A stretch of DNA of 63,922 nt, counting the filler, from Olpidium bornovanus S191 (taxonomy: Eukaryota > Fungi > Olpidiomycota), in the NCBI GenBank assembly GCA_017911155.1. It is 34 parts of 34 records of this genome, joined end to end, with 100 filler letters (N's around TTAATTAATTAA, not from the genome) between each part and the next. Parts side by side here need not be neighbours in the genome. Positions count along the whole stretch, not along the records: positions 50,229 to 51,854 come from JAEFCI010000028.1; 33 more parts are not named here. The stretch is one strand, 5' to 3'. This document shows, piece after piece, positions 1 through 63,922 of this stretch. Position numbers and translations under genes: made by a program. The stretch's first letter is position 1, and every line of letters starts with the position of its first letter. Under the pieces are notes generated by a model that worked only from the letters and a program-made list of their open reading frames with translations, was not told the origin of the DNA and did not search any database.

Positions 1-671
1 ATTTTGAAAAGCAGATTGAAAATCTTGTTTGTCAAATGTGTCTTGAATTTTATTTATTTACTAGTGATTTTCTTTTTTGTCAAGGCAGACATTAAGACAG
101 CTTTATTTGCCCTTTGACATGCCGTGTCTACCTCTCAATACTACCGGACGTTGTCGGGTCCCTTGGTGTTACCGAGCGTTGACATGGACCTGCGGCACCA
201 TGCCCCCACTTATGCGGGACTGTTTCTCAGGGTCAGACAAAGCCGATGTCAAGCAGGAGTACAACGCATGCCATGTCACACGTGGGAAACCACACAGTTG
301 CGACTGTTGACGTCGAGGAAAACAGCCCGGAAGGGAGCCCGCGGCAACCGACCGCTGCCGCCCGATACCGTCGGGAGCCTCAAAAGAACCCATTCGAATC
401 CTTGGAGCAAATGTCAACCAAAAACGAGACGTCGAAAAGGCAAAGCCGTGAAGAAGTGCGAAATTAAGATTACAACCCAGAAGATTAATCATATACGACG
501 GCACAATAGGAAAAGAAAGTTGAAAAGAAAAAAGTTGAAAAACCCCGGTCGTGCACGGCCGTCGGCGATACGGCACGTGCACACTCTTCACGAATCTTGC
601 GGGAGCACCACCACGAGGTGATGACACCACGGAATGCATGGCAAAAAACTGCCGGCGCGGATGCGCCGGGG

Positions 672-711
672 AGGAAAGGGCGACTTGGGTGGAAGGAAAG
701 GGCGACTTGGG
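672..711. repeat. Short direct repeat AGGAAAGGGCGACTTGGG x2, 22-bp period
   Basis: Copies at 672-689 and 694-711. Confidence 0.85.
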
Positions 712-1159
712 CGCACCGAACCAAGACAAAACAAATTTGTGCATGCCAGGACGGCGGGAATCATGCGACATCAAAACCGCGAGGAAACTAAATGCCCTCT
801 CCTTCCGGGCATAAATCTTAGGGGCCATGGCTTTACGCCGGGGACCCAGCCAATTTTGAGATCAGATGCGGTCACATACGGAAAGGGGATTTCCGACGTG
901 GCAAATGGCGTTCCCTCACGGGCAACAGAGCCATGATGAGCGCGCGCGTACTGCATCAGGAACGGATGCCGGCGGTGCTCGGGTGACGTGGACGTTTCGG
1001 ATCCCTTAAAACGCTATGTAGTGCCGAACCGTCGGGGCTTGTGCAGAAGACGTAACCTCGCACACGCCGTCGTGCGGTATTGAAGCCGGGGCAAAACAAA
1101 AAAAAATTGCTTTGGGTTTGGGGGCGGGCAGAATTTCCTTCCCGTTGGTCAAACATTCC

Positions 1160-2020
1160 TCATCGGTAATGTCTGACCCATTCGGTCTCGTGCGCAGCCA
1201 TGTACACCGCCCTGCGGTTAGCAGCCCGTTCGGATCCTGCCGAGGAGCTGAAACGGTGGAACGCATTGCTCAACTCGCGGCTCGAGTCCGCCGTTACATA
1301 GCTTTTGCCGCTCGAAAGCTTCATGAGCATGCGCCTGGCGACGTCGAGGCTTTCGCACGACCGCGAGATCCGCGGCAGCAGCCTGAAGTACGCGGGCACC
1401 GCGCACCGCGTGCAGAGGTTTTCCTCGAAGAACGGCTGGCGCCTGCCCCGCCGGACCTCGCAGCCCTCGCACAGTTCGAGGACGAGGGCGTGCCATGTCA
1501 CAAACGCCTCCTCGCGTGACCAGCAGGCCCTGTCCGGCCCCCCCGTGAGGCCGGAGGCCAGCGGCAGCAGCCGCCGGCGGATCTCGTTGGTGGCCAGGCG
1601 GCGCAGCGACCGCGACGTGTGAAGGAGCGGGACCAACGAGGTGCTCGAGCACGCCGGCAGCAGGTGGTGCTGCACGACCTCCACAGGGAGCGCGGCGGTC
1701 AGGCTTCGCCCTCCGGACCCCGGTGGCGGTGGTCGTCGGCCCGCCGGCGTCCAAAGAGGAAGCTCCGGGCAGACCCTGACTGTAGACACCACCATGTCGA
1801 CCTGCGTCGCGGCGTCGGACGACGATATCACCGGCAGGCAGTGAGCCGATTCGGGAGACTTCACTGCGCTGCGGCTGCGGCGGAAGCGAATCGGCCAGAT
1901 CTTCATTTTTCTCGACACCACGCGTTCGGCAAACTTTTTTTTTTTGTGCCGAACTTTCTTGAACGCCGGGGGTTGGACGTTATTTCGGCGGCGGGACCAG
2001 ATCGGCGCCGCCGACGGCAA
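1160..2020 (-). CDS. Putative F-box-like protein with CxxC...CxxC motif (true start and 3' splicing uncertain)
   Basis: LPVEVVQHHLLPACSSTSLVPLLHTSRSLRRLA fits the F-box pattern and is followed by LCEGC...LCTRC, the same order as in the 52199-53674 protein. A probable intron has a GCTAAC..CAG end near 1210-1222. Confidence 0.45.
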   Translation of the reverse strand: MPSAAPIWSRRRNNVQPPAFKKVRHKKKKFAERVVSRKMKIWPIRFRRSRSAVKSPESAHCLPVISSSDAATQVDMVVSTVRVCPELPLWTPAGRRPPPPGSGGRSLTAALPVEVVQHHLLPACSSTSLVPLLHTSRSLRRLATNEIRRRLLPLASGLTGGPDRACWSREEAFVTWHALVLELCEGCEVRRGRRQPFFEENLCTRCAVPAYFRLLPRISRSCESLDVARRMLMKLSSGKSYVTADSSRELSNAFHRFSSSAGSERAANRRAVYMAAHETEWVRHYR

Positions 2021-3221
2021 ACCTCGTCAGCTCTCAAAGCAGAGAGAGATCGAGTAGAATAGTCAGGGGGGCTCCGCGTTGGCGAGGGAAAAAAGGCTTC
2101 CGCCGGCGCCTCTCCCTCTCGCGCGCCCACGCTTTTTCCGAGGAGAGTGCGAGTGAGATATACCCCGAGGCTTAAAGGCAGCAAAGGCGCTGTACAGAAT
2201 GCGGTAAAAGAAAAAAAAAAAAAAAAAAAAAAAAAAATTTAAAAAAAAGGGGGGGGGGNNNNNNNNNNNNNNNNNNNNNNNNNNNNNNNNNNNNNNNNNN
2301 NNTTAATTAATTAANNNNNNNNNNNNNNNNNNNNNNNNNNNNNNNNNNNNNNNNNNNNCATGGAATTGTTGCCGCTTGTGGACGAGAGAACGCAGCGGCT
2401 GTCCCGCAACCCAGCGAAACACAAGAATTCTCAGCAATTATTTGGCTGGTATACCCACTAACCAGTCTGAGGCCTTATAACCTCGGGAAGTCGTACGAGG
2501 CGGGATTTTGTACACCTTTGTGCAAAAAGGAGAAGCAAAGCGTGGACCGGGATGTGGCGAGCTGCTAAGCCTTCGACTCGTTTCGAAAAATTAGGAGAGC
2601 AGCCGGGAAGGGAACAATGGTCGGGCGGGCGGCAGTCCGGAGCCAAACGTACATAGCACTCCCTGATTATCTGCGCGGCAGGGAATTAACCGAAAGGACG
2701 GGGGGTCAGCTTCCGACTTTCTGAAGTCAGGAGACGCTCACGAAATGAATCAACGTTGCTCTCTTTTTTTTTTTTTTTTTTTTTTTTCCTCCTGCTCGGG
2801 GGGGGGGGGGTCTTGCGCGGCAGCTCTGGCAGCACACGAGCAAGAGGGTTATTTTGCCCGCAGCGTCGGCATCCGTGATGGGCCTGGCCTTTGGGCAGCC
2901 GGGCCGGGGCCAACAACAGCCATCGACTCGTTCGCCCCTCCACGTTTTTTTTTTACCAGCAGCACAGTCTCGTAGCCCCCGTCCATGGCCTCTTTTCTCT
3001 TGGGGCTGCGGCGGCGGCCTCCGTCGGGGACGTGCGGGGAAGGGAGCGCTTGTTTGCCCGTGAGGTCGGGGGCGGGAGGGGATGGGCGGAGTTGCGAGCG
3101 ACCCCAGCACTTGTTCGGCTGCGAACTGTTGCTCCAATCAGACACCGAAAAACCCGCAACTCGGCATCTGATTGCAGGTTTTTTTTTTTCTTTCTTTCTG
3201 CCGCTTCCCGCAGTACGCGGT

Positions 3222-3308
<87 letters not shown>

Positions 3309-3564
3309 GAGAGCGGGGAGAGGGTCACGTGGCAGGGGACGCGCGTGACGGAAAACGCCGGGAAGGGCGCGGTGGGAGAGATTTTGTCGTCTTCCGGCCG
3401 GGTCCCTGAGCTGCGAACCCCCGCCTTCCGTGTCGGAAGAAGAGGCCGAAAGATCGAAACGGTCGGCCTCCGGGCTCATTCGCAGCGCGCCAACCAGGGT
3501 AAAGAGAAAGTTCGGCCGCCCGCGCGCTCTCGCCCGGCGAGAGAGCTGCCAAACGCCGCGTGAC

Positions 3565-5064
3565 ATGCTGGCGCTAGGGGCGGGCGGACGATGTGCGCGC
3601 CGGCCGCTGCCCGCTGTGGCGTCCTCGAAGATCCAGACCCGTTACCTGACGATAGGGATCCGACGCGAGACAAAAGGCCGATGGGAGCGGCGGGCCCCGC
3701 TCAACCCTGCTGATGTGAAACGGCTCGTCAAGGATCATGGGGCGAAGGTACTGGTGCAGCCAAGCTCGCGGAGGGTGTTTAACGACGACAAATACGCCGA
3801 GGTAAAGGAAGCTTTTTGTCTCCCGCACACGTTTTGCGTGCAACCTGAAGTGGAAACGGGAGGGAACCACGCAAGATCGTTCGGAAAGTCGAGGGCGGCC
3901 ACCGGAAGGCGTATTTACCCCGGCGTCGGGATATAGGCAGGTGCAGCGATATGCGAGGACCTGCGGCAAGCTGACGTCGTTATGGGGATTAAAGAGGTCG
4001 AGCCTGCCGACATGATCCCTGGAAAGACGTACATGTATTTTTCGCATACGCACAAAGGCCAACCGCACAATATGCACATGCTGAAATCCGTCCTAGACAA
4101 GGTAAGAAAATTCCAACCGTCGACATCGGGAAAGCGGGGCTGCTACGCACTGCCGAAAGCCTTATCTACGAACTATGAAGAAAATCCGCCTCTTGGATTA
4201 CGAGCTTATTACCGACGACGAACGCCGTCGGCTCGTACTGTTCGGTCGCTACGCGGGTCTTGCAGGTCATTCCGGAGTCTGTGGTTTTGCGCGCGCTTTG
4301 CTACGTACGGTCACGAGTACTAGCACACTTCGACTGAACTCTCGGCTGTGGACTACGAACCTTGCAACCCACAGGCATGACCGACGGCCTCCATGGGCTA
4401 GGGTCTAAAATGCTCGGACTAGGATACAACACGCCGTTTCTTGTAGGGCAAAACGTGCATCGATCCCCAGCGCATTTCGCGATCAGCCCGTTTGACCGGC
4501 GCCGGCTCAGCACGTAGGCATGTCACACACGTACCCGTCGGTCGACGCCGCGCGGCGCGCAATCGGCGAGGCTGGAGAAATGATTCGCCGTGACGGTCTG
4601 CCGAAACAACTCGCGCCGGCTGTCTTCGTGTTCACCGGAACGGGAAACGTGTCCAAGGTTGGCAAGCGGGGGAGGGAGGGGGGGGGGGGCTGCGGCGACC
4701 AGGCCCGGGGGCGTTATGCGGCTTTGGGCGGATTGCGCCCGGAGCTGGACCAATCCGCCATTCCGACGTTGCGGGACAGGGCGCCCAGGAAATGTTCGAG
4801 TGCCTGCCGCACCAGTACGTGGCGCCAAGCGAGCTGCCGAAGCTCGGTCGAGACGGTAGTGAGTAATCCGGGGTGAGGAAAGGCGTGGACGCGTCATGTC
4901 GCGTTAACGGTCTTCGTGATCCGCTTTCCGCGATACCGCCTCCCATGCGCAGATCCACATTTGGATCGCGTGTACGCGGCGGAGGTCAGTGCCCCCGATT
5001 GGGTCACCCTGCGGGAAGGCCACGCAGGCGCACGCGATGCCGAGGGGATCCGCGAGGACTACTA
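3565..5064 (+). CDS. AASS: Alpha-aminoadipic semialdehyde synthase (LKR/SDH), lysine-ketoglutarate reductase part, 3'-truncated
   Basis: Exons 3565-3801, 3937-4101, 4181-4265, 4375-4442, 4511-4657, 4780-about 4859 and about 4950-5064 with GT-AG introns. Motifs: IGIRRETKGRWERRAPLNP, GIKEV, YMYFSHTHKGQPHNM, IRLLDYELI, FGRYAGLAG, YNTPFL, FVFTGTGNVSKGAQEMFECLPH. The Arg-rich N-terminus looks like a mitochondrial presequence. Confidence 0.93.
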
Positions 5065-5484
5065 NNNNNNNNNNNNNNNNNNNNNNNNNNNNNNNNNNNN
5101 NNNNNNNNTTAATTAATTAANNNNNNNNNNNNNNNNNNNNNNNNNNNNNNNNNNNNNNNNNNNNCGGCGCCGCTCTTTGAGACGGTCCGTCGTTCGCCGT
5201 CCGTCACCGCTCTGCCTCCCCCAATGCACCCACCCTTTTCTTTTGGAGCTTATGCTCGCGACGGAAGAAGGTCCGCAGCGAAAAAGGCTATTTGCAGGTA
5301 GGGCGAAGGCCTGATAGACCTTCGCGGATATCAATCAAGTTTTTATTCATTTTTGCATCGACATCTGGCAGGGAAGATTCTTCCAACCCTTTATGCTGGT
5401 TTTCCTCGATTGACTTTTTGTGATCCAATTTGCAGTCCTCTTTCAATTATCACAAACATATCACCGACCGTCGATATTCAACAA

Positions 5485-6911
5485 TCATTTTTTGAATTTC
5501 GCAAGGTAATACAACATCCCTGTCGCCGCTCCAAAGAGATGGCCGATGCTTCCGCTGGCGCCTGACGCCCGCGACGCCGCGAAAGCCCCAAAAATGTCCA
5601 TCAAGACGAAGCCAGCCGCTGCCAGTCCGGCGGGGACGGGGAGGAGCATGAAGAGGTAGATCGGCGTTTGCGGATACATGCATGCAAAGAGGATGGTGAT
5701 ACCCTGGAGCAGCCAAAGATGAAAAAGGGTCGGTAGTGGCCGAACTGTACGACCTCAGAAAAACAATTGCGTCCTTTCGTCCCGCACCCGAATCCGCCAT
5801 CAAACGATAAATTGCAGGAATCCGCACCATAAGCGATCCCGAGGCGCCTATAAATTCCTGGGAAAATCTTGGCATGAACAGTCGGGTATACGCCACGGAC
5901 CCCACTGTTGAGACCAGTCCTGCAGCATGATACAGCGCAAGGAAGCTGCCGGTACCGATGGTGTACGCGACCTGAAAAAAGGTTGTTAAGAACGCAGTCG
6001 ATTGAAAACTCTTAAAAATGGTTTGACATTAAAGGATCTTACCGCCGGACCGAAGCTAAACAGGACAACCATGTTCAGCAAGAAGTGAGAGAAATCCCGG
6101 TGACTAAAACGGGAGGGCAGCAATGATGACGTCAGGACAGCCGAAACCGCTTCTTCAGAGTGATTGTGAGAACAGAACAGGGTCGAAGACTACGGAGGGA
6201 CCGAAGACGACGTGCTTTTAAAAAAAAAAAACAACGCCGCGCTTTTGCCTCGAGGTAACCGCACCTGTACGCCGCGGTCAGGAAGGTCCAGACCCTCCCG
6301 TCGCGCACCGAGCTCAGGTACCCGGCAGAGAAGTTCCTCCGCATAAAGGCCAGAAACTTCCAGTTCCCCTCCTGTCTGTAGAGCTCCTCGGCATACTTCC
6401 ATGCAACGAACACTGCGGTATTGATGCCGAGTAGGACGTAAACCGTCCGGTGCGGGTCCAAGCGGCCATGCCAGCTTCCCCAGCCCCACGCCGCACCGCG
6501 GCGAGGGAAGACGTAGGCCAAGTACTTGCCGCGCGATGTCCGGCTCCACCACGAATTTTTGTGCTGGTCCCGGTCGTCATACCAGTGCGGCCGAGAATAA
6601 CGGCGGAGCTTGACCGCCTGAAGCACGGACAGCGGCGGACGAGGCCATGACGCCGGCAGGACGGCCCGCGCCCACGGTGTGGGGACCGCAGATCGGGGTG
6701 AGAGAGCGAGGCGCGTCGCGCTACCGGCGTGCAGGAACGCAGAGCGCAGAGGCGAAGGCAACAGCGCAGGCACGACCGGTCGAGAGCGTGCCGGGCAGGA
6801 AGCGAGGAGGGCCAGCCGCTCGCTTGCCGGAAAGACTTTGCCCGCGGCCGTGCGGAGCGAAGAGGGCAGTCCGCCGGGGACGCGGGCGCAGTGGCATGCG
6901 TGCCGGAACAT
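5485..6911 (-). CDS. PCP1: Mitochondrial rhomboid intramembrane serine protease (PARL/Pcp1 family)
   Basis: Spliced motifs LGINTAVFVAW, GRVWTFLTAAYSH..SHFLLNMVVLFSFG, catalytic IGASG and GHLFGAATG. Long basic presequence-like N-terminus. Stop TGA at 5485-5487. Confidence 0.85.
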
Positions 6912-6949
6912 TGTCGGGGAGCCGGGAGAGGCGGAGCAGCTTCGGCGAC

Positions 6950-6984
<35 letters not shown>

Positions 6985-7130
6985 CCTTCTTTTTTTTGTC
7001 TGGCCGGGCATTCAGATCCCCCCTTGGGCCGCTCCCCCCCCCTTCCCCTTCTCTCCTTCCCCCCAACTCACCCCCGAAAGACAACGAGGAAGAACAAGAA
7101 GAGGAAAAAAAAAAAAAGAAAAAAAGAAAA
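6912..7130. promoter_or_regulatory. Probable compact bidirectional promoter between rhomboid (-) and RPS23 (+)
   Basis: Divergent ATGs at 6911 and 7131 on one contig, 219 bp apart, with poly(T), C-rich and A-rich tracts between them. Confidence 0.6.
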
Positions 7131-8411
7131 ATGGGTAAGCGCGGCCACGCATCTCCGAGCCCGTCTTTCGCCCGTCTCCCCGACCTGCCGTACGCGCCGA
7201 GCTCCGTCCGGCGAACGTGGCCGCCCTCGCGCCACTTGCCGGCTTTTACCGCGGACTTAAAAAGATGGACGAGGAGATGGGATGGGGCCGGGTGGTGTGG
7301 GCGACCTTCGTTCATCCGCGCTCGGCCGCGTTGCCGCCCCCTGCCGCGGAGGCGCATTGGCACGAACGAGAGGTCACTTTTCTGCTGTGGTCACGCCGTG
7401 GCGCTTGCATCCCTGTCGGTCGCTGAGAGTAACACATTTCTGGTCGCTCTGCACCGGAGAAGCTGACGGAGCGTCAGCAGTCGACGGTTGTTCGCGGACG
7501 CCTCGCGCATAGACGAGGAAAAGTCACCTAATCGAAGCCTCCCGTCTTTTTGGGTAAACTGAGCAGGAAAGGGAAAGCCCGCAGGACTTCACGCCGCGCG
7601 CAAGCTGCGCGTCCACCGCCGCGAGAACAAGTGGGCGGACAAGCAATACAAGAAGCGCGCACTCGGCACTTCGCACAAGTCGTCCCCTTTTGGAGGTGCC
7701 TCTCACGCCAAGGGCATCGTCCTCGAGAAGATGTGTGTTCTCGGTTCAGTTGTTGTTATCAGGAAACCTGAGCGGAAGCGACCAAACTCGCCTTCAGTCA
7801 TTCTCCGTCGTTGCTAATCGGCTGTCTTCCCGCGTTTTTTTTCACGTAGTGGTGTCGAGGCTAAGCAGCCCAACTCCGCTATCCGGAAGTGCGTCCGTGT
7901 CCAGCTAATCAAGAACGGCAAGAAGATCACCGCCTTCGTGCCGAACGACGGTTGCTTGAACTACGTCGATGAGAACGACGAGGTTCTTATTGCTGGTCTC
8001 GGTCGCAAGGGCCGCGCTGTACGTATCGTGGGAATTCCCGCAAATGGAACTACTAGTTCCTGCAGCTGCTACGAAGACGATGTTTGGGAAGTTGCGGAGA
8101 ATTAACATCATTGCGATTCTTTCTCCACAATTGTGCAGACTGGTGACAGGCCCGGTGTCCGCTTCAAGGGTGAGACAATGAGTTTGATGTTTTGTGTTTT
8201 ATATCCTGAAACTGTGGAGTCGCATTAACAAGGCTTTACGTGGTTCATATTTTTTAGTTGTGAAGGTGTCTGGTGTGTCGCTTATTGCACTGTTCAGAGG
8301 TATGCTTAATTCTTTTTTCGCACCGAGTTTTAGGGTTGGAAATACGTTTTGACATGCGTACTTGCGTTGTGTTGTATTTCACCAGAGAAAAAGGAGAAGC
8401 CGCGTTCGTAG
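7131..8411 (+). CDS. RPS23: 40S ribosomal protein uS12 (S23), complete, 6 exons
   Basis: Exons 7131-7134, 7567-7732, 7850-8018, 8139-8169, 8258-8299 and 8386-8411 splice to [35 protein letters not shown]...[44 protein letters not shown]...[28 protein letters not shown]. Confidence 0.98.
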
Positions 8412-8922
8412 AAGCGCAGACCGGAGGATGCTGTAGCTCATTATTGCCCTTACTGTAGCGGGATTTAAGGAAANNNNNNNNNNNNNNNNNNNNNNNNNNN
8501 NNNNNNNNNNNNNNNNNTTAATTAATTAANNNNNNNNNNNNNNNNNNNNNNNNNNNNNNNNNNNNNNNNNNNNCATGACCTTATGTTACACTCGGTGGAG
8601 TGCCAAATCTGTCTGATTTTCTGCTCTTATTCGTAAAATGTATGTACACACATCAAAATATACCAGCCCATCTTTTACTTCGGTATTATAACGACTATAA
8701 TTTTGGTTTAGGGCAGGCTTCGTTGTTTTTCCAGTCTTTAGTTTGTTCTGTAAATGGAAGGAAAATATCCCGCTAACCCTGATGAAGGGGAGTAAAGTGA
8801 ACCACACGGGGAACGCTCGCACCGCGAGGGTGTATATTTGATGTGCATATTCGAGTGGTGTGCATTGTATTTTGCCCGAGCGGGGAATGTGGGGTGACTG
8901 AGAGAAATGTGACCAAGTAAAT

Positions 8923-9300
8923 CTACTCCAACCCCGCGATATACCTCGCTTGCGTGCTGACGAGCTCTTTCAGAGTCTCAATCACCTCCCCCTTGGCGGC
9001 GAGCATTTCCGCGTTGCGTGCCTCTTGAACGCGGATGATCTCCCTCTGGGCAGCGAGCACTTCCGCATTGCGCATCTCTTGATTGCAGATGATCTCCCTC
9101 TCGGCGGCGAGCATCTCCCTCTGGGTGGCGAGCAGTTCTGCATTGTGCATTTCTTGATTGCGGATGAGCTCCTGATGTGCACTGCGTACTTAGACATGGC
9201 GCGCCTCCTGAACACGGTTGAGCTTCCTTTGCACCTCAAGGAGCTCCATGGTCCGCGTGTTGAAACCCCGCTGTTCGTGGGATGGAAACCTTTTAGCAAC
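8923..9300 (-). pseudogene. Disrupted coiled-coil ORF built of about four 18-aa (54-bp) repeats
   Basis: QEARHV*VRSAHQELIRN / QEMHNAELLATQREMLAAEREIICN / QEMRNAEVLAAQREIIRV / QEARNAEMLAAKGEVIET, with an in-frame TAA at 9190-9192. Confidence 0.5.
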
Positions 9301-9943
9301 ATCTGGGAACCGGCCAAATGAAACCGAGTGATGGTGCATTAATTACTTTGTAAAATTGACGACTCTCTGTGCAATTCTCGTTGCTGCACACACTGGCATC
9401 CCCTTCTGCCTGCAAGTTGTCCTTTTGGCCCATCAGAAGAAAATGATTGCAACGTTACTTAACGTCTTTGGCGCTCATGGGCAAAAGGCATCGCGCTTTA
9501 CCTCGCCTAGTGATCTTTTGGGGCGATGCTGTGAGAAAATACTAGCGCGTCAGCTGCCTGCCGGAGTAAGTGATGTCACGGAATGCAGAGAATTCTCACA
9601 TTGGCCGTTCCGCGCACACTGCGAACTTTCGCAAGGACGACCGAAGCCTTTTCGTTGGTCATGCTTGCGAGGATGTCGCCGAACACCTCATTTGTGAGGC
9701 GTGGGAGTCTCCTTTTCACTTCTCCGTACACTTCCTCAGCAGGGAGGGCGTTGAGGAGATGGTTATGACCTCTCTCGGCTTTTTATTTTGAATTTGTGCA
9801 AGGACCACCGGGACGTTCTCATTGCGTGTTCTCCAGGATGCTGATGAGCATCTCCGTTGGCAGGTCAGGAAGCGCCTTGATCGCCTCGCCCCACACCTCC
9901 TTTGCTGGAATGGTATCAAGGAGGTGGGCTACAAGTTGTACCG

Positions 9944-10160
9944 GGTCCATTTTGGATGACCTTTTGGCCAAAACGTTTGGTGTGGGCAGGTGTCAGTCCT
10001 TCTTAACGCGTATCGCGGCGCATACTTCGCTCACCTTCCCTGGGCACTCTCGCTCTCCCCCTCCTGGTGGCCTTGGTCCATGTTGGATGATCTTTTGGCC
10101 GAAACTGTTGGTGCGGGCGGTTGGCAGCGCTTCTCAGAAGCACGTACTTCGCTCGCCTTC
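9944..10160. repeat. Degenerate tandem duplication, about 131-bp period
   Basis: GGTCCATTTTGGATGACCTTTTGGCCAAAAC...TACTTCGCTCACCTTC at 9944 versus GGTCCATGTTGGATGATCTTTTGGCCGAAAC...TACTTCGCTCGCCTTC at 10075. Confidence 0.75.
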
Positions 10161-10830
10161 TCACCTCACGTACTTCCCTTCCCTGCCCACTCTCAACCTG
10201 TAGTCCAGCGGCGGCTCTTCGTGACGGCTCTCCGTGTCGCGGGAGCACAGGTCCAGGTGAGCCCGCGGGGTTTCCGAGGGCACCGGCAGGCAGGTCACGT
10301 GAAAGCTTGCTCCCGCGCACCCCCCCGTGCTGGTCCGCCCCGGGCCCCTCTGGGAACCAGTAAGCCTGCCCTCGCCTCCCCTTTTCCCCAACCCCACGCG
10401 TCCTCGTCAAGCTACCGTTCGTGAACGCTACCTCCGCCGCACGTTGTTTGCACAAGGTCAGTCGTCATTTTTGAAACTTTGGCCGGCGGAGATGGCCGCC
10501 CGCTGTGGGCAGTCGTCAACTTTCCCCGCTGCTGGACCACNNNNNNNNNNNNNNNNNNNNNNNNNNNNNNNNNNNNNNNNNNNNTTAATTAATTAANNNN
10601 NNNNNNNNNNNNNNNNNNNNNNNNNNNNNNNNNNNNNNNNACTCGCGCACTCTCCACGGTTATCAACGCCAGCAATGTGAGAAAGCGCAGTGATTTGGCA
10701 TTACTTGGAATTGAACAAAATTATACCCGAGAGTCCGTTCGTTTGCTTTCCGAAACCCATGTTATACCACCAAAGCAAGAAAAGTCAAACGCTCTCCTAT
10801 TCAATTGAATGGTTCCTACTCTGCTTTAGG

Positions 10831-11558
10831 TTATTTGTTGATTGCAATCCTCCACTCCTCGTCTGTAGTGCGCTCGATGAATCTCCGGAGTCGCTTCCCG
10901 GTGATGGGGACCATCAAGTTCAGTTTCTTGGCGTAACCCGGGGCGACCGCCACGTACTTGGTCCTGTCCCGTTGCAGCGGCCGCATCCACACGCCCTCCT
11001 CGTTGCGGAAAAACCTGGTTTCGGTATCCCAACAGATACGTTTCACCGTTGTCAATTACGCCAGCCGTTACAGCGCAAAGCGAATTCAGCATCGCATAGG
11101 TTCTTGTCGGCGGCGTTCAACTCGCCGCAGCTTGCCGAGACGGCCCTTGTCCACCAAAATGTTCCCGATCGAGTACTGTCCCGTTGTTGCTTGCCAGAAC
11201 AGCTTCGAAAAACCAGAAATACAGGTGCCCAGAGGTAGCCGAGGGACGCGGCCCTCTGCGTTTACTGGCGGGTGGAGAGCGTCCGCCCCGTTACTCACCT
11301 GCAGAGAACAATCCTCATAACCTCTTCGCGGGTTAACTTCGCGGTATTCCGCAACACGCGGTTCTTCGGCGGTGGGACGTATTTCGGCGGCGGAACGTAG
11401 TAGGACCTTGTCTGCAGGTCAGAAACTGCCGCTGTTCCTTTCAGTACGCATAAGCCGGGCGACCGCAGCCCCGGCCTGAGGAAGGCTCCGGCGAGGCATT
11501 GCAGGCGTAAGCCAGAGGCAGCCACCGCGTGCCCTTTCGGAAACAGCGAGAAGGCCAT
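10831..11558 (-). CDS. MRPL35: Probable mitochondrial ribosomal protein bL35m (MRPL35-like), 147 aa, 2 exons
   Basis: Exons 11558-11299 and 11014-10831 total 444 nt, joined by a phase-2 GTGAGT..CAG intron. The presequence-like N-terminus ends in ..QTRSY. The mature part RIVLCRFFRNEEGVWMR...PGYAKKLNLMVPITGKRLRRFIERTTDEEWR aligns by eye with mammalian MRPL35 (AVIDRFLRLHCGLWVR...[30 protein letters not shown], recalled). Confidence 0.6.
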
Positions 11559-12085
11559 CGACGTCGACCGAGCGCGCCGCCGTGTTTCCCGTTCGCTTTC
11601 TCGGTCTGCACAGGGCGTTCGTGCCGGTGTGCGCGAGGCGCCCCAGTCACCCGAAAAGGCGCCAAAAACAATCACGTGACCAACCACCCAGCCGAAATGG
11701 GAACCCGGGTTGAACTCACCTTCCCAGTATAACGGGCGACATGGCCGACGAAGGACGAAGGTTAGTTGTAAACGGCGGTGCCGCCGTCGCACGCTTGTGC
11801 ATTGACCATTTGGAACCGAGTGGCCGTCGTTTACTGGAAATTACTTTCTCTTAACTCACCAAGAAAAATCCAAACTGCGATCTGTGCTTGGGGCCGTGGC
11901 CCGACGAAGCACGGTGTTTTGCGGGAACTGGGTGATATCCAAAAAAAGGGCAGGTCATACGCTTCTGGTAAAGTCGAGGGCCATGNNNNNNNNNNNNNNN
12001 NNNNNNNNNNNNNNNNNNNNNNNNNNNNNTTAATTAATTAANNNNNNNNNNNNNNNNNNNNNNNNNNNNNNNNNNNNNNNNNNNN

Positions 12086-14485
12086 CATGATCCGGACGGC
12101 CGGGTACATCTGCAGCGGCACCGAAAACACGATGGCGAACGAGTACAGCGCCTGGACGGCGCGCACCAGCGGGTCGGCCGCGGGCAGGTTGAGCAGGATC
12201 ACGGTCTGCACCTCGTCGCCGAACGCGGCGTAGCTCAGCGCCCCGACGCAGGTGAACAGGACGGTCACGGAGAGCGTCGTGAGGGCGAGCACTCTCGGGA
12301 ACTTGGCCGGGTCCTCCATCGAGTCCGCGATCGGAAGCACGAGGCCGATCCCCTCGAAGGTGAAGACGGCCGTCCCTATGAAGAGCGAAAAGTTGGCGTC
12401 GTTGAAGTTCCTCACCGGCGCCATTCCGGTGTTCGCCAGCACTTGGAAGTCCTGCGCAGCGAAAGCGAGAAAAAGCAAGCGTTTCAGCAAAAATTTGTTG
12501 ACCCAGCAACAGAGCGTATCGCCAATCTTTTTCTGTTTGTTCAACCGCTCCGCACATACGTAGGCGAATAGATAACCAAGGCCTAGCAGTATGAAGGTGT
12601 CCGCAACGAGGGCGAGAAAACCGAGGCTTTTGATTTTTCGGACCATGGACACTGGCATGCCGCAGGCGTTCCACGCCGCATCGAAGGGAGGAAAAATAGC
12701 ATCACCAGTCAGTGCGACAGCGTCAGACCGACTATGAGCTCCAGTCCAGCCACTTGCCCGCGAAGTGGCGTCGGATGCCGTACCGGGTATGTAAAGAAGG
12801 AGCTGGAACGTAATGAAATAGTATTGCGGAATGCGAACGCGACATTCGCTCAAGCTTCCAACTAGGTCGGACATGTTTTGCGCGACAAATATGAAGTAAG
12901 CGCAGCAAAAGCCAAGCTGATAAAAACGAAGTTGTCCGCGCGCGGTCGCTCGTTAGTTTCCGGCCTACCAGCGTGGCGCACGCTGGGTTTAGCTCCGACA
13001 GGGGGCTGCAGCCGCAGCTGTTCAAATCACACACCTGTGACATGACGATGCTGACAAGGACAATTTGCCTCATTTTAGGTCCATACAAAATGCCACCGAT
13101 GTTGCCAAAACTTCCTGGAACAACAGTACGGCATTCCACGAGCAGTAACATCCCGTGCAAACAAAGCGCGGAAATCACTGTAGCATATCGACGCACGTGA
13201 AATTAGACTGTCGGTTAACCTGCTGTGCACATAATCCCGCATTCGAAGTCCGAAACGGCGGTTTTCCCCTTACATGAGAGAAAAACGATTGAAAAAAGTA
13301 GCCCCCCGTTGAAGAATGCCCGCTGGCGTCGTCATGTAAACAACAAATAGCCACCTCAGATTCCGAAAAATGGGCGGCCACCGGCGGCGCGAAACCGGCC
13401 GTCCCGAAAACAACCAACCGGCAGGAAAAGAACGCCGGTCCCGACGAAACTCTTGAGCAAAAGAAAGACGGCTTTGCGTGCGCTCGCTGTGCCTCCGGGG
13501 TATTCGCTGCCGCCCGGGTGCCCAACGGACGGCACGAGCGGCGACCGTTCCGATAATACCCTCGGTGGTAACGGCGGAAGACCAGGCTCCGCGAACGGGA
13601 GGTATCCTTCTTCGCTAGCGTCCTCGTCGTCTTCGTCTTCGAGATAACCACCTTCACAGGCGTGCCAAAGGAACGCACTAAGCAGCGAGGTAGGAAAACG
13701 CCGGGTCGCCGATCCTGTTTCGGAGGTTCTTCTTACGCACCTGCGAAATGACCGTAGAGCGACAAGAAGTCCAGAAAGTCCTTGGTGACTACGGCCCGGG
13801 GTTTGACTCCGGATTTCGCCCGCGTTCGCACGAAGTGACGCCGGAACCCTCCAGGCACGGTTATGTCCGGCATCGTGGCAGAGGCGGAGGGGGGCGATCG
13901 GCCCAAAGACGACGGCAAGCGGGCCGGAGAGACGGAACCCGAGGACGGAACATCGGCCGAAGAAGGCCGGGAGTGCGCGCGGCCCGGGCTTGCGCCGTGG
14001 ATGTCGCCGTAGCTCTTGGAGCGCTTCCGGACGGACGCGTCCGCACCGTTCTCGACGAACTTGTAGATGTCGCGGACGACCTCGCCGCCCACACGCTGGT
14101 GCGATGTGGAGAAGACGGCGCCGCCGCCGCCCTCCCCCCTGCGCGCGGGACGAAGGTGCTGCTGTTCTTCGCGACGCTCCGCGGACGAGTCCGGGGCCGA
14201 CGACGACGATACTCCGGCGGCGTCCGGCACCACGGGGAAACTGAAGGCGTCATTCCCGCCGGGATCGTCGTCTGCCGTCGGGCTGCCGGGCGTGACCAGG
14301 TGGCGGGCCACCAGGATCTTCCGGGCAGAGTCCGGAACGCTCCTCGGGCGGCAAGGGCTCTGGTACGATGCATCCGGCGAGGAGGAGGAGGGCGCCCCCG
14401 AAAAGGTCGGGACGCCCGTTTCTGGCACAGGAGCGGGGCGCGGCTGCTGCCAAGGCTCGCGGTGAAGCTCGTTTCGATGCGGCAT
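12086..14485 (-). CDS. AVT3/AVT4: Vacuolar/lysosomal amino-acid transporter (AAAP, Avt3/Avt4-like), 3'-truncated
   Basis: N-terminal hallmarks GGEVVRDIYK, PGGFRRHF and DFLDFLSLYGHFAG. Transmembrane motifs LLKSFVGTG, SFGNIGGILYG, FIGTAVFTFEGIGLVLPI, YAAFGDEVQTVILLNLP and SVPLQMYPAVRIM. Confidence 0.93.
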
Positions 14486-14522
14486 TTTTTTTTTTCCTTT
14501 GTTTCCGCGTCTCCCTTTTTTT

Positions 14523-14563
<41 letters not shown>

Positions 14564-14894
14564 TTCACGACAACGGCGGACGGCGACGATGCGCTCCCGC
14601 GTCCGCGCACACCCCAGGAGGGAAAGACCCTCGCGCGGGGACGCCGAAAAGGCGGTCGGTCAGACGCTGCGCGAACGACCGCCGTCTGCAAACGCTGCCG
14701 TCGGGTGGCCGCGCAAGCGGTGGCGCGTGGCTGGGGCGTGTGGACGGCACATGCCGGTCGCGTGATCCGGCCCACGAAACGCACCGGGTGAGCGNNNNNN
14801 NNNNNNNNNNNNNNNNNNNNNNNNNNNNNNNNNNNNNNTTAATTAATTAANNNNNNNNNNNNNNNNNNNNNNNNNNNNNNNNNNNNNNNNNNNN

Positions 14895-16990
14895 GCGCGG
14901 AAGACGCGCTCGCCGGTCTCCAAACACTGCTGCGCAAGTCGTCCGGGGCGAACTGCCCGACGGTCGTATCCCAAGCAGGTGGGCTCAACATCTCCGTTTT
15001 GACTTCAAGCGCATGCGGGCGCCGCATCAGCGGCATTCATCTGACGCGGTGCGTGATCTGGGACGCGTTGAGGCTGTAGGGAAGGACCGGCAGTTCGAAT
15101 ACGCTTGGATCGAGCCGGCCAGATTTGCTGCCGGAGGCCGCATCGAGTCCGCGGCCCGATGCGGACGTCGCCTGTGGGCGGAGCGCGTTTCCGGCGGCGC
15201 TGCCGGCCACGCCGTCGAATGCACGGCGTTTCTGGCGAAAACGGTATCGCGTCGGCCGCGGCGGCCGGAACCCGAAACTGGCGCCAGCGGCATTAACGCC
15301 GCGCGTTTTTTTTTTTTTTGGTGCTCAGGTTTGCGATTCGTACCGGGCTCTTCACGACTGGCCTTCTCTCGAGTCCTTCCGCCGCGAGGTCGAAGCGGTC
15401 GCCGAGGCGTTTCCGAACGCCAAAGACGACATACTTGCCGCCGTTGGTAACGACAGCGCGCATCTCCAAGCGCTGTCCCTGTTCGAAGATGCGGCGTTCG
15501 ACGGCGAAACGGGAGCCGGTGGCGCGCAGTTCCACTGGGCCGACTATCCGGGCGCTTCCTGGAAAACGCCGGCCCTGGAATCCGCGGAGCTCCAGGCATC
15601 CCGTGGCGCGGCCGCCGCGCTGTCCGGATCATCCGGCCGGGCAGCGGCGGACTTCGCTGCAGCGCTGCGGACTCTGCGCAACGGCGCCGCGAACAAGGTC
15701 TACGTGGGGCAGCACGCGGGGCTCCTTCCGCTACTGGTAAACGCCCAGCTGGTCGCGGCGGCCGGTGATCCGGCTTCCGGCCGCCGTCTCTCGGAGCTGC
15801 TCGCGGGCGGCCGGGAGCGGCGCCGCCTGCGGATGCGAACCTGCTGCGACGACGTTTGCGTATGGGCCGCCGCGCATCGCGCGGCGGAGCACTACCAGGC
15901 CAAGGACGGCGACAGTCCCGACTCCGCGGGCGTCTTGACCGCCGTGCGGTGCATTCTCATCAGAACGCTTCGAAAAGCTGGCTGCAACGACAGCGCGAAG
16001 CTGCTGGTCGACAGCGCGCGCTGGCCCGGAGGGCGGCTGCCCTGGACCGCGGCGTACGAAGGCGCGAAGCTGACGGCGTCCGCCGAGGGAGCGACGTCGC
16101 GCACCGCGAACGCGCTGGTCGGTCTGGCCCTCTCGGCGCCCAGCGCGACAGACCAGCTCATCACCGCGATGCCCGCGGCGGAACTGAGGGCCTCGGTCTG
16201 CCTCAAAATATCCAAGCTGCTCGCCTCCGTCCCGGCCGACAGGGCGGAGGCCGCGCTCGTCGAGCCGATGGCGAAGCTGGCCGGGCTGCGCCCGGTCCTC
16301 CCGCCGGAAGAGGCCGGCCCCCCGCTGCTCTTCAGGGTCGACCTCCGCTCCGCCCCGCCGCCGCAGCCGAGCGCTGGGGCGGACGACCTGCGGCTTTTCG
16401 CCGAGCACGCCCTCCACTGCGCGGTGCGCCAGGCGCCGGCGTTCCACAAAGCCTGGTCGCGCTTCGGGTCGTATTTCTTCCGGAAGGGGTTCAAGCTCGT
16501 CGAGGACGCGGCCAAGGCGAAAACCTCCCGCCTGTGCGTCAAGAAGGTTCTCACCGTAATAGACACCTCGTTGCGCGGACTGTCCGCCGTCGACGCGCCT
16601 CATACTCGGCAGCGCATGGCGAAGGTGCGGCGTGGCGCCGGGTCTCGGGTTGGCCACCGCGTAAAAAAGCCCGATTTTTTGCGGTTCTCTCATCTTTTTC
16701 CTCCTCCTCCTCCTGCGGGGCAGGATATCGTGGCCGACTTCGCCCAGTACGTGAGCTCAAACGACCCTGCGGAACAGCTGAACTGGAGCGACCTGCTCCA
16801 GCAGCGAATGTCGCTCACGCCTCTGGCCGAGTCCGCCTGCTCCAGGCGACAGATCATCAGCGCGCTGAAGCAGATCCAAAGGGAGATCGTGGAAGCGTTC
16901 GAAGCTGCGGCGAGAGGCTTTTTCAACTTTCTGCATGTTGTCCAGCCGACCGAACCGAGGGTAACTTTCGGCAGGAGTGCCGTCGTTTTT

Positions 16991-17034
<44 letters not shown>

Positions 17035-17811
17035 AAGGGGGCTTACGATGCCGCGCGCCGTTGATCGTTTCCGCTTGTTTCACCAGGGAACGGACATTTG
17101 GCAAAAAGAACCCGACGCCGGCCGGCGCGCTCCCGACGCGGCGACGGAGCTCCGGCCGCCCCGGAGAAGAACGGATCCCGACGAGCCGTACACCGTGCCC
17201 AGCGCCCTGCGCCTCATCCGCCTCCTTTTCAAATACGGCGTGATGCTGAAGTCCACGCTGGAGGAAGGGTTCAGGGCCGTCCACGTCCGCCCGTTCGAAG
17301 CCATCATACCGCAGCTGTCCGCCCGCCTCTCGCATCCGGAGCCGTTCGTTCGCACCCAAGTCAGCCGGCTGCTGACCAGGATAGCGTCCACGGCTCCGCT
17401 GTCGATCATCCACTACGCGCTGGTGGGACCGGAGTCGGCCATGGCCACGGAAGAGACCCGGGCCGTGTTCGCGGTCATCCTCGCCCCCATTGCCGCCGGC
17501 AACCCCGAACTGGTCTCGGAGACCAGGCGGACGATAGCCGAGTTCAACCGCATGACCGTCCTGTGGGAGGAGATGTGGCTGAACATGATCATGCGGCTGC
17601 AGCCGGTCGCCGCCTCGCTGCTCCGGGAGGTCGGCGACCTGCTCGGCTCGAGCAAAGACGCGCCGGGCGCCGCCGGCGCGTACTCTTCCGTCATGCACCC
17701 GCTGGTCTCCGCCCTCCGGCCCCTCCTCGACGCGACGAGCGGCCCGTGCGCTTCGGATCACGAGCGCTGGTTCCAGAAGGAATTCGGCCCGCGGCTCGCG
17801 TCGGCGTTCGA
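14895..17811 (+). CDS. SMG1: SMG1-like PI3K-related kinase, internal HEAT/FAT to FRB-region fragment
   Basis: WIEPARFAAGGRIESAA, VCDSYRALHDW, HKAWSRFGSYFFRKG, ALRLIRLLFKYG..LEEGF...PFEAIIPQLSARLSHPEPFVRTQVSRLLTRIA and EFNRMTVLWEEMW parallel recalled SMG1 motifs (TLRLLRLLVKH, IIPQLFSRLNHPEVYVR, ELRRVTVLWDELW). The 912-aa ORF reads through several introns. Confidence 0.8.
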
Positions 17812-17962
17812 NNNNNNNNNNNNNNNNNNNNNNNNNNNNNNNNNNNNNNNNNNNNTTAATTAATTAANNNNNNNNNNNNNNNNNNNNNNNNNNNNNNNNN
17901 NNNNNNNNNNNCATGCGAGACTGAGCACCGGGGAAATGAACACCCCAAGCCTTCAGCGGCTG

Positions 17963-19088
17963 TCACTTTTTTTTTCTCCACCTCCTGCCCCCGGACGTCG
18001 GATTCACTGGCGGCGGAACAAAGATGGCGCCTTCCTGGATCTCGTTTCTCATTTGGCTGCTTTCGATGCGCTTCTCTGCCGACAGGAAGAACATTAGGTC
18101 GCGCACCTGCTCGTTGAGCTCGGCCGTCTGGGCTTCTTTGGCCGCGACTGCCGCTTTGAGTTGGTTCTGGTGCTCCAATAGGTTGGCGTTCATCTGAAGT
18201 GAGATTGGGGTAACCGGATAGAGGAACGATAGATTAGGCGAGTTAGCGCCAGCATTCGCGTGCCGCGGGGTTAAGTCTCGGCAATATCCAACGGGAGGTC
18301 CAACAACCGAGTTTCCAGCGCATAAAAAATCTAACAAACTGGGAAACGCGGCTCCTCAGAGCTGACAGGGAGCATCCGACCAAAAAAAAAAATCAAAGGG
18401 ATGAAAAATGAAGGAAGGAGTGATCCAAGACGATACGAACCTCTTTCTCCGCCTTCCAATCCTTTTCGAGCACATTCAGCTTTGTGTACAGCTTGTCGAG
18501 CTTCCGTTCCGCGCCTTTTTTCTCACGAGAAAGCCGGTCGTTCTCGTCCTCGAGCGCTCGGATACGGCGCAAGTTCTCCTCGTCTCTCTCGCGCGCCCGG
18601 GCCGCATCCGCCTCCAGGGCGGCACACCGGTTGAGCTGGGCGGTGAGTGAGGGCGCCTGCGTCGCCACGGACGTCAGCTGCGTTTCGTAGTAGAGCCGCT
18701 GCGACTCGAGCTGCGTCGTGAGAAGGTAGGTGTACTCTTCGCCGATGGAACTTAACTTCTCCTGCGCATTTTTTTTTTGGAAATCCGCACGATCGATCAG
18801 CAATGCTAGCAATCCTGCGGATCCGGTGCTGTCGTTCCACCGGCGTTTGGTTCACCTGCCGCCCTAGCCGGATTGTGTTCCCATCGTCGCTCGACAATTC
18901 AGGTCCTGGAAGCTCCACTAATTTGCCGTCTGCCTTATTTTGGATGAGCCGGTGTACGTACCTAAAGGCATGCCCAAGGGTTAACCCCGACGGCCCAGAC
19001 GGACAAGTCCAGTTTCCATTCCCACCGTCGCCAAAGGACATACTCACCCGTCACCCGCGTAATCCCACACCCTCTGCGTTTCGAGCTC
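17963..19088 (-). CDS. ETP1: BRAP/IMP (Etp1-like) RING/ZnF-UBP protein, C-terminal exons
   Basis: ELETQRVWDYAGDG|YVHRLIQNKADGKLVELP, EEYTYLLTTQLESQRLYYE and ELNEQVRDLMFFL. Stop at 17963-17965. Confidence 0.9.
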
Positions 19089-20582
19089 NNNNNNNNNNNN
19101 NNNNNNNNNNNNNNNNNNNNNNNNNNNNNNNNTTAATTAATTAANNNNNNNNNNNNNNNNNNNNNNNNNNNNNNNNNNNNNNNNNNNNACATGTCAGGGA
19201 TGTCGCGCGAACGATATTCAGTCTTGCTCGTATAAGTTACCGCTCCTCCCCCCATACAGAATAACAGGATCACACGTTGGCCGACTTCGTACTACGTTAA
19301 GTTATATGTTTTGATTTATAGCCGCAGAGAAAAATACAGTTCTAGCATAAGGGAGTAGAACTACATGTGAGAGCGAAGTGAAAAGAAAAATAGAGGAGGG
19401 AATAACTGACTGCAGCAAGAAAAAAAGTAATTTGAGTGGTAGATGACAAAATTGGTAAAGAAGATTCTGAATTTCGCGAAGTCTCCTGTGGTCACTTTCA
19501 CGAGTGACTTCCAGGCAGGAAATTTGCGAAAGCCACAATGATCCCTGCATCCATCGCATGCACCTCGGGAAGCGCAGCGGTTTGTTGTAGTGTGCTCTTT
19601 GTGGGGGGACTGCTCGGCGGAGAGATGCTGGAGGATCCGCCCCGCTTTTTGTTTGTTAGTCAATTGATGTCGTCCTCCCCTCCCTCCCTTCTCCACCCAT
19701 TCCCCTCCCCTTCGCCCCCGGCCCGGCCGCACGCGTCGGATCCGCGTTTCGAGTCTGGCCTGGCCCGGCCGGCCCTTGCCCTCGCGGCCGATTGTGTGCA
19801 CGTCGTTCATTCAAAACGCGTGCCATGTTTCATTACCCTTTTTTATTTTTTTCGTCTTACGTTTTAGGTTGTTGCCGTGACGACCCAACGGCCGTGTCTC
19901 CCACGTCGGCCAACGCGTCTAGACACGTCGCGCGCGTGAGAGCAAGGCCGGGGTTTGGCTCTCCCCTTCCCCCCCCCCTTCCCCCCTCCCCCCACCCGGC
20001 CTTTGCTGCCACACCCCCCTCCGCCCCAACACACCCTCTCCCCGTCCGTTCCCAAAAATCCGAAAAAGAAAAACGCACCATTCGAACACGTCTTGCACGT
20101 ACTCAACTCGACACGCCGTCCCTCCGCCTTAGAACGGCGTCATAGGTAAGCGAAAAAAAAAATATGGGGGATTGGGGAAGGGGAGACGGCGGCGGCGGCG
20201 GCGGCGGCGGTCCATCCCCGGGTCAAATTTTGGTCGAAACATTTGCGAGAAAACGAAGACATCTCCGGATCGGTTTTCCAAATCCCTTTTTTTCTTTTTT
20301 TTTTTTTTTTTTTTTTTTGGGGCTTCCATCCTCCTCGCCCCCCCCTTCCCCCCCCCCCCCGCCCCCCCCCCCACGGCGATTTGTCCTGCCCGCCAGCGAG
20401 AGATGGGGTCTGCCAGCAAAGGCGGGAACCCCAACGGAAAAGGCGCAGACGAGAACAGAGGGCGCATCAGAAAAGAGGTAAGNNNNNNNNNNNNNNNNNN
20501 NNNNNNNNNNNNNNNNNNNNNNNNNNTTAATTAATTAANNNNNNNNNNNNNNNNNNNNNNNNNNNNNNNNNNNNNNNNNNNN

Positions 20583-22607
20583 CCATGATCTCGTAGCACA
20601 GATTGTCATTTTCGCACTTCTTCCGGACCTTGGGATGGGGCCCAGGCAGCAAACGGCCTCGGGCGTCAGCCGCGATCGGGGGAAGGTTTGTTGTTTTTTT
20701 TTGCGAAGCCGCTTACGTCGTAGACGTTCTTGCCCGATTTTTGGAAGGGCGCCACGATTTTGTTGTTGCAGTACACTGCGCGAAGCGAGAACGGTCACGC
20801 GAGATTCGAAACAAGAAGGGGGGATGGGGGGGGGGGGCTACAGGAGGGGAGGAAAGCGCGGGTAATGTAGAAGAGACTATACCGGAAGCCGGCAGGCAGC
20901 TCAGGGCGGCGGGTTTGCCGTAGCACATCTTAATCAGGCGGGCGCACGTTTCGTACGCGCCCGTCATCAAGTCGCAATCCTTTTGCGAGACAAGCGGCCC
21001 GTAAGGGTTGTCGCAAGCTGGCACCAGCGTTCGACGTCAGCCTCGCGCACTCGTCGCCAAACGCCAAAAAATAACAAAATAAACAAAATAAACAAAATAA
21101 ACAAACAAACAAACAAACAAAAAATAAAATAACCAACACACCATACGGCATCAAAAAGTTAAAAATAAAAAAGCAATTACTAATTAGAGGAAAAACAAGG
21201 AAAAAAAGAAACGCGCACCGCCCGCCGTCCACATCACGAGGGAAGGAGGGGAAGAAAAGGCAATTATCCGGGCACCCGTACCGTATTCGCCGTAATACTT
21301 GTACTGCACCAGCGGGTCGGTCAAACCGTTGCCGATCGCGACGGACTTCAGCGACAACGGCAGCACATCCCGGCTTCCTCTCGTTACTTTCTCGTTTTTT
21401 TTGACGATCAGGCCTGCCAGTTGCGGGATGTAGTGCCTGCGGCCGTGGCGCGCGCGCACGCGGGGGGGGGGGGGGGGGGTTGGGGATTTGTGCCATTTTT
21501 TTTCGGTTTTTGAATGAAAAAGAAAAACCGGAACTGGCACGGAGAGAAGCCTTCGTTGTGGGACCAAACGGAATCGCCGTGGGCGCCTTGCTTACCCGGC
21601 GTAGGACTCGCCGGCGATGTGCAGGTCCAACTTGCTGTACTGCTCGAACTGACAAAAAACAGGGCAGAAAACGTCGAGCAGAGGGTGCGGGAGGCGCCGG
21701 GCCGTCAAGGTATATATACGTCAAATACGCGCGCCTGGCGTTGTTACGGCCCGATGGGCCTAGCTCCCAATTTCTTGACTCCCCCAGGAGGTGGTGCGGG
21801 GACGGTGTTTGTGTGAGGGGTAGCGGTCCGGTCAGCCTCACCTCGCGGTAAAACAGCTGGAAGAACGCATGCATGTCTTTCGCCGCCGACACGGAGGTTG
21901 CCGTCCCTTTTCCGTAGCTGAACCCCGCGCCGATCGGCTGGTCGACGACTGTTCAGGCAAAGGCGGGAGATGGCGAGAACAAGAAAAGTTTTTTTTTGTT
22001 TTGTTTTGATTCCGCGCGTCAGATTCTCCTGCACTTCTTTTCCCCCCTTCCCCCCCCCCACCCGCCGTCCCGTCTCCCTCCCCTTCCCCGTTTCCTCACA
22101 GAGCAAGTTGGTGTTGTTGTTCCACGAGTAATCGTTCCGGACGGTGTTGTTGCCTCCCTTTCCGACGCGGCACGGGCCGAGCTCGGTCAGCAGGCCGGTC
22201 ATCGAGGAGCATCCTGAAAAGGGGAAGAAAGAGCGAGAGGGGGAGAGCGAGAGAGGGAGAGAAAGAGAGAGAGAGGGAGGAGGGGGGGAGAGAGAGAGAA
22301 AAAGAGAGAGAGGGAGGAGGGGGGAGAGAGAGGGGGGGAGGAGGGGAGAGAAAGAGAGAGAAAGAGAAAGAGAGGGAGGGAGGGAGGAGGGAGGGACCCA
22401 GAAAAAGAGAGAGAAAAGAGAGTGAAGAGTGAGGTCCGTGAATTTGCAGGGCGGGCAAGGTCGCGGAGAAGCGGCGGATATCTCATCTCTGACAGCTCGC
22501 AGGGCGGCGCGAATCTCGTCTCCGATGTGCGCCGAGCCGTACCCGGGCCTCCGTTGAGCCACAAAACGAGCGGATCCGTCTCGGGCTTCGAGCGGGATTC
22601 GAAAAAC
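20583..22607 (-). CDS. Serine carboxypeptidase S10 (carboxypeptidase Y-like), internal exons
   Basis: FFESRSKPETDPLVLWLNGGPG|CSSMTGLLTELGPC, SWNNNTN, DQPIGAGFSY, catalytic HIAGESYAG|HYIP and IGNGLTDPLVQY. Confidence 0.93.
22221..22420. repeat. About 200-bp GA-rich polypurine tract in a carboxypeptidase intron
   Basis: Almost pure G/A sequence with (GA)n and GGAG units. Confidence 0.9.
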
Positions 22608-22935
22608 CTTTCGGAGAGGGCGACGTCCGCCGCGCGCGTCCCCCCCCCCCCCCCCCCCGCGGGGGCGCGCGTGCGCATAAGCGCCGGGGGGGCTGGGCGC
22701 CCGCCCCGGGGGGGGGAAAANNNNNNNNNNNNNNNNNNNNNNNNNNNNNNNNNNNNNNNNNNNNTTAATTAATTAANNNNNNNNNNNNNNNNNNNNNNNN
22801 NNNNNNNNNNNNNNNNNNNNCCATGAGCACCCATACATTCCGACCTGCTTAAGGAGCTCAAAGACTGGCTCGTGAAGCGTGGACTTTGAGCGAAAGATCC
22901 TGGAGAATAGTAGCGTCAGACTCAATTTTATGTGA

Positions 22936-23858
22936 CTGGGAACATTCTCCCTCAGGAAATTGTCCTTCCAGGTCGACGCCTCCTCATGCGACGCCTCGAG
23001 CTCGGCGAGGGCGGCCAAAGTCTCGTTGCGGAGCTGGCTGAATTCACTGAACTGCGCGGCGAGGGCTTTCGAATTGTGCAGGTTGAGGAACACCGCCGGG
23101 TGCTGCAGCGCGTTCGTGTACGCGCGGAACTCATCGATTGTGGACTCCTTGGTCAGGTTCATCGGTTGGGCAGTGACTTGCTGGAGGGGAAGCGGATCCG
23201 CGTCGATAGAAAGCTTCCGTGGTGACGTCGCTCCGCTGTGGAGGAGCTCGTCGTCGCTACTTATGACGTATGAGCGCGTCTCGGGATACACCCTACTCGA
23301 TGACCCTGGTCGGCTCGATTCTCTTCTCACCCGCCGCACGCCATTTACGATTTCCGCGTCCTGGATCTGCCGGGCTTTGCGAATCGCCTGGTTGCTGCTC
23401 TCGCCAAATGCGTCCTGCAGCGTCTCGCCTCCTGAGGAGGGTTGCGGCTGGCCCTGTTCGGCGATCGGCGGTATCGTCGACACTTCGCTCCGGTGCTCCA
23501 AACTCGAGTGCGACCCGCGCGCCAGCGACGAATGCCTCCTGGCAAATCCGCCCGGCGTCCCCAGAGTGTCCGTGACTTCTGCGCGCTCCGCTTCGCTCGG
23601 GACATCTCCGGGCGTCATCTTTTGGCCAGCCAGCCCTTTGCCTGAGCTCCCAGCTGACGACCTGCCCGCCCTTTCCCTCGCGGGCCCGCTATCCGCTCCA
23701 AAAGGTGGGGTGTCTTGAATCCTGGGCACGGCTGGCCTGTCCGACGGCAGGCCGCCGCTTTTGGCCGGCAGGCCGGCAAGTCCGCCCCCGCGCCCTCGGC
23801 TGGCGCCTCCGGCACCCGCTGGGCCCGGGATGCGGTTGGTGCGGGGCTTCTCTGCCAT
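22936..23858 (-). CDS. Hypothetical low-complexity Ser/Gly/Pro protein ending in a helical/coiled-coil segment
   Basis: Long open frame ending ESTIDEFRAYTNALQHPAVFLNL...ETLAALAELEASHEEASTWKDNFLRE. No family recognised. Confidence 0.4.
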
Positions 23859-25152
23859 CGGGGCACGGTTCGGGAGGCCGGCTCCGATCCGCTCTCACGC
23901 GCGAACTGTGCACGCGCGGGCGCCGGCGGCGGGAGCCCCAACCCCACGCGGGCACGGGGCGTCGGCCCGCCTGTGCCAGGTCCGCCGCCGGCCCGCTTTT
24001 TTTTTTCCCGTTCCGCGGCGGCGGCGACGAGGTGGCCCGCCGCCCTCCCCCGCACCACTCTCGTCCTCCGACCGTCGGCCGCGTTCGCCCTGTCCCGCCC
24101 CCGGTTCTCCCGTCCAGACTCGCCGGTTCCGTCCTTTTCGCCAGCCTCCTTATTCGACCGCGGTTGCCGGCACTGAAGATCTCTCTGCGCGCATATCATT
24201 CACTTCACACCTCCCCCGCGCCACCGTCATATCCTCAGGAAGTTCGCACTGTAAAAACTGGCTGGAGGTCTGACTCTCGCCCTTGGTCTTCGCGTGCGCG
24301 CACTCCGTCTCCGTCTTCCGGCCTTGCTTTCGAGACTGCATCTCTCCCCATCCCCTTCTCCGGAAAACCAATCAAGAAATAAAAGAAAACAGGAAGAACT
24401 TTCCGCATTATCGCCCGAACGCCAATCTTTTTGGCTCTTTCTTTTCTAAAATGTCTTTTTTAAAAAAGAAACCACTTTCCGAACGGACTTGCTAGGGGCA
24501 CCATTTCACAGGAGTGTGGCGTTCTACACGCCAACCATAGTGTATGGTACCACAATTGCCATAATTCCGCAGAGCTCTGCAAAAATTCCTTGAAGGAATT
24601 CTGCAACTCAAGACCCCCAGCCGATGCAGTGCATGCACGTGATATTCTACGTAGCCACAGTGTCCCCGGAGTTTTATGCCAAAGTTGGAAGCGGGAGGGT
24701 GGGAGGGGGAAGAGGGCGGTGGAAAATTCAGGAATGAGGAGTGGGAAACACTAATTTTTTTTATATCGTCACTGAACTTTCTCTATTCACCCACGTTGAT
24801 GCGCTGTGGGAGAGGCTCGTCTCTGTCAAGCTATACGCAGATTGCCACAGACAATTGGCTCTTACCCACTAATTGTGACCGCCTCTCTTCATAACGCCTC
24901 TTTCTTGGCATCCATCCCGAAATGCTGTGGCACCAGCTAGGTATTGTAAAGTAATCCACGGGATAAGTCATATTCTATCGAAGCAGACTACCTGACCAAT
25001 CCCACGCGGCTTGAACACAACGTCGTTCCTTCCAGGTCACAACGGCCATGCCNNNNNNNNNNNNNNNNNNNNNNNNNNNNNNNNNNNNNNNNNNNNTTAA
25101 TTAATTAANNNNNNNNNNNNNNNNNNNNNNNNNNNNNNNNNNNNNNNNNNNN

Positions 25153-26150
25153 ACATGATCGTCGACTTGAAATCCTGGTTACCGACATTTCTCTGCGGTG
25201 AGGGCTGCTGCTGGGGCTGGGGCTGGGCCTGGACCTGCCCCGGACGCGGGGAGTTCCCAACGGGCGGACAAAGAATTCCGGGCGAGTTGCTTCCGGGAGG
25301 TTTGCTGATCAGGAAGGGATCGCCGCTTCCGGAAGTCGGCCTCGATGAGGGCGCCGGGCTGCCGCTTGGGCCAAAGTCGGGCGTGGCCGTCGGAGTCAAC
25401 CTCTGGTGTCCCCCGTTGTTCCCGTTTCCGTCCCGACGTGCGTTGACGCAAAGGGAAAGATCTTCGCGGTTAAAAACGTGGCAAGCCAACCTAGGCACCA
25501 TAAGCCCATTCGGGGGCCGGAGTAACATACAGCCGTCGCCTGTTGGAACTGCTGTTGCGGCTGCAGCTGCAGCTGCTGTCGAGGTGGCTCTTGCTTCTGC
25601 TGCTGGTGCTGCTGCGTTGGGGACGCGGCATCGGAGAGCTGTTCAGGTTCCGGCATCGGGCCTGGCATAGCGAACTGCTTCCGCTCGTACTTGGCCCAGA
25701 CCCATTGATTAACCGTCCTGCGGAGAGTTTAGCACCAACAACATATCAACAGGGAAGTTCGACATTATTCCACCGGAAAAATTTCGGTGGGCTTCCGAAG
25801 ACGGAACACTCACGATTCCGTGGGTTCCTTTGTAAGGCGAGCCTCCCAGTATCTGTTGTGCGAGGCAACGGGCAACGGTTATTACGCTTCGGTATCCCGG
25901 CCGCCGTTATGGTGCGCCGAACTAGGAAGTGATCGCGACGATAACCCTCCCCCCACCCTTGCCCGGATGCGAACCACGCACTTGTTTGCGGTTGCGTTGC
26001 CCCAGCGCTGCACGTTCGCGATCTGCTCTGGCGTCCAGGTGTCCAGGTCGACGCTCTTAACTTTGCTGATATGGGTGCCCATGGACCTGTGGATGCCGGA
26101 GCAGCGGATGCAGATGAACACACCCAGGTTCCAAGAGACCCACCTCGGGT
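25153..26150 (-). CDS. AGE2: ArfGAP (Age2/SMAP type), partial
   Basis: [65 protein letters not shown]-rich linker and NQDFKSTIM at the contig end. Confidence 0.92.
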
Positions 26151-26415
26151 CTTTTTTTTTGTTTGATTTTGTTCGGGAGGCGAGCGACGCCAGTCAGTGG
26201 AGGCCGTACAGAAGCACCGCACGCCGCGGCATATCCGCCAAACTCCTTCTGGACTCGCTTCGACAAAGGGGGGGGGGGGGGGGGGGGGGGCGCCCGCCGC
26301 GGGGGGGGCCCGCGANNNNNNNNNNNNNNNNNNNNNNNNNNNNNNNNNNNNNNNNNNNNTTAATTAATTAANNNNNNNNNNNNNNNNNNNNNNNNNNNNN
26401 NNNNNNNNNNNNNNN

Positions 26416-26823
26416 AGGTACCAAATCAAGCCGTATCAGGTCGACCCGTACCGGTACCAGGCCGAACCGTACCCGGTCGACCCGTATCAGTACAAGGATC
26501 CCACCTACCAGCAATCTCAACACCAGCCTCATGCATACCAGGAGACCGAATTCCGCCAGCATTATGATGCCCGCAATCACGTCATGAAGCAAGCGATATA
26601 CGCAGCCAATCGCCCCGCGGCTGGATTCGATTCCATCACCTCACCAGGTTCTACCACGACCGCCGAGCCGTACGACCCAGCGACGCTCCGTCCAAGGAAC
26701 GCTACAAATATTAACCGTTCCGTGGGGTATATAGTCACAAATCCTCAATCGCCCAACAAAAACGACGGCGGTGACCCTAGGGACGAGCGGCCGAGAGGAG
26801 ATTTGAAGCCGGTCAACTTGTAG
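26416..26823 (+). CDS. C-terminal exon of an unknown Tyr/Pro/Gln-rich protein
   Basis: Open from the contig start: RYQIKPYQVDPYRYQAEPYPVDPYQYKDPTYQQSQHQ...GDLKPVNL*. Confidence 0.45.
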   Translation, partial: RYQIKPYQVDPYRYQAEPYPVDPYQYKDPTYQQSQHQPHAYQETEFRQHYDARNHVMKQAIYAANRPAAGFDSITSPGSTTTAEPYDPATLRPRNATNINRSVGYIVTNPQSPNKNDGGDPRDERPRGDLKPVNL

Positions 26824-28975
26824 CAACTGCAAAAAAAAAACCGGCCTCTGGCTTGCTTTTCAGTGTGGTCGGAATTTAGGTGTGGCCGATAGTCGCCGCA
26901 GGATCGACGACTTTTATTTGCTTGTCAACCTATCTTGTTGTCTTTGGAAAAGATTCATACGTGCTTGCTGCGGATGATCAAATCGTGGCGCTTTGCAGCC
27001 GACGAATTGCGATCGTGTTGACGAAAGTCCGCAAGACTCCGCAAAGGCTTGATTCGCAGAGAAGTACATAGGCGGCCCATCTTGTTCTGGATCTGACCCT
27101 GCGGGCCCGTGTTACAACTGTGACGGCGGGAGAGCACTCTGCGGCGAAAAAAACGCGAGCTTTTTGTCACGCCCCGGCTCGGCAGGAGTTTGGAGCGTCG
27201 CCGAATGCCGGATTGCTCTTCTATAATGCGGTCGGTTGCGAGCCCGGCTGCGGACCGCGTCGAAACTCTAAAAGAAAAGGAGCGGTCGACTTGAGCAGAT
27301 ACTTGGGGACAACGTTCGAGGGCGCGTGCCCGCGGCTGTCTGGAAACGAGAGATAAAGGCGCGACGCGGTCTTTTTGCGTCGTCTAAAGGAGGGGTGGAG
27401 GGGAGGGTGACGCGCGCGGACGTCGGCTTTGTCTTGGTTTGGAGGGAGGAGACGTTCGTGACGGTGGTGTTTTTTTTTCCGCTGTCCATACTGTGGAGAC
27501 TCGATCAAACCGCGGCCGCGCCGTGTTTCGAACCGCGCGCGTACGGTTACAACCGCGACGCGTGGCGCGGATCGGTTCGAGCCGCGGCGCTCGACGCGGA
27601 CCGAACCGAACCGTGCCGCGACTTGCCGGGCCCTGGAAACCGGCGTATCGGTCTGCAGCTGTTCGGGCGAGAGAGGGTGATGTGTGACGCGTGTGGGAAG
27701 TTATTTCAAACATAGGGTGCATATCTAAAGAGTAAGGCCATAGGGCGAGGCGCCGGGAAGAGGGAAGGATACGCACCTGCGGCGCGGTCGGTAGTGGGTG
27801 CGCCTCCGGCGCGGTCGGTGGGGATGCTGTCTGGACGGGTATGCGCCTTTGGCGACGACGTCTGCTATGACCGAGGCCTTTCTGCTCGGTCCTCTGCTTT
27901 CTACCAACTCTCCGTCCCTATCCTCCTCCTCTTAATCTACCACCCCACACGTCGATAAATCTCTTCAGCGCGTCGCCTTAGAAGCGCGCCCGGCAAATTG
28001 CAAATAGCGCTTGAACGGATGTGCGGATCTCCGTGGAGCGTGGATGTGTGCTATATAGTTGTGGGTGAGTATCAAGGTTGATATACCACCAATCTTTGAT
28101 AGCACTCGTGGGTGCAAACGGCATCTCAGGACTATGCTCGGGAGGAGAATGCAATTGGCATTCGAAGGTGTTGCATCTGTCTGGGGCGCAAAATAGGAGG
28201 AGGTATGTGGCGGGACTCACGGATCTCGATCGAGGAATGATGACATCGCACCATGTCGAGCATCCCGGCCATGTTCCAGCCTCTGCGGGAGCGAGTTTCA
28301 TGGCCCAGAACTGCGCTTTTAGGCCAACGGGCCAGCTGCGTAGTGCGGAGACGGGCATGGAACCGAATGAATTCCTGTGCACAGCGAGGGAGCCAGGTGA
28401 TCAACCGCCGCGGAAGGCACGCTGACGCGCTGCGTCCGCCGTGAGGGCAGGGGTCAAAAGGGGGGGGGGGGGTCTANNNNNNNNNNNNNNNNNNNNNNNN
28501 NNNNNNNNNNNNNNNNNNNNTTAATTAATTAANNNNNNNNNNNNNNNNNNNNNNNNNNNNNNNNNNNNNNNNNNNNCATGCAATGTCATCTGACACGGCG
28601 GGAGGTTGATATCACGTTGTATCGCGTCGGGACACAACGCACGCAGAGATGTCGCACGAATTTGCGCAGAATTTGCGGCAGGATTGGCAGAGGAATTCAC
28701 AGCAATCTTCGCAGCAATATCAGCTCAAAGTTCACAGAGAATGCTCCGTGGTGACCGTGGCGCTATCTCTGAGGAAGCAAAAAGCTTGCCAAGGTTAGTG
28801 AGTTTGGCCGGTTCTCCAGGTGCGTATCCGCCGGGGTCAGCCTGAGGCCGCAGGTGGGGAATTTTTTTTTTTTTCTGAATGTTTTTTTGGGAGGGCCGCG
28901 CAGGCAAACCCTCCGCCGCACGCCGTTTTCGTCGCCCGCGCGACCCCCGCGCTCCGGGGAAAGGGCGGGACGACC

Positions 28976-29001
28976 GCAGCAGCAGCAGCAGCAGCAGCAG
29001 C
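28976..29001. repeat. (CAG)n microsatellite, about 8 units
   Basis: Read directly from the sequence. Confidence 0.9.
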
Positions 29002-30590
29002 GCCACACGTCGCAATACCGCCGCACTCCCCCTCCTCCCCTCCCCGTGCGTCCGTGGAGCGGAGTAGTGAAAACGCGCTAGAAATTTGAGTCTCCTGAAA
29101 AGAGCACAAATCTTTACACAACTTACTTCTTAGCCTCCGCCCGCCTGCGTTGTTGGTGGGGGAGGGTTTTACGTTGCTTTATTTATAACGCGGGGAGAAG
29201 GCAGGGGTGGCGGTTGGTACTTTGTTATGACGGCAGGTGAAGAACGGGAGGGGGGGTGGGGGCAGCGCGCGCCCTGTACGGGCGGGAGAAAGGATGCCTT
29301 TTACATCCACCGAAAAACGAAGGCATCAGGGAGGCGCTCGAGCATTGTCGAAAAAACCGTCGGGGCACGGGAGTGTCGGCGCGCGGCGGGTTGCATTTGT
29401 CGTCGACCTGAGCTGCTTGGAGGCGCCTGTGATAATTTTCGTGCTTTCGATCATTTTTTTCTCCTTATATACCCCAATCTCAGAATTCGTGACGAGCTTA
29501 TAAGCCGTTCACACGCCACCCGAGAATACAGCCCGTTGTCCTGCTGGGTCAAACTCTGCCAGTTAACCCCGCAGTCTAGAGTTTGTACGTGTTTGTATTA
29601 CGTGATCATCCTTTGTGTCAACTTAGTTGTCCACTTGGGGGGGGGGNNNNNNNNNNNNNNNNNNNNNNNNNNNNNNNNNNNNNNNNNNNNTTAATTAATT
29701 AANNNNNNNNNNNNNNNNNNNNNNNNNNNNNNNNNNNNNNNNNNNNCATGGGCCGAAGCATTAACGAGGAAACATCTGCAGCTGGGAGACTGTTCTCGAT
29801 GCGCTCCCGCTCCCAACCACCCTGCTTTCCTTTTGTGACCCAGCGCGTATCAGGAGTCAAGATGGGGGATTCTCAATGCCATTTGCTGCCCGAAGTGATG
29901 AGAGAGCAGCACGCCCGGAGGGGCCCGAAGGGCCCCGCAGGGCCACCAACTCCCGAAAGAGTCGAACGTGCGAGCTTGTGGGTAAGAAAACCGTTTGTTG
30001 TATCCAATGTAAATTTGATGTGCTGTCATCTTCTCCCGATTCCGGGCGTCGGAATTCCGCTACGGCAGAGCGGGGGGGGGGGGGGGGGGGTTACCTAAAC
30101 ACCCGCCTTTGTTGTTCCGATTCGCTCTGGTTCATAGATGCCTATCCCAAACTGGCCTCGATTCTCCTCGCCGGAAAGTGGGCGCAGGTCAGTTACTGCG
30201 GACATATCAACGACCCCGGAACAGCCGAAGTGTAGAATCGGGACCAGAACGCCGCAAACACACAGCTCTCAAAGGCCTGTGGTTCCAGGTTTTACTTGCT
30301 GAGTTGGATGATTCGATAGTTGAGGACCCTCCGGGTCTTCCTATTGGACAATACGCATGATTCGCATGATTACTCCCGTACAGCGTGACAGAAGGGGTTT
30401 ATATACATACGCCTTCGCTACATAGCGTTTTTGTGAAACGAACTATTTAGCGCACTCCCTCCGGGTACTGCAAAGGGGTACTCGATCCATATCTTGACGG
30501 GTGGGGACGATGTGCGGATGCTCTTAACAGGTTTAAGTAGCGCCTAAGCATGGAGTGGTGCAGGATATGGGAAGCCGCGGATTCTGCTTT

Positions 30591-31220
30591 CTAACCGCGG
30601 ACGGTTTGTCCCAGGGTGCGACGGTACTTCGCATCGTTTTTGAGGGGAGGTCCGTGCTCGAAGGTAATGAGCATAAAAGGCAAGGTATCGAACGAGTCGC
30701 CCTCATCGTGAAACTGGATGTCCATCCTCTTGTGGGCAATGGAGTAGTAGAAAGTAATCTGGACCGGGTTTTCGCGCACATCGCGGGCTTCTTTTGAAAG
30801 CGAAACCAAGAACGGCATCTCCACCTCGTAGGATGCCGGATCGAGCACGAAATAGCGGTCACGGCCGTGAGTGTACCGGTTACCCACCAGGAAAGCTCTT
30901 GGGTGGTAGACGAACCCATCGTGCGACAGCTTCACCGTGAGCTGCCGACGGCGAACGCTCAGGCCCTGGTAGTAGTTGTAGAGAGTTGCCCGGTACGTTT
31001 TTTCCCTGTACTTGTACGAAAGCACCGTCTTGGAGTCAAGTAAATCCTGATGCTTGACGAGTTCAGCGAGGTTACGGGCCTCAGAAGTCGAGAAGAAGGC
31101 TCTCAATGTATCGTCCGAAATCCGGATATCCATCCACATGCGTAGGTCTTCCTGCTCCTCCTTGTGTTCGAGAGCTGACAGGACGCTCTCACCGTACAGT
31201 CTTTGAAGGTAGTACTCCAT
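30591..31220 (-). CDS. Orphan intronless 209-aa protein
   Basis: ATG-to-TAG ORF in sequence of ordinary complexity, with globular Tyr/Phe/Leu-rich composition. No family confidently recognised. Confidence 0.65.
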   Translation of the reverse strand: MEYYLQRLYGESVLSALEHKEEQEDLRMWMDIRISDDTLRAFFSTSEARNLAELVKHQDLLDSKTVLSYKYREKTYRATLYNYYQGLSVRRRQLTVKLSHDGFVYHPRAFLVGNRYTHGRDRYFVLDPASYEVEMPFLVSLSKEARDVRENPVQITFYYSIAHKRMDIQFHDEGDSFDTLPFMLITFEHGPPLKNDAKYRRTLGQTVRG

Positions 31221-31643
31221 GCTAAGCGGGTGACGGTGCGCCTTCAGTATACAGCTAAGCAGAATAAAAAGGTGACTGACGCCAAAACGAACCTACGTGA
31301 AAGCACAAAAACCCCGCTAGCTTCTTTCAGTGTCGCTTGAACCTTGCGCCGAGTGAACGGAAAAGCGGATAGAGTGGCCGGAGAAGGTTCTCCGTCTCGT
31401 CCTCGCCTAGATGGGGGACACACCTGATATTTCCACGGCAAATGTTTAGCCTTTCAGGCAGAATGGCGACGCTTTTGTTTCCTCAAGCCGGCGGGACACC
31501 TAGCGCGAAGAAGGCGTGCTCGCCTAGCAGCGGGAGAGGAGGGGAGGGGCGGTCGGTGGTACTGTGAACGGTCGACGTGAGAGCTTCGCAACCGCTGAGT
31601 GGGGGCAGGACTGCGGACGGGGGGGGGGGGGGGGGGGGGGGGG

Positions 31644-31684
<41 letters not shown>

Positions 31685-31715
31685 GGGGGGGGGGGCCCGG
31701 GGGGGGGGCCCGGCG

Positions 31716-31759
<44 letters not shown>

Positions 31760-32120
31760 GGGAGCGGTCTGGGGGTTTGGTGGGGGGAGTAAGGGGGGTT
31801 CGGAGGGGGCGGGCTGAACAAGAAAACGATCCGTCCTCTCCCATGCGGAACACCCTAACCCCCCACCCCACGTGACGGGTGGTTGGGGAGGGGGGGGTGG
31901 GGTGGGGTGCTGACGCAAAATTAAATAAATTCAATGATAATTCCAAATCCTTCCGAGTCTATTCAATGCAGGAGGGCTGTTTCCCCGCTCCTCCGGTCCC
32001 CCCCCNNNNNNNNNNNNNNNNNNNNNNNNNNNNNNNNNNNNNNNNNNNNTTAATTAATTAANNNNNNNNNNNNNNNNNNNNNNNNNNNNNNNNNNNNNNN
32101 NNNNNGCATGGATCGGGCTT

Positions 32121-32601
32121 TGTCTGCAATTGAGCCGTGTGTACACTCAATGATGGCATTCTGGTTCGGGCAATTTCGGATATTCGTGGTGGTAGTAATT
32201 GCGTGCTGTTGGATATTCTTAATGTAAGAATGCGTAGTGAACTCATCGCCAGGGTCAGAGTGGTGCCACTGGATCCTGGTGTCTGCAATTGAGCCGTGTG
32301 TACACTCAATGATGGCATTCTGGTTCGGGCAATTTCGGATATTTGTGGTGGTAGTAATCGCGTGCTGTTGGATATTCTTAATGTAAGAATGCGTAGTGAA
32401 CTCATTGCCAGGGTCAGAGTGGTGCCACTGGATCCTGGTGCCGTATTTTCATTCCATGGTCATCTGGTAGTCGTCCCATTTGGCAGTGAGGTCGTCATCT
32501 TTCTCAGGGTCAGAGTGGTGCCACTGGATCCTGGTGCCGTATTTTCGTTCCATGGTCATCTGGTAGTCGTCCCATTTGGCAGTGAGGTCGTCATCTTTCT
32601 C
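32121..32601. repeat. Two overlapping tandem duplications (159 bp and 96 bp) inside the copia integrase
   Basis: 32121-32279 matches 32280-32438 (3 mismatches). 32410-32505 matches 32506-32601 (1 internal mismatch plus divergent junction bases). Confidence 0.92.
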
Positions 32602-33378
32602 TTGGAGGAAATACGAGGTCGTGTGTCGAGACACCTAATCTGTGTATTGGAGCGTGTACTTACAGCCGGTCAGAGAAAGAAGTCCAGAGAGATCCGCATT
32701 GATCCGTTCGAGTGGTCGGTACACGCGTTCGGAGCAGCGATATGGTAGTCGTTTTGTTTTGCCAACGGCACACGCTCCACAAAAGGGGAATTCTGCTCCT
32801 TTGGGAATACCGAGATCAGGGATGTGGCGGAGGACCTCAAGACTTGCATGTCCTAGTCTTTGGTGCCACAGGGTCGCCTTGGCATTCGCCGCAAATGCGG
32901 CATGTACCTTGGCGATGGACGTAGAGAAAGCAGGCATCATGACAGCCGGGTCTGGCACAGACTTGAAACGAGAAGTCGCGTCGAGGTAGAAAAGACGGTC
33001 AGCCTTGCGGTAAACCCTTGCAATGATGGTACCATCTTGTTCCATGACAAGGGCTTTTCTGTTGGCAAGGAAGAGTACGTTGAGTCCATGAAGAGTGACG
33101 GAGCCGACAGAGAATAGGGGAGCCATTGAGAGTACATGGAGTACGTCTTGAAGGTCGATGTTTGTTCCAGCGCTACGCAGTGGAATGCGTCCCACGGCAG
33201 AGGCGGTAATAGTACTATTGTCCGCCAGTTGTACAGGCATCGAAGATGGCTTTACGTCCGCGAAGATGGAGCCGTCGGGAGGGTGCCCATAATGTGTGGC
33301 TCCTGAGTCCATGATCATATCTTGGAGGAAAGCGGTAGCGGCGGATTTGGCTGTTGCGCGGCGGTGGGCGGCGGATCG

Positions 33379-33612
33379 CGGCGACGGCGAAGCGCGGAGA
33401 TGGCGGCGAAGCGCGGGGTGGCTGCGCGGCGGAGCGCGGCGGCGGCGGAGGCGCCGACGGCGAAGCGCGGAGATGGCGGCGACGGCGAAGCGCGGCGATG
33501 GCGGCGAAGCGCGGAGATGGCGGCGACGGCGAAGCGCGGCGATGGCGGCGAAGCGCGGGGTGGCTGTGCTGCGGAGCGCGGCGACGGCTGCGGCGGAGCG
33601 CGGAGGTGATGG
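33379..33612. repeat. GC-rich minisatellite, core CGGCGAAGCGCGG(A/C)GATGG (about 19 bp), 7 core copies
   Basis: Core 13-mer at 33385, 33404, 33458, 33483, 33502, 33527 and 33546. Confidence 0.9.
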
Positions 33613-33637
33613 ACGGCGGCTGCGCGGTCAGCGGAGC

Positions 33638-33652
33638 CTTGGGCGCATAACC
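33638..33652 (-). promoter_or_regulatory. Copia-type primer-binding site (internal tRNA-iMet anticodon-arm type)
   Basis: The minus strand reads GGTTATGCGCCCAAG, one mismatch from the GGTTATG(G/A)GCCC PBS of copia-like elements, and lies upstream of pol. Confidence 0.7.
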
Positions 33653-34040
33653 CGTTGTTTGTTGTTCATTTTGTATTTTCCGCCGTATGGTAGTAGAAGG
33701 GAGGAGTGGCGTCCGGGAGCTATTCTATGTGTGTGACACGTGATACTTTGACGGCTCCTGCGGAAATCCCCCGTTCACTCCTTTCGTCCTCTCGTAAACT
33801 CGCAACGCCTTTAAGGTACAAATGGGCCTGTATTCCGCAGAGATTCTACAACTCGGCGAACAGCTCAAAACAGAAAGCTCCTGCCCGTCTTCCCGTCCCG
33901 GTTCAGCCCCGTCGTCCTTGTACCTGTTCGGCCACTGCCACGCTCTGCGAAGTAAAAGTACTTCAGGTTTCGCCCCCGCAGGTTTCAATTTCGTTGTCAG
34001 GCGCTGGTTGATGTAAAGCCAGGACCGTTTTTATCAGCAA
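33653..34040 (-). mobile_element. Putative 5' LTR of the copia element (outer boundary uncertain)
   Basis: Non-coding sequence immediately upstream of the PBS. Termini are degenerate and no second copy is present in the window. Confidence 0.35.
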
Positions 34041-34754
34041 CCCGGGCTCCGCACCGAACGCGACAGCGGAAGGAGCGCGGGACCGGCCGTGCTGCTTTTT
34101 TTTTTATTTTGTGTCTTTCGCGGCGGAGGGGGGTTCTTTCCTGGACGGGGCAGACGGTGCGAGGCGGGGTGGATGGTAGAATTACGAGCTCGAGTAAAAC
34201 GCCACCCGGCGGAATTCCAAGCACAAACCCGCAAAAAACAAAGTGAGTTTACGGGAAGAGGGGGGGAAGGAAGGTGGTCGACGGGCGGCGGCAACATTGT
34301 CCAGCAAGTGAAAAGAAGGGGGTCAGGAGGCGGAGGCAGGGCGCGCAGAGAGAATATGCATGANNNNNNNNNNNNNNNNNNNNNNNNNNNNNNNNNNNNN
34401 NNNNNNNTTAATTAATTAANNNNNNNNNNNNNNNNNNNNNNNNNNNNNNNNNNNNNNNNNNNNACGGCCCACGAAAAACACGACGAACACTGGACAAGAT
34501 TTGATGGGGCTATACTCTTCCAGTTTTTTTTTCCTCTTGTTTCAATCCGCCGGTCACGTGAAAGCATCGAGGTCCGACGGCATGCGGAGAAAGGGGGGCC
34601 ACGCGCGCGGCGGGAAATCCACGGCCGGCCGCTGGTCGCTGGCGTGGACGGTAAAGGGCCCTGCCCGCCGCGCCACTCTTCGCTCGCCCAAAAGCACATC
34701 GAAAATCGCCGGTTCCGGGCCGGCTTCACAACGCTCAGATTTTGAATCTGCGTC

Positions 34755-34790
<36 letters not shown>

Positions 34791-35494
34791 GTTGCAAGTT
34801 TTCAATCGAACAATGTATCTGGCAAGATTGTCACCACGAGGATTGACACCGACGAACTTTAAGATTCGTCAAAGACGGGGGGGGGAAAGAAACCCCCCCC
34901 CCTCTGGAAACTTTTTTTTTTTTTTTTTTGCGTGCGGGAGTTGCTTCACACGGCACCGGACGCACCGGACACGAGTTTCGCCTCCACGTTGAAAGTGAAC
35001 GTCAGAGGGCAGAACACCAAACGTTTCTAAGGGGAGTTTTTTCTTCCTGACTTGCGCAGCGCTGTCAGGACTGACCGGAGGGGCCGAAAGGTGGCGCCAA
35101 CCCCGAAACCTGAGCTGGCAAGCGAGCGCATCTGTCGACCCGCATTTGTCAAACTAAACTGACGAGCGAAACCTCGCACTCGAAAAACCCGTTTCGGGCC
35201 GAGCCGACGCGGCGGGCCATCCGAAGACCGAAATACAGCCGGCCACGGGGCTGCACAAAGTAAATGATACGTTTCCAAAAAAACCAAAAAAAAAAAAAAA
35301 AAAAAAGAAGCAGCCCGTGAATTTTATGGTTTTTTTTTTTTTTTTTTCTTTTTTTTTTTTCCTCTTTCCCTACACTATCTTACAAGTGAGTGAGATTCGG
35401 TAGATACAGAATTATACTAGCGGAGATTGATCCTGGGAGCAACGAGGGCCGTGACACATTCCCGCAGAGAATGTGTGATTCGTGGTATAAAACA

Positions 35495-36296
35495 TCAGAC
35501 CCGGGTTTCTCCGTTAAGGTGACACGCTCCGTGGTCCTCGTTGCCGCCGCCGCAGTACTTCCGGGTCTCGGCGACGGTCTTCATCGATGTCTGGGCCGAC
35601 GGAGACCCCCCAATAAAAGGCGCCGACAGCCTTCGGTCCCCGTTCGCGTGCGCGGGCGCGGCGTTATCCCACGAGCCGGCCGCGTGGCGATCCGCGGCGG
35701 TCTCCGCGGCCGATTTTCTGATCTGAGAGTCCTCCGCGGCTTGAACGCCGCCGTCGAGGAAATCCGTGGGACTCGTTCCCCGGCTGACGACGACCGAGCC
35801 TGACGGCGAGTCCGAGGCGCTCATCCGGCGGCTGACGCACACCTTCACGCGCCGCACCCGCATCGGCTGGTGCTGCTGCTGTTGCTGCGGCTTTGGCACT
35901 TCCACGTAGTGGGAGCTCCACCGGCGAAGCAGCGGCGCTGTCTCCCCGGTGCGCAGCGCCGTGTTGGCCCCTTCGCTCGCCACCCGTCGTATCTCGTCCC
36001 CTGTCCGCGTTTCTATTGCTTCTTTGAGGATGTTCACGTAGGGGCGGACGACCATCTGCGTGTCTGCGTTCGATACGTAAACGTCTGTTTCGTCTTTTTT
36101 TTTTTTCGGCCCAAGGCGGGGGATCCGAGAGCGAACGAGCGCGCGCGTCGTCCGGAGGTAGTAAAATCCGCGGTATTTCAAGTGATGACCAGTAGGCAGC
36201 AGAAATTATGCACATAAAAAAAGGATTCGAAAAGAAAAAAAGTCGCGCTTACCTATAATTTCCTCTTGCAAAACTTCCTCGAGGACATCCTCCATG
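35495..36296 (-). CDS. MAM3: CNNM/Mam3-like (DUF21-CBS) protein, C-terminal part
   Basis: MEDVLEEVLQEEII|DETDVYV across a GTAAG..AG intron matches the end of the CBS pair in CNNM/Mam3. A disordered tail follows. Confidence 0.8.
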
Positions 36297-36396
36297 NNNN
36301 NNNNNNNNNNNNNNNNNNNNNNNNNNNNNNNNNNNNNNNNTTAATTAATTAANNNNNNNNNNNNNNNNNNNNNNNNNNNNNNNNNNNNNNNNNNNN

Positions 36397-38258
36397 CATG
36401 ACGAATTCGAACAGGAACTCCGGGCGCTCCAAAAGGCATACCGCGGAGGGTACTACGTACCCTCCTGAACAGAAACGAGGCGGACAAGATTCAAAAAAAA
36501 GGAAAAACCTGGGTGTTCGTTTTCGTATCCGGCAAGCGAGACCAACAATCCAATCCAACTCCTCCTCGTCGTGTCCGAAATTCAGAAACTCCGTTGCGCG
36601 CACCTGATCGGTAAAACTCCGTGTACTTGGTGTTTCTGATGGCCAGGGCGCGACCGAAGTAGGCGAAAGTCACGGCGTCTCTGTTCTCCTCGGAGCTGCT
36701 CTCCCGCGCGCCGTCACACGCGGAGCCGCCGTTCCGTACGCCGCCCACGGCGGAATTGCTCTCCGGCGCGCTGCTCCCCGCGGACTTGCTCTCCCGCATG
36801 CGCACGAAGCTGGGCGCCTCGCCGATGAACTCGATGGCGTCTCGATGCGCCTGTCCCGGATGACGGCCGTTCGTCAAACCAGCCAGCCGCGTCGGTCGGA
36901 AAGGGGAAGGGCGCGCGCCTCCTTTTTTTTTCCGGGCTCACCAGGACGAACGAGATCTCGGTCGTGTAAAACGAGAGCTTGCCCTCCTTCCAAAGGCCGT
37001 TCCTGTAGTCGCAGAAAAACGGCGTGGCGCCGATGTCTTTGAGCAGAACGAGCAATTTCGCCACGTCCTGGTTGTGTTTCGGACTGTAGATCGCCACCTT
37101 TTTGTCCTTCAGAGACGAGACGACCTAGGTCACCGATGCGCGAAACGGAGAGGTCGAAATCAACCGGGGATTGTGCGCGAATCGCCGGCAGTTTCGGTTC
37201 TCTCCCCCCCCCCTTCCCCCCCCCCGCCCTCCGCTCACGCGCTTGGGGATCCCCAGATCTCTGGCGATGCCCTCCAGCTCGCATTTGCGCAAATCTGGCA
37301 GCTCGGATCTCTGGATGTACAACGGCTGGTATTGGCTTTCCCTGAACATTCCGGGGAAACCCAACGAACAAGACGACGGCCGTAAGCAAAAACAACGTCG
37401 AGCCCGCGCCGGAAGTCAAATCGCTCGAACTGCCCGTGCCTGAGGGACCAACGACGTACTTCCTTACGTGCGCCGGTTCGGCGGGAACCACGCCGGCCTT
37501 GATCAACGCGCAGATGAGCGGGGGCTTGCGCGCCGGACGTTCCGCCGAACTATCCAAGCCCAGGAAAGTGCTGACGTCGGCGAACGCGGGGTTGAACATG
37601 AACGCCGTCGCGCTCCGCAGCGGGGCCACGGCTGCCTGAGCGTGCGGGCAGGGAGCTGATTAAACCTCGCTGGAAAAACGGGGGGGAAGGAAGAAAAAAG
37701 GCGGAACGCAAGGAAGCGTCTTGGAAGAACCCTGTCGACCTTTCGTGTGAAAAAGCTCCTACCACGCCGTTCTGCCCGAGCCACCTCGCCCACTCGGAAA
37801 GCTTCTGGTCGTCGGCCGGCCCGGCAGGTAAATCGGGCGTTGCCGCGTGCACAGCAAACCCCAGCGCCTCGCCGGCGTCGGCAGCGGAGGTGAGAAGCGC
37901 GTACGCTTCTTCTTTCTTCAAGAGATGCCGGACACGCAGCTCAGAGACCTCGTCACTGTGCGGCGCCCCGACAAATGAATTGCCACCCCAGTCAGAAGCC
38001 CGGCGGAGGATCGCGAAAACCCTGCTACCCTGAAAGACGTACAGAAGCGGCTTGACATCGGAGTCTTTCCTGATCGGGACGAAGGCGAGGTACGCGGCGG
38101 GCTGTTCGTGATCCGGCAGAGTGAAAGGACCAACCCGCCATGCGGTCTCTCCATCCATCAAGAAACTGCGAACGGCTCCTTCGGTAAGGGTGGCTAACGG
38201 GCACAACGGGACCGAACCGAGGACAAATAATTCCCTGAGAAGGCATTGAGGACGCACC
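36397..38258 (-). CDS. Multi-exon hypothetical protein, internal fragment
   Basis: Several protein-like exons with GT-AG borders (AWRVGPFTLPD..., ATAFMFNPAF..., KVAIYSPKHNQDVAKLLVLLKDIGATPFF...). Family not recognised. Confidence 0.55.
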
Positions 38259-38358
38259 NNNNNNNNNNNNNNNNNNNNNNNNNNNNNNNNNNNNNNNNNN
38301 NNTTAATTAATTAANNNNNNNNNNNNNNNNNNNNNNNNNNNNNNNNNNNNNNNNNNNN

Positions 38359-39610
38359 CATGGAAGCCGATACTTCGCCGCGTTGGCCGGGCACTGTCCC
38401 ACTCACAAGAGCCGGTATCAGACATTCTGCATAAAGGTGTAGCAGGCGGGGATGGAGCTTCTCGTCAAAGGCAGAGAAGCCTGAAAGGAGCGCGAACGCC
38501 AGCTCGACTAATCTGGCTGTCCACATCGGCTTCCTGCGTACCAGCACCCGAACGAGATCCAATGTTATTGCTTGCACGGCGAACGGTGGGCGGGAGGGGC
38601 GTGGATTGGATAACCCGTGCCGGCTCTCGTTTTGTATTATACTGCTTATGATTTCGGTGAGCCTGTCAAAGACGTGGTACGTCGTGAGGACGTGGCGTTT
38701 CGGAGTTCGTGGCTGCGGGGATACGTCTTCCTGCTCGCCTTCTTCAACCGCATCGCCCGAGATCTCTGCCGACGATGTCAGGGAGCTAACCGGTCAAAAT
38801 TTAGCAAATAAACGAGAAACCGAGGGAAAAGGATGGGATAGGAGAAAATATGGGGAATGAGCTTTTGTGGCAAAATTTGTCCAATTTGAGACAGATGTCT
38901 CGGAGCATTTTGGACTTCGTAAGAAACAAAAATTCGGGTTTGCATACTTGCCCACGAGATTCCTCGTCGGCAAAGTCAGCTCCAGGCCTCCGGATCGAAT
39001 GGTGTTCAAGCACGCGCCACATCTCATTGTCCAGCAGAAGGCCGCGGAGCTGCAACAGATTCTCCGCAAGGTCGTCCGTGGAGTTCGCTTGCATTGCAGC
39101 CGTAACGCGCGGGTTCGCTTGGAAGGACGGCGGAATAACGGCGAGGTCCACCTCGTCGGAGAACAAAGGGAACGTGAAACGTCCCGGAGGCAACTTTCTG
39201 GCCTCAAGCCTGTTTAGCAGGTCGCTTATCTGACTCAGATCCGCCTCCCTGGTGTGCCTGAAGGCAGCCAGGGAAAAGCGGCGAGTCATGTTCGACGCGC
39301 TCAGACCCTGGGGGAGCGACATCCTCCTCCCCAAAAGCTGTCGCCGCTGCTGTTCGGCAGCGACATCGGAGTCGCGCTGCTGCTGCTGCTGCTGCTGCTG
39401 TTGCTGCTGGCTATGCGGTGGGCGCGACAGTTGCTGGCCGGGCAGAAACCTGACAGATGAGACCCGCCTGGGAGTGGCCGACGAGACGTTCGACAGGTGT
39501 CCACCCGCCGTGCCGAGCGCGGCAAACGACTGACTCTGGCTGACGCGTCGTAGGGTCTCGCGGGTGCCGCGCCTGCCGGTCGCGGGCGGGGCCAACAGAT
39601 CCTGCGCCAT
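38359..39610 (-). CDS. Hypothetical protein: polyQ, RRxS-rich N-terminus followed by a helical (HEAT-like) region, 3'-truncated
   Basis: ORF 39610-38801 with Q11, plus later exons HVFDRLTEIISSIIQNE and LDLVRVLVRRKPMW...FDEKLHPRLLHLYAECLIP. Confidence 0.65.
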
Positions 39611-42600
39611 AGCGCTCGCGTTACACGCGAGCGGAGGGCCTCAGCCTGACGCACCTGCTCCCGCCCTAGACACCGCAGCTGATCCCGCTCCGGCGCTGAG
39701 ACGGCCCGCCGAGGAGGAGGGCGGGGCGGGCGGGGATTTTGTGTGCGGGGCGCGTTCCTCCCCCGCCGGGCACGCCCCGATCGGAAAAATACAAAAAAAA
39801 AAAAACATCTCACACCTCGCCCCGCAAGGCGCGCCCCTTCGCTGCGGACGAATTCGCGCCCGGCAGCCGTTGGAGGCACACATGNNNNNNNNNNNNNNNN
39901 NNNNNNNNNNNNNNNNNNNNNNNNNNNNTTAATTAATTAANNNNNNNNNNNNNNNNNNNNNNNNNNNNNNNNNNNNNNNNNNNNCATGAGGACATTTGTG
40001 TCAGAAAACGACAGATAGTCGAAGCGTCACGTGACCTTCTTTTTGAAGCCTTCCCCCTTCCCCCTCTTCTTCGAACTCTCTTGATACAAAACTCCTTCGG
40101 TGAAAGGTCTTCCAAAGGTTTCGAGCCCAAGGGCGACCGCCCTCCTGTTCCGACTTCTCTGAACACGTCACCGCGACACGTCTCGCCCGCTGACGTCGGA
40201 GCCGTCTCGCGCCCGCCGCCGCTGAGCTGTCGTCGCCGCGCATCGCCGCGCCTCTGCCCAGCCGCCCGCGCTCGGCGTTGCCGCGCTGACGCCACTTGTC
40301 CTTTCTCCGACAACCTCTGCGCGTGCCGAGCGCGCCACCAGCTGCCGACATTGCAGCGCTTCCCAGCAAACTCACCCGCCGTCTGCGCCACCGCGCGTCA
40401 CCGGCGTCGAAGAGAGGCGTGGTCGAAGTCGTAGCTACCGCGTCGAAACGAACGTCCTCGACGTCGAAGAAAAGCGTCGTCGAAGCCGCTGCTTACGCGC
40501 GTAGACGCCGTCATCTCAGACGTTGAAGACAAACGACACCGAGGTCGGGGCCACAGCGGCGAAACCTCCCGACCGCAGGCGACGGACAGCGCAAACACAA
40601 ACTAAAGAGAAGTAGATTCAGCACAAACACAAACTAAAGACAAATAGACTCCGCGCCCTTCCCTTTTTTTCGCCTTCGCCGTCTCCCACTTTTTTCTTTC
40701 GCTCCCCAGCGTCTTCCTCACCGCTCCGTCCCCTCCACCGTTGGTTTCATGCTCCTTGCTGTATTTCGAATTACATTGTTTCAAGCGCAAAAGGCGGTAT
40801 ATTTGTGCCGCTGGTAAATAATCAAAGGTTGATGACAAACGCTATGACAGCTCCAAACATTCCTGCTCCAGATTTACAAATATCTTTTGGTGTCTTCTTC
40901 CCGGCACAAAAGCTTTCTTTTCATTGTACGATATGCTGACTTCTTGCAACAATTTTACCTTGATTTGCTTTTTTGGGAAAGGCCTAGACGCGCTCGTGGC
41001 AAGGCTGCGAAATCAAGTAGCAAAGGAATTTTGGACGCGAGAAGGAAACAAAGTCCGCATCAAAGAAGGACATTGGTGTTCTAAGCACGCTTCGCAAGTT
41101 CGAACAGAAACATTGTGGCAGCCCGCGAAACACGGGTAAAAAACAACAGGCAAATGGACTGGATGAATATGCAAGAGAGGACAAAATGGGCGCCTGTTGC
41201 AATGCAAAGACAACAGTGCAAAAGCTCAGAAAGGATTAGCGAAAAGGGTAAGGGGGAGAGGAGAATCGGGTGGAGGGAAACAAACAGGATCCACAAAAAG
41301 CAAACTCTATCGCAGCCATCTAGGATATCCCTTAATTAGAATCCTGTCAATCGCAGACCTGCCGATGGCCGATCCGCCATCCTGCTCGAGCGTAAACAGA
41401 GCGTCCCGTGCAGTAACCTTCCGTGGCCCGTGAGCGCGCGATGGCCGCAGCAATGGCGCAGCAGTTCCGGAAGGGGTCAGGTTTGCTGCGGCAGCCCCCT
41501 CCGCAGCGGCGACCATCCACGCTCGCTGCACAAGGCCTGCGGACATGNNNNNNNNNNNNNNNNNNNNNNNNNNNNNNNNNNNNNNNNNNNNTTAATTAAT
41601 TAANNNNNNNNNNNNNNNNNNNNNNNNNNNNNNNNNNNNNNNNNNNNCCCCCCGGCCCCCCGCCCCCCCCCCCCCCCCCCCCGGGATCGTGCTGAACTGA
41701 AGTCGCGCACGGGGCAGCGGCGTTTCCAAGATCAGGTAGCCCGCCGCGGTCTCGTGCGGACACGCGCACCGACGGAAAATGGATAACAAAAAAAAATAAG
41801 GAACACCCGTGCGTCGATCTGAGCCGGGTTCTTCGGACCGTTTCGGCCGGTGGAATCCCACGCACGCTTCAGACAATGCCATCAGCGAGATCGGCCAGGT
41901 TTTTTGAAGCCCCGCGAGCTGACGCGCCGCGGAAGACTGCGCCTTGAAAGGAAGCGGACGGTAGCAACCCGGTGTACCGCTATAACGACCACCCCGCCCG
42001 CGTGCAAAACCTTTTCGCCACGTACCCCCGGGCGGAAACGCCAATTCGAACCCGAAAACCCGCTTGGCTTCGTTTCTGACGCCTTTTGCGTCCGCCGGTG
42101 TGAGTCAGGCCAGCGCCGCCTACGCGGAGAAGTTTTTACACCGGCTCGTTTATTGTACAAAGGGAGATCCAGACAACGTAGGCTTCGTTGCACTCCCCGT
42201 GAGCACCACTTGGAAATTTGCTACTAATGCAATTGTCTTTCAGATCGTGCCAACAGTGGCCGCATGCACTTGTCTTCTCGAAAGATGCAAGTGTGGTGTC
42301 GTTATGCAGTAGGAGACAACCTGTTTGACTGCTCAGGGCAAAAGACGAAGGGATCTGTACAACGGAGGTCAAAACTCGAGAGCATCTGCCCTTTCTACTC
42401 ACAACTGAACACCCTCCTTTTAACATGGAAGAACATCACTGCGGTTGCCAGGGAGGCCAGCAGGGCGGACAGGAACTTCCACCAGCTTTTCATCGGACGT
42501 GTGTCTGCCTCTGACTGTTCAACCGCATCTGGAGGACAATGCAGCTCCGCGGTCCCTAATTCTCTGGTGCGATGCCGGATGCGCGGTCCAAGAACGGGCA

Positions 42601-42951
42601 CGTATACTGGCCGTGTGCGAAGAAAGAAAATATGGCCGTCAGTGGGGAAGGACCCCACTTTCGCTTCAACTGAAGCGGAAAAAAGGCGTTGGGGAAGCGG
42701 CCCCCGTCAGAAGGCCGAGAAAAGTTGTCACATGACCTACGGATGCTTACCGCTATGGGTTCAACAAAACGGCATTACAAACGCGGAGGCAATTAAAAAA
42801 TAAAAATAAAAAAGGACGCCGGCGGCAATATCGCGGCAAGCAGTTATAGGGNNNNNNNNNNNNNNNNNNNNNNNNNNNNNNNNNNNNNNNNNNNNTTAAT
42901 TAATTAANNNNNNNNNNNNNNNNNNNNNNNNNNNNNNNNNNNNNNNNNNNN

Positions 42952-44139
42952 CAGCAGACTCCAAGCTATGGCATGAGGCGATTGCGAAGGAGCTGGCAGT
43001 GCACTCCAAGCACGGGACGTGGGACGCCGACGTTGTGGCGCTGCCACCGGGGAGGACTGCCGTTGATACAAAATGGATATTCAAGGCCCAACGAAATGCC
43101 GACGGAACTCTAAAAAAGTACAAGGCTCGCCTGGTAGCGCGAGGCTTTACGCAAGTCCATGGAGTCGACTTCCATGAGACATACGCGCCCGTCATGCGAC
43201 TGGCCACTCTGCGGATTTGCCGGGCGCTCGCCGTCAGGAAGAGGTGGGCCATAGCCGACGTGGACGTGGAAGCTGCGTATCTGAACAGCGACCTGGAAGA
43301 GGAGGTGTACAGCGACATACCAGAAGGGCTGTCTATCAAGGGTGACAAAACTGGAGTGCTACGACTGCGTCGACCGTTGTACGGCCTGAAACAAGCCGGA
43401 CGCGCGTGGGGGACAAAGCTGCGAGCGGCACTCGTCGGACTGGGATTTTGCCAGGCAGTCGCCGACCAGGGGGCCTACGTCAGGATGGGCAAGGCCGGTG
43501 TCGAGAGTACGAGCCCCTCTCGGTAGGGATGGCAGGGGAGACGGGATGGCGGGGGCCCTTGCTGCGGGGTGGTGCTCTCGCGGCGGGGCGGTTCTCCCCC
43601 GAGGGAAGAAGAGGAGGTACACGACGCTGGACGCGAGACCGTACTTACCTTCGACGACCTCTTCGAACGTTCCGTCGACGCGTGCCGAACTGACTTTGAG
43701 GAAGCCGAGCACCATCGTTTCGTCCCGGCCCAAGGAGCGCGCCGACAGTCCGTCGTGGCCTGCCGCGGTCGCATAGCATCCGGAAAAAAACAGGGACCGG
43801 TCTTCTCTCCTCGTTTTGTTTATTATGTTCGTCGCCGGTGGGGGGGGGTCTTTCTTCTTTCTACGTGCGATCAACGATATCTTCGATGCGCAACGCGCAC
43901 ACGTGACTAAAAAAAAGGGGCACCGGTATTTCTCCGACATCGGTGCGAACGCCTGGGTGCTTACCTGGGTCGACGACCTTGTGGTGTTCGCTCAGACGGA
44001 GGCGGAAACAACGGAGATTCTCCAGGCCTTGGGAGAGACATTCACGCTGACCGTGGGATCACTATCGTCACTCGTCGGCTTGAGGATCCGCCGACATGAG
44101 GATGGGATTACTATCGATCAGGAAGCATACATTTGAGAA
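42952..44139 (+). mobile_element. Ty1/copia reverse transcriptase (RVT_2) fragment, interrupted
   Basis: KWIFK...YKARLVARGFTQVHGVDFHETYAPV, DVEAAYLN, LYGLKQAGRAW and WVDDL. Split by an insertion at 43499-43939. TGA near the contig end. Confidence 0.95.
43499..43939. mobile_element. 441-bp solo-LTR-like insertion nested in the copia RT
   Basis: Termini TGTCGAGAGTAC...GTATTTCTCCGACA (TG..CA, imperfect inverted ends), flanked by CCGG/TCGG. Removing it with one duplicated copy restores the frame MGKAGANAWVLTWVDDL. Confidence 0.75.
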
Positions 44140-44361
44140 NNNNNNNNNNNNNNNNNNNNNNNNNNNNNNNNNNNNNNNNNNNNTTAATTAATTAANNNNN
44201 NNNNNNNNNNNNNNNNNNNNNNNNNNNNNNNNNNNNNNNATTTTTTTTTTTTGTTTGCGCCGTTCAAAAGTTGCCGGGGGGGTTTTGTTTTTTTTTTTTT
44301 TTTTTTTTTTTAGGGGGGGGGGGGGGGGGGGGGGGGGTTTGGGGAGGGGGGGGGGGGGGGG

Positions 44362-44395
<34 letters not shown>

Positions 44396-44975
44396 AAGCA
44401 AGAAAAAAGGAATGGTGCGCGCGGGGCAGGGCGGGGCGGGCCGGTGCGGCCAGTCGGGGGTGCGGGGGTGTGGTGCTGTGGGACCGCGGCGGCGTCGGCC
44501 GGGCTGAGGTGTTGGGGGGGGAAGAGGGAGGGAGGATGCGTCGAAAGCTGATTCTGAGAGAGAGGGAAAAAAAAAGACGCTGGCGGTTGAAAGCGAGGGG
44601 TGGGGTGGGCACCAAGGGGGGGGGGGTGGGGTAAAAAAAAAATCTTGAAAAAAAAGAAAGGCCGGTTCTGTCCCGTCCTCGCCCTCCCCGGCGATCCCCC
44701 CCCCCCACACGACGTCATGTTTGGTTTATCCCGTCGGCGAGCAAAAAAAAAAAATGAAAATAAAAATTAAAAAATCACATCGCCGCGCGCCCTCCCCCGA
44801 TGTTCCGCGGGCTTGGGCGGACGTAATTGCCGCAACGGCTCTGGATGACGCCCTCTCACCGAAAAAAACGACGCCCCTTGTGGGCTCAAACCTGGTAGTG
44901 GCCGCCGGACGCAAAAGGGGGGCTTCGGGTACCGGCGCACCGCGGGCTGCCCGGCGACGGCCGAAAGCGACGGCA

Positions 44976-45006
<31 letters not shown>

Positions 45007-45179
45007 GGAGGGGGGTCGGGGGACGAGTGACGGGCGCGGGGGGGGGGGGGAAGGGGCCTTCGCGCGGCGGAAGATGGAAATAACGAGAGGGAGGGAGAAA
45101 CGGTGGGCTCCCCGGCGGAGTGCGCGTGCGTGTTTGTGTGAGCGCGTGCGCTCGCGGCGTAATTGAAGGTTTCTGTATA

Positions 45180-45228
<49 letters not shown>

Positions 45229-45265
45229 CCCCCCCCCCCCCCCCGCCCCTTTTTTTTTTTGTTAG

Positions 45266-45359
45266 CGCTCCACGATCTCCAAGGCAGCCAGCTTTCCAAC
45301 TCCGTCAAGGGCGGCGGGATCCGCCTGTCGTACTCTAAGAACCCCCTGGGCGTGCGGCA
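45266..45359 (+). CDS. WHI3: Whi3/Whi4/Scw1-like RRM protein, exon encoding the end of the RRM
   Basis: After a TTAG acceptor: ALHDLQGSQLSNSVKGGGIRLSYSKNPLGVR, the family signature GGIRLSFSKNPLGVR. Confidence 0.85.
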
Positions 45360-46603
45360 NNNNNNNNNNNNNNNNNNNNNNNNNNNNNNNNNNNNNNNNN
45401 NNNTTAATTAATTAANNNNNNNNNNNNNNNNNNNNNNNNNNNNNNNNNNNNNNNNNNNNCATGCAATCCCCCTTCCCACATCCCGTGCAAATTCCCACAA
45501 ACAATGGACTAAGATCTCAGAGGTTCTCAACCAGAAAGTGGAGTGACCAGACAAAGCAAATTAATTCCCGTTTTGTGCGTAGAGTATATCCCAGGCGTTT
45601 TTCGTGAGAGACCTTTTCTGAGTGAGCCAAACTCACCAAAATCAGCGACATCGAAAAGATACCGCAAGTGGAGAAACGGGACTCGGATTAATTAAGCGGA
45701 GAAATTATTTTTTGTTTTTGTTTTTTCAGGGTATCAGGGGCTTTTACCGTGGCGCTACCTCACACGAAGCCAACCGACGTGCAGAAAAAAGTATTATTTG
45801 TGACATTTAGCAACGTTTCTGTGTGGAAAATACCGGTTAGCGGTTAAGGTTAAGCAACACTGCTGGTCCCCACCGTCGATTCGCCTTTTTGTTTTTGGGT
45901 TTTGGCGCGTGTTCGAACTGCGTGTGCAGCTTGCCCCGCCCCGGCGGAACCGCAAACGCAAGGGACAGAAATCCCCCCTCTACCGCCGCGTGAGCGCCCG
46001 TTTCAGATCTGGTCACCAACGCGGAGCCGGGCTCCCCAGGCCGCGCGCTGCAATAATTTCTGCACCGCGCGGTCCTGGCTTGCACCCCCCTCCCCGCTTC
46101 CCCTCCCTTCCCCTCCCCCTTTCTGCAAAAAAGAAAAAATACCCAATCAAAAGAATGTCGCCGTTTTGACGAAACTCCGCGCAAACGCAAAAAAATCAAG
46201 GCTTCGTTTTCGTCTCCGGACGCACGTGGCGTCAGGCTGCTGTGTCCCTCGCCTTTGCGCCCGTTCACTCCCCCCAACCCTCCGTCCCCCCCCCCTTTTG
46301 GCGCGTATCTGCGGCGCCCCGGTAACACCGGACGGGGTTGCGCTAGCCGCTTTCTTGCTGACAAACCCGTTCGATCAGACGGAGAGGTCGCCTATTGACA
46401 GACTGTTCGGTCGGCCGAGTTCGCCCCAGCCGGCTTCGCTGCCAAAGGACCGCCTATGACACCGTTTCCCAATCCCCCCCCCTCCCCCCCTCTCCCAGTC
46501 CCGTTAAAGCCGACCGGCAAGCCAAATGTGCCCTCTGAAACAGCTACCGGCCACTGTACCAATGCCGAATGACGAGTTTCCGGGAAAGCCGCTCCCGTCT
46601 GCA

Positions 46604-46645
<42 letters not shown>

Positions 46646-46774
46646 CCCCCCCCCCCCCCCCCCCCTCGTGCTGCNNNNNNNNNNNNNNNNNNNNNNNNNN
46701 NNNNNNNNNNNNNNNNNNTTAATTAATTAANNNNNNNNNNNNNNNNNNNNNNNNNNNNNNNNNNNNNNNNNNNN

Positions 46775-47336
46775 CATGGCCGGTCTCAGCAACTTTGCCC
46801 GCGGCCGTGATTCCAACGGACGCCACGCCGCCTCCGCCGGTGCCCGTGGAGTCGCGCCAGCTTTGAGGCTCTGCAGTCTTCTCTGGCAAGGCAACAGCGG
46901 CTGACGTCGTGATCGTATCTTTCAAGGACCGATCGCTGGTGACTGTGACTGTGTCCTGTCCAGGGTAGGTATTTCCAAGGAGCGAGTCGCCAGTTTCTCT
47001 GGGCGCCGTTTCCGGATCATCGCTCTGGTTCTCCTCCTCCGTCGCTTCGAAAATGCTGGGCCGCCGCTCGTCCTCCTCGTAATGTCCATGCGGGTCGGCG
47101 TCCGCCGTCTCGGATGCAGCAGCCGGCGGCGGAAGCCCGCCGAATGAGACCCCTTCAACCGTCGACGGCGACGCTTCGCGCGCGCTCGTCTGCGAACTCG
47201 TCGGCGTATAGATCGAGAGATCGGTTGCTCCTTGTTTTTCGGCGAGCGCGGAGGCGAACTGCTCGCTCCGAAACCGTGGCGGACCGGTTCGATCGTCGCC
47301 TACGGCTGAAGGAAGGACCCGAGAACGTCTCCGCAT
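46775..47336 (-). CDS. Hypothetical acidic Ser/Thr-rich disordered protein segment
   Basis: Frame is open to the contig end, with E/D/S/T-rich composition. No motif recognised. Confidence 0.35.
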
Positions 47337-48541
47337 TGCGCCGCGGGTTCAATACGCGTCGCGTTGCACAGCCCCCGATCTTCTCGCTGCGCCGCGCCGA
47401 TGGACCCTGAAAGGGGGAGAAGACGACGCAGAGCGCCAACGTCACGAGAAAATTTCAGCCTTTCGGCAAACGCGCGACGACAAAAATTCCGTCGACCTCA
47501 CACTCGAGGCCGTCGGTTCTAGCGGGTTAAAGAAGCGTTGATCACCGTGCGCGGTGCGCCGCCGAAAGAGCGGACGAGCCGTCCCGGGTGAAGTAGCGTG
47601 ACGAGGGCAAGGGCAGGCCGGCGGGGGTGGGGAGGAGGAGAAGGGAGGAGCAGGGGGGCAAACGTGGCGGCCCCGCCAGAGGAAACGAACGTGGCGCGCG
47701 ACGTGTTTGAACTGATTATCGCGTGCCGCGCACGTCGAGGGCGGTCTCCGCACGCGACTCGACGCTGCTCGCGTGAGATCTTCCTCGGCGGACGCACGGC
47801 GGACGCGTCTGCTCGTTTCCCGCGCTCGACCGAGACACGGGAGGGGGTTATGGAGTCCCGCCTCGTGGCCGCGTGACGCTTCCCCCCCCTCTTCCCGCCG
47901 ACCCCGGCGGGTGGCGTTTTTGCAAAGACCGGAAATTTATTCTTTTAAAAAAATTAAAGAAAAAAAAAAATAAAAAGAAAAGACCACCCGAGCACTTCTC
48001 CCGCCCGATTCGCCGCACCAGGCGCCCGCAATGACGAGATTGCTCCGGGCGACATCTGCCGCGCGCGGACCTGTCTGTTTTGCGCACCGCACGGCGCCCC
48101 ATGCGCTTAAAGCCCTCTCCCCCGCCCCTTTGTTCTAAGAGGGTGCGCGGCACATCTGCTCCCAGGTTTAGAGGCCGTGTTGTCGCACCTTCATGTGAAG
48201 ATGACAGGGTGTTGTGTATCGGTGTGCAAAGCTCTCAACGCCACGCGCGCGGCCATCAGGGACGACGCAGGCGTCCGCGTCCGTGTCCCCCCCCCCACCC
48301 CCCCGCCCGGTGCTAGGCGGAGAGCACTGCCGGAATGCCAGTCGATGGGAGATTTTTGCTTTTTTTGCAGCAGCCAGAACGGCGGCGCGTTCGGCAAAGT
48401 CTCCGTGCCGCAGGGCACCGGAGGGTGTGTCCGTGAAGAGTTTTTTTCCATTGGAAAGTCAAGTTGGGGGGCAGCGCAGCCCCCCAATTCGTTTCCGGGC
48501 AGGAGCGGCATCGTCCATAAGTCTCGCCGCAGCACCCTCTT

Positions 48542-48648
<107 letters not shown>

Positions 48649-48858
48649 ACACCCCCCCNNNNNNNNNNNNNNNNNNNNNNNNNNNNNNNNNNNNNNNNNN
48701 NNTTAATTAATTAANNNNNNNNNNNNNNNNNNNNNNNNNNNNNNNNNNNNNNNNNNNNCACACCGACCCCGTTTTCTGCAATCCAGGATACACGATATTT
48801 TGATGAAAGGAGAGATTATTTTTATTATGTAATTGGTATTCGGATGAAACAGTTGAAT

Positions 48859-50011
48859 CTATTTCTTTCTGTCACCATGCTAGAAGACGGTGTAAGCGGT
48901 GACCATCGCAAAAAAAAAGATGAAGGAAGAAACCAACCGATATTAGAGGGTTACACGCGAGCGCAGAACATACGCATGGGAAATGTCACAAACTCTGACC
49001 TTGTTTGCGCCGCGGACCTTCTTCTCACGATTCTTCCTCTCCTTCCGCTGCTTGCGAGATGTCTTGGGAGCCTGCTTCAAACCATGCTGCATACGTGGCG
49101 ATACATGGTGAGCCAACGAGCGCGCGTCTGTTACGGAAACCAGAGCAGCTCTCCCCGCCCGGCCCCTCCTGCTCCACTCGAGCAGGTGGAGCCCGGAGAG
49201 GTAGGGTCGGTCTCCCCCCAGTTGAAAGCGAAAACGCACCCTGACGAGGCGGTGTTTGGGCTCGAACTTGTTGGAAGCGTCAGTGGAGTCGTAAATAAGG
49301 CCAAAGCCGGTCGACTGTCCGCCACCGAAATGAGTCTTGAAGCCGAAAACAAAGACAACCTCTTTGTCGACCTTGTACATCTTGGAGAGCTTGTCGCGCA
49401 CTTCGTCGCGAGACACGGGGGCGCGGCCCGGGTGGAGGACGTCCACTACGAACTGCTTGCGCTGGAGCAGGCGGTTCGTGAGGAACTTCCGCGTGCGGAT
49501 AGTTGCGGTGGCATCTGCCTGCGGAAGGACGGGAAGGACGGGAGGCGCAGAAGCAGGACGGGGGCCGGCGTTTCAGTCCCTCGCGGCTGCCGGGAGCCGA
49601 GTTCGGCGGATTCGGGAGCAGCGTCTGCGCGCGACGTCAGACAGCCAGCGTCCCCCCGTCCCCATTCCTCTTTCGCCGGGTGCGGGAAACCACGCCGCTT
49701 GTTCACTCTTTTCTGCGGCCGTTCTTCTCCCCGCGCTTTCGGCCTTCCTGCCGACCAGGTTCCGGTGCTCGCGGAGAATCCGAGGCGGAAGGTGGGGCAG
49801 GAAGGGGGAACCGGCCAGGCTCCATCGTGCAAAACGGCCGGTCTCACGCCCTCGGCTTTTGGCCCCGCCCCCGGCGCGAGCAGAGCGCGCGTTGCCCAGG
49901 CACCGCGGGGGGAGAGATGGGGGCGGGCGGCGCGAGGCCGGCGGGTTGGCTGCGAGGATGGGATGGGCGGGCGCGTGTCCCGAGCGCAAAGGCAGCGCTC
50001 GCCCTTACCAT
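48859..50011 (-). CDS. RPS24: 40S ribosomal protein eS24, complete, 4 exons
   Basis: Exons 50011-50009 (ATG only), 49518-49240, 49086-49000 and 48879-48859 give [33 protein letters not shown]...[21 protein letters not shown]...[12 protein letters not shown]...KK*. Confidence 0.97.
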
Positions 50012-50037
50012 TGTGGTATAGTCGGAAAACTTCCGGC

Positions 50038-50088
<51 letters not shown>

Positions 50089-50228
50089 GGGGGGGGGGGG
50101 AAAAAAAAAAAAAAATTTTTTTTTCCCCNNNNNNNNNNNNNNNNNNNNNNNNNNNNNNNNNNNNNNNNNNNNTTAATTAATTAANNNNNNNNNNNNNNNN
50201 NNNNNNNNNNNNNNNNNNNNNNNNNNNN

Positions 50229-51356
50229 CATGCCGATCGTCGGGTCGATGATTCTGGTAACCGTACCAGAGTAATTGACAAGGAGCTCTTTGCTCGCGGC
50301 CTGAATGTGCCGATCTGACGCGGTTGACGACGTGGTAGCTTGCGACGGCGGAAGCAGATAAACGTAGGACAACGAAAATCTCGAAGCGTCATCCTTAGGT
50401 GTCTCCGGCACGGCCTGAGAAAAGAGCAACAGAGCGCGCCTGTCGACCTCGGCGAGCCGGAGGTTCAGAAAATAGCAGCAGGTCGCGACGCGCAGCGCGT
50501 GGTAGTATCGAAGGACGTGATCGCCTCGGAAGAGGACAAAAATCGACCGAGCGGAATTGGCGGGCTTGTCGCGTACATCCGAGGGCGAACGAGCGGCACT
50601 GCCGGCATCGCAAGGAACAACCTCGTCATCGTCGGGCGATGGAGCCGTATAATGGCGGGGAAGTCCCGCATCAACCAGCTCGACGTAAAACCTTGGCTCA
50701 GACCGACCTTCGATGGAGCTTCTCGCCCTTACGAGACCAAATACGTTGGCTCTCCGGAGCTTAGATCCTAGGTGTACATGAGGCACCACGTCTGACACCG
50801 TCCGGCACCGTTTTGCAATACTTTCGAGGCCGCCTTCCGCCGGCGGAAGCAGCGCGTCCGGCCGGCGGTCGGCTTCCGCGCTGGCAAAAAGGGTTCTAAA
50901 ATCTAGATTCCTTGGTTGCATCATGGAGTCCAGGCTGTTCTCGGGAAGGAGGAGAGGCTCACCGAACACCTCGATCCGGGGAAACACCGGGTTCTTGCTG
51001 GACCCTAAAACGACACTTCCGGGCACGTAATTGAACACCGAAACGGCAACCAGCCTGGTCGCCCACCTGGGGTCGTAGGCGGTTACCTCGCAACGTACGA
51101 GCCCGCCGTGCAGGTCGGCAAACACGAGCGAGTGGAACTTGAATCGCAGCCCGTGCGAAGCGGCGGAACTCTCGTCACGCTCCGCGGCCGTCGGCGGTCG
51201 AATGCGGCCGACGAGGACGACGTCGCGCCTGTTTGCTCCCAGTTCCGCCGAGAAGCATCCCCATCGCGAAGCAAAGGCGGGGGCTTGGAGCAGCTCGGCG
51301 ACAGTAACAACCTCAACGCCGCCGCCGGCCTCCGGCCCGCCGGAAGCAGGATGCAT
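50229..51356 (-). CDS. CTC1: CTC1-like telomere CST-complex subunit, N-terminal OB folds, 3'-truncated
   Basis: SLVFADLHGGLVRCEVTAYDPRWATRLVAVSVFNYVP..RIEVFGEP, NVFGLVRARS..RFYVEL, RYYHALRVATCCYFLNLRL and LLVNYSGTVTRIIDPTIGM follow, in the same order, recalled human CTC1 blocks ([80 protein letters not shown]). Confidence 0.78.
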
Positions 51357-51798
51357 GCCGCGGGGGCGAGGAGTGGCGGCGCTGCGCGGTGGCGGTGATT
51401 CCTTGCTTGCCTCGACTTCGAGATGTAACTGTGCGGGGTGCCAACGCAATCAACAAATTGAATGCATTGTCACATAAATCATTGCATAGATATCTACGGT
51501 TAAGTCATTAATCAACAATGGAACTTCTGTTCCGGCGGGAGCGGAAGAGAAATGGTTCTCACCCCTTCCCCAATTCCCCCCCCCCCCCCCTTTTTTTTTG
51601 CCGCGCCACGCTTTTCCGCAACCGCCAAACGCAACCGACCGCCCGCCGCACCCGCCGCCTGGGCGCCACCCGCTGCAATGGTGAGCCGGACGGAAAAAGG
51701 AGGGACGCCGCTGGGGTCCGCCCGCCCCGAGCGCTGTTGGTCGCCCGGCTCCTTTTCCGACCCAGCAGGCGCGGCCTCGCGTCGAACGGGCTTGTGGT

Positions 51799-51842
<44 letters not shown>

Positions 51843-52063
51843 GCGGCCGGGGAANNNNNNNNNNNNNNNNNNNNNNNNNNNNNNNNNNNNNNNNNNNNTT
51901 AATTAATTAANNNNNNNNNNNNNNNNNNNNNNNNNNNNNNNNNNNNNNNNNNNNCTTGCTTGCGGCCTCGCGAGGGGTTGAATTGTTCGGTCGAAGGGAT
52001 TGTTCGCAGCGCACCTTCCACCCTCCGGCCCGCCCGTCCCCCGCAGGAAAAAAAAAAAAAAAG

Positions 52064-52121
<58 letters not shown>

Positions 52122-52198
52122 GGAAAAGAAAAAAAAAAAAAAAAAAAAAGGGAGGGGGGGAAAAAAAAAAAGTGAGGAAAAAAAAAAAAAGAAAAAGT

Positions 52199-53674
52199 TC
52201 ATTCCCGCTTCGCCAACCTGCTCAGCAGCCTTTCCAGGTCTGCGAGGCCCGCGCCGGTTTCGATGTACTTGCGGTACGCGGCGTGACGCCGGACCTCCCG
52301 CCGCGTCCCGCTCTCCAGCTTCAGCGCGCGCACCATGCGGCCGTCGACGTCCCACCTGCGCCTGGACACGGCGTTCCGGCTCTCGACGTCGGCCTCCCAC
52401 GCCGCCCTGTACTCCTCGGGGTAGAGCTCGGCGCGGATGTCGAGGACCAGCGGGTAGTCGAAGCCCGGGTCGCCGCAGGCGCAGGCGCAGGCGTGCAAGG
52501 CCTCGGGGCGCGGCTGGACGTCCAGCGTGTCCGGGTTGGAGCACGTGAGGCACTTGCGCGACCGCTCGAGCTCCGCGGGCGTGCGGGCGAGCTGGGACTC
52601 GTACAGGTGGTAGAGGGCGCTCGCCTGGACTTCGCGGCAGGGCGCGCCGTCGGCGGCGGCGGCGGCGTCGCCGTCTGCCCTCTCGCCGGCGTGGGTGTGC
52701 CAGTTGAGGAGGTGGCGGAGCACGTGGGACCTCGCCGAGTCTGCGAGGGTGCAGAACTCGGGGCCCCAGAAGACGTAGGGGTCGGAGCGCGGGTCGGCCA
52801 GGTCGAGGACGCCGTTCGAGGCCAGGGCCTCCTTGACCGCGCGGCAGCGGGCGCGGACGGCCTTGCCCTCGGCGTCCCAGCGGACGTAGAACTGGACGGC
52901 GTCCTTCATGCGGAAGGCGGACGTGCCGTAGACGAACGGGTCGAGGCTGAGGTCCTGCGGCTCGGTGATGCCGCAGGCGGCCAGCGCCGCCCTGAGGGCC
53001 TTGTTGCGGGCGCGGTTGCTCATCCCCTTCTCGGCAGAAAACGCGGGCGGGGGCTCGCGGCCGGCGTACTTCCTGGAGGCGACCTCGGCGATGTCGCGCT
53101 CGAAGTAGACCAGGGGGATCTCGCCGACGTGCGCGTACTTCTCGCGGGCGAGCGGCCTGATGTCCCGCTTGTCGAGGTAGAAGCAGCGGAGCGCGTCGTC
53201 CCAGGAGATGCGGTAGTAAGGGTAGCGGTTCCAGCACTGGCGGCAGACCGGGGCCGGGGGCGCGAGGCCGTCGGCGTCGGGACACCACGGGGAGAAGACG
53301 CGCGTATCCGCGGACCTCGCCGCGCCGCAGTGGAGGCAGGTCTCGTCGCACAGCGACCGGCACCAGACGGGCCAGCCGGCGGAGGGCGGCTTCTCCAGCT
53401 TGGAGATGTGCTGGCGGGCGCCGGCGATCCACGCCTGGCGGGTCTGCGCGTCGATCCGGCGCCGGCAGCCCTCGACAACCGCGGCGCGCAGCTCGGAGCC
53501 CGCGCCCGACAGGGCGGTCAGGTCGCGGGCGTCCAGGTAGCTGAAGACCTCGCGGCCAAGCTCGGGCGGCAGCTGCGGCAGGAGCAAGGCGGCGGCGAGA
53601 TCGCCGGCGGCGGCGAGAGAGCCGACGCCTGCGCTGCCTCCGTCGGCGCGCCGAAGGGCAGCCGTCGTCTTCAT
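52199..53674 (-). CDS. Intronless F-box protein with XPA/Rad14-like Zn and DNA-binding module and Cys-rich tail, 491 aa
   Basis: F-box LPQLPPELGREVFSYLDARDLTALS. Then CLHC...CRQC followed by YRISWDDALRCFYLDKRDI..LVYFERDIAEVASRKYAG, two helical repeats (ALRAALAACG../AVKEALASNG..) and a CLTC..HACACAC tail. Confidence 0.75.
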   Translation of the reverse strand: MKTTAALRRADGGSAGVGSLAAAGDLAAALLLPQLPPELGREVFSYLDARDLTALSGAGSELRAAVVEGCRRRIDAQTRQAWIAGARQHISKLEKPPSAGWPVWCRSLCDETCLHCGAARSADTRVFSPWCPDADGLAPPAPVCRQCWNRYPYYRISWDDALRCFYLDKRDIRPLAREKYAHVGEIPLVYFERDIAEVASRKYAGREPPPAFSAEKGMSNRARNKALRAALAACGITEPQDLSLDPFVYGTSAFRMKDAVQFYVRWDAEGKAVRARCRAVKEALASNGVLDLADPRSDPYVFWGPEFCTLADSARSHVLRHLLNWHTHAGERADGDAAAAADGAPCREVQASALYHLYESQLARTPAELERSRKCLTCSNPDTLDVQPRPEALHACACACGDPGFDYPLVLDIRAELYPEEYRAAWEADVESRNAVSRRRWDVDGRMVRALKLESGTRREVRRHAAYRKYIETGAGLADLERLLSRLAKRE

Positions 53675-53683
53675 ACTTCGTTT

Positions 53684-53752
<69 letters not shown>

Positions 53753-53885
53753 CTTTTTTCTCCCCCCCCCCCCCCCCCCCTCTCCNNNNNNNNNNNNNNN
53801 NNNNNNNNNNNNNNNNNNNNNNNNNNNNNTTAATTAATTAANNNNNNNNNNNNNNNNNNNNNNNNNNNNNNNNNNNNNNNNNNNN

Positions 53886-54802
53886 CCATGGTCTTGCCTT
53901 CTTTTACAGTTATAACGCCCTCCTTGCCGACCTTTTCCATCGCATTAGCGATGAGTTGGCCGACGTGCTTGTCGCCGTTCGCCGAGATGGTGGCGACCTG
54001 CACCGGGGCAATGCCGGTAACACACCCGGGAGCGTCAGCGTGAATAGACAACCGGCCACGCCGGAAAACCACAGCTCTAAAGCCCCATTTGCTGAAAAAA
54101 GCTTGGCAGGAGCACAGAGAAGCCGTCCCTCCCGTACACGCGCGACTTTACCTGTGCAATCTCATCGCTTGTCGTAATGACCTTGCTGATGGACTTCAGG
54201 TACTTTACAACCTCGTCGACGGCCATCTGGACGCCCCTGCGAAGGTCCATGGGGTTGCATCCGGCGGCGACATTCTTCACGCCCTCCTGGAAAATACCCT
54301 TGGCGAGCACGGTGGCAGTGGTAGTACCGTCGCCGGCAACTTCGTTTGTCTTGTTGGCAACGTCTTGGACGAGGCTGCGCGACGCGCAGGCAGAGCGCAA
54401 ATCAGACACGACAGGTGCGGGGGCGACACGGGAGTTTCGCGGAAGAGGGACCCCCGTTCCTCACCGTGCGCCCAGGTTCTCCAGCTTGTCCTCGAGCACG
54501 ATGCTCTTGGCGACGGTGACGCCGTCCTTGGTGATCTTGGGGCTGCCGTAGGGCTGCTCGATGAGGACGTTGCGGCCCTTTGGGCCGAGGGTGACGGCGA
54601 CGGCCTTGGCAAGCAGCTCGACGCCCTTGAGCAGCGAGGCGCGGCCGTCGACGGCAAAGGCGACCATCTTGTGCGAGGAGTAGAAGCGGGCGAGGACGGA
54701 CGCCGCGGTGCGGTTGGCCAGGGGCGAGCGGGCGTCGGCGGCAGCCGCGGCGGCGGCCCTTGCGGCGGCGGGGCGGACGAGACGGGAGGCGGAGAAAGAC
54801 AT
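53886..54802 (-). CDS. HSP60: Mitochondrial chaperonin Hsp60, 5' part
   Basis: Presequence, then [54 protein letters not shown] and [22 protein letters not shown] across 3 exons. Confidence 0.98.
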
Positions 54803-54828
54803 GGCGCGTTCCTTTTCCTTTTCTGTGT

Positions 54829-54862
<34 letters not shown>

Positions 54863-56987
54863 CCCTTTGGGGGGGGGGGGGGGGGGGGGCGGGGGGGGGG
54901 GGGGGGGGGGGTTCGGGTGGGCGGGGGTCCCCGCGTGCGGGGTCGCCGTCAGTATGTAGTATGTATACCGCTGTTTGAACCGCGGCATTCTCCCGGGCCG
55001 GGTGTTTTCCGAACGACGGCCCTCGCANNNNNNNNNNNNNNNNNNNNNNNNNNNNNNNNNNNNNNNNNNNNTTAATTAATTAANNNNNNNNNNNNNNNNN
55101 NNNNNNNNNNNNNNNNNNNNNNNNNNNACACGCGTTGGGTTGCGAAGCGGCGGACATCTATGTTTCATTTTAGTGGTAATGCTTATCCTCAAACGATTGC
55201 GAGACACAAACACGTGTAATGAAAGAAAATGCGTTCAGAGAGTTCATGAATTCACACGAAACAGTCGAACTTGGCAAAATCTGCGGACAAATCCGAGGAG
55301 AATGAGTGACACTTTGGTTTGTGCAGCTTACTCCTCCGCCGTTGAGAACGGGACCTAATATCTGGAAATTGAGATAGTAATTGTTGCTGCCTGGAAACGA
55401 ATACCGCAATTTGAAAATTTGTCAAATAAGTCCGCAAAACCTAAAGTGCTGTGACTTGTTGCCCGCCTCCAGTAAATGGCAGGTGGGCAACAATGTCAAA
55501 CTCTCCGAAGAAGCGCACAGATATGCATTGCCATTGGGAGCCACACGGCCGGCCGGCGCCGTATGATTTTGCCATATATTGAGATGCGCCGGCAGAGCAC
55601 GGTCTCGTTTCGAGTCATTTAACTGATTTCGATGTGTCACGCCCCGGTGCAACTTGTTCCAAGGCGTTTTATACCCAAGTTTGGACGCATCAAAAACATA
55701 TTCACACCTTTACGTAACGTGTTTGGATGCAAGCGTGCTGACGCTGTTTGGCTTGCTACCACGCGCTTTTATAAATGTTTTGACATGGTTAATGTGTTCT
55801 AAAGGCGCTGACCTGTGAAGACTTGGCTTTCGGGCGTTTTTCAACACGGATTTATTTCGTTGTAATTGCTTTTACGAGCTGCTGACACATTTTAACCCTC
55901 CGTTATGCGTGTTTTATGCATTTCAACGTGCATGGCCATGTGTAAAAACATTTCGGTGCATTTCAAAGACCCATGACACTGATTCACCCCATGACACTGT
56001 TTTACGTATTCTGACCCTGTTTGATGCTGGCGTGCAAGCTTTAGCGTTTTGTTGTTTTTAGGTGTTTCGAAGCACTTGAGCACCGAAGAATCCTCCGCAG
56101 AACGAGACACAAGGGCGACAAAAGGACGCGCGGTTTCGAGTCAGTCACCCGCACGTCACGTCGCAACTTCCCTCCTCCCCCCTTTTCGAGAAAGAGGAAG
56201 AGAGCGGAAACCGTGCGGAGATGCACCGAGAGCGGGTTTGCTTTCCTTCCGCGCGAAACCCATCCCTCGAGCCCGGTTCCCGGTTCCCGGCGGCAGCTTG
56301 GAAAGCCTCCCACGAGCGGATTTCGAAACCTGGACGCAAAGGCGTCGCCGCCGGACGCGTTCACCGCGCGTTTTATATTGCTCCCGGCTGGATTACGTAC
56401 TTTTGCGCAATACTACGTCGACCCTGGCCCCTTTTCCCCCGCCCTTAAAATGATGCCGCGTTTTCCGCTTGCCAAACCGCTTTCGTCTCAGTTTCCCCGG
56501 GCGCCCGCCGCGTCGACACGGTTCGCGTCAGCAGAATGAAATTCAAAAAAAAAAAAAAGAAAAACGTTGTCGCCGTCGCCTTCGTCAAACTGGCGTTTAC
56601 CGTCGGGGGAGCAGACGAGACAGGTCTCTCTCACTTTCTCCTTCTCTCGAGGCTCGGCTCGACCGTGCCCTGCGGCGGGCGAAACCGTAAGCGCCGACTC
56701 CTTTGACGCCAGATTTTCGAAAAGGGACACTTTCCGCCGGCCGGCGGGGGGACGCAAGAGCCGCCGTCGGCGCGCCCGGCCGGCCGCGCTCGAAGCGGGA
56801 GAAACGCGCGCCGCGAAGCCGTCCCACGCCCTTTCGCGGAGGCGGCGGCAGATAAAAACCGGCGTCGGCCGCGGCGTCCTTCCGAACGGCACCAAGTCGC
56901 AAGCCTTCCTCCCCAAGCAGTCTTCTCTCCATTCGAGAGCCTCCGTCGCCAGTCTCCCATAAAGGAAGAAAAAGAAAGTTTTGAGCA

Positions 56988-57454
56988 ATGCAGCTCTCCG
57001 TCGCCGCCGCCATCATATTCCTCGCGGTCGTCCTCGCCGCCGTTTCCGCCGTCGACGCCGCCCCGGCACCCGGAGGTTTCGGAAAGAATCTCAAGAACGC
57101 CAACGCCAACAACGCCGCGAAGTACAACAACGCAAACGCGGCGGCGAAAACCAACAAGTACCACAACAACCTTGCGGTGAACCAAGCGTGAGTTCCGCCG
57201 CAGGCCTGCCCGCGTTTGGATCCCTTTTTTGGCACAGCGAGCGTGCTTCTATTTCGGACCCATCTGACGCAACGCGCCGACAAACAAAACCTTCCAGCTT
57301 CGGGTACAACCAAGTGAAGAAGAACACAAACGCCGCGACCAAGGCGGCCAAGAAGAACTACCAGAACGCGGCCAAGAAGAGCAACAAGAAGGCCGCGAAG
57401 TACAACAACTTCGGTTTCCCGGGCTACAAAGGCAAATACTACGGGAACTGGTAG
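56988..57454 (+). CDS. Small secreted cationic Asn/Ala/Lys/Tyr-rich protein, 118 aa, 2 exons
   Basis: Exons 56988-57187 and 57298-57454, with a GTGAGT..CTGAC..CAG intron. The hydrophobic signal peptide ends ..VSAVDA|APAP. The mature chain has no Cys, Asp or Glu. Confidence 0.85.
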
Positions 57455-57595
57455 AATTAACGGCTTGCGACCACGGGCAACGACGACGATGACGCTAAGG
57501 GCGGGAGTGGCGGGAACTTCTTATGCAGCGCCTTCTACCTCTCCTCCCGCTCTATCCCTTCCCCCTCTTTCCCTCCCCCCAACCCCCACCATCGC

Positions 57596-57650
57596 GGAGG
57601 TAAATTACAGTTGGAGGTAAATTACAGTTGGAAAATTACAGTTGGAAATT
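57596..57650. repeat. Short tandem repeat GGAGGTAAATTACAGTT x2 plus shortened copies
   Basis: Read directly from the sequence, about 140 bp downstream of the secreted-protein stop. Confidence 0.85.
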
Positions 57651-58255
57651 TCTTCCTGCGTCGTGTATAAGGGGTTGCGAGACATCGCGAGTATATGGAG
57701 GCGTCGGGGGGTTAGCGGTAGGAGTCAGACGTGCGCTCCTCCGCTGAGCCGAGAAGAAGGAGTGACGGTCTACGCCTATTCTGATACACGCTTAGAACAT
57801 CCCGCGATTATATTATTGAATATATAATAAAGACGTTATTTGTCATCTGCCCCGGGCGCTCGCGTATTGGATTTCCGCCGGTGGCGTTGACCTCGGACAT
57901 GCCGCCATTTTACACTCCCAATATTTTTCACTGCGCCTCCTGCGTTCTCGGTCTGGCGAGCGTGCCGATCTCCGGACGACGTTAGCGCGGCGCTGCCAAC
58001 ATCACCCTTCGGGGATTCNNNNNNNNNNNNNNNNNNNNNNNNNNNNNNNNNNNNNNNNNNNNTTAATTAATTAANNNNNNNNNNNNNNNNNNNNNNNNNN
58101 NNNNNNNNNNNNNNNNNNAAAAGAGGGGAGGAGGAAAGGGGAAGAGCGCAGGGGCAGCAAAAAACAACAACGACGACGACGAACAACAACAACAGCAACA
58201 CATTTTCCCAAAGGAAAGCGCGGGCGACCGGGTTTTTTTTTTTTTTTTTTTCTCC

Positions 58256-58288
<33 letters not shown>

Positions 58289-59293
58289 CCCTTCTTCGCC
58301 CCCCCCCAGCCCCTTCCTTTCCTTCCCCCCCCCCTTCTCCCTTCACCCCCCCCCTGTGCCATATTTGAAATTTGCCCTCTTTGTACACGTTTTTCTTTAT
58401 ATGCTGCATACTCCGGTAAACGGCAGATTTTCGAAACTCGCGCGCGCGCGCCCGCCCCGGTCGGGGAAAATTATTATCATTATTTTTTTTTGGTTCTTTT
58501 TAAGCCAATTAACACCTGTGGTGGTTTTTTTGTAATTTTTTTTTTGTTTTTTTTGCCTTCCTTTTCTTTTCTTTTTCTGTTTTTGTTGCGTGGATAAACG
58601 GTGGGGGGGAAAGAAGTCGGCGGGGGCGTCCCCGGGTGCTGCGGCCCGTCACGCGGCGGGGGTTTAAGGTTGGGGGGGGAAGGGTGCGAAATAAAGTTAT
58701 AAAGTGAAATGGGCGTAAACAGAGAAACTACCTTCGGAGGGTTATACCAGGGTAACCCTGGCATTCGGGCCCAGAACATCATTCGGTTTTTTTGAAGGGG
58801 ATAATTGCCTCCACCCGAGTCATCCCAGCAAGAGCGTTTTCGTCCCTCCCTCGCAGCTCGCTCTGTTCAGCCTGTTCGCGACTCCATTATCCTTGCCCTT
58901 GATGAGGTGGAGGAAGATAGCGCGGGCGGCGGTGCGGACCGTTGACCCTGTGCTTCGCCAACGTCCACTTCGTCAGGCACGCGCACAACCTCGGCGGAGG
59001 CGACGCGGAAGAGGCAAGTTTCGGGTGCAAAATCGCCGGGGTTTTCAATCCGTTTTACTATGTGACATATTTTCATATGTGTGCTGTGTGATCGGGGGGG
59101 AGGGGGGGGGGGGGGGGGGGGGGNNNNNNNNNNNNNNNNNNNNNNNNNNNNNNNNNNNNNNNNNNNNTTAATTAATTAANNNNNNNNNNNNNNNNNNNNN
59201 NNNNNNNNNNNNNNNNNNNNNNNCAGCACGCTATATCCGCGCCCCAGACCGCGCAGTTCCGCCGCCGCGCGCCTTGATCTTTTCAAAACCGTA

Positions 59294-59591
59294 AAAAGAA
59301 AAAGAGGCAAAGCGTAAAGCCTTGCCTCTTCTCTTGCGACCATAAAGGTCGAAACAGGTGGAGACGAGAATATTTTCTGTGATTGAACACCGTAAATGCT
59401 CTCGTTTCCTGATTGGCTAATGCACGCAGCAGAAAAACGTTCCCGATATTTTTCGTGCAAAAGAAAAAGAGGTAAAGCGTAAAGCCTTACCTCTTCTCTT
59501 GTGGCCATAAAGGCCAAAACTGGCGGAAACGAAAGACGTTCGTTCTGTGATTAAACACCGAGGATGTCCCCGTTTCCTGCACAGCCAATGC
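59294..59591. repeat. Two diverged 165-bp tandem units, each carrying three hairpins
   Basis: Units start at 59294 and 59459. Hairpins at 59302-59330/59467-59495, 59337-59351/59502-59516 and 59360-59409/59525-59577. Confidence 0.88.
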
Positions 59592-59780
59592 GCCAGGGCG
59601 CGATCGTGTTCCCCGGATTCTTCAAAATACGATTTTTCTTGTGTTTAGGTGCTTAGATACCGTAATTTAGGACATAAGTACCGCAAACCAAGAAGGGAAT
59701 CACAATAAGCATGTGAAATCCCCCGTCGGCCAAATGGTTGGCGCCTTTTAATAAACTCTTCATACATTATTAACATAATG

Positions 59781-60230
59781 TTAAGACATTATCAAGGGCA
59801 GGACGCTTTGTAACATTAAAACCCGAATAATATCAAGCGGATAGTTACCGGTTGCGGGATGCGCTGCAAAGGCTTGGATTTCCAAGATTTTGTGCGCAAC
59901 CTCGGCCCGAGTCGCGTGGAGGAGGGGGTAGACAGCGTTTTGGAAGGCGATCATTGGGTGCATGAGGAAACATTTAGGACTGTTTCCGTCCTGATCAACC
60001 TTGAAAGCTTTAAAAATTTGGCCCGATTATTTTTTTTGGCCCAGCGTGGCTGGCGTGCGCATTACAACATAAGGCGGCTGTTTGTACACATCGCGGTTCT
60101 TTGCCCCATACACCCATGCCTGAAAAGGTTTCGGCAAAGAGGAATAGGTGTCTGATGTGAAAACGCGCACCTCATCAAGGCTTAATATAGCCGCCATTAC
60201 TTGCTGCCGGTACAGACAAACATACAACAA
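59781..60230 (-). pseudogene. Decayed ORF of unknown origin
   Basis: Track ORFs 60027-60230 and 59781-59963 are in the same frame and separated by a single TAA (..LGQKK*SGQIFKAF..), giving about 150 codons. Confidence 0.4.
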
Positions 60231-60359
60231 GGCTTCTTCGCTGCCGCCGCCAAAGACCANNNNNNNNNNNNNNNNNNNNNNNNNNNNNNNNNNNNNNNNN
60301 NNNTTAATTAATTAANNNNNNNNNNNNNNNNNNNNNNNNNNNNNNNNNNNNNNNNNNNN

Positions 60360-61905
60360 ACATGCGCAAGAGCGCCTCCCACGACCGCTCGTTCGCCGCG
60401 CCGAGACGGCTCCAAATATCGGCGGCGGAGTCCCCTCCGCCTTTCCGCCACTTGAGGACGCTGCGGACCATACCAGGAGTTTGGCTGCCCCCGTTGACGT
60501 CAGCGAGTGCCAGAGATACGAGCGGCGGAAGACGGAAAGCGCAGTGCTCCGAGTCCAACGTCGCTGCCAGCAACGGCGATGCTGCGCGGCTGATTGCGTC
60601 GACACCTTCCTGCCAAGCACGGGGCCAGCGACATAAGCACCCGTGCCGCGTGAATCGTGCAAGCTGAGGGCCGCGAGATACGTCCCAGGTTGTTCTCACC
60701 TCAACCAGAGCCAGCAGCGGCTCCAGCACGGAGGGCGAAAACCGCCGGTACAGCATGCTGCCGAACACGCCGGCGGCGACGTCAAAGCCCGAACCGAGCT
60801 TTCCCTGGGCAAAGCAGTGTGCCAGCTGGGCAACAGCGTAGAGCAAGCGCCGTGCGTCGCGCCCCGACTCCGACTCCTCCTCCAAAGCACGCGGTGGGAT
60901 CACACCGAAGTGGGCCAGCAAACATCCGGCGAGCGCGGTCGTCAGCGCCGCGGAACTTCCCAGGCCAGTCTTGTGAACATCTGCGATCCGGCAGCCGCAT
61001 GGACTGAACTTCGGAAGCTTTCGCAAACTGGAATACGTCGCCGGCATGCCCAACCTCTCGAGCTTGTAAGTGGTGAATAACGTCAGCGCCGCAAGTTCCA
61101 CGTTTGACCGACTCTGTCCAGCAAACGTTCATCGCACGGCGGCTCACGCTTTCCCGCTGGGAGTAGAAGTCGTTATCTGCCACGACGAGCACGAGCCAGC
61201 TTCCGCTGCTTCCCCACCACTCAGGGAAACCGGCGTTTTGAAAACGGCCGGACTGCGCGCCTGCCAGTGCGAATACAACTTTCAGCACCGCCTCGATGTA
61301 CGGGTTCGCTCTTTGGTTGGCGGGGCTGGCCGTTACGAGGCTGTCTCAGTCTCCGGGCGATCCGCGTCAAAACGCGGGCGTCGCGGACCACGTCAGGCTC
61401 GCGCTCTACCTGGCAAGATCCCAGCATTCTCGGAGCGGGACCACTTCGTATTCCCACCGGCCGTCCAAAAACTGCGGTGCGGCGACGGTTATGCGCGGCC
61501 TCGCGCGCGGGTTCCTCCCGGTAGCAGGCAGCGCCGCCGCGTAGAACCGGCTCGTCGTCGCCACCACCAGGCACCTGCGTTCGCGATCGAGAACGAGGTA
61601 TCCGCCCGCAACGAGGACCTTACCGGGTGCAGACACGGCGCTGCGAGGCGGTGGCGTGGGGGGGGGGGGGCGGCGGACGGAAACGGCGGCCGACACGTCG
61701 AACCGGGTCAGGGAACCGCGGGGCCAGGACCGCAGAGTTTCACATCGGAGGGGGCTGGGGTGCGGAAGGGGCGGCCGACAATTTTACCACCCCGGGCGGG
61801 CGCGAAACCGCGGAGCACAGGAGCGCGCGGCGGGAAGGAAAAGCCCGCCACCGGCGGCGCGCGGACACGCGAGAGAAACACGCACGTTGCTACGGGCACC
61901 GTCAT
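60360..61905 (-). CDS. ERG8: Phosphomevalonate kinase, 3'-truncated
   Basis: Exon 1 (61905-61886, MTVPVAT) splices to AVSAPGKVLVAGGYLVLD. Further motifs: NPYIE, ADNDFYSQ, VHKTGLGSSAALTT, AHCFAQGKLGSGFDVAAGVFGSMLYRRF and GGSQTPGMVRSVLKWR. Confidence 0.95.
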
Positions 61906-61963
61906 CGCCGTATTGCCGGCCGCACGAGCGGCGGTGGCTGTCACGCGGAACGGGGCCAGCGGC

Positions 61964-61965
<2 letters not shown>

Positions 61966-61998
<33 letters not shown>
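61966..61998. repeat. (TC)n microsatellite followed by poly(T), upstream of ERG8
   Basis: Read directly from the sequence. Confidence 0.9.
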
Positions 61999-62007
<9 letters not shown>

Positions 62008-62218
62008 TTTTTCCTGTTGTGGCGTGTGTGAGCTGGGAGGTCGGGGACTGCTGTGCGGACGCGGGGACGTCGTCGCTTCTACGCGTGGCGCTTCCCGGCC
62101 GGGGGGAGTTGCTCCTCCTCCCCTCCCATCAGGAACCGCTCCTATTTTCTCTGCGGCGTTTGGGTGCGGGGAAAAAAAGAAAAGAAGAAGAAAAAGGGCT
62201 GCATTGATTTTCGTTTGT

Positions 62219-62346
62219 ACGAACTCAACACGAACTCAACACGAACTCAAAGGAGCTACGAGCTAAAATCTGCGTCACCAACTCAAAAGAGACGGTCACG
62301 AACTCAAAAGAAACGGTACCCTGAAAAAGGGACGGTACCACGGTAC
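62219..62346. repeat. Array of ACGAACTCAA-core repeats (11-bp units x3, then about 21-bp units x2-3)
   Basis: ACGAACTCAAC x2 plus ACGAACTCAA, then CACCAACTCAAAAGAGACGGT, CACGAACTCAAAAGAAACGGT and ACCCTGAAAAAGGGACGGT. Confidence 0.8.
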
Positions 62347-62656
62347 TTTATTGGTGACTGGTGTCCCTGTATGTATTTTCCGCACTGTAACTCCTGACTA
62401 AATTAATTCGAAGCCAAGCTTTGCCATTGGCTCAATATTCATCCCTGTTTCAACTTGTAATGCTGCTACAACATGGTTGGCTTCCAATCGATCATCGGTG
62501 GACGGTACTGACTAGACTGGTTGAGCCAGGGTCGNNNNNNNNNNNNNNNNNNNNNNNNNNNNNNNNNNNNNNNNNNNNTTAATTAATTAANNNNNNNNNN
62601 NNNNNNNNNNNNNNNNNNNNNNNNNNNNNNNNNNGGGGGGGGGGGGGGGGGCGGCG

Positions 62657-62710
<54 letters not shown>

Positions 62711-63089
62711 CCCTGCCAATCTAGCAAAAATCGGAAAAAGCATCACGGCACACGGACGAGCCGGAAGGAATTTGTGCCGCCCATAAAGAACCGGGTTTCG
62801 CCTTCCTCCCTTTCCCCTTCGCGCTGCCCCCCCCTCCGCCCCCTTCCAATGAAAAAAAGAAAAAAAAAATAAAAGGGTCGAGGAGCGGCGGCTTCTTTAA
62901 CAGAAGCAGAAGCAGGGGACGGAAGGGGGGGGGACCCCACTGCCGAACACGAGCAACAAAAGAGATATGTTGCCGGTAGCCCAAACATGCAAAGTTTTCG
63001 GTATCGCGGGGAGGGGAACCCTTTTCGCGCGCCCCCCGCTCCGAAAAAAAATTCCTTTAAGGTAAGGCCGGACGAAAAGGAAAAAAAAA

Positions 63090-63120
<31 letters not shown>

Positions 63121-63137
63121 AGGGGAGCGCCGGAATA

Positions 63138-63730
63138 TCACGAGCTGCCAGCCGGCGCTGGCGGTTCGTGAATCTTCTCGCCGGCGAACCTCTTCCTCTC
63201 CGCGGCCATGATCTTCTCCTTTTCGAGATAGAGATATTTGTACGCGCCGCGGATGGTGGAATCGGTCACCCCCGCGATGCTGGAGATTTCCTTGGGCGTC
63301 GTCGGGTGGCCCAGGAGATGCGAGGCCATGTAGATGCACGCGCCGGCGATGGAAATCGGAGATTTGCCGGAAAGGCTCGGCTTGTCCTTCGCGAGCTCTG
63401 TCAACTCCTCCGCGCAGCGCTGCACGGTCATGGGCAGGTTCAGGTTCGAGCAGAACCGCGACAGGAGGTCCCTGGCCGACGCCGACGTGGTCGAAACCGT
63501 CGAGCCAGGAGTGTCGAGCGCTTTGGCAAGCGCCTTAAAGCACCGTCCCACTTCCTTCTTCGGCAGCTTTGCCAGATGGCAAATCTCTTTGAAAGTCCGT
63601 GGGACGTTCGAGTTCCGGCAGGCGATAAAGATGCACGAAGCCACCACGATGGTGATGTCCTTCTGCAGCTTCAGCACCTTCTCATCAACCACTCTTTTCG
63701 GGAGGTGCACATTGTCCGCAATGTTTAGGA
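63138..63730 (-). CDS. SUA7: Transcription initiation factor TFIIB, core cyclin-repeat exon
   Basis: ASCIFIACRNSNVPRTFKEIC...KKEVGRCFK, RFCSNLNLP, SGKSPISIAGACIYMAS and IAGVTDSTIRGAYK. Stop at 63138-63140. Confidence 0.95.
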
Positions 63731-63777
63731 CTTATCTCGTAGACCCCCGCCGCGTAAAACCAGCGAAACGGGCCGGT

Positions 63778-63816
<39 letters not shown>

Positions 63817-63922
63817 CCCCACCTTTTTTAAAATTGTTTGGCCTGGCCAGTTTTTTTTTTCGGAACCCCAATTTCTTCCGCCATAACGGACGTCTTTTTT
63901 GGCGCCGGGGCGGCTCTTCTCA

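Follow-up and report, generated by a model that had tools for sequence, protein, structure and literature searches.

The distribution of Ctc1 among fungi has recently been redrawn. Cai and de Lange (2023; PMC10499019) reported Ctc1 orthologues in Zoopagomycota, Mucoromycota and Dictyostelium, with predicted structures that align well with human Ctc1, and concluded that early eukaryotes had Ctc1-like proteins. Work from the Lue laboratory (2025; PMC11997776) regards CTC1 as probably the ancestral form and Cdc13 as restricted to Saccharomycotina, and also points out that, outside animals and plants, CTC1 is difficult to recognise from its sequence. Basidiomycetes and fission yeasts have, 'despite extensive efforts', not yielded any plausible CTC1- or Cdc13-like protein (PMC11997776), and a 2022 paper on Ustilago likewise found none in U. 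maydis (PMC9119445). For Pezizomycotina, our search of the literature on CTC1 yielded nothing specific. An earlier note on the DNA studied here had set out from CTC1 as a protein known mainly from animals and plants, a background that the orthologues reported in Zoopagomycota and Mucoromycota have made outdated (PMC10499019). Its wider implication, that the ancestral fungal machinery was of the CTC1 type, agrees with the status already given to CTC1, but is for that same reason not new (PMC11997776). Since it has already been published both that basal fungi have CTC1 and that this form is ancestral, one more fungal CTC1 would leave the evolutionary picture unchanged.

A full CTC1 is a protein of about 900-1300 amino acids, in which an ARODL three-helix bundle is accompanied by OB folds at the C-terminus for the binding of ssDNA and STN1. 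In human CTC1 (PDB 6W6W, 8D0B and 8SOJ; Pfam PF15489 and PF15491) tandem OB-like domains start near the N-terminus, and the same layout is predicted for the candidate ORF described here, of which three stretches, residues 85-141, 262-304 and 358-376, resemble residues ~132-195, 243-283 and 347-364 of 8d0b_A at comparable spacing. Low expression is a further likeness, as is a very fast sequence evolution, which is typical of CTC1. Unlike human CTC1, however, the ORF has ~65 fewer residues before the first matched block, a longer linker, and an inserted loop of ~38 residues. Any counterparts of the human ARODL bundle and of OB-D to OB-G would lie beyond residue 376, where the piece of DNA ends.

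Other multi-OB proteins have to be considered alongside. POT1 (PF02765 and PF16686), of which Ustilago maydis has a four-OB form, shares the N-terminal tandem OB layout and provides the nearest language-model clusters, but the ORF has neither a match to its profiles nor an above-shuffle similarity to OB1 or OB2 of human POT1. RPA1/Rfa1 and the Cdc13 of Saccharomycotina resemble the candidate in being multi-OB binders of ssDNA, yet no RPA or Cdc13 domain of Pfam matches the ORF, although a member of RPA1, given the conservation of that family, would have matched. If the piece is fungal, the proteins of Linderina pennispora (A0A1Y1WN78) and Lichtheimia corymbifera (A0A068RQH6), both human-type CTC1 (PMC10499019), would be of the same kind. 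If these two are among the representatives that were searched, neither reached an E-value of 1e-3, which would make the ORF a very distant relative of them at best.

A weakly expressed reading frame on the minus strand

The window is a stretch of 63,922 nucleotides, filler included, in which the usable DNA that we analysed runs from 50229 to 51854 (1626 bases; Table 1). On its minus strand, an ORF starts with the ATG at 51356-51354 and stays open for 376 codons up to the edge of the piece at 50229. Upstream of this ATG the frame is open to a TTG at 51449, with no earlier ATG there. At ~62% GC, stops are expected at ~0.03 per codon, and the calculated chance of an open run of 376 codons is ~1e-5. 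GC contents of 0.65, 0.50 and 0.67 at the three codon positions form a typical coding signature, and codon bias is moderate. Furthermore, contigs of RNA run X4 are colinear with the DNA at 50260-51033 and 51175-51393, at a depth of 3-5 and without joints, which indicates that the ORF is transcribed at a low level; no introns are seen in the parts that these contigs cover, and the 5' UTR extends to at least 51393. The ORF is a genuine, weakly expressed gene, the N-terminal part of which lies in the piece.

Table 1. Features of the analysed piece, in positions of the window; residue numbers refer to the 376-residue protein fragment.
Feature	Position	Strand	Evidence
Orphan protein CDS, first 376 residues	50229..51356	-	ORF list, translation, GC1/2/3, RNA contigs
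First OB-like domain, residues ~40-141 (predicted)	50934..51239	-	BLASTP, hhalign, hmmsearch, Atlas
Second OB-like domain, residues ~200-335 (predicted)	50352..50759	-	Block test, Atlas
Likely first strand of third OB-like domain, residues 358-376, LVNYSGTVTRIIDPTIGM	50229..50285	-	Smith-Waterman, eye-chosen block
Upstream region shared by the ORF and the divergent plus-strand gene	51357..51606	.	RNA contig ends, repeat scan, sequence
First exon of neighbour gene: 5' UTR, ATG 51678-51680, one G	51607..51681	+	RNA contigs, translation, sequence
First intron of neighbour gene, incomplete, more than 173 nt	51682..51854	+	Splice donor, loose end

Within the coding sequence, Rfam reports a sub-threshold match to the plant microRNA family MIR7729 at 51224-51300 (+), scoring 24 bits (gathering score 92) at an E-value of 0.019. 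We took this to be a chance match, and the Rfam output otherwise consisted just of sub-threshold chance matches.

Searches for relatives of the protein

At E ≤ 10, hmmscan against Pfam returned no family at all for the whole ORF, an extended version of it, or four pieces. This holds for the two CTC1 models, PF15489 (CTC1) and PF15491 (CTC1_2), for the POT1 models PF02765 and PF16686, and for the OB models of RPA, Cdc13 and Cdc24. The two CTC1 models do label the mammalian CTC1 fragments discussed below (P0002-P0005). A phmmer search of all PDB chains, human CTC1 and POT1 included, gave nothing for either the whole ORF or residues 185-376. With residues 31-150 as the query, the same search brought up esterases at an E-value of ~0.8, which we regard as chance.

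In a word-indexed search of 5.8 billion proteins, which takes candidates of 207-658 aa only, no relative was found at E ≤ 0.01 or at E ≤ 10. When 1.84 billion cluster representatives were searched exhaustively by phmmer, without a length limit, no credible relative came up either. The single match (P0001, E 3e-4), a bacterial SprB-repeat protein of 3032 aa that carries a secretion-tail domain, was rejected as a chance match because its score sums seven repeats. Nor did the metagenome and prokaryotic genome collections contain a related locus, or a contig that would extend the piece. The absence of any relative among 1.84 billion representatives argues that the source lineage is poorly sampled, or else that the gene is evolving extremely fast. 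For a gene of any well-sampled fungal group, such a result would be unusual.

The earlier note had proposed to compare the ORF with CTC1 profiles by HMMER, and a predicted model with the structure of human CST, and to look for telomeric repeats. The profile comparison came out empty, as described above, and a search of the window for telomere repeats found none. AlphaFold2, run without an alignment, did give models, but at a pLDDT of 30.5 (376 aa) and 34.6 (residues 12-145) these are unusable for a comparison with human CST, and these values also make any fold search with the models meaningless.

Similarity to human CTC1 blocks

The similarity to human CTC1 was assessed with segments that were checked against the PDB, where they are 100% identical to residues 103-159, 217-283 and 347-379 of 8d0b_A. 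Smith-Waterman scores were compared with those of 3000 shuffles; since the blocks were picked by eye, the resulting p-values are optimistic. With this proviso for eye-chosen blocks, matches are found at ORF residues 85-112 (p 0.004), at 262-304 (50445-50573; block 'VSIIVQ...', p 0.06), and at 359-376 (p 0.002). The human counterpart of the last stretch, ORF 358-376, is presumably the start of the third OB fold, OB-C. All three matches follow the same order as in CTC1, at similar spacing, and the score of the ordered chain, although biased by the choice of blocks, is 118 against 71 ± 6 in shuffles (z 7.6). Reversed human CTC1 blocks score below the mean of the null. In semi-global alignments of the blocks, 44 of the 140 aligned pairs are identities.

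What was claimed before is a match to four ordered blocks of human CTC1. Of this, three short collinear stretches have been retained, but in blocks 1 and 2 the first half by itself does not match the ORF (p 0.99 and 0.17). As a control we used structurally equivalent, PDB-verified segments of human POT1, residues 9-75 (OB1) and 148-214 (OB2), and these align with the ORF at chance level (p 0.44 and 0.61).

Similarity to mammalian CTC1 fragments

By means of a profile with the human blocks, the word-indexed search fetched four N-terminal fragments of mammalian CTC1, all of them labelled PF15489: one from pig (379 aa), one from gray whale (581 aa), and two from assemblies of sequencing runs. The three mammalian sequences that were compared are not mutually independent, and are splice or partial forms in which the second half of block 2 is absent; for this reason only one of the three stretches could be tested without bias. 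BLASTP of the whole ORF against the fragments of whale (P0003) and pig (P0002) gave best HSPs at ORF 85-126 and 85-141, respectively, with an E-value of 0.008 each that applies to a single pairwise comparison. The HSPs, the longer of which, on ORF 85-141, corresponds to 50934-51104, align with the first of the N-terminal OB-like domains of CTC1, in its C-terminal half, and the motifs 'PVFP' and 'P-x-L-x-PE' (P-L-L-PE) are common to the ORF and mammalian CTC1.

Other methods led to the same place. Whole-sequence Smith-Waterman comparison of the ORF with the mammalian fragments gave p-values of 0.004-0.02 in shuffles; hhalign against an alignment of the four CTC1 sequences gave an E-value of 0.041 and a probability of 1.3% over ORF 76-115; and hmmsearch with an HMM of that four-fragment alignment gave the ORF 3.5 bits over residues 84-121, a score that is reached by 0.4% of 4000 shuffles. 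In all comparisons with the mammalian fragments, the aligned parts overlap within a single stretch, ORF 76-141. Taken as a similarity of sequence, the CTC1 signal is reproducible and specific to CTC1 versus POT1, but it is marginal, and far below the significance expected of a database search. MAFFT alignments of either the ORF or the mammalian fragments with the short human blocks were misaligned, and have been excluded as evidence.

OB-fold character

Comparison with the ESM Atlas places the protein among OB-fold families. For the whole fragment the nearest clusters are POT1 (0.92 and 0.91), Cdc24-OB (0.91) and CTC1 (0.90), with RADX, POT1PC and BRCA2-OB2 clusters also near; CTC1 clusters account for 6 of the top 100 matches. 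Residues 185-376 are closest to POT1/POT1PC (0.94 with 178 shared features, and 0.92 with 180), with MEIOB and RPA OB clusters next, while residues 1-185 fall near Cdc24-OB, POT1, the RPA N-terminal domain, HIN, CTC1 and TEBP/TPP1 at 0.84-0.87. POT1 clusters rank first for both the whole protein and residues 185-376 (0.92-0.94, 159-180 shared features), with other OB families nearly equal. It should be noted that the recognition value of the ORF in the Atlas is low, at 1567, where 91% of known families reach 2300, and that the measure is uncalibrated for parts of proteins; these matches count as leads.

That two non-overlapping halves of the protein independently fall into one and the same uncommon clan, that of nucleic-acid binders with OB folds, is fair support for tandem OB folds, though it does not settle the family. 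On all the evidence together, we consider it very probable that the protein contains tandem OB folds. The limits of the OB-like domains in Table 1 are predicted ones, and those of the first domain were read by eye from the pattern of strands. In the predicted second domain, residues 231-268 (50553-50666) form a loop of ~38 residues that is rich in Pro, Asp and Ser.

A candidate large subunit of CST

So what kind of OB-fold protein would this be? On the sequence comparisons given above, we tentatively read the ORF as the N-terminus of a very divergent, CTC1-like large subunit of CST, a reading to which we give somewhat less than an even chance. It is the best single assignment because CTC1 is the sole family with an above-shuffle sequence signal, and because the matches are collinear. 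It is also favoured by the circumstance that POT1 and RPA1 are normally caught by Pfam, whereas CTC1 outside animals and plants is known to escape detection by sequence (PMC11997776). The animal/plant-type CTC1 of the earlier note has in this way been kept as a best guess on a weak collinear signal, but it has to do without a match to the CTC1 profiles of Pfam. Given that no such match was obtained, and that the C-terminal defining features of CTC1 lie outside the piece, the ORF is designated a CTC1-like candidate, and not a member of CTC1.

Under the CTC1 assignment, the 376 residues would amount to two full OB folds and the start of a third, equivalent to OB-A, OB-B and OB-C of human CTC1. 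The N-terminal region would, as in animals, contact DNA polymerase alpha/primase as well as POT1-TPP1, and C-terminal OB folds beyond the edge of the piece would bind telomeric ssDNA and STN1-TEN1. The resulting CST complex (CTC1-STN1-TEN1) would recruit Pol alpha/primase, leading to fill-in of the telomeric C-strand, and would limit telomerase. We infer the assignment from the similarities to CTC1, and the whole of this putative mechanism from the family.

Several observations speak against CTC1. PF15489 and PF15491 match neither the whole protein nor its pieces at E ≤ 10, and phmmer finds nothing in the PDB, even though human CTC1 is contained in it. The hhalign probability is just 1.3%, and the three mammalian comparisons are mutually dependent. 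Two of the three block matches come from eye-chosen blocks, and two blocks match without their first halves. Moreover, the Atlas features of residues 185-376 are nearer to POT1 clusters (0.94, 178 shared features), the AlphaFold2 models have a pLDDT of 30 and 35, and the C-terminal half that defines the family lies outside the piece.

The near-equality of OB families in the Atlas leads to a different explanation, namely a lineage-specific OB-fold protein that binds ssDNA and is neither CTC1 nor POT1. It might be like Cdc24/RPA, RADX or TPP1/Tpz1, for instance, or be a paralogue without a name, and would serve replication, repair or the maintenance of telomeres by binding ssDNA or partner proteins with its tandem OB folds. 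Such a protein would account for the spread of Atlas matches over Cdc24_OB, Rep-A_N, HIN, RADX, MEIOB, TEBP/TPP1 and archaeal RPA-like clusters at 0.84-0.92, as well as for the silence of all family profiles and the want of a relative in 1.84 billion representatives. Yet the sole sequence signal above shuffles is to CTC1, and collinear, and most of the families just named have Pfam models that usually match their members; we therefore think this explanation rather unlikely, though it deserves to be kept in mind. A divergent POT1 that carries one additional OB fold at its N-terminus, a form described in basidiomycetes and for the ancestral metazoan POT1, would have the OB1 and OB2 that bind the telomeric G-strand at residues ~200-335 and from 358 onward. 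Such a layout, with OB-N, OB1 and OB2, is in keeping with the POT1 of Ustilago maydis, which has four OB folds (PMC9119445), and in the Atlas both the whole protein and residues 185-376 lie nearest to POT1/POT1PC clusters (0.92-0.94, 178-180 shared features). The preference for these POT1 clusters of ~300 aa, however, may reflect nothing but the length of two OB folds that they share with the query. Furthermore, PF02765 and PF16686 are silent on the ORF, although the POT1 clusters of ascomycetes, plants and oomycetes that the Atlas returned do carry their labels; phmmer finds no POT1 in the PDB; and the human OB1 and OB2 segments score at chance. We consider a divergent POT1 quite improbable.

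Lastly, the protein could be a fast-evolving orphan without any OB fold, its resemblances being due to chance or composition. With an Atlas recognition of 1567, below 2300, the high feature scores are weak, AlphaFold gives no fold, and all similarities of sequence are marginal, which speaks for such an orphan. Nonetheless, two non-overlapping halves independently reach the same rare OB-fold clan, and in several tests less than 2% of shuffles attain the similarity to CTC1, and this makes the absence of OB folds improbable.

Returning to the CTC1-like candidate, its weight depends on the lineage from which it comes. If the CTC1 assignment is true, the ORF would extend a family that is known in animals, plants, slime moulds and early-branching fungi by a further, very divergent protein, and would add little to the accepted view of an ancestral CTC1-type CST. 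It would carry greater weight if the source lineage is one that is still without a known large subunit of CST, by offering a bridge to test C-strand fill-in there. That the ORF is the missing, diverged CTC1 of such a lineage (Basidiomycota, relatives of fission yeast, or other Dikarya) we regard as an outside chance. If this were true, fungi thought to have 'Stn1-Ten1 only' would keep a three-subunit CST, the large subunit of which has escaped detection by sequence. At the least, the main value of the locus is that of a concrete candidate, with defined weak motifs at ORF 85-141, 262-304 and 358-376.

Origin of the stretch and the neighbouring gene

Among indexed DNA runs, the stretch is found in two soil metagenomes only, with 8-27% of the sampled words depending on the part that was queried; the run index, by its own description, omits runs of some pathogens. 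The RNA runs that contain it belong to two studies, and the organism label of these also covers WGS, Hi-C and ATAC-seq runs of 10-47 Gb. RNA runs X1-X3 contain 68-74% of the words of the piece. Two large RNA runs with the same organism label have 0 reads, even on the well-expressed exon of the neighbour. Together, the DNA from soil metagenomes, the host-labelled RNA runs and the 0 reads in two of them suggest that the stretch belongs to a soil-borne eukaryotic microbe that is associated with, or contaminates, samples of a large-genome host. Host or contaminant DNA had been put forward in the earlier note as one outcome that would undo its reading, and the pattern of runs comes close to this, in the form of a soil-borne microbe in host-labelled samples. 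The compact divergent promoter, the C/T-rich tract and the codon usage are, in our judgement, compatible with a filamentous fungus, without being diagnostic of one.

The divergent neighbour is expressed well above the ORF (depth 42 of its contig in run X1), and the two genes have no functional link. A GTGAGC splice donor lies at 51682, and at 51681 the RNA contigs of X1 (depth 42) and X4 (depth 12) end loosely. Spliced RNA contigs of the neighbour, which continue outside the piece, translate to MGKAKKTRKFA, probably the N-terminus, which is conserved, of Fcf1/Utp24, a PIN-domain protein of rRNA processing. A scan for tandem repeats shows a C15/T9 tract at 51576-51599, directly upstream of the start of the plus-strand transcript, and a run of 43 G at 51799-51841 inside the first intron of the neighbour. 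Coverage by reads and contigs breaks at both of these, and the 43-G run, which is situated near the end of the contig, could be natural or an artefact of two-colour sequencing.
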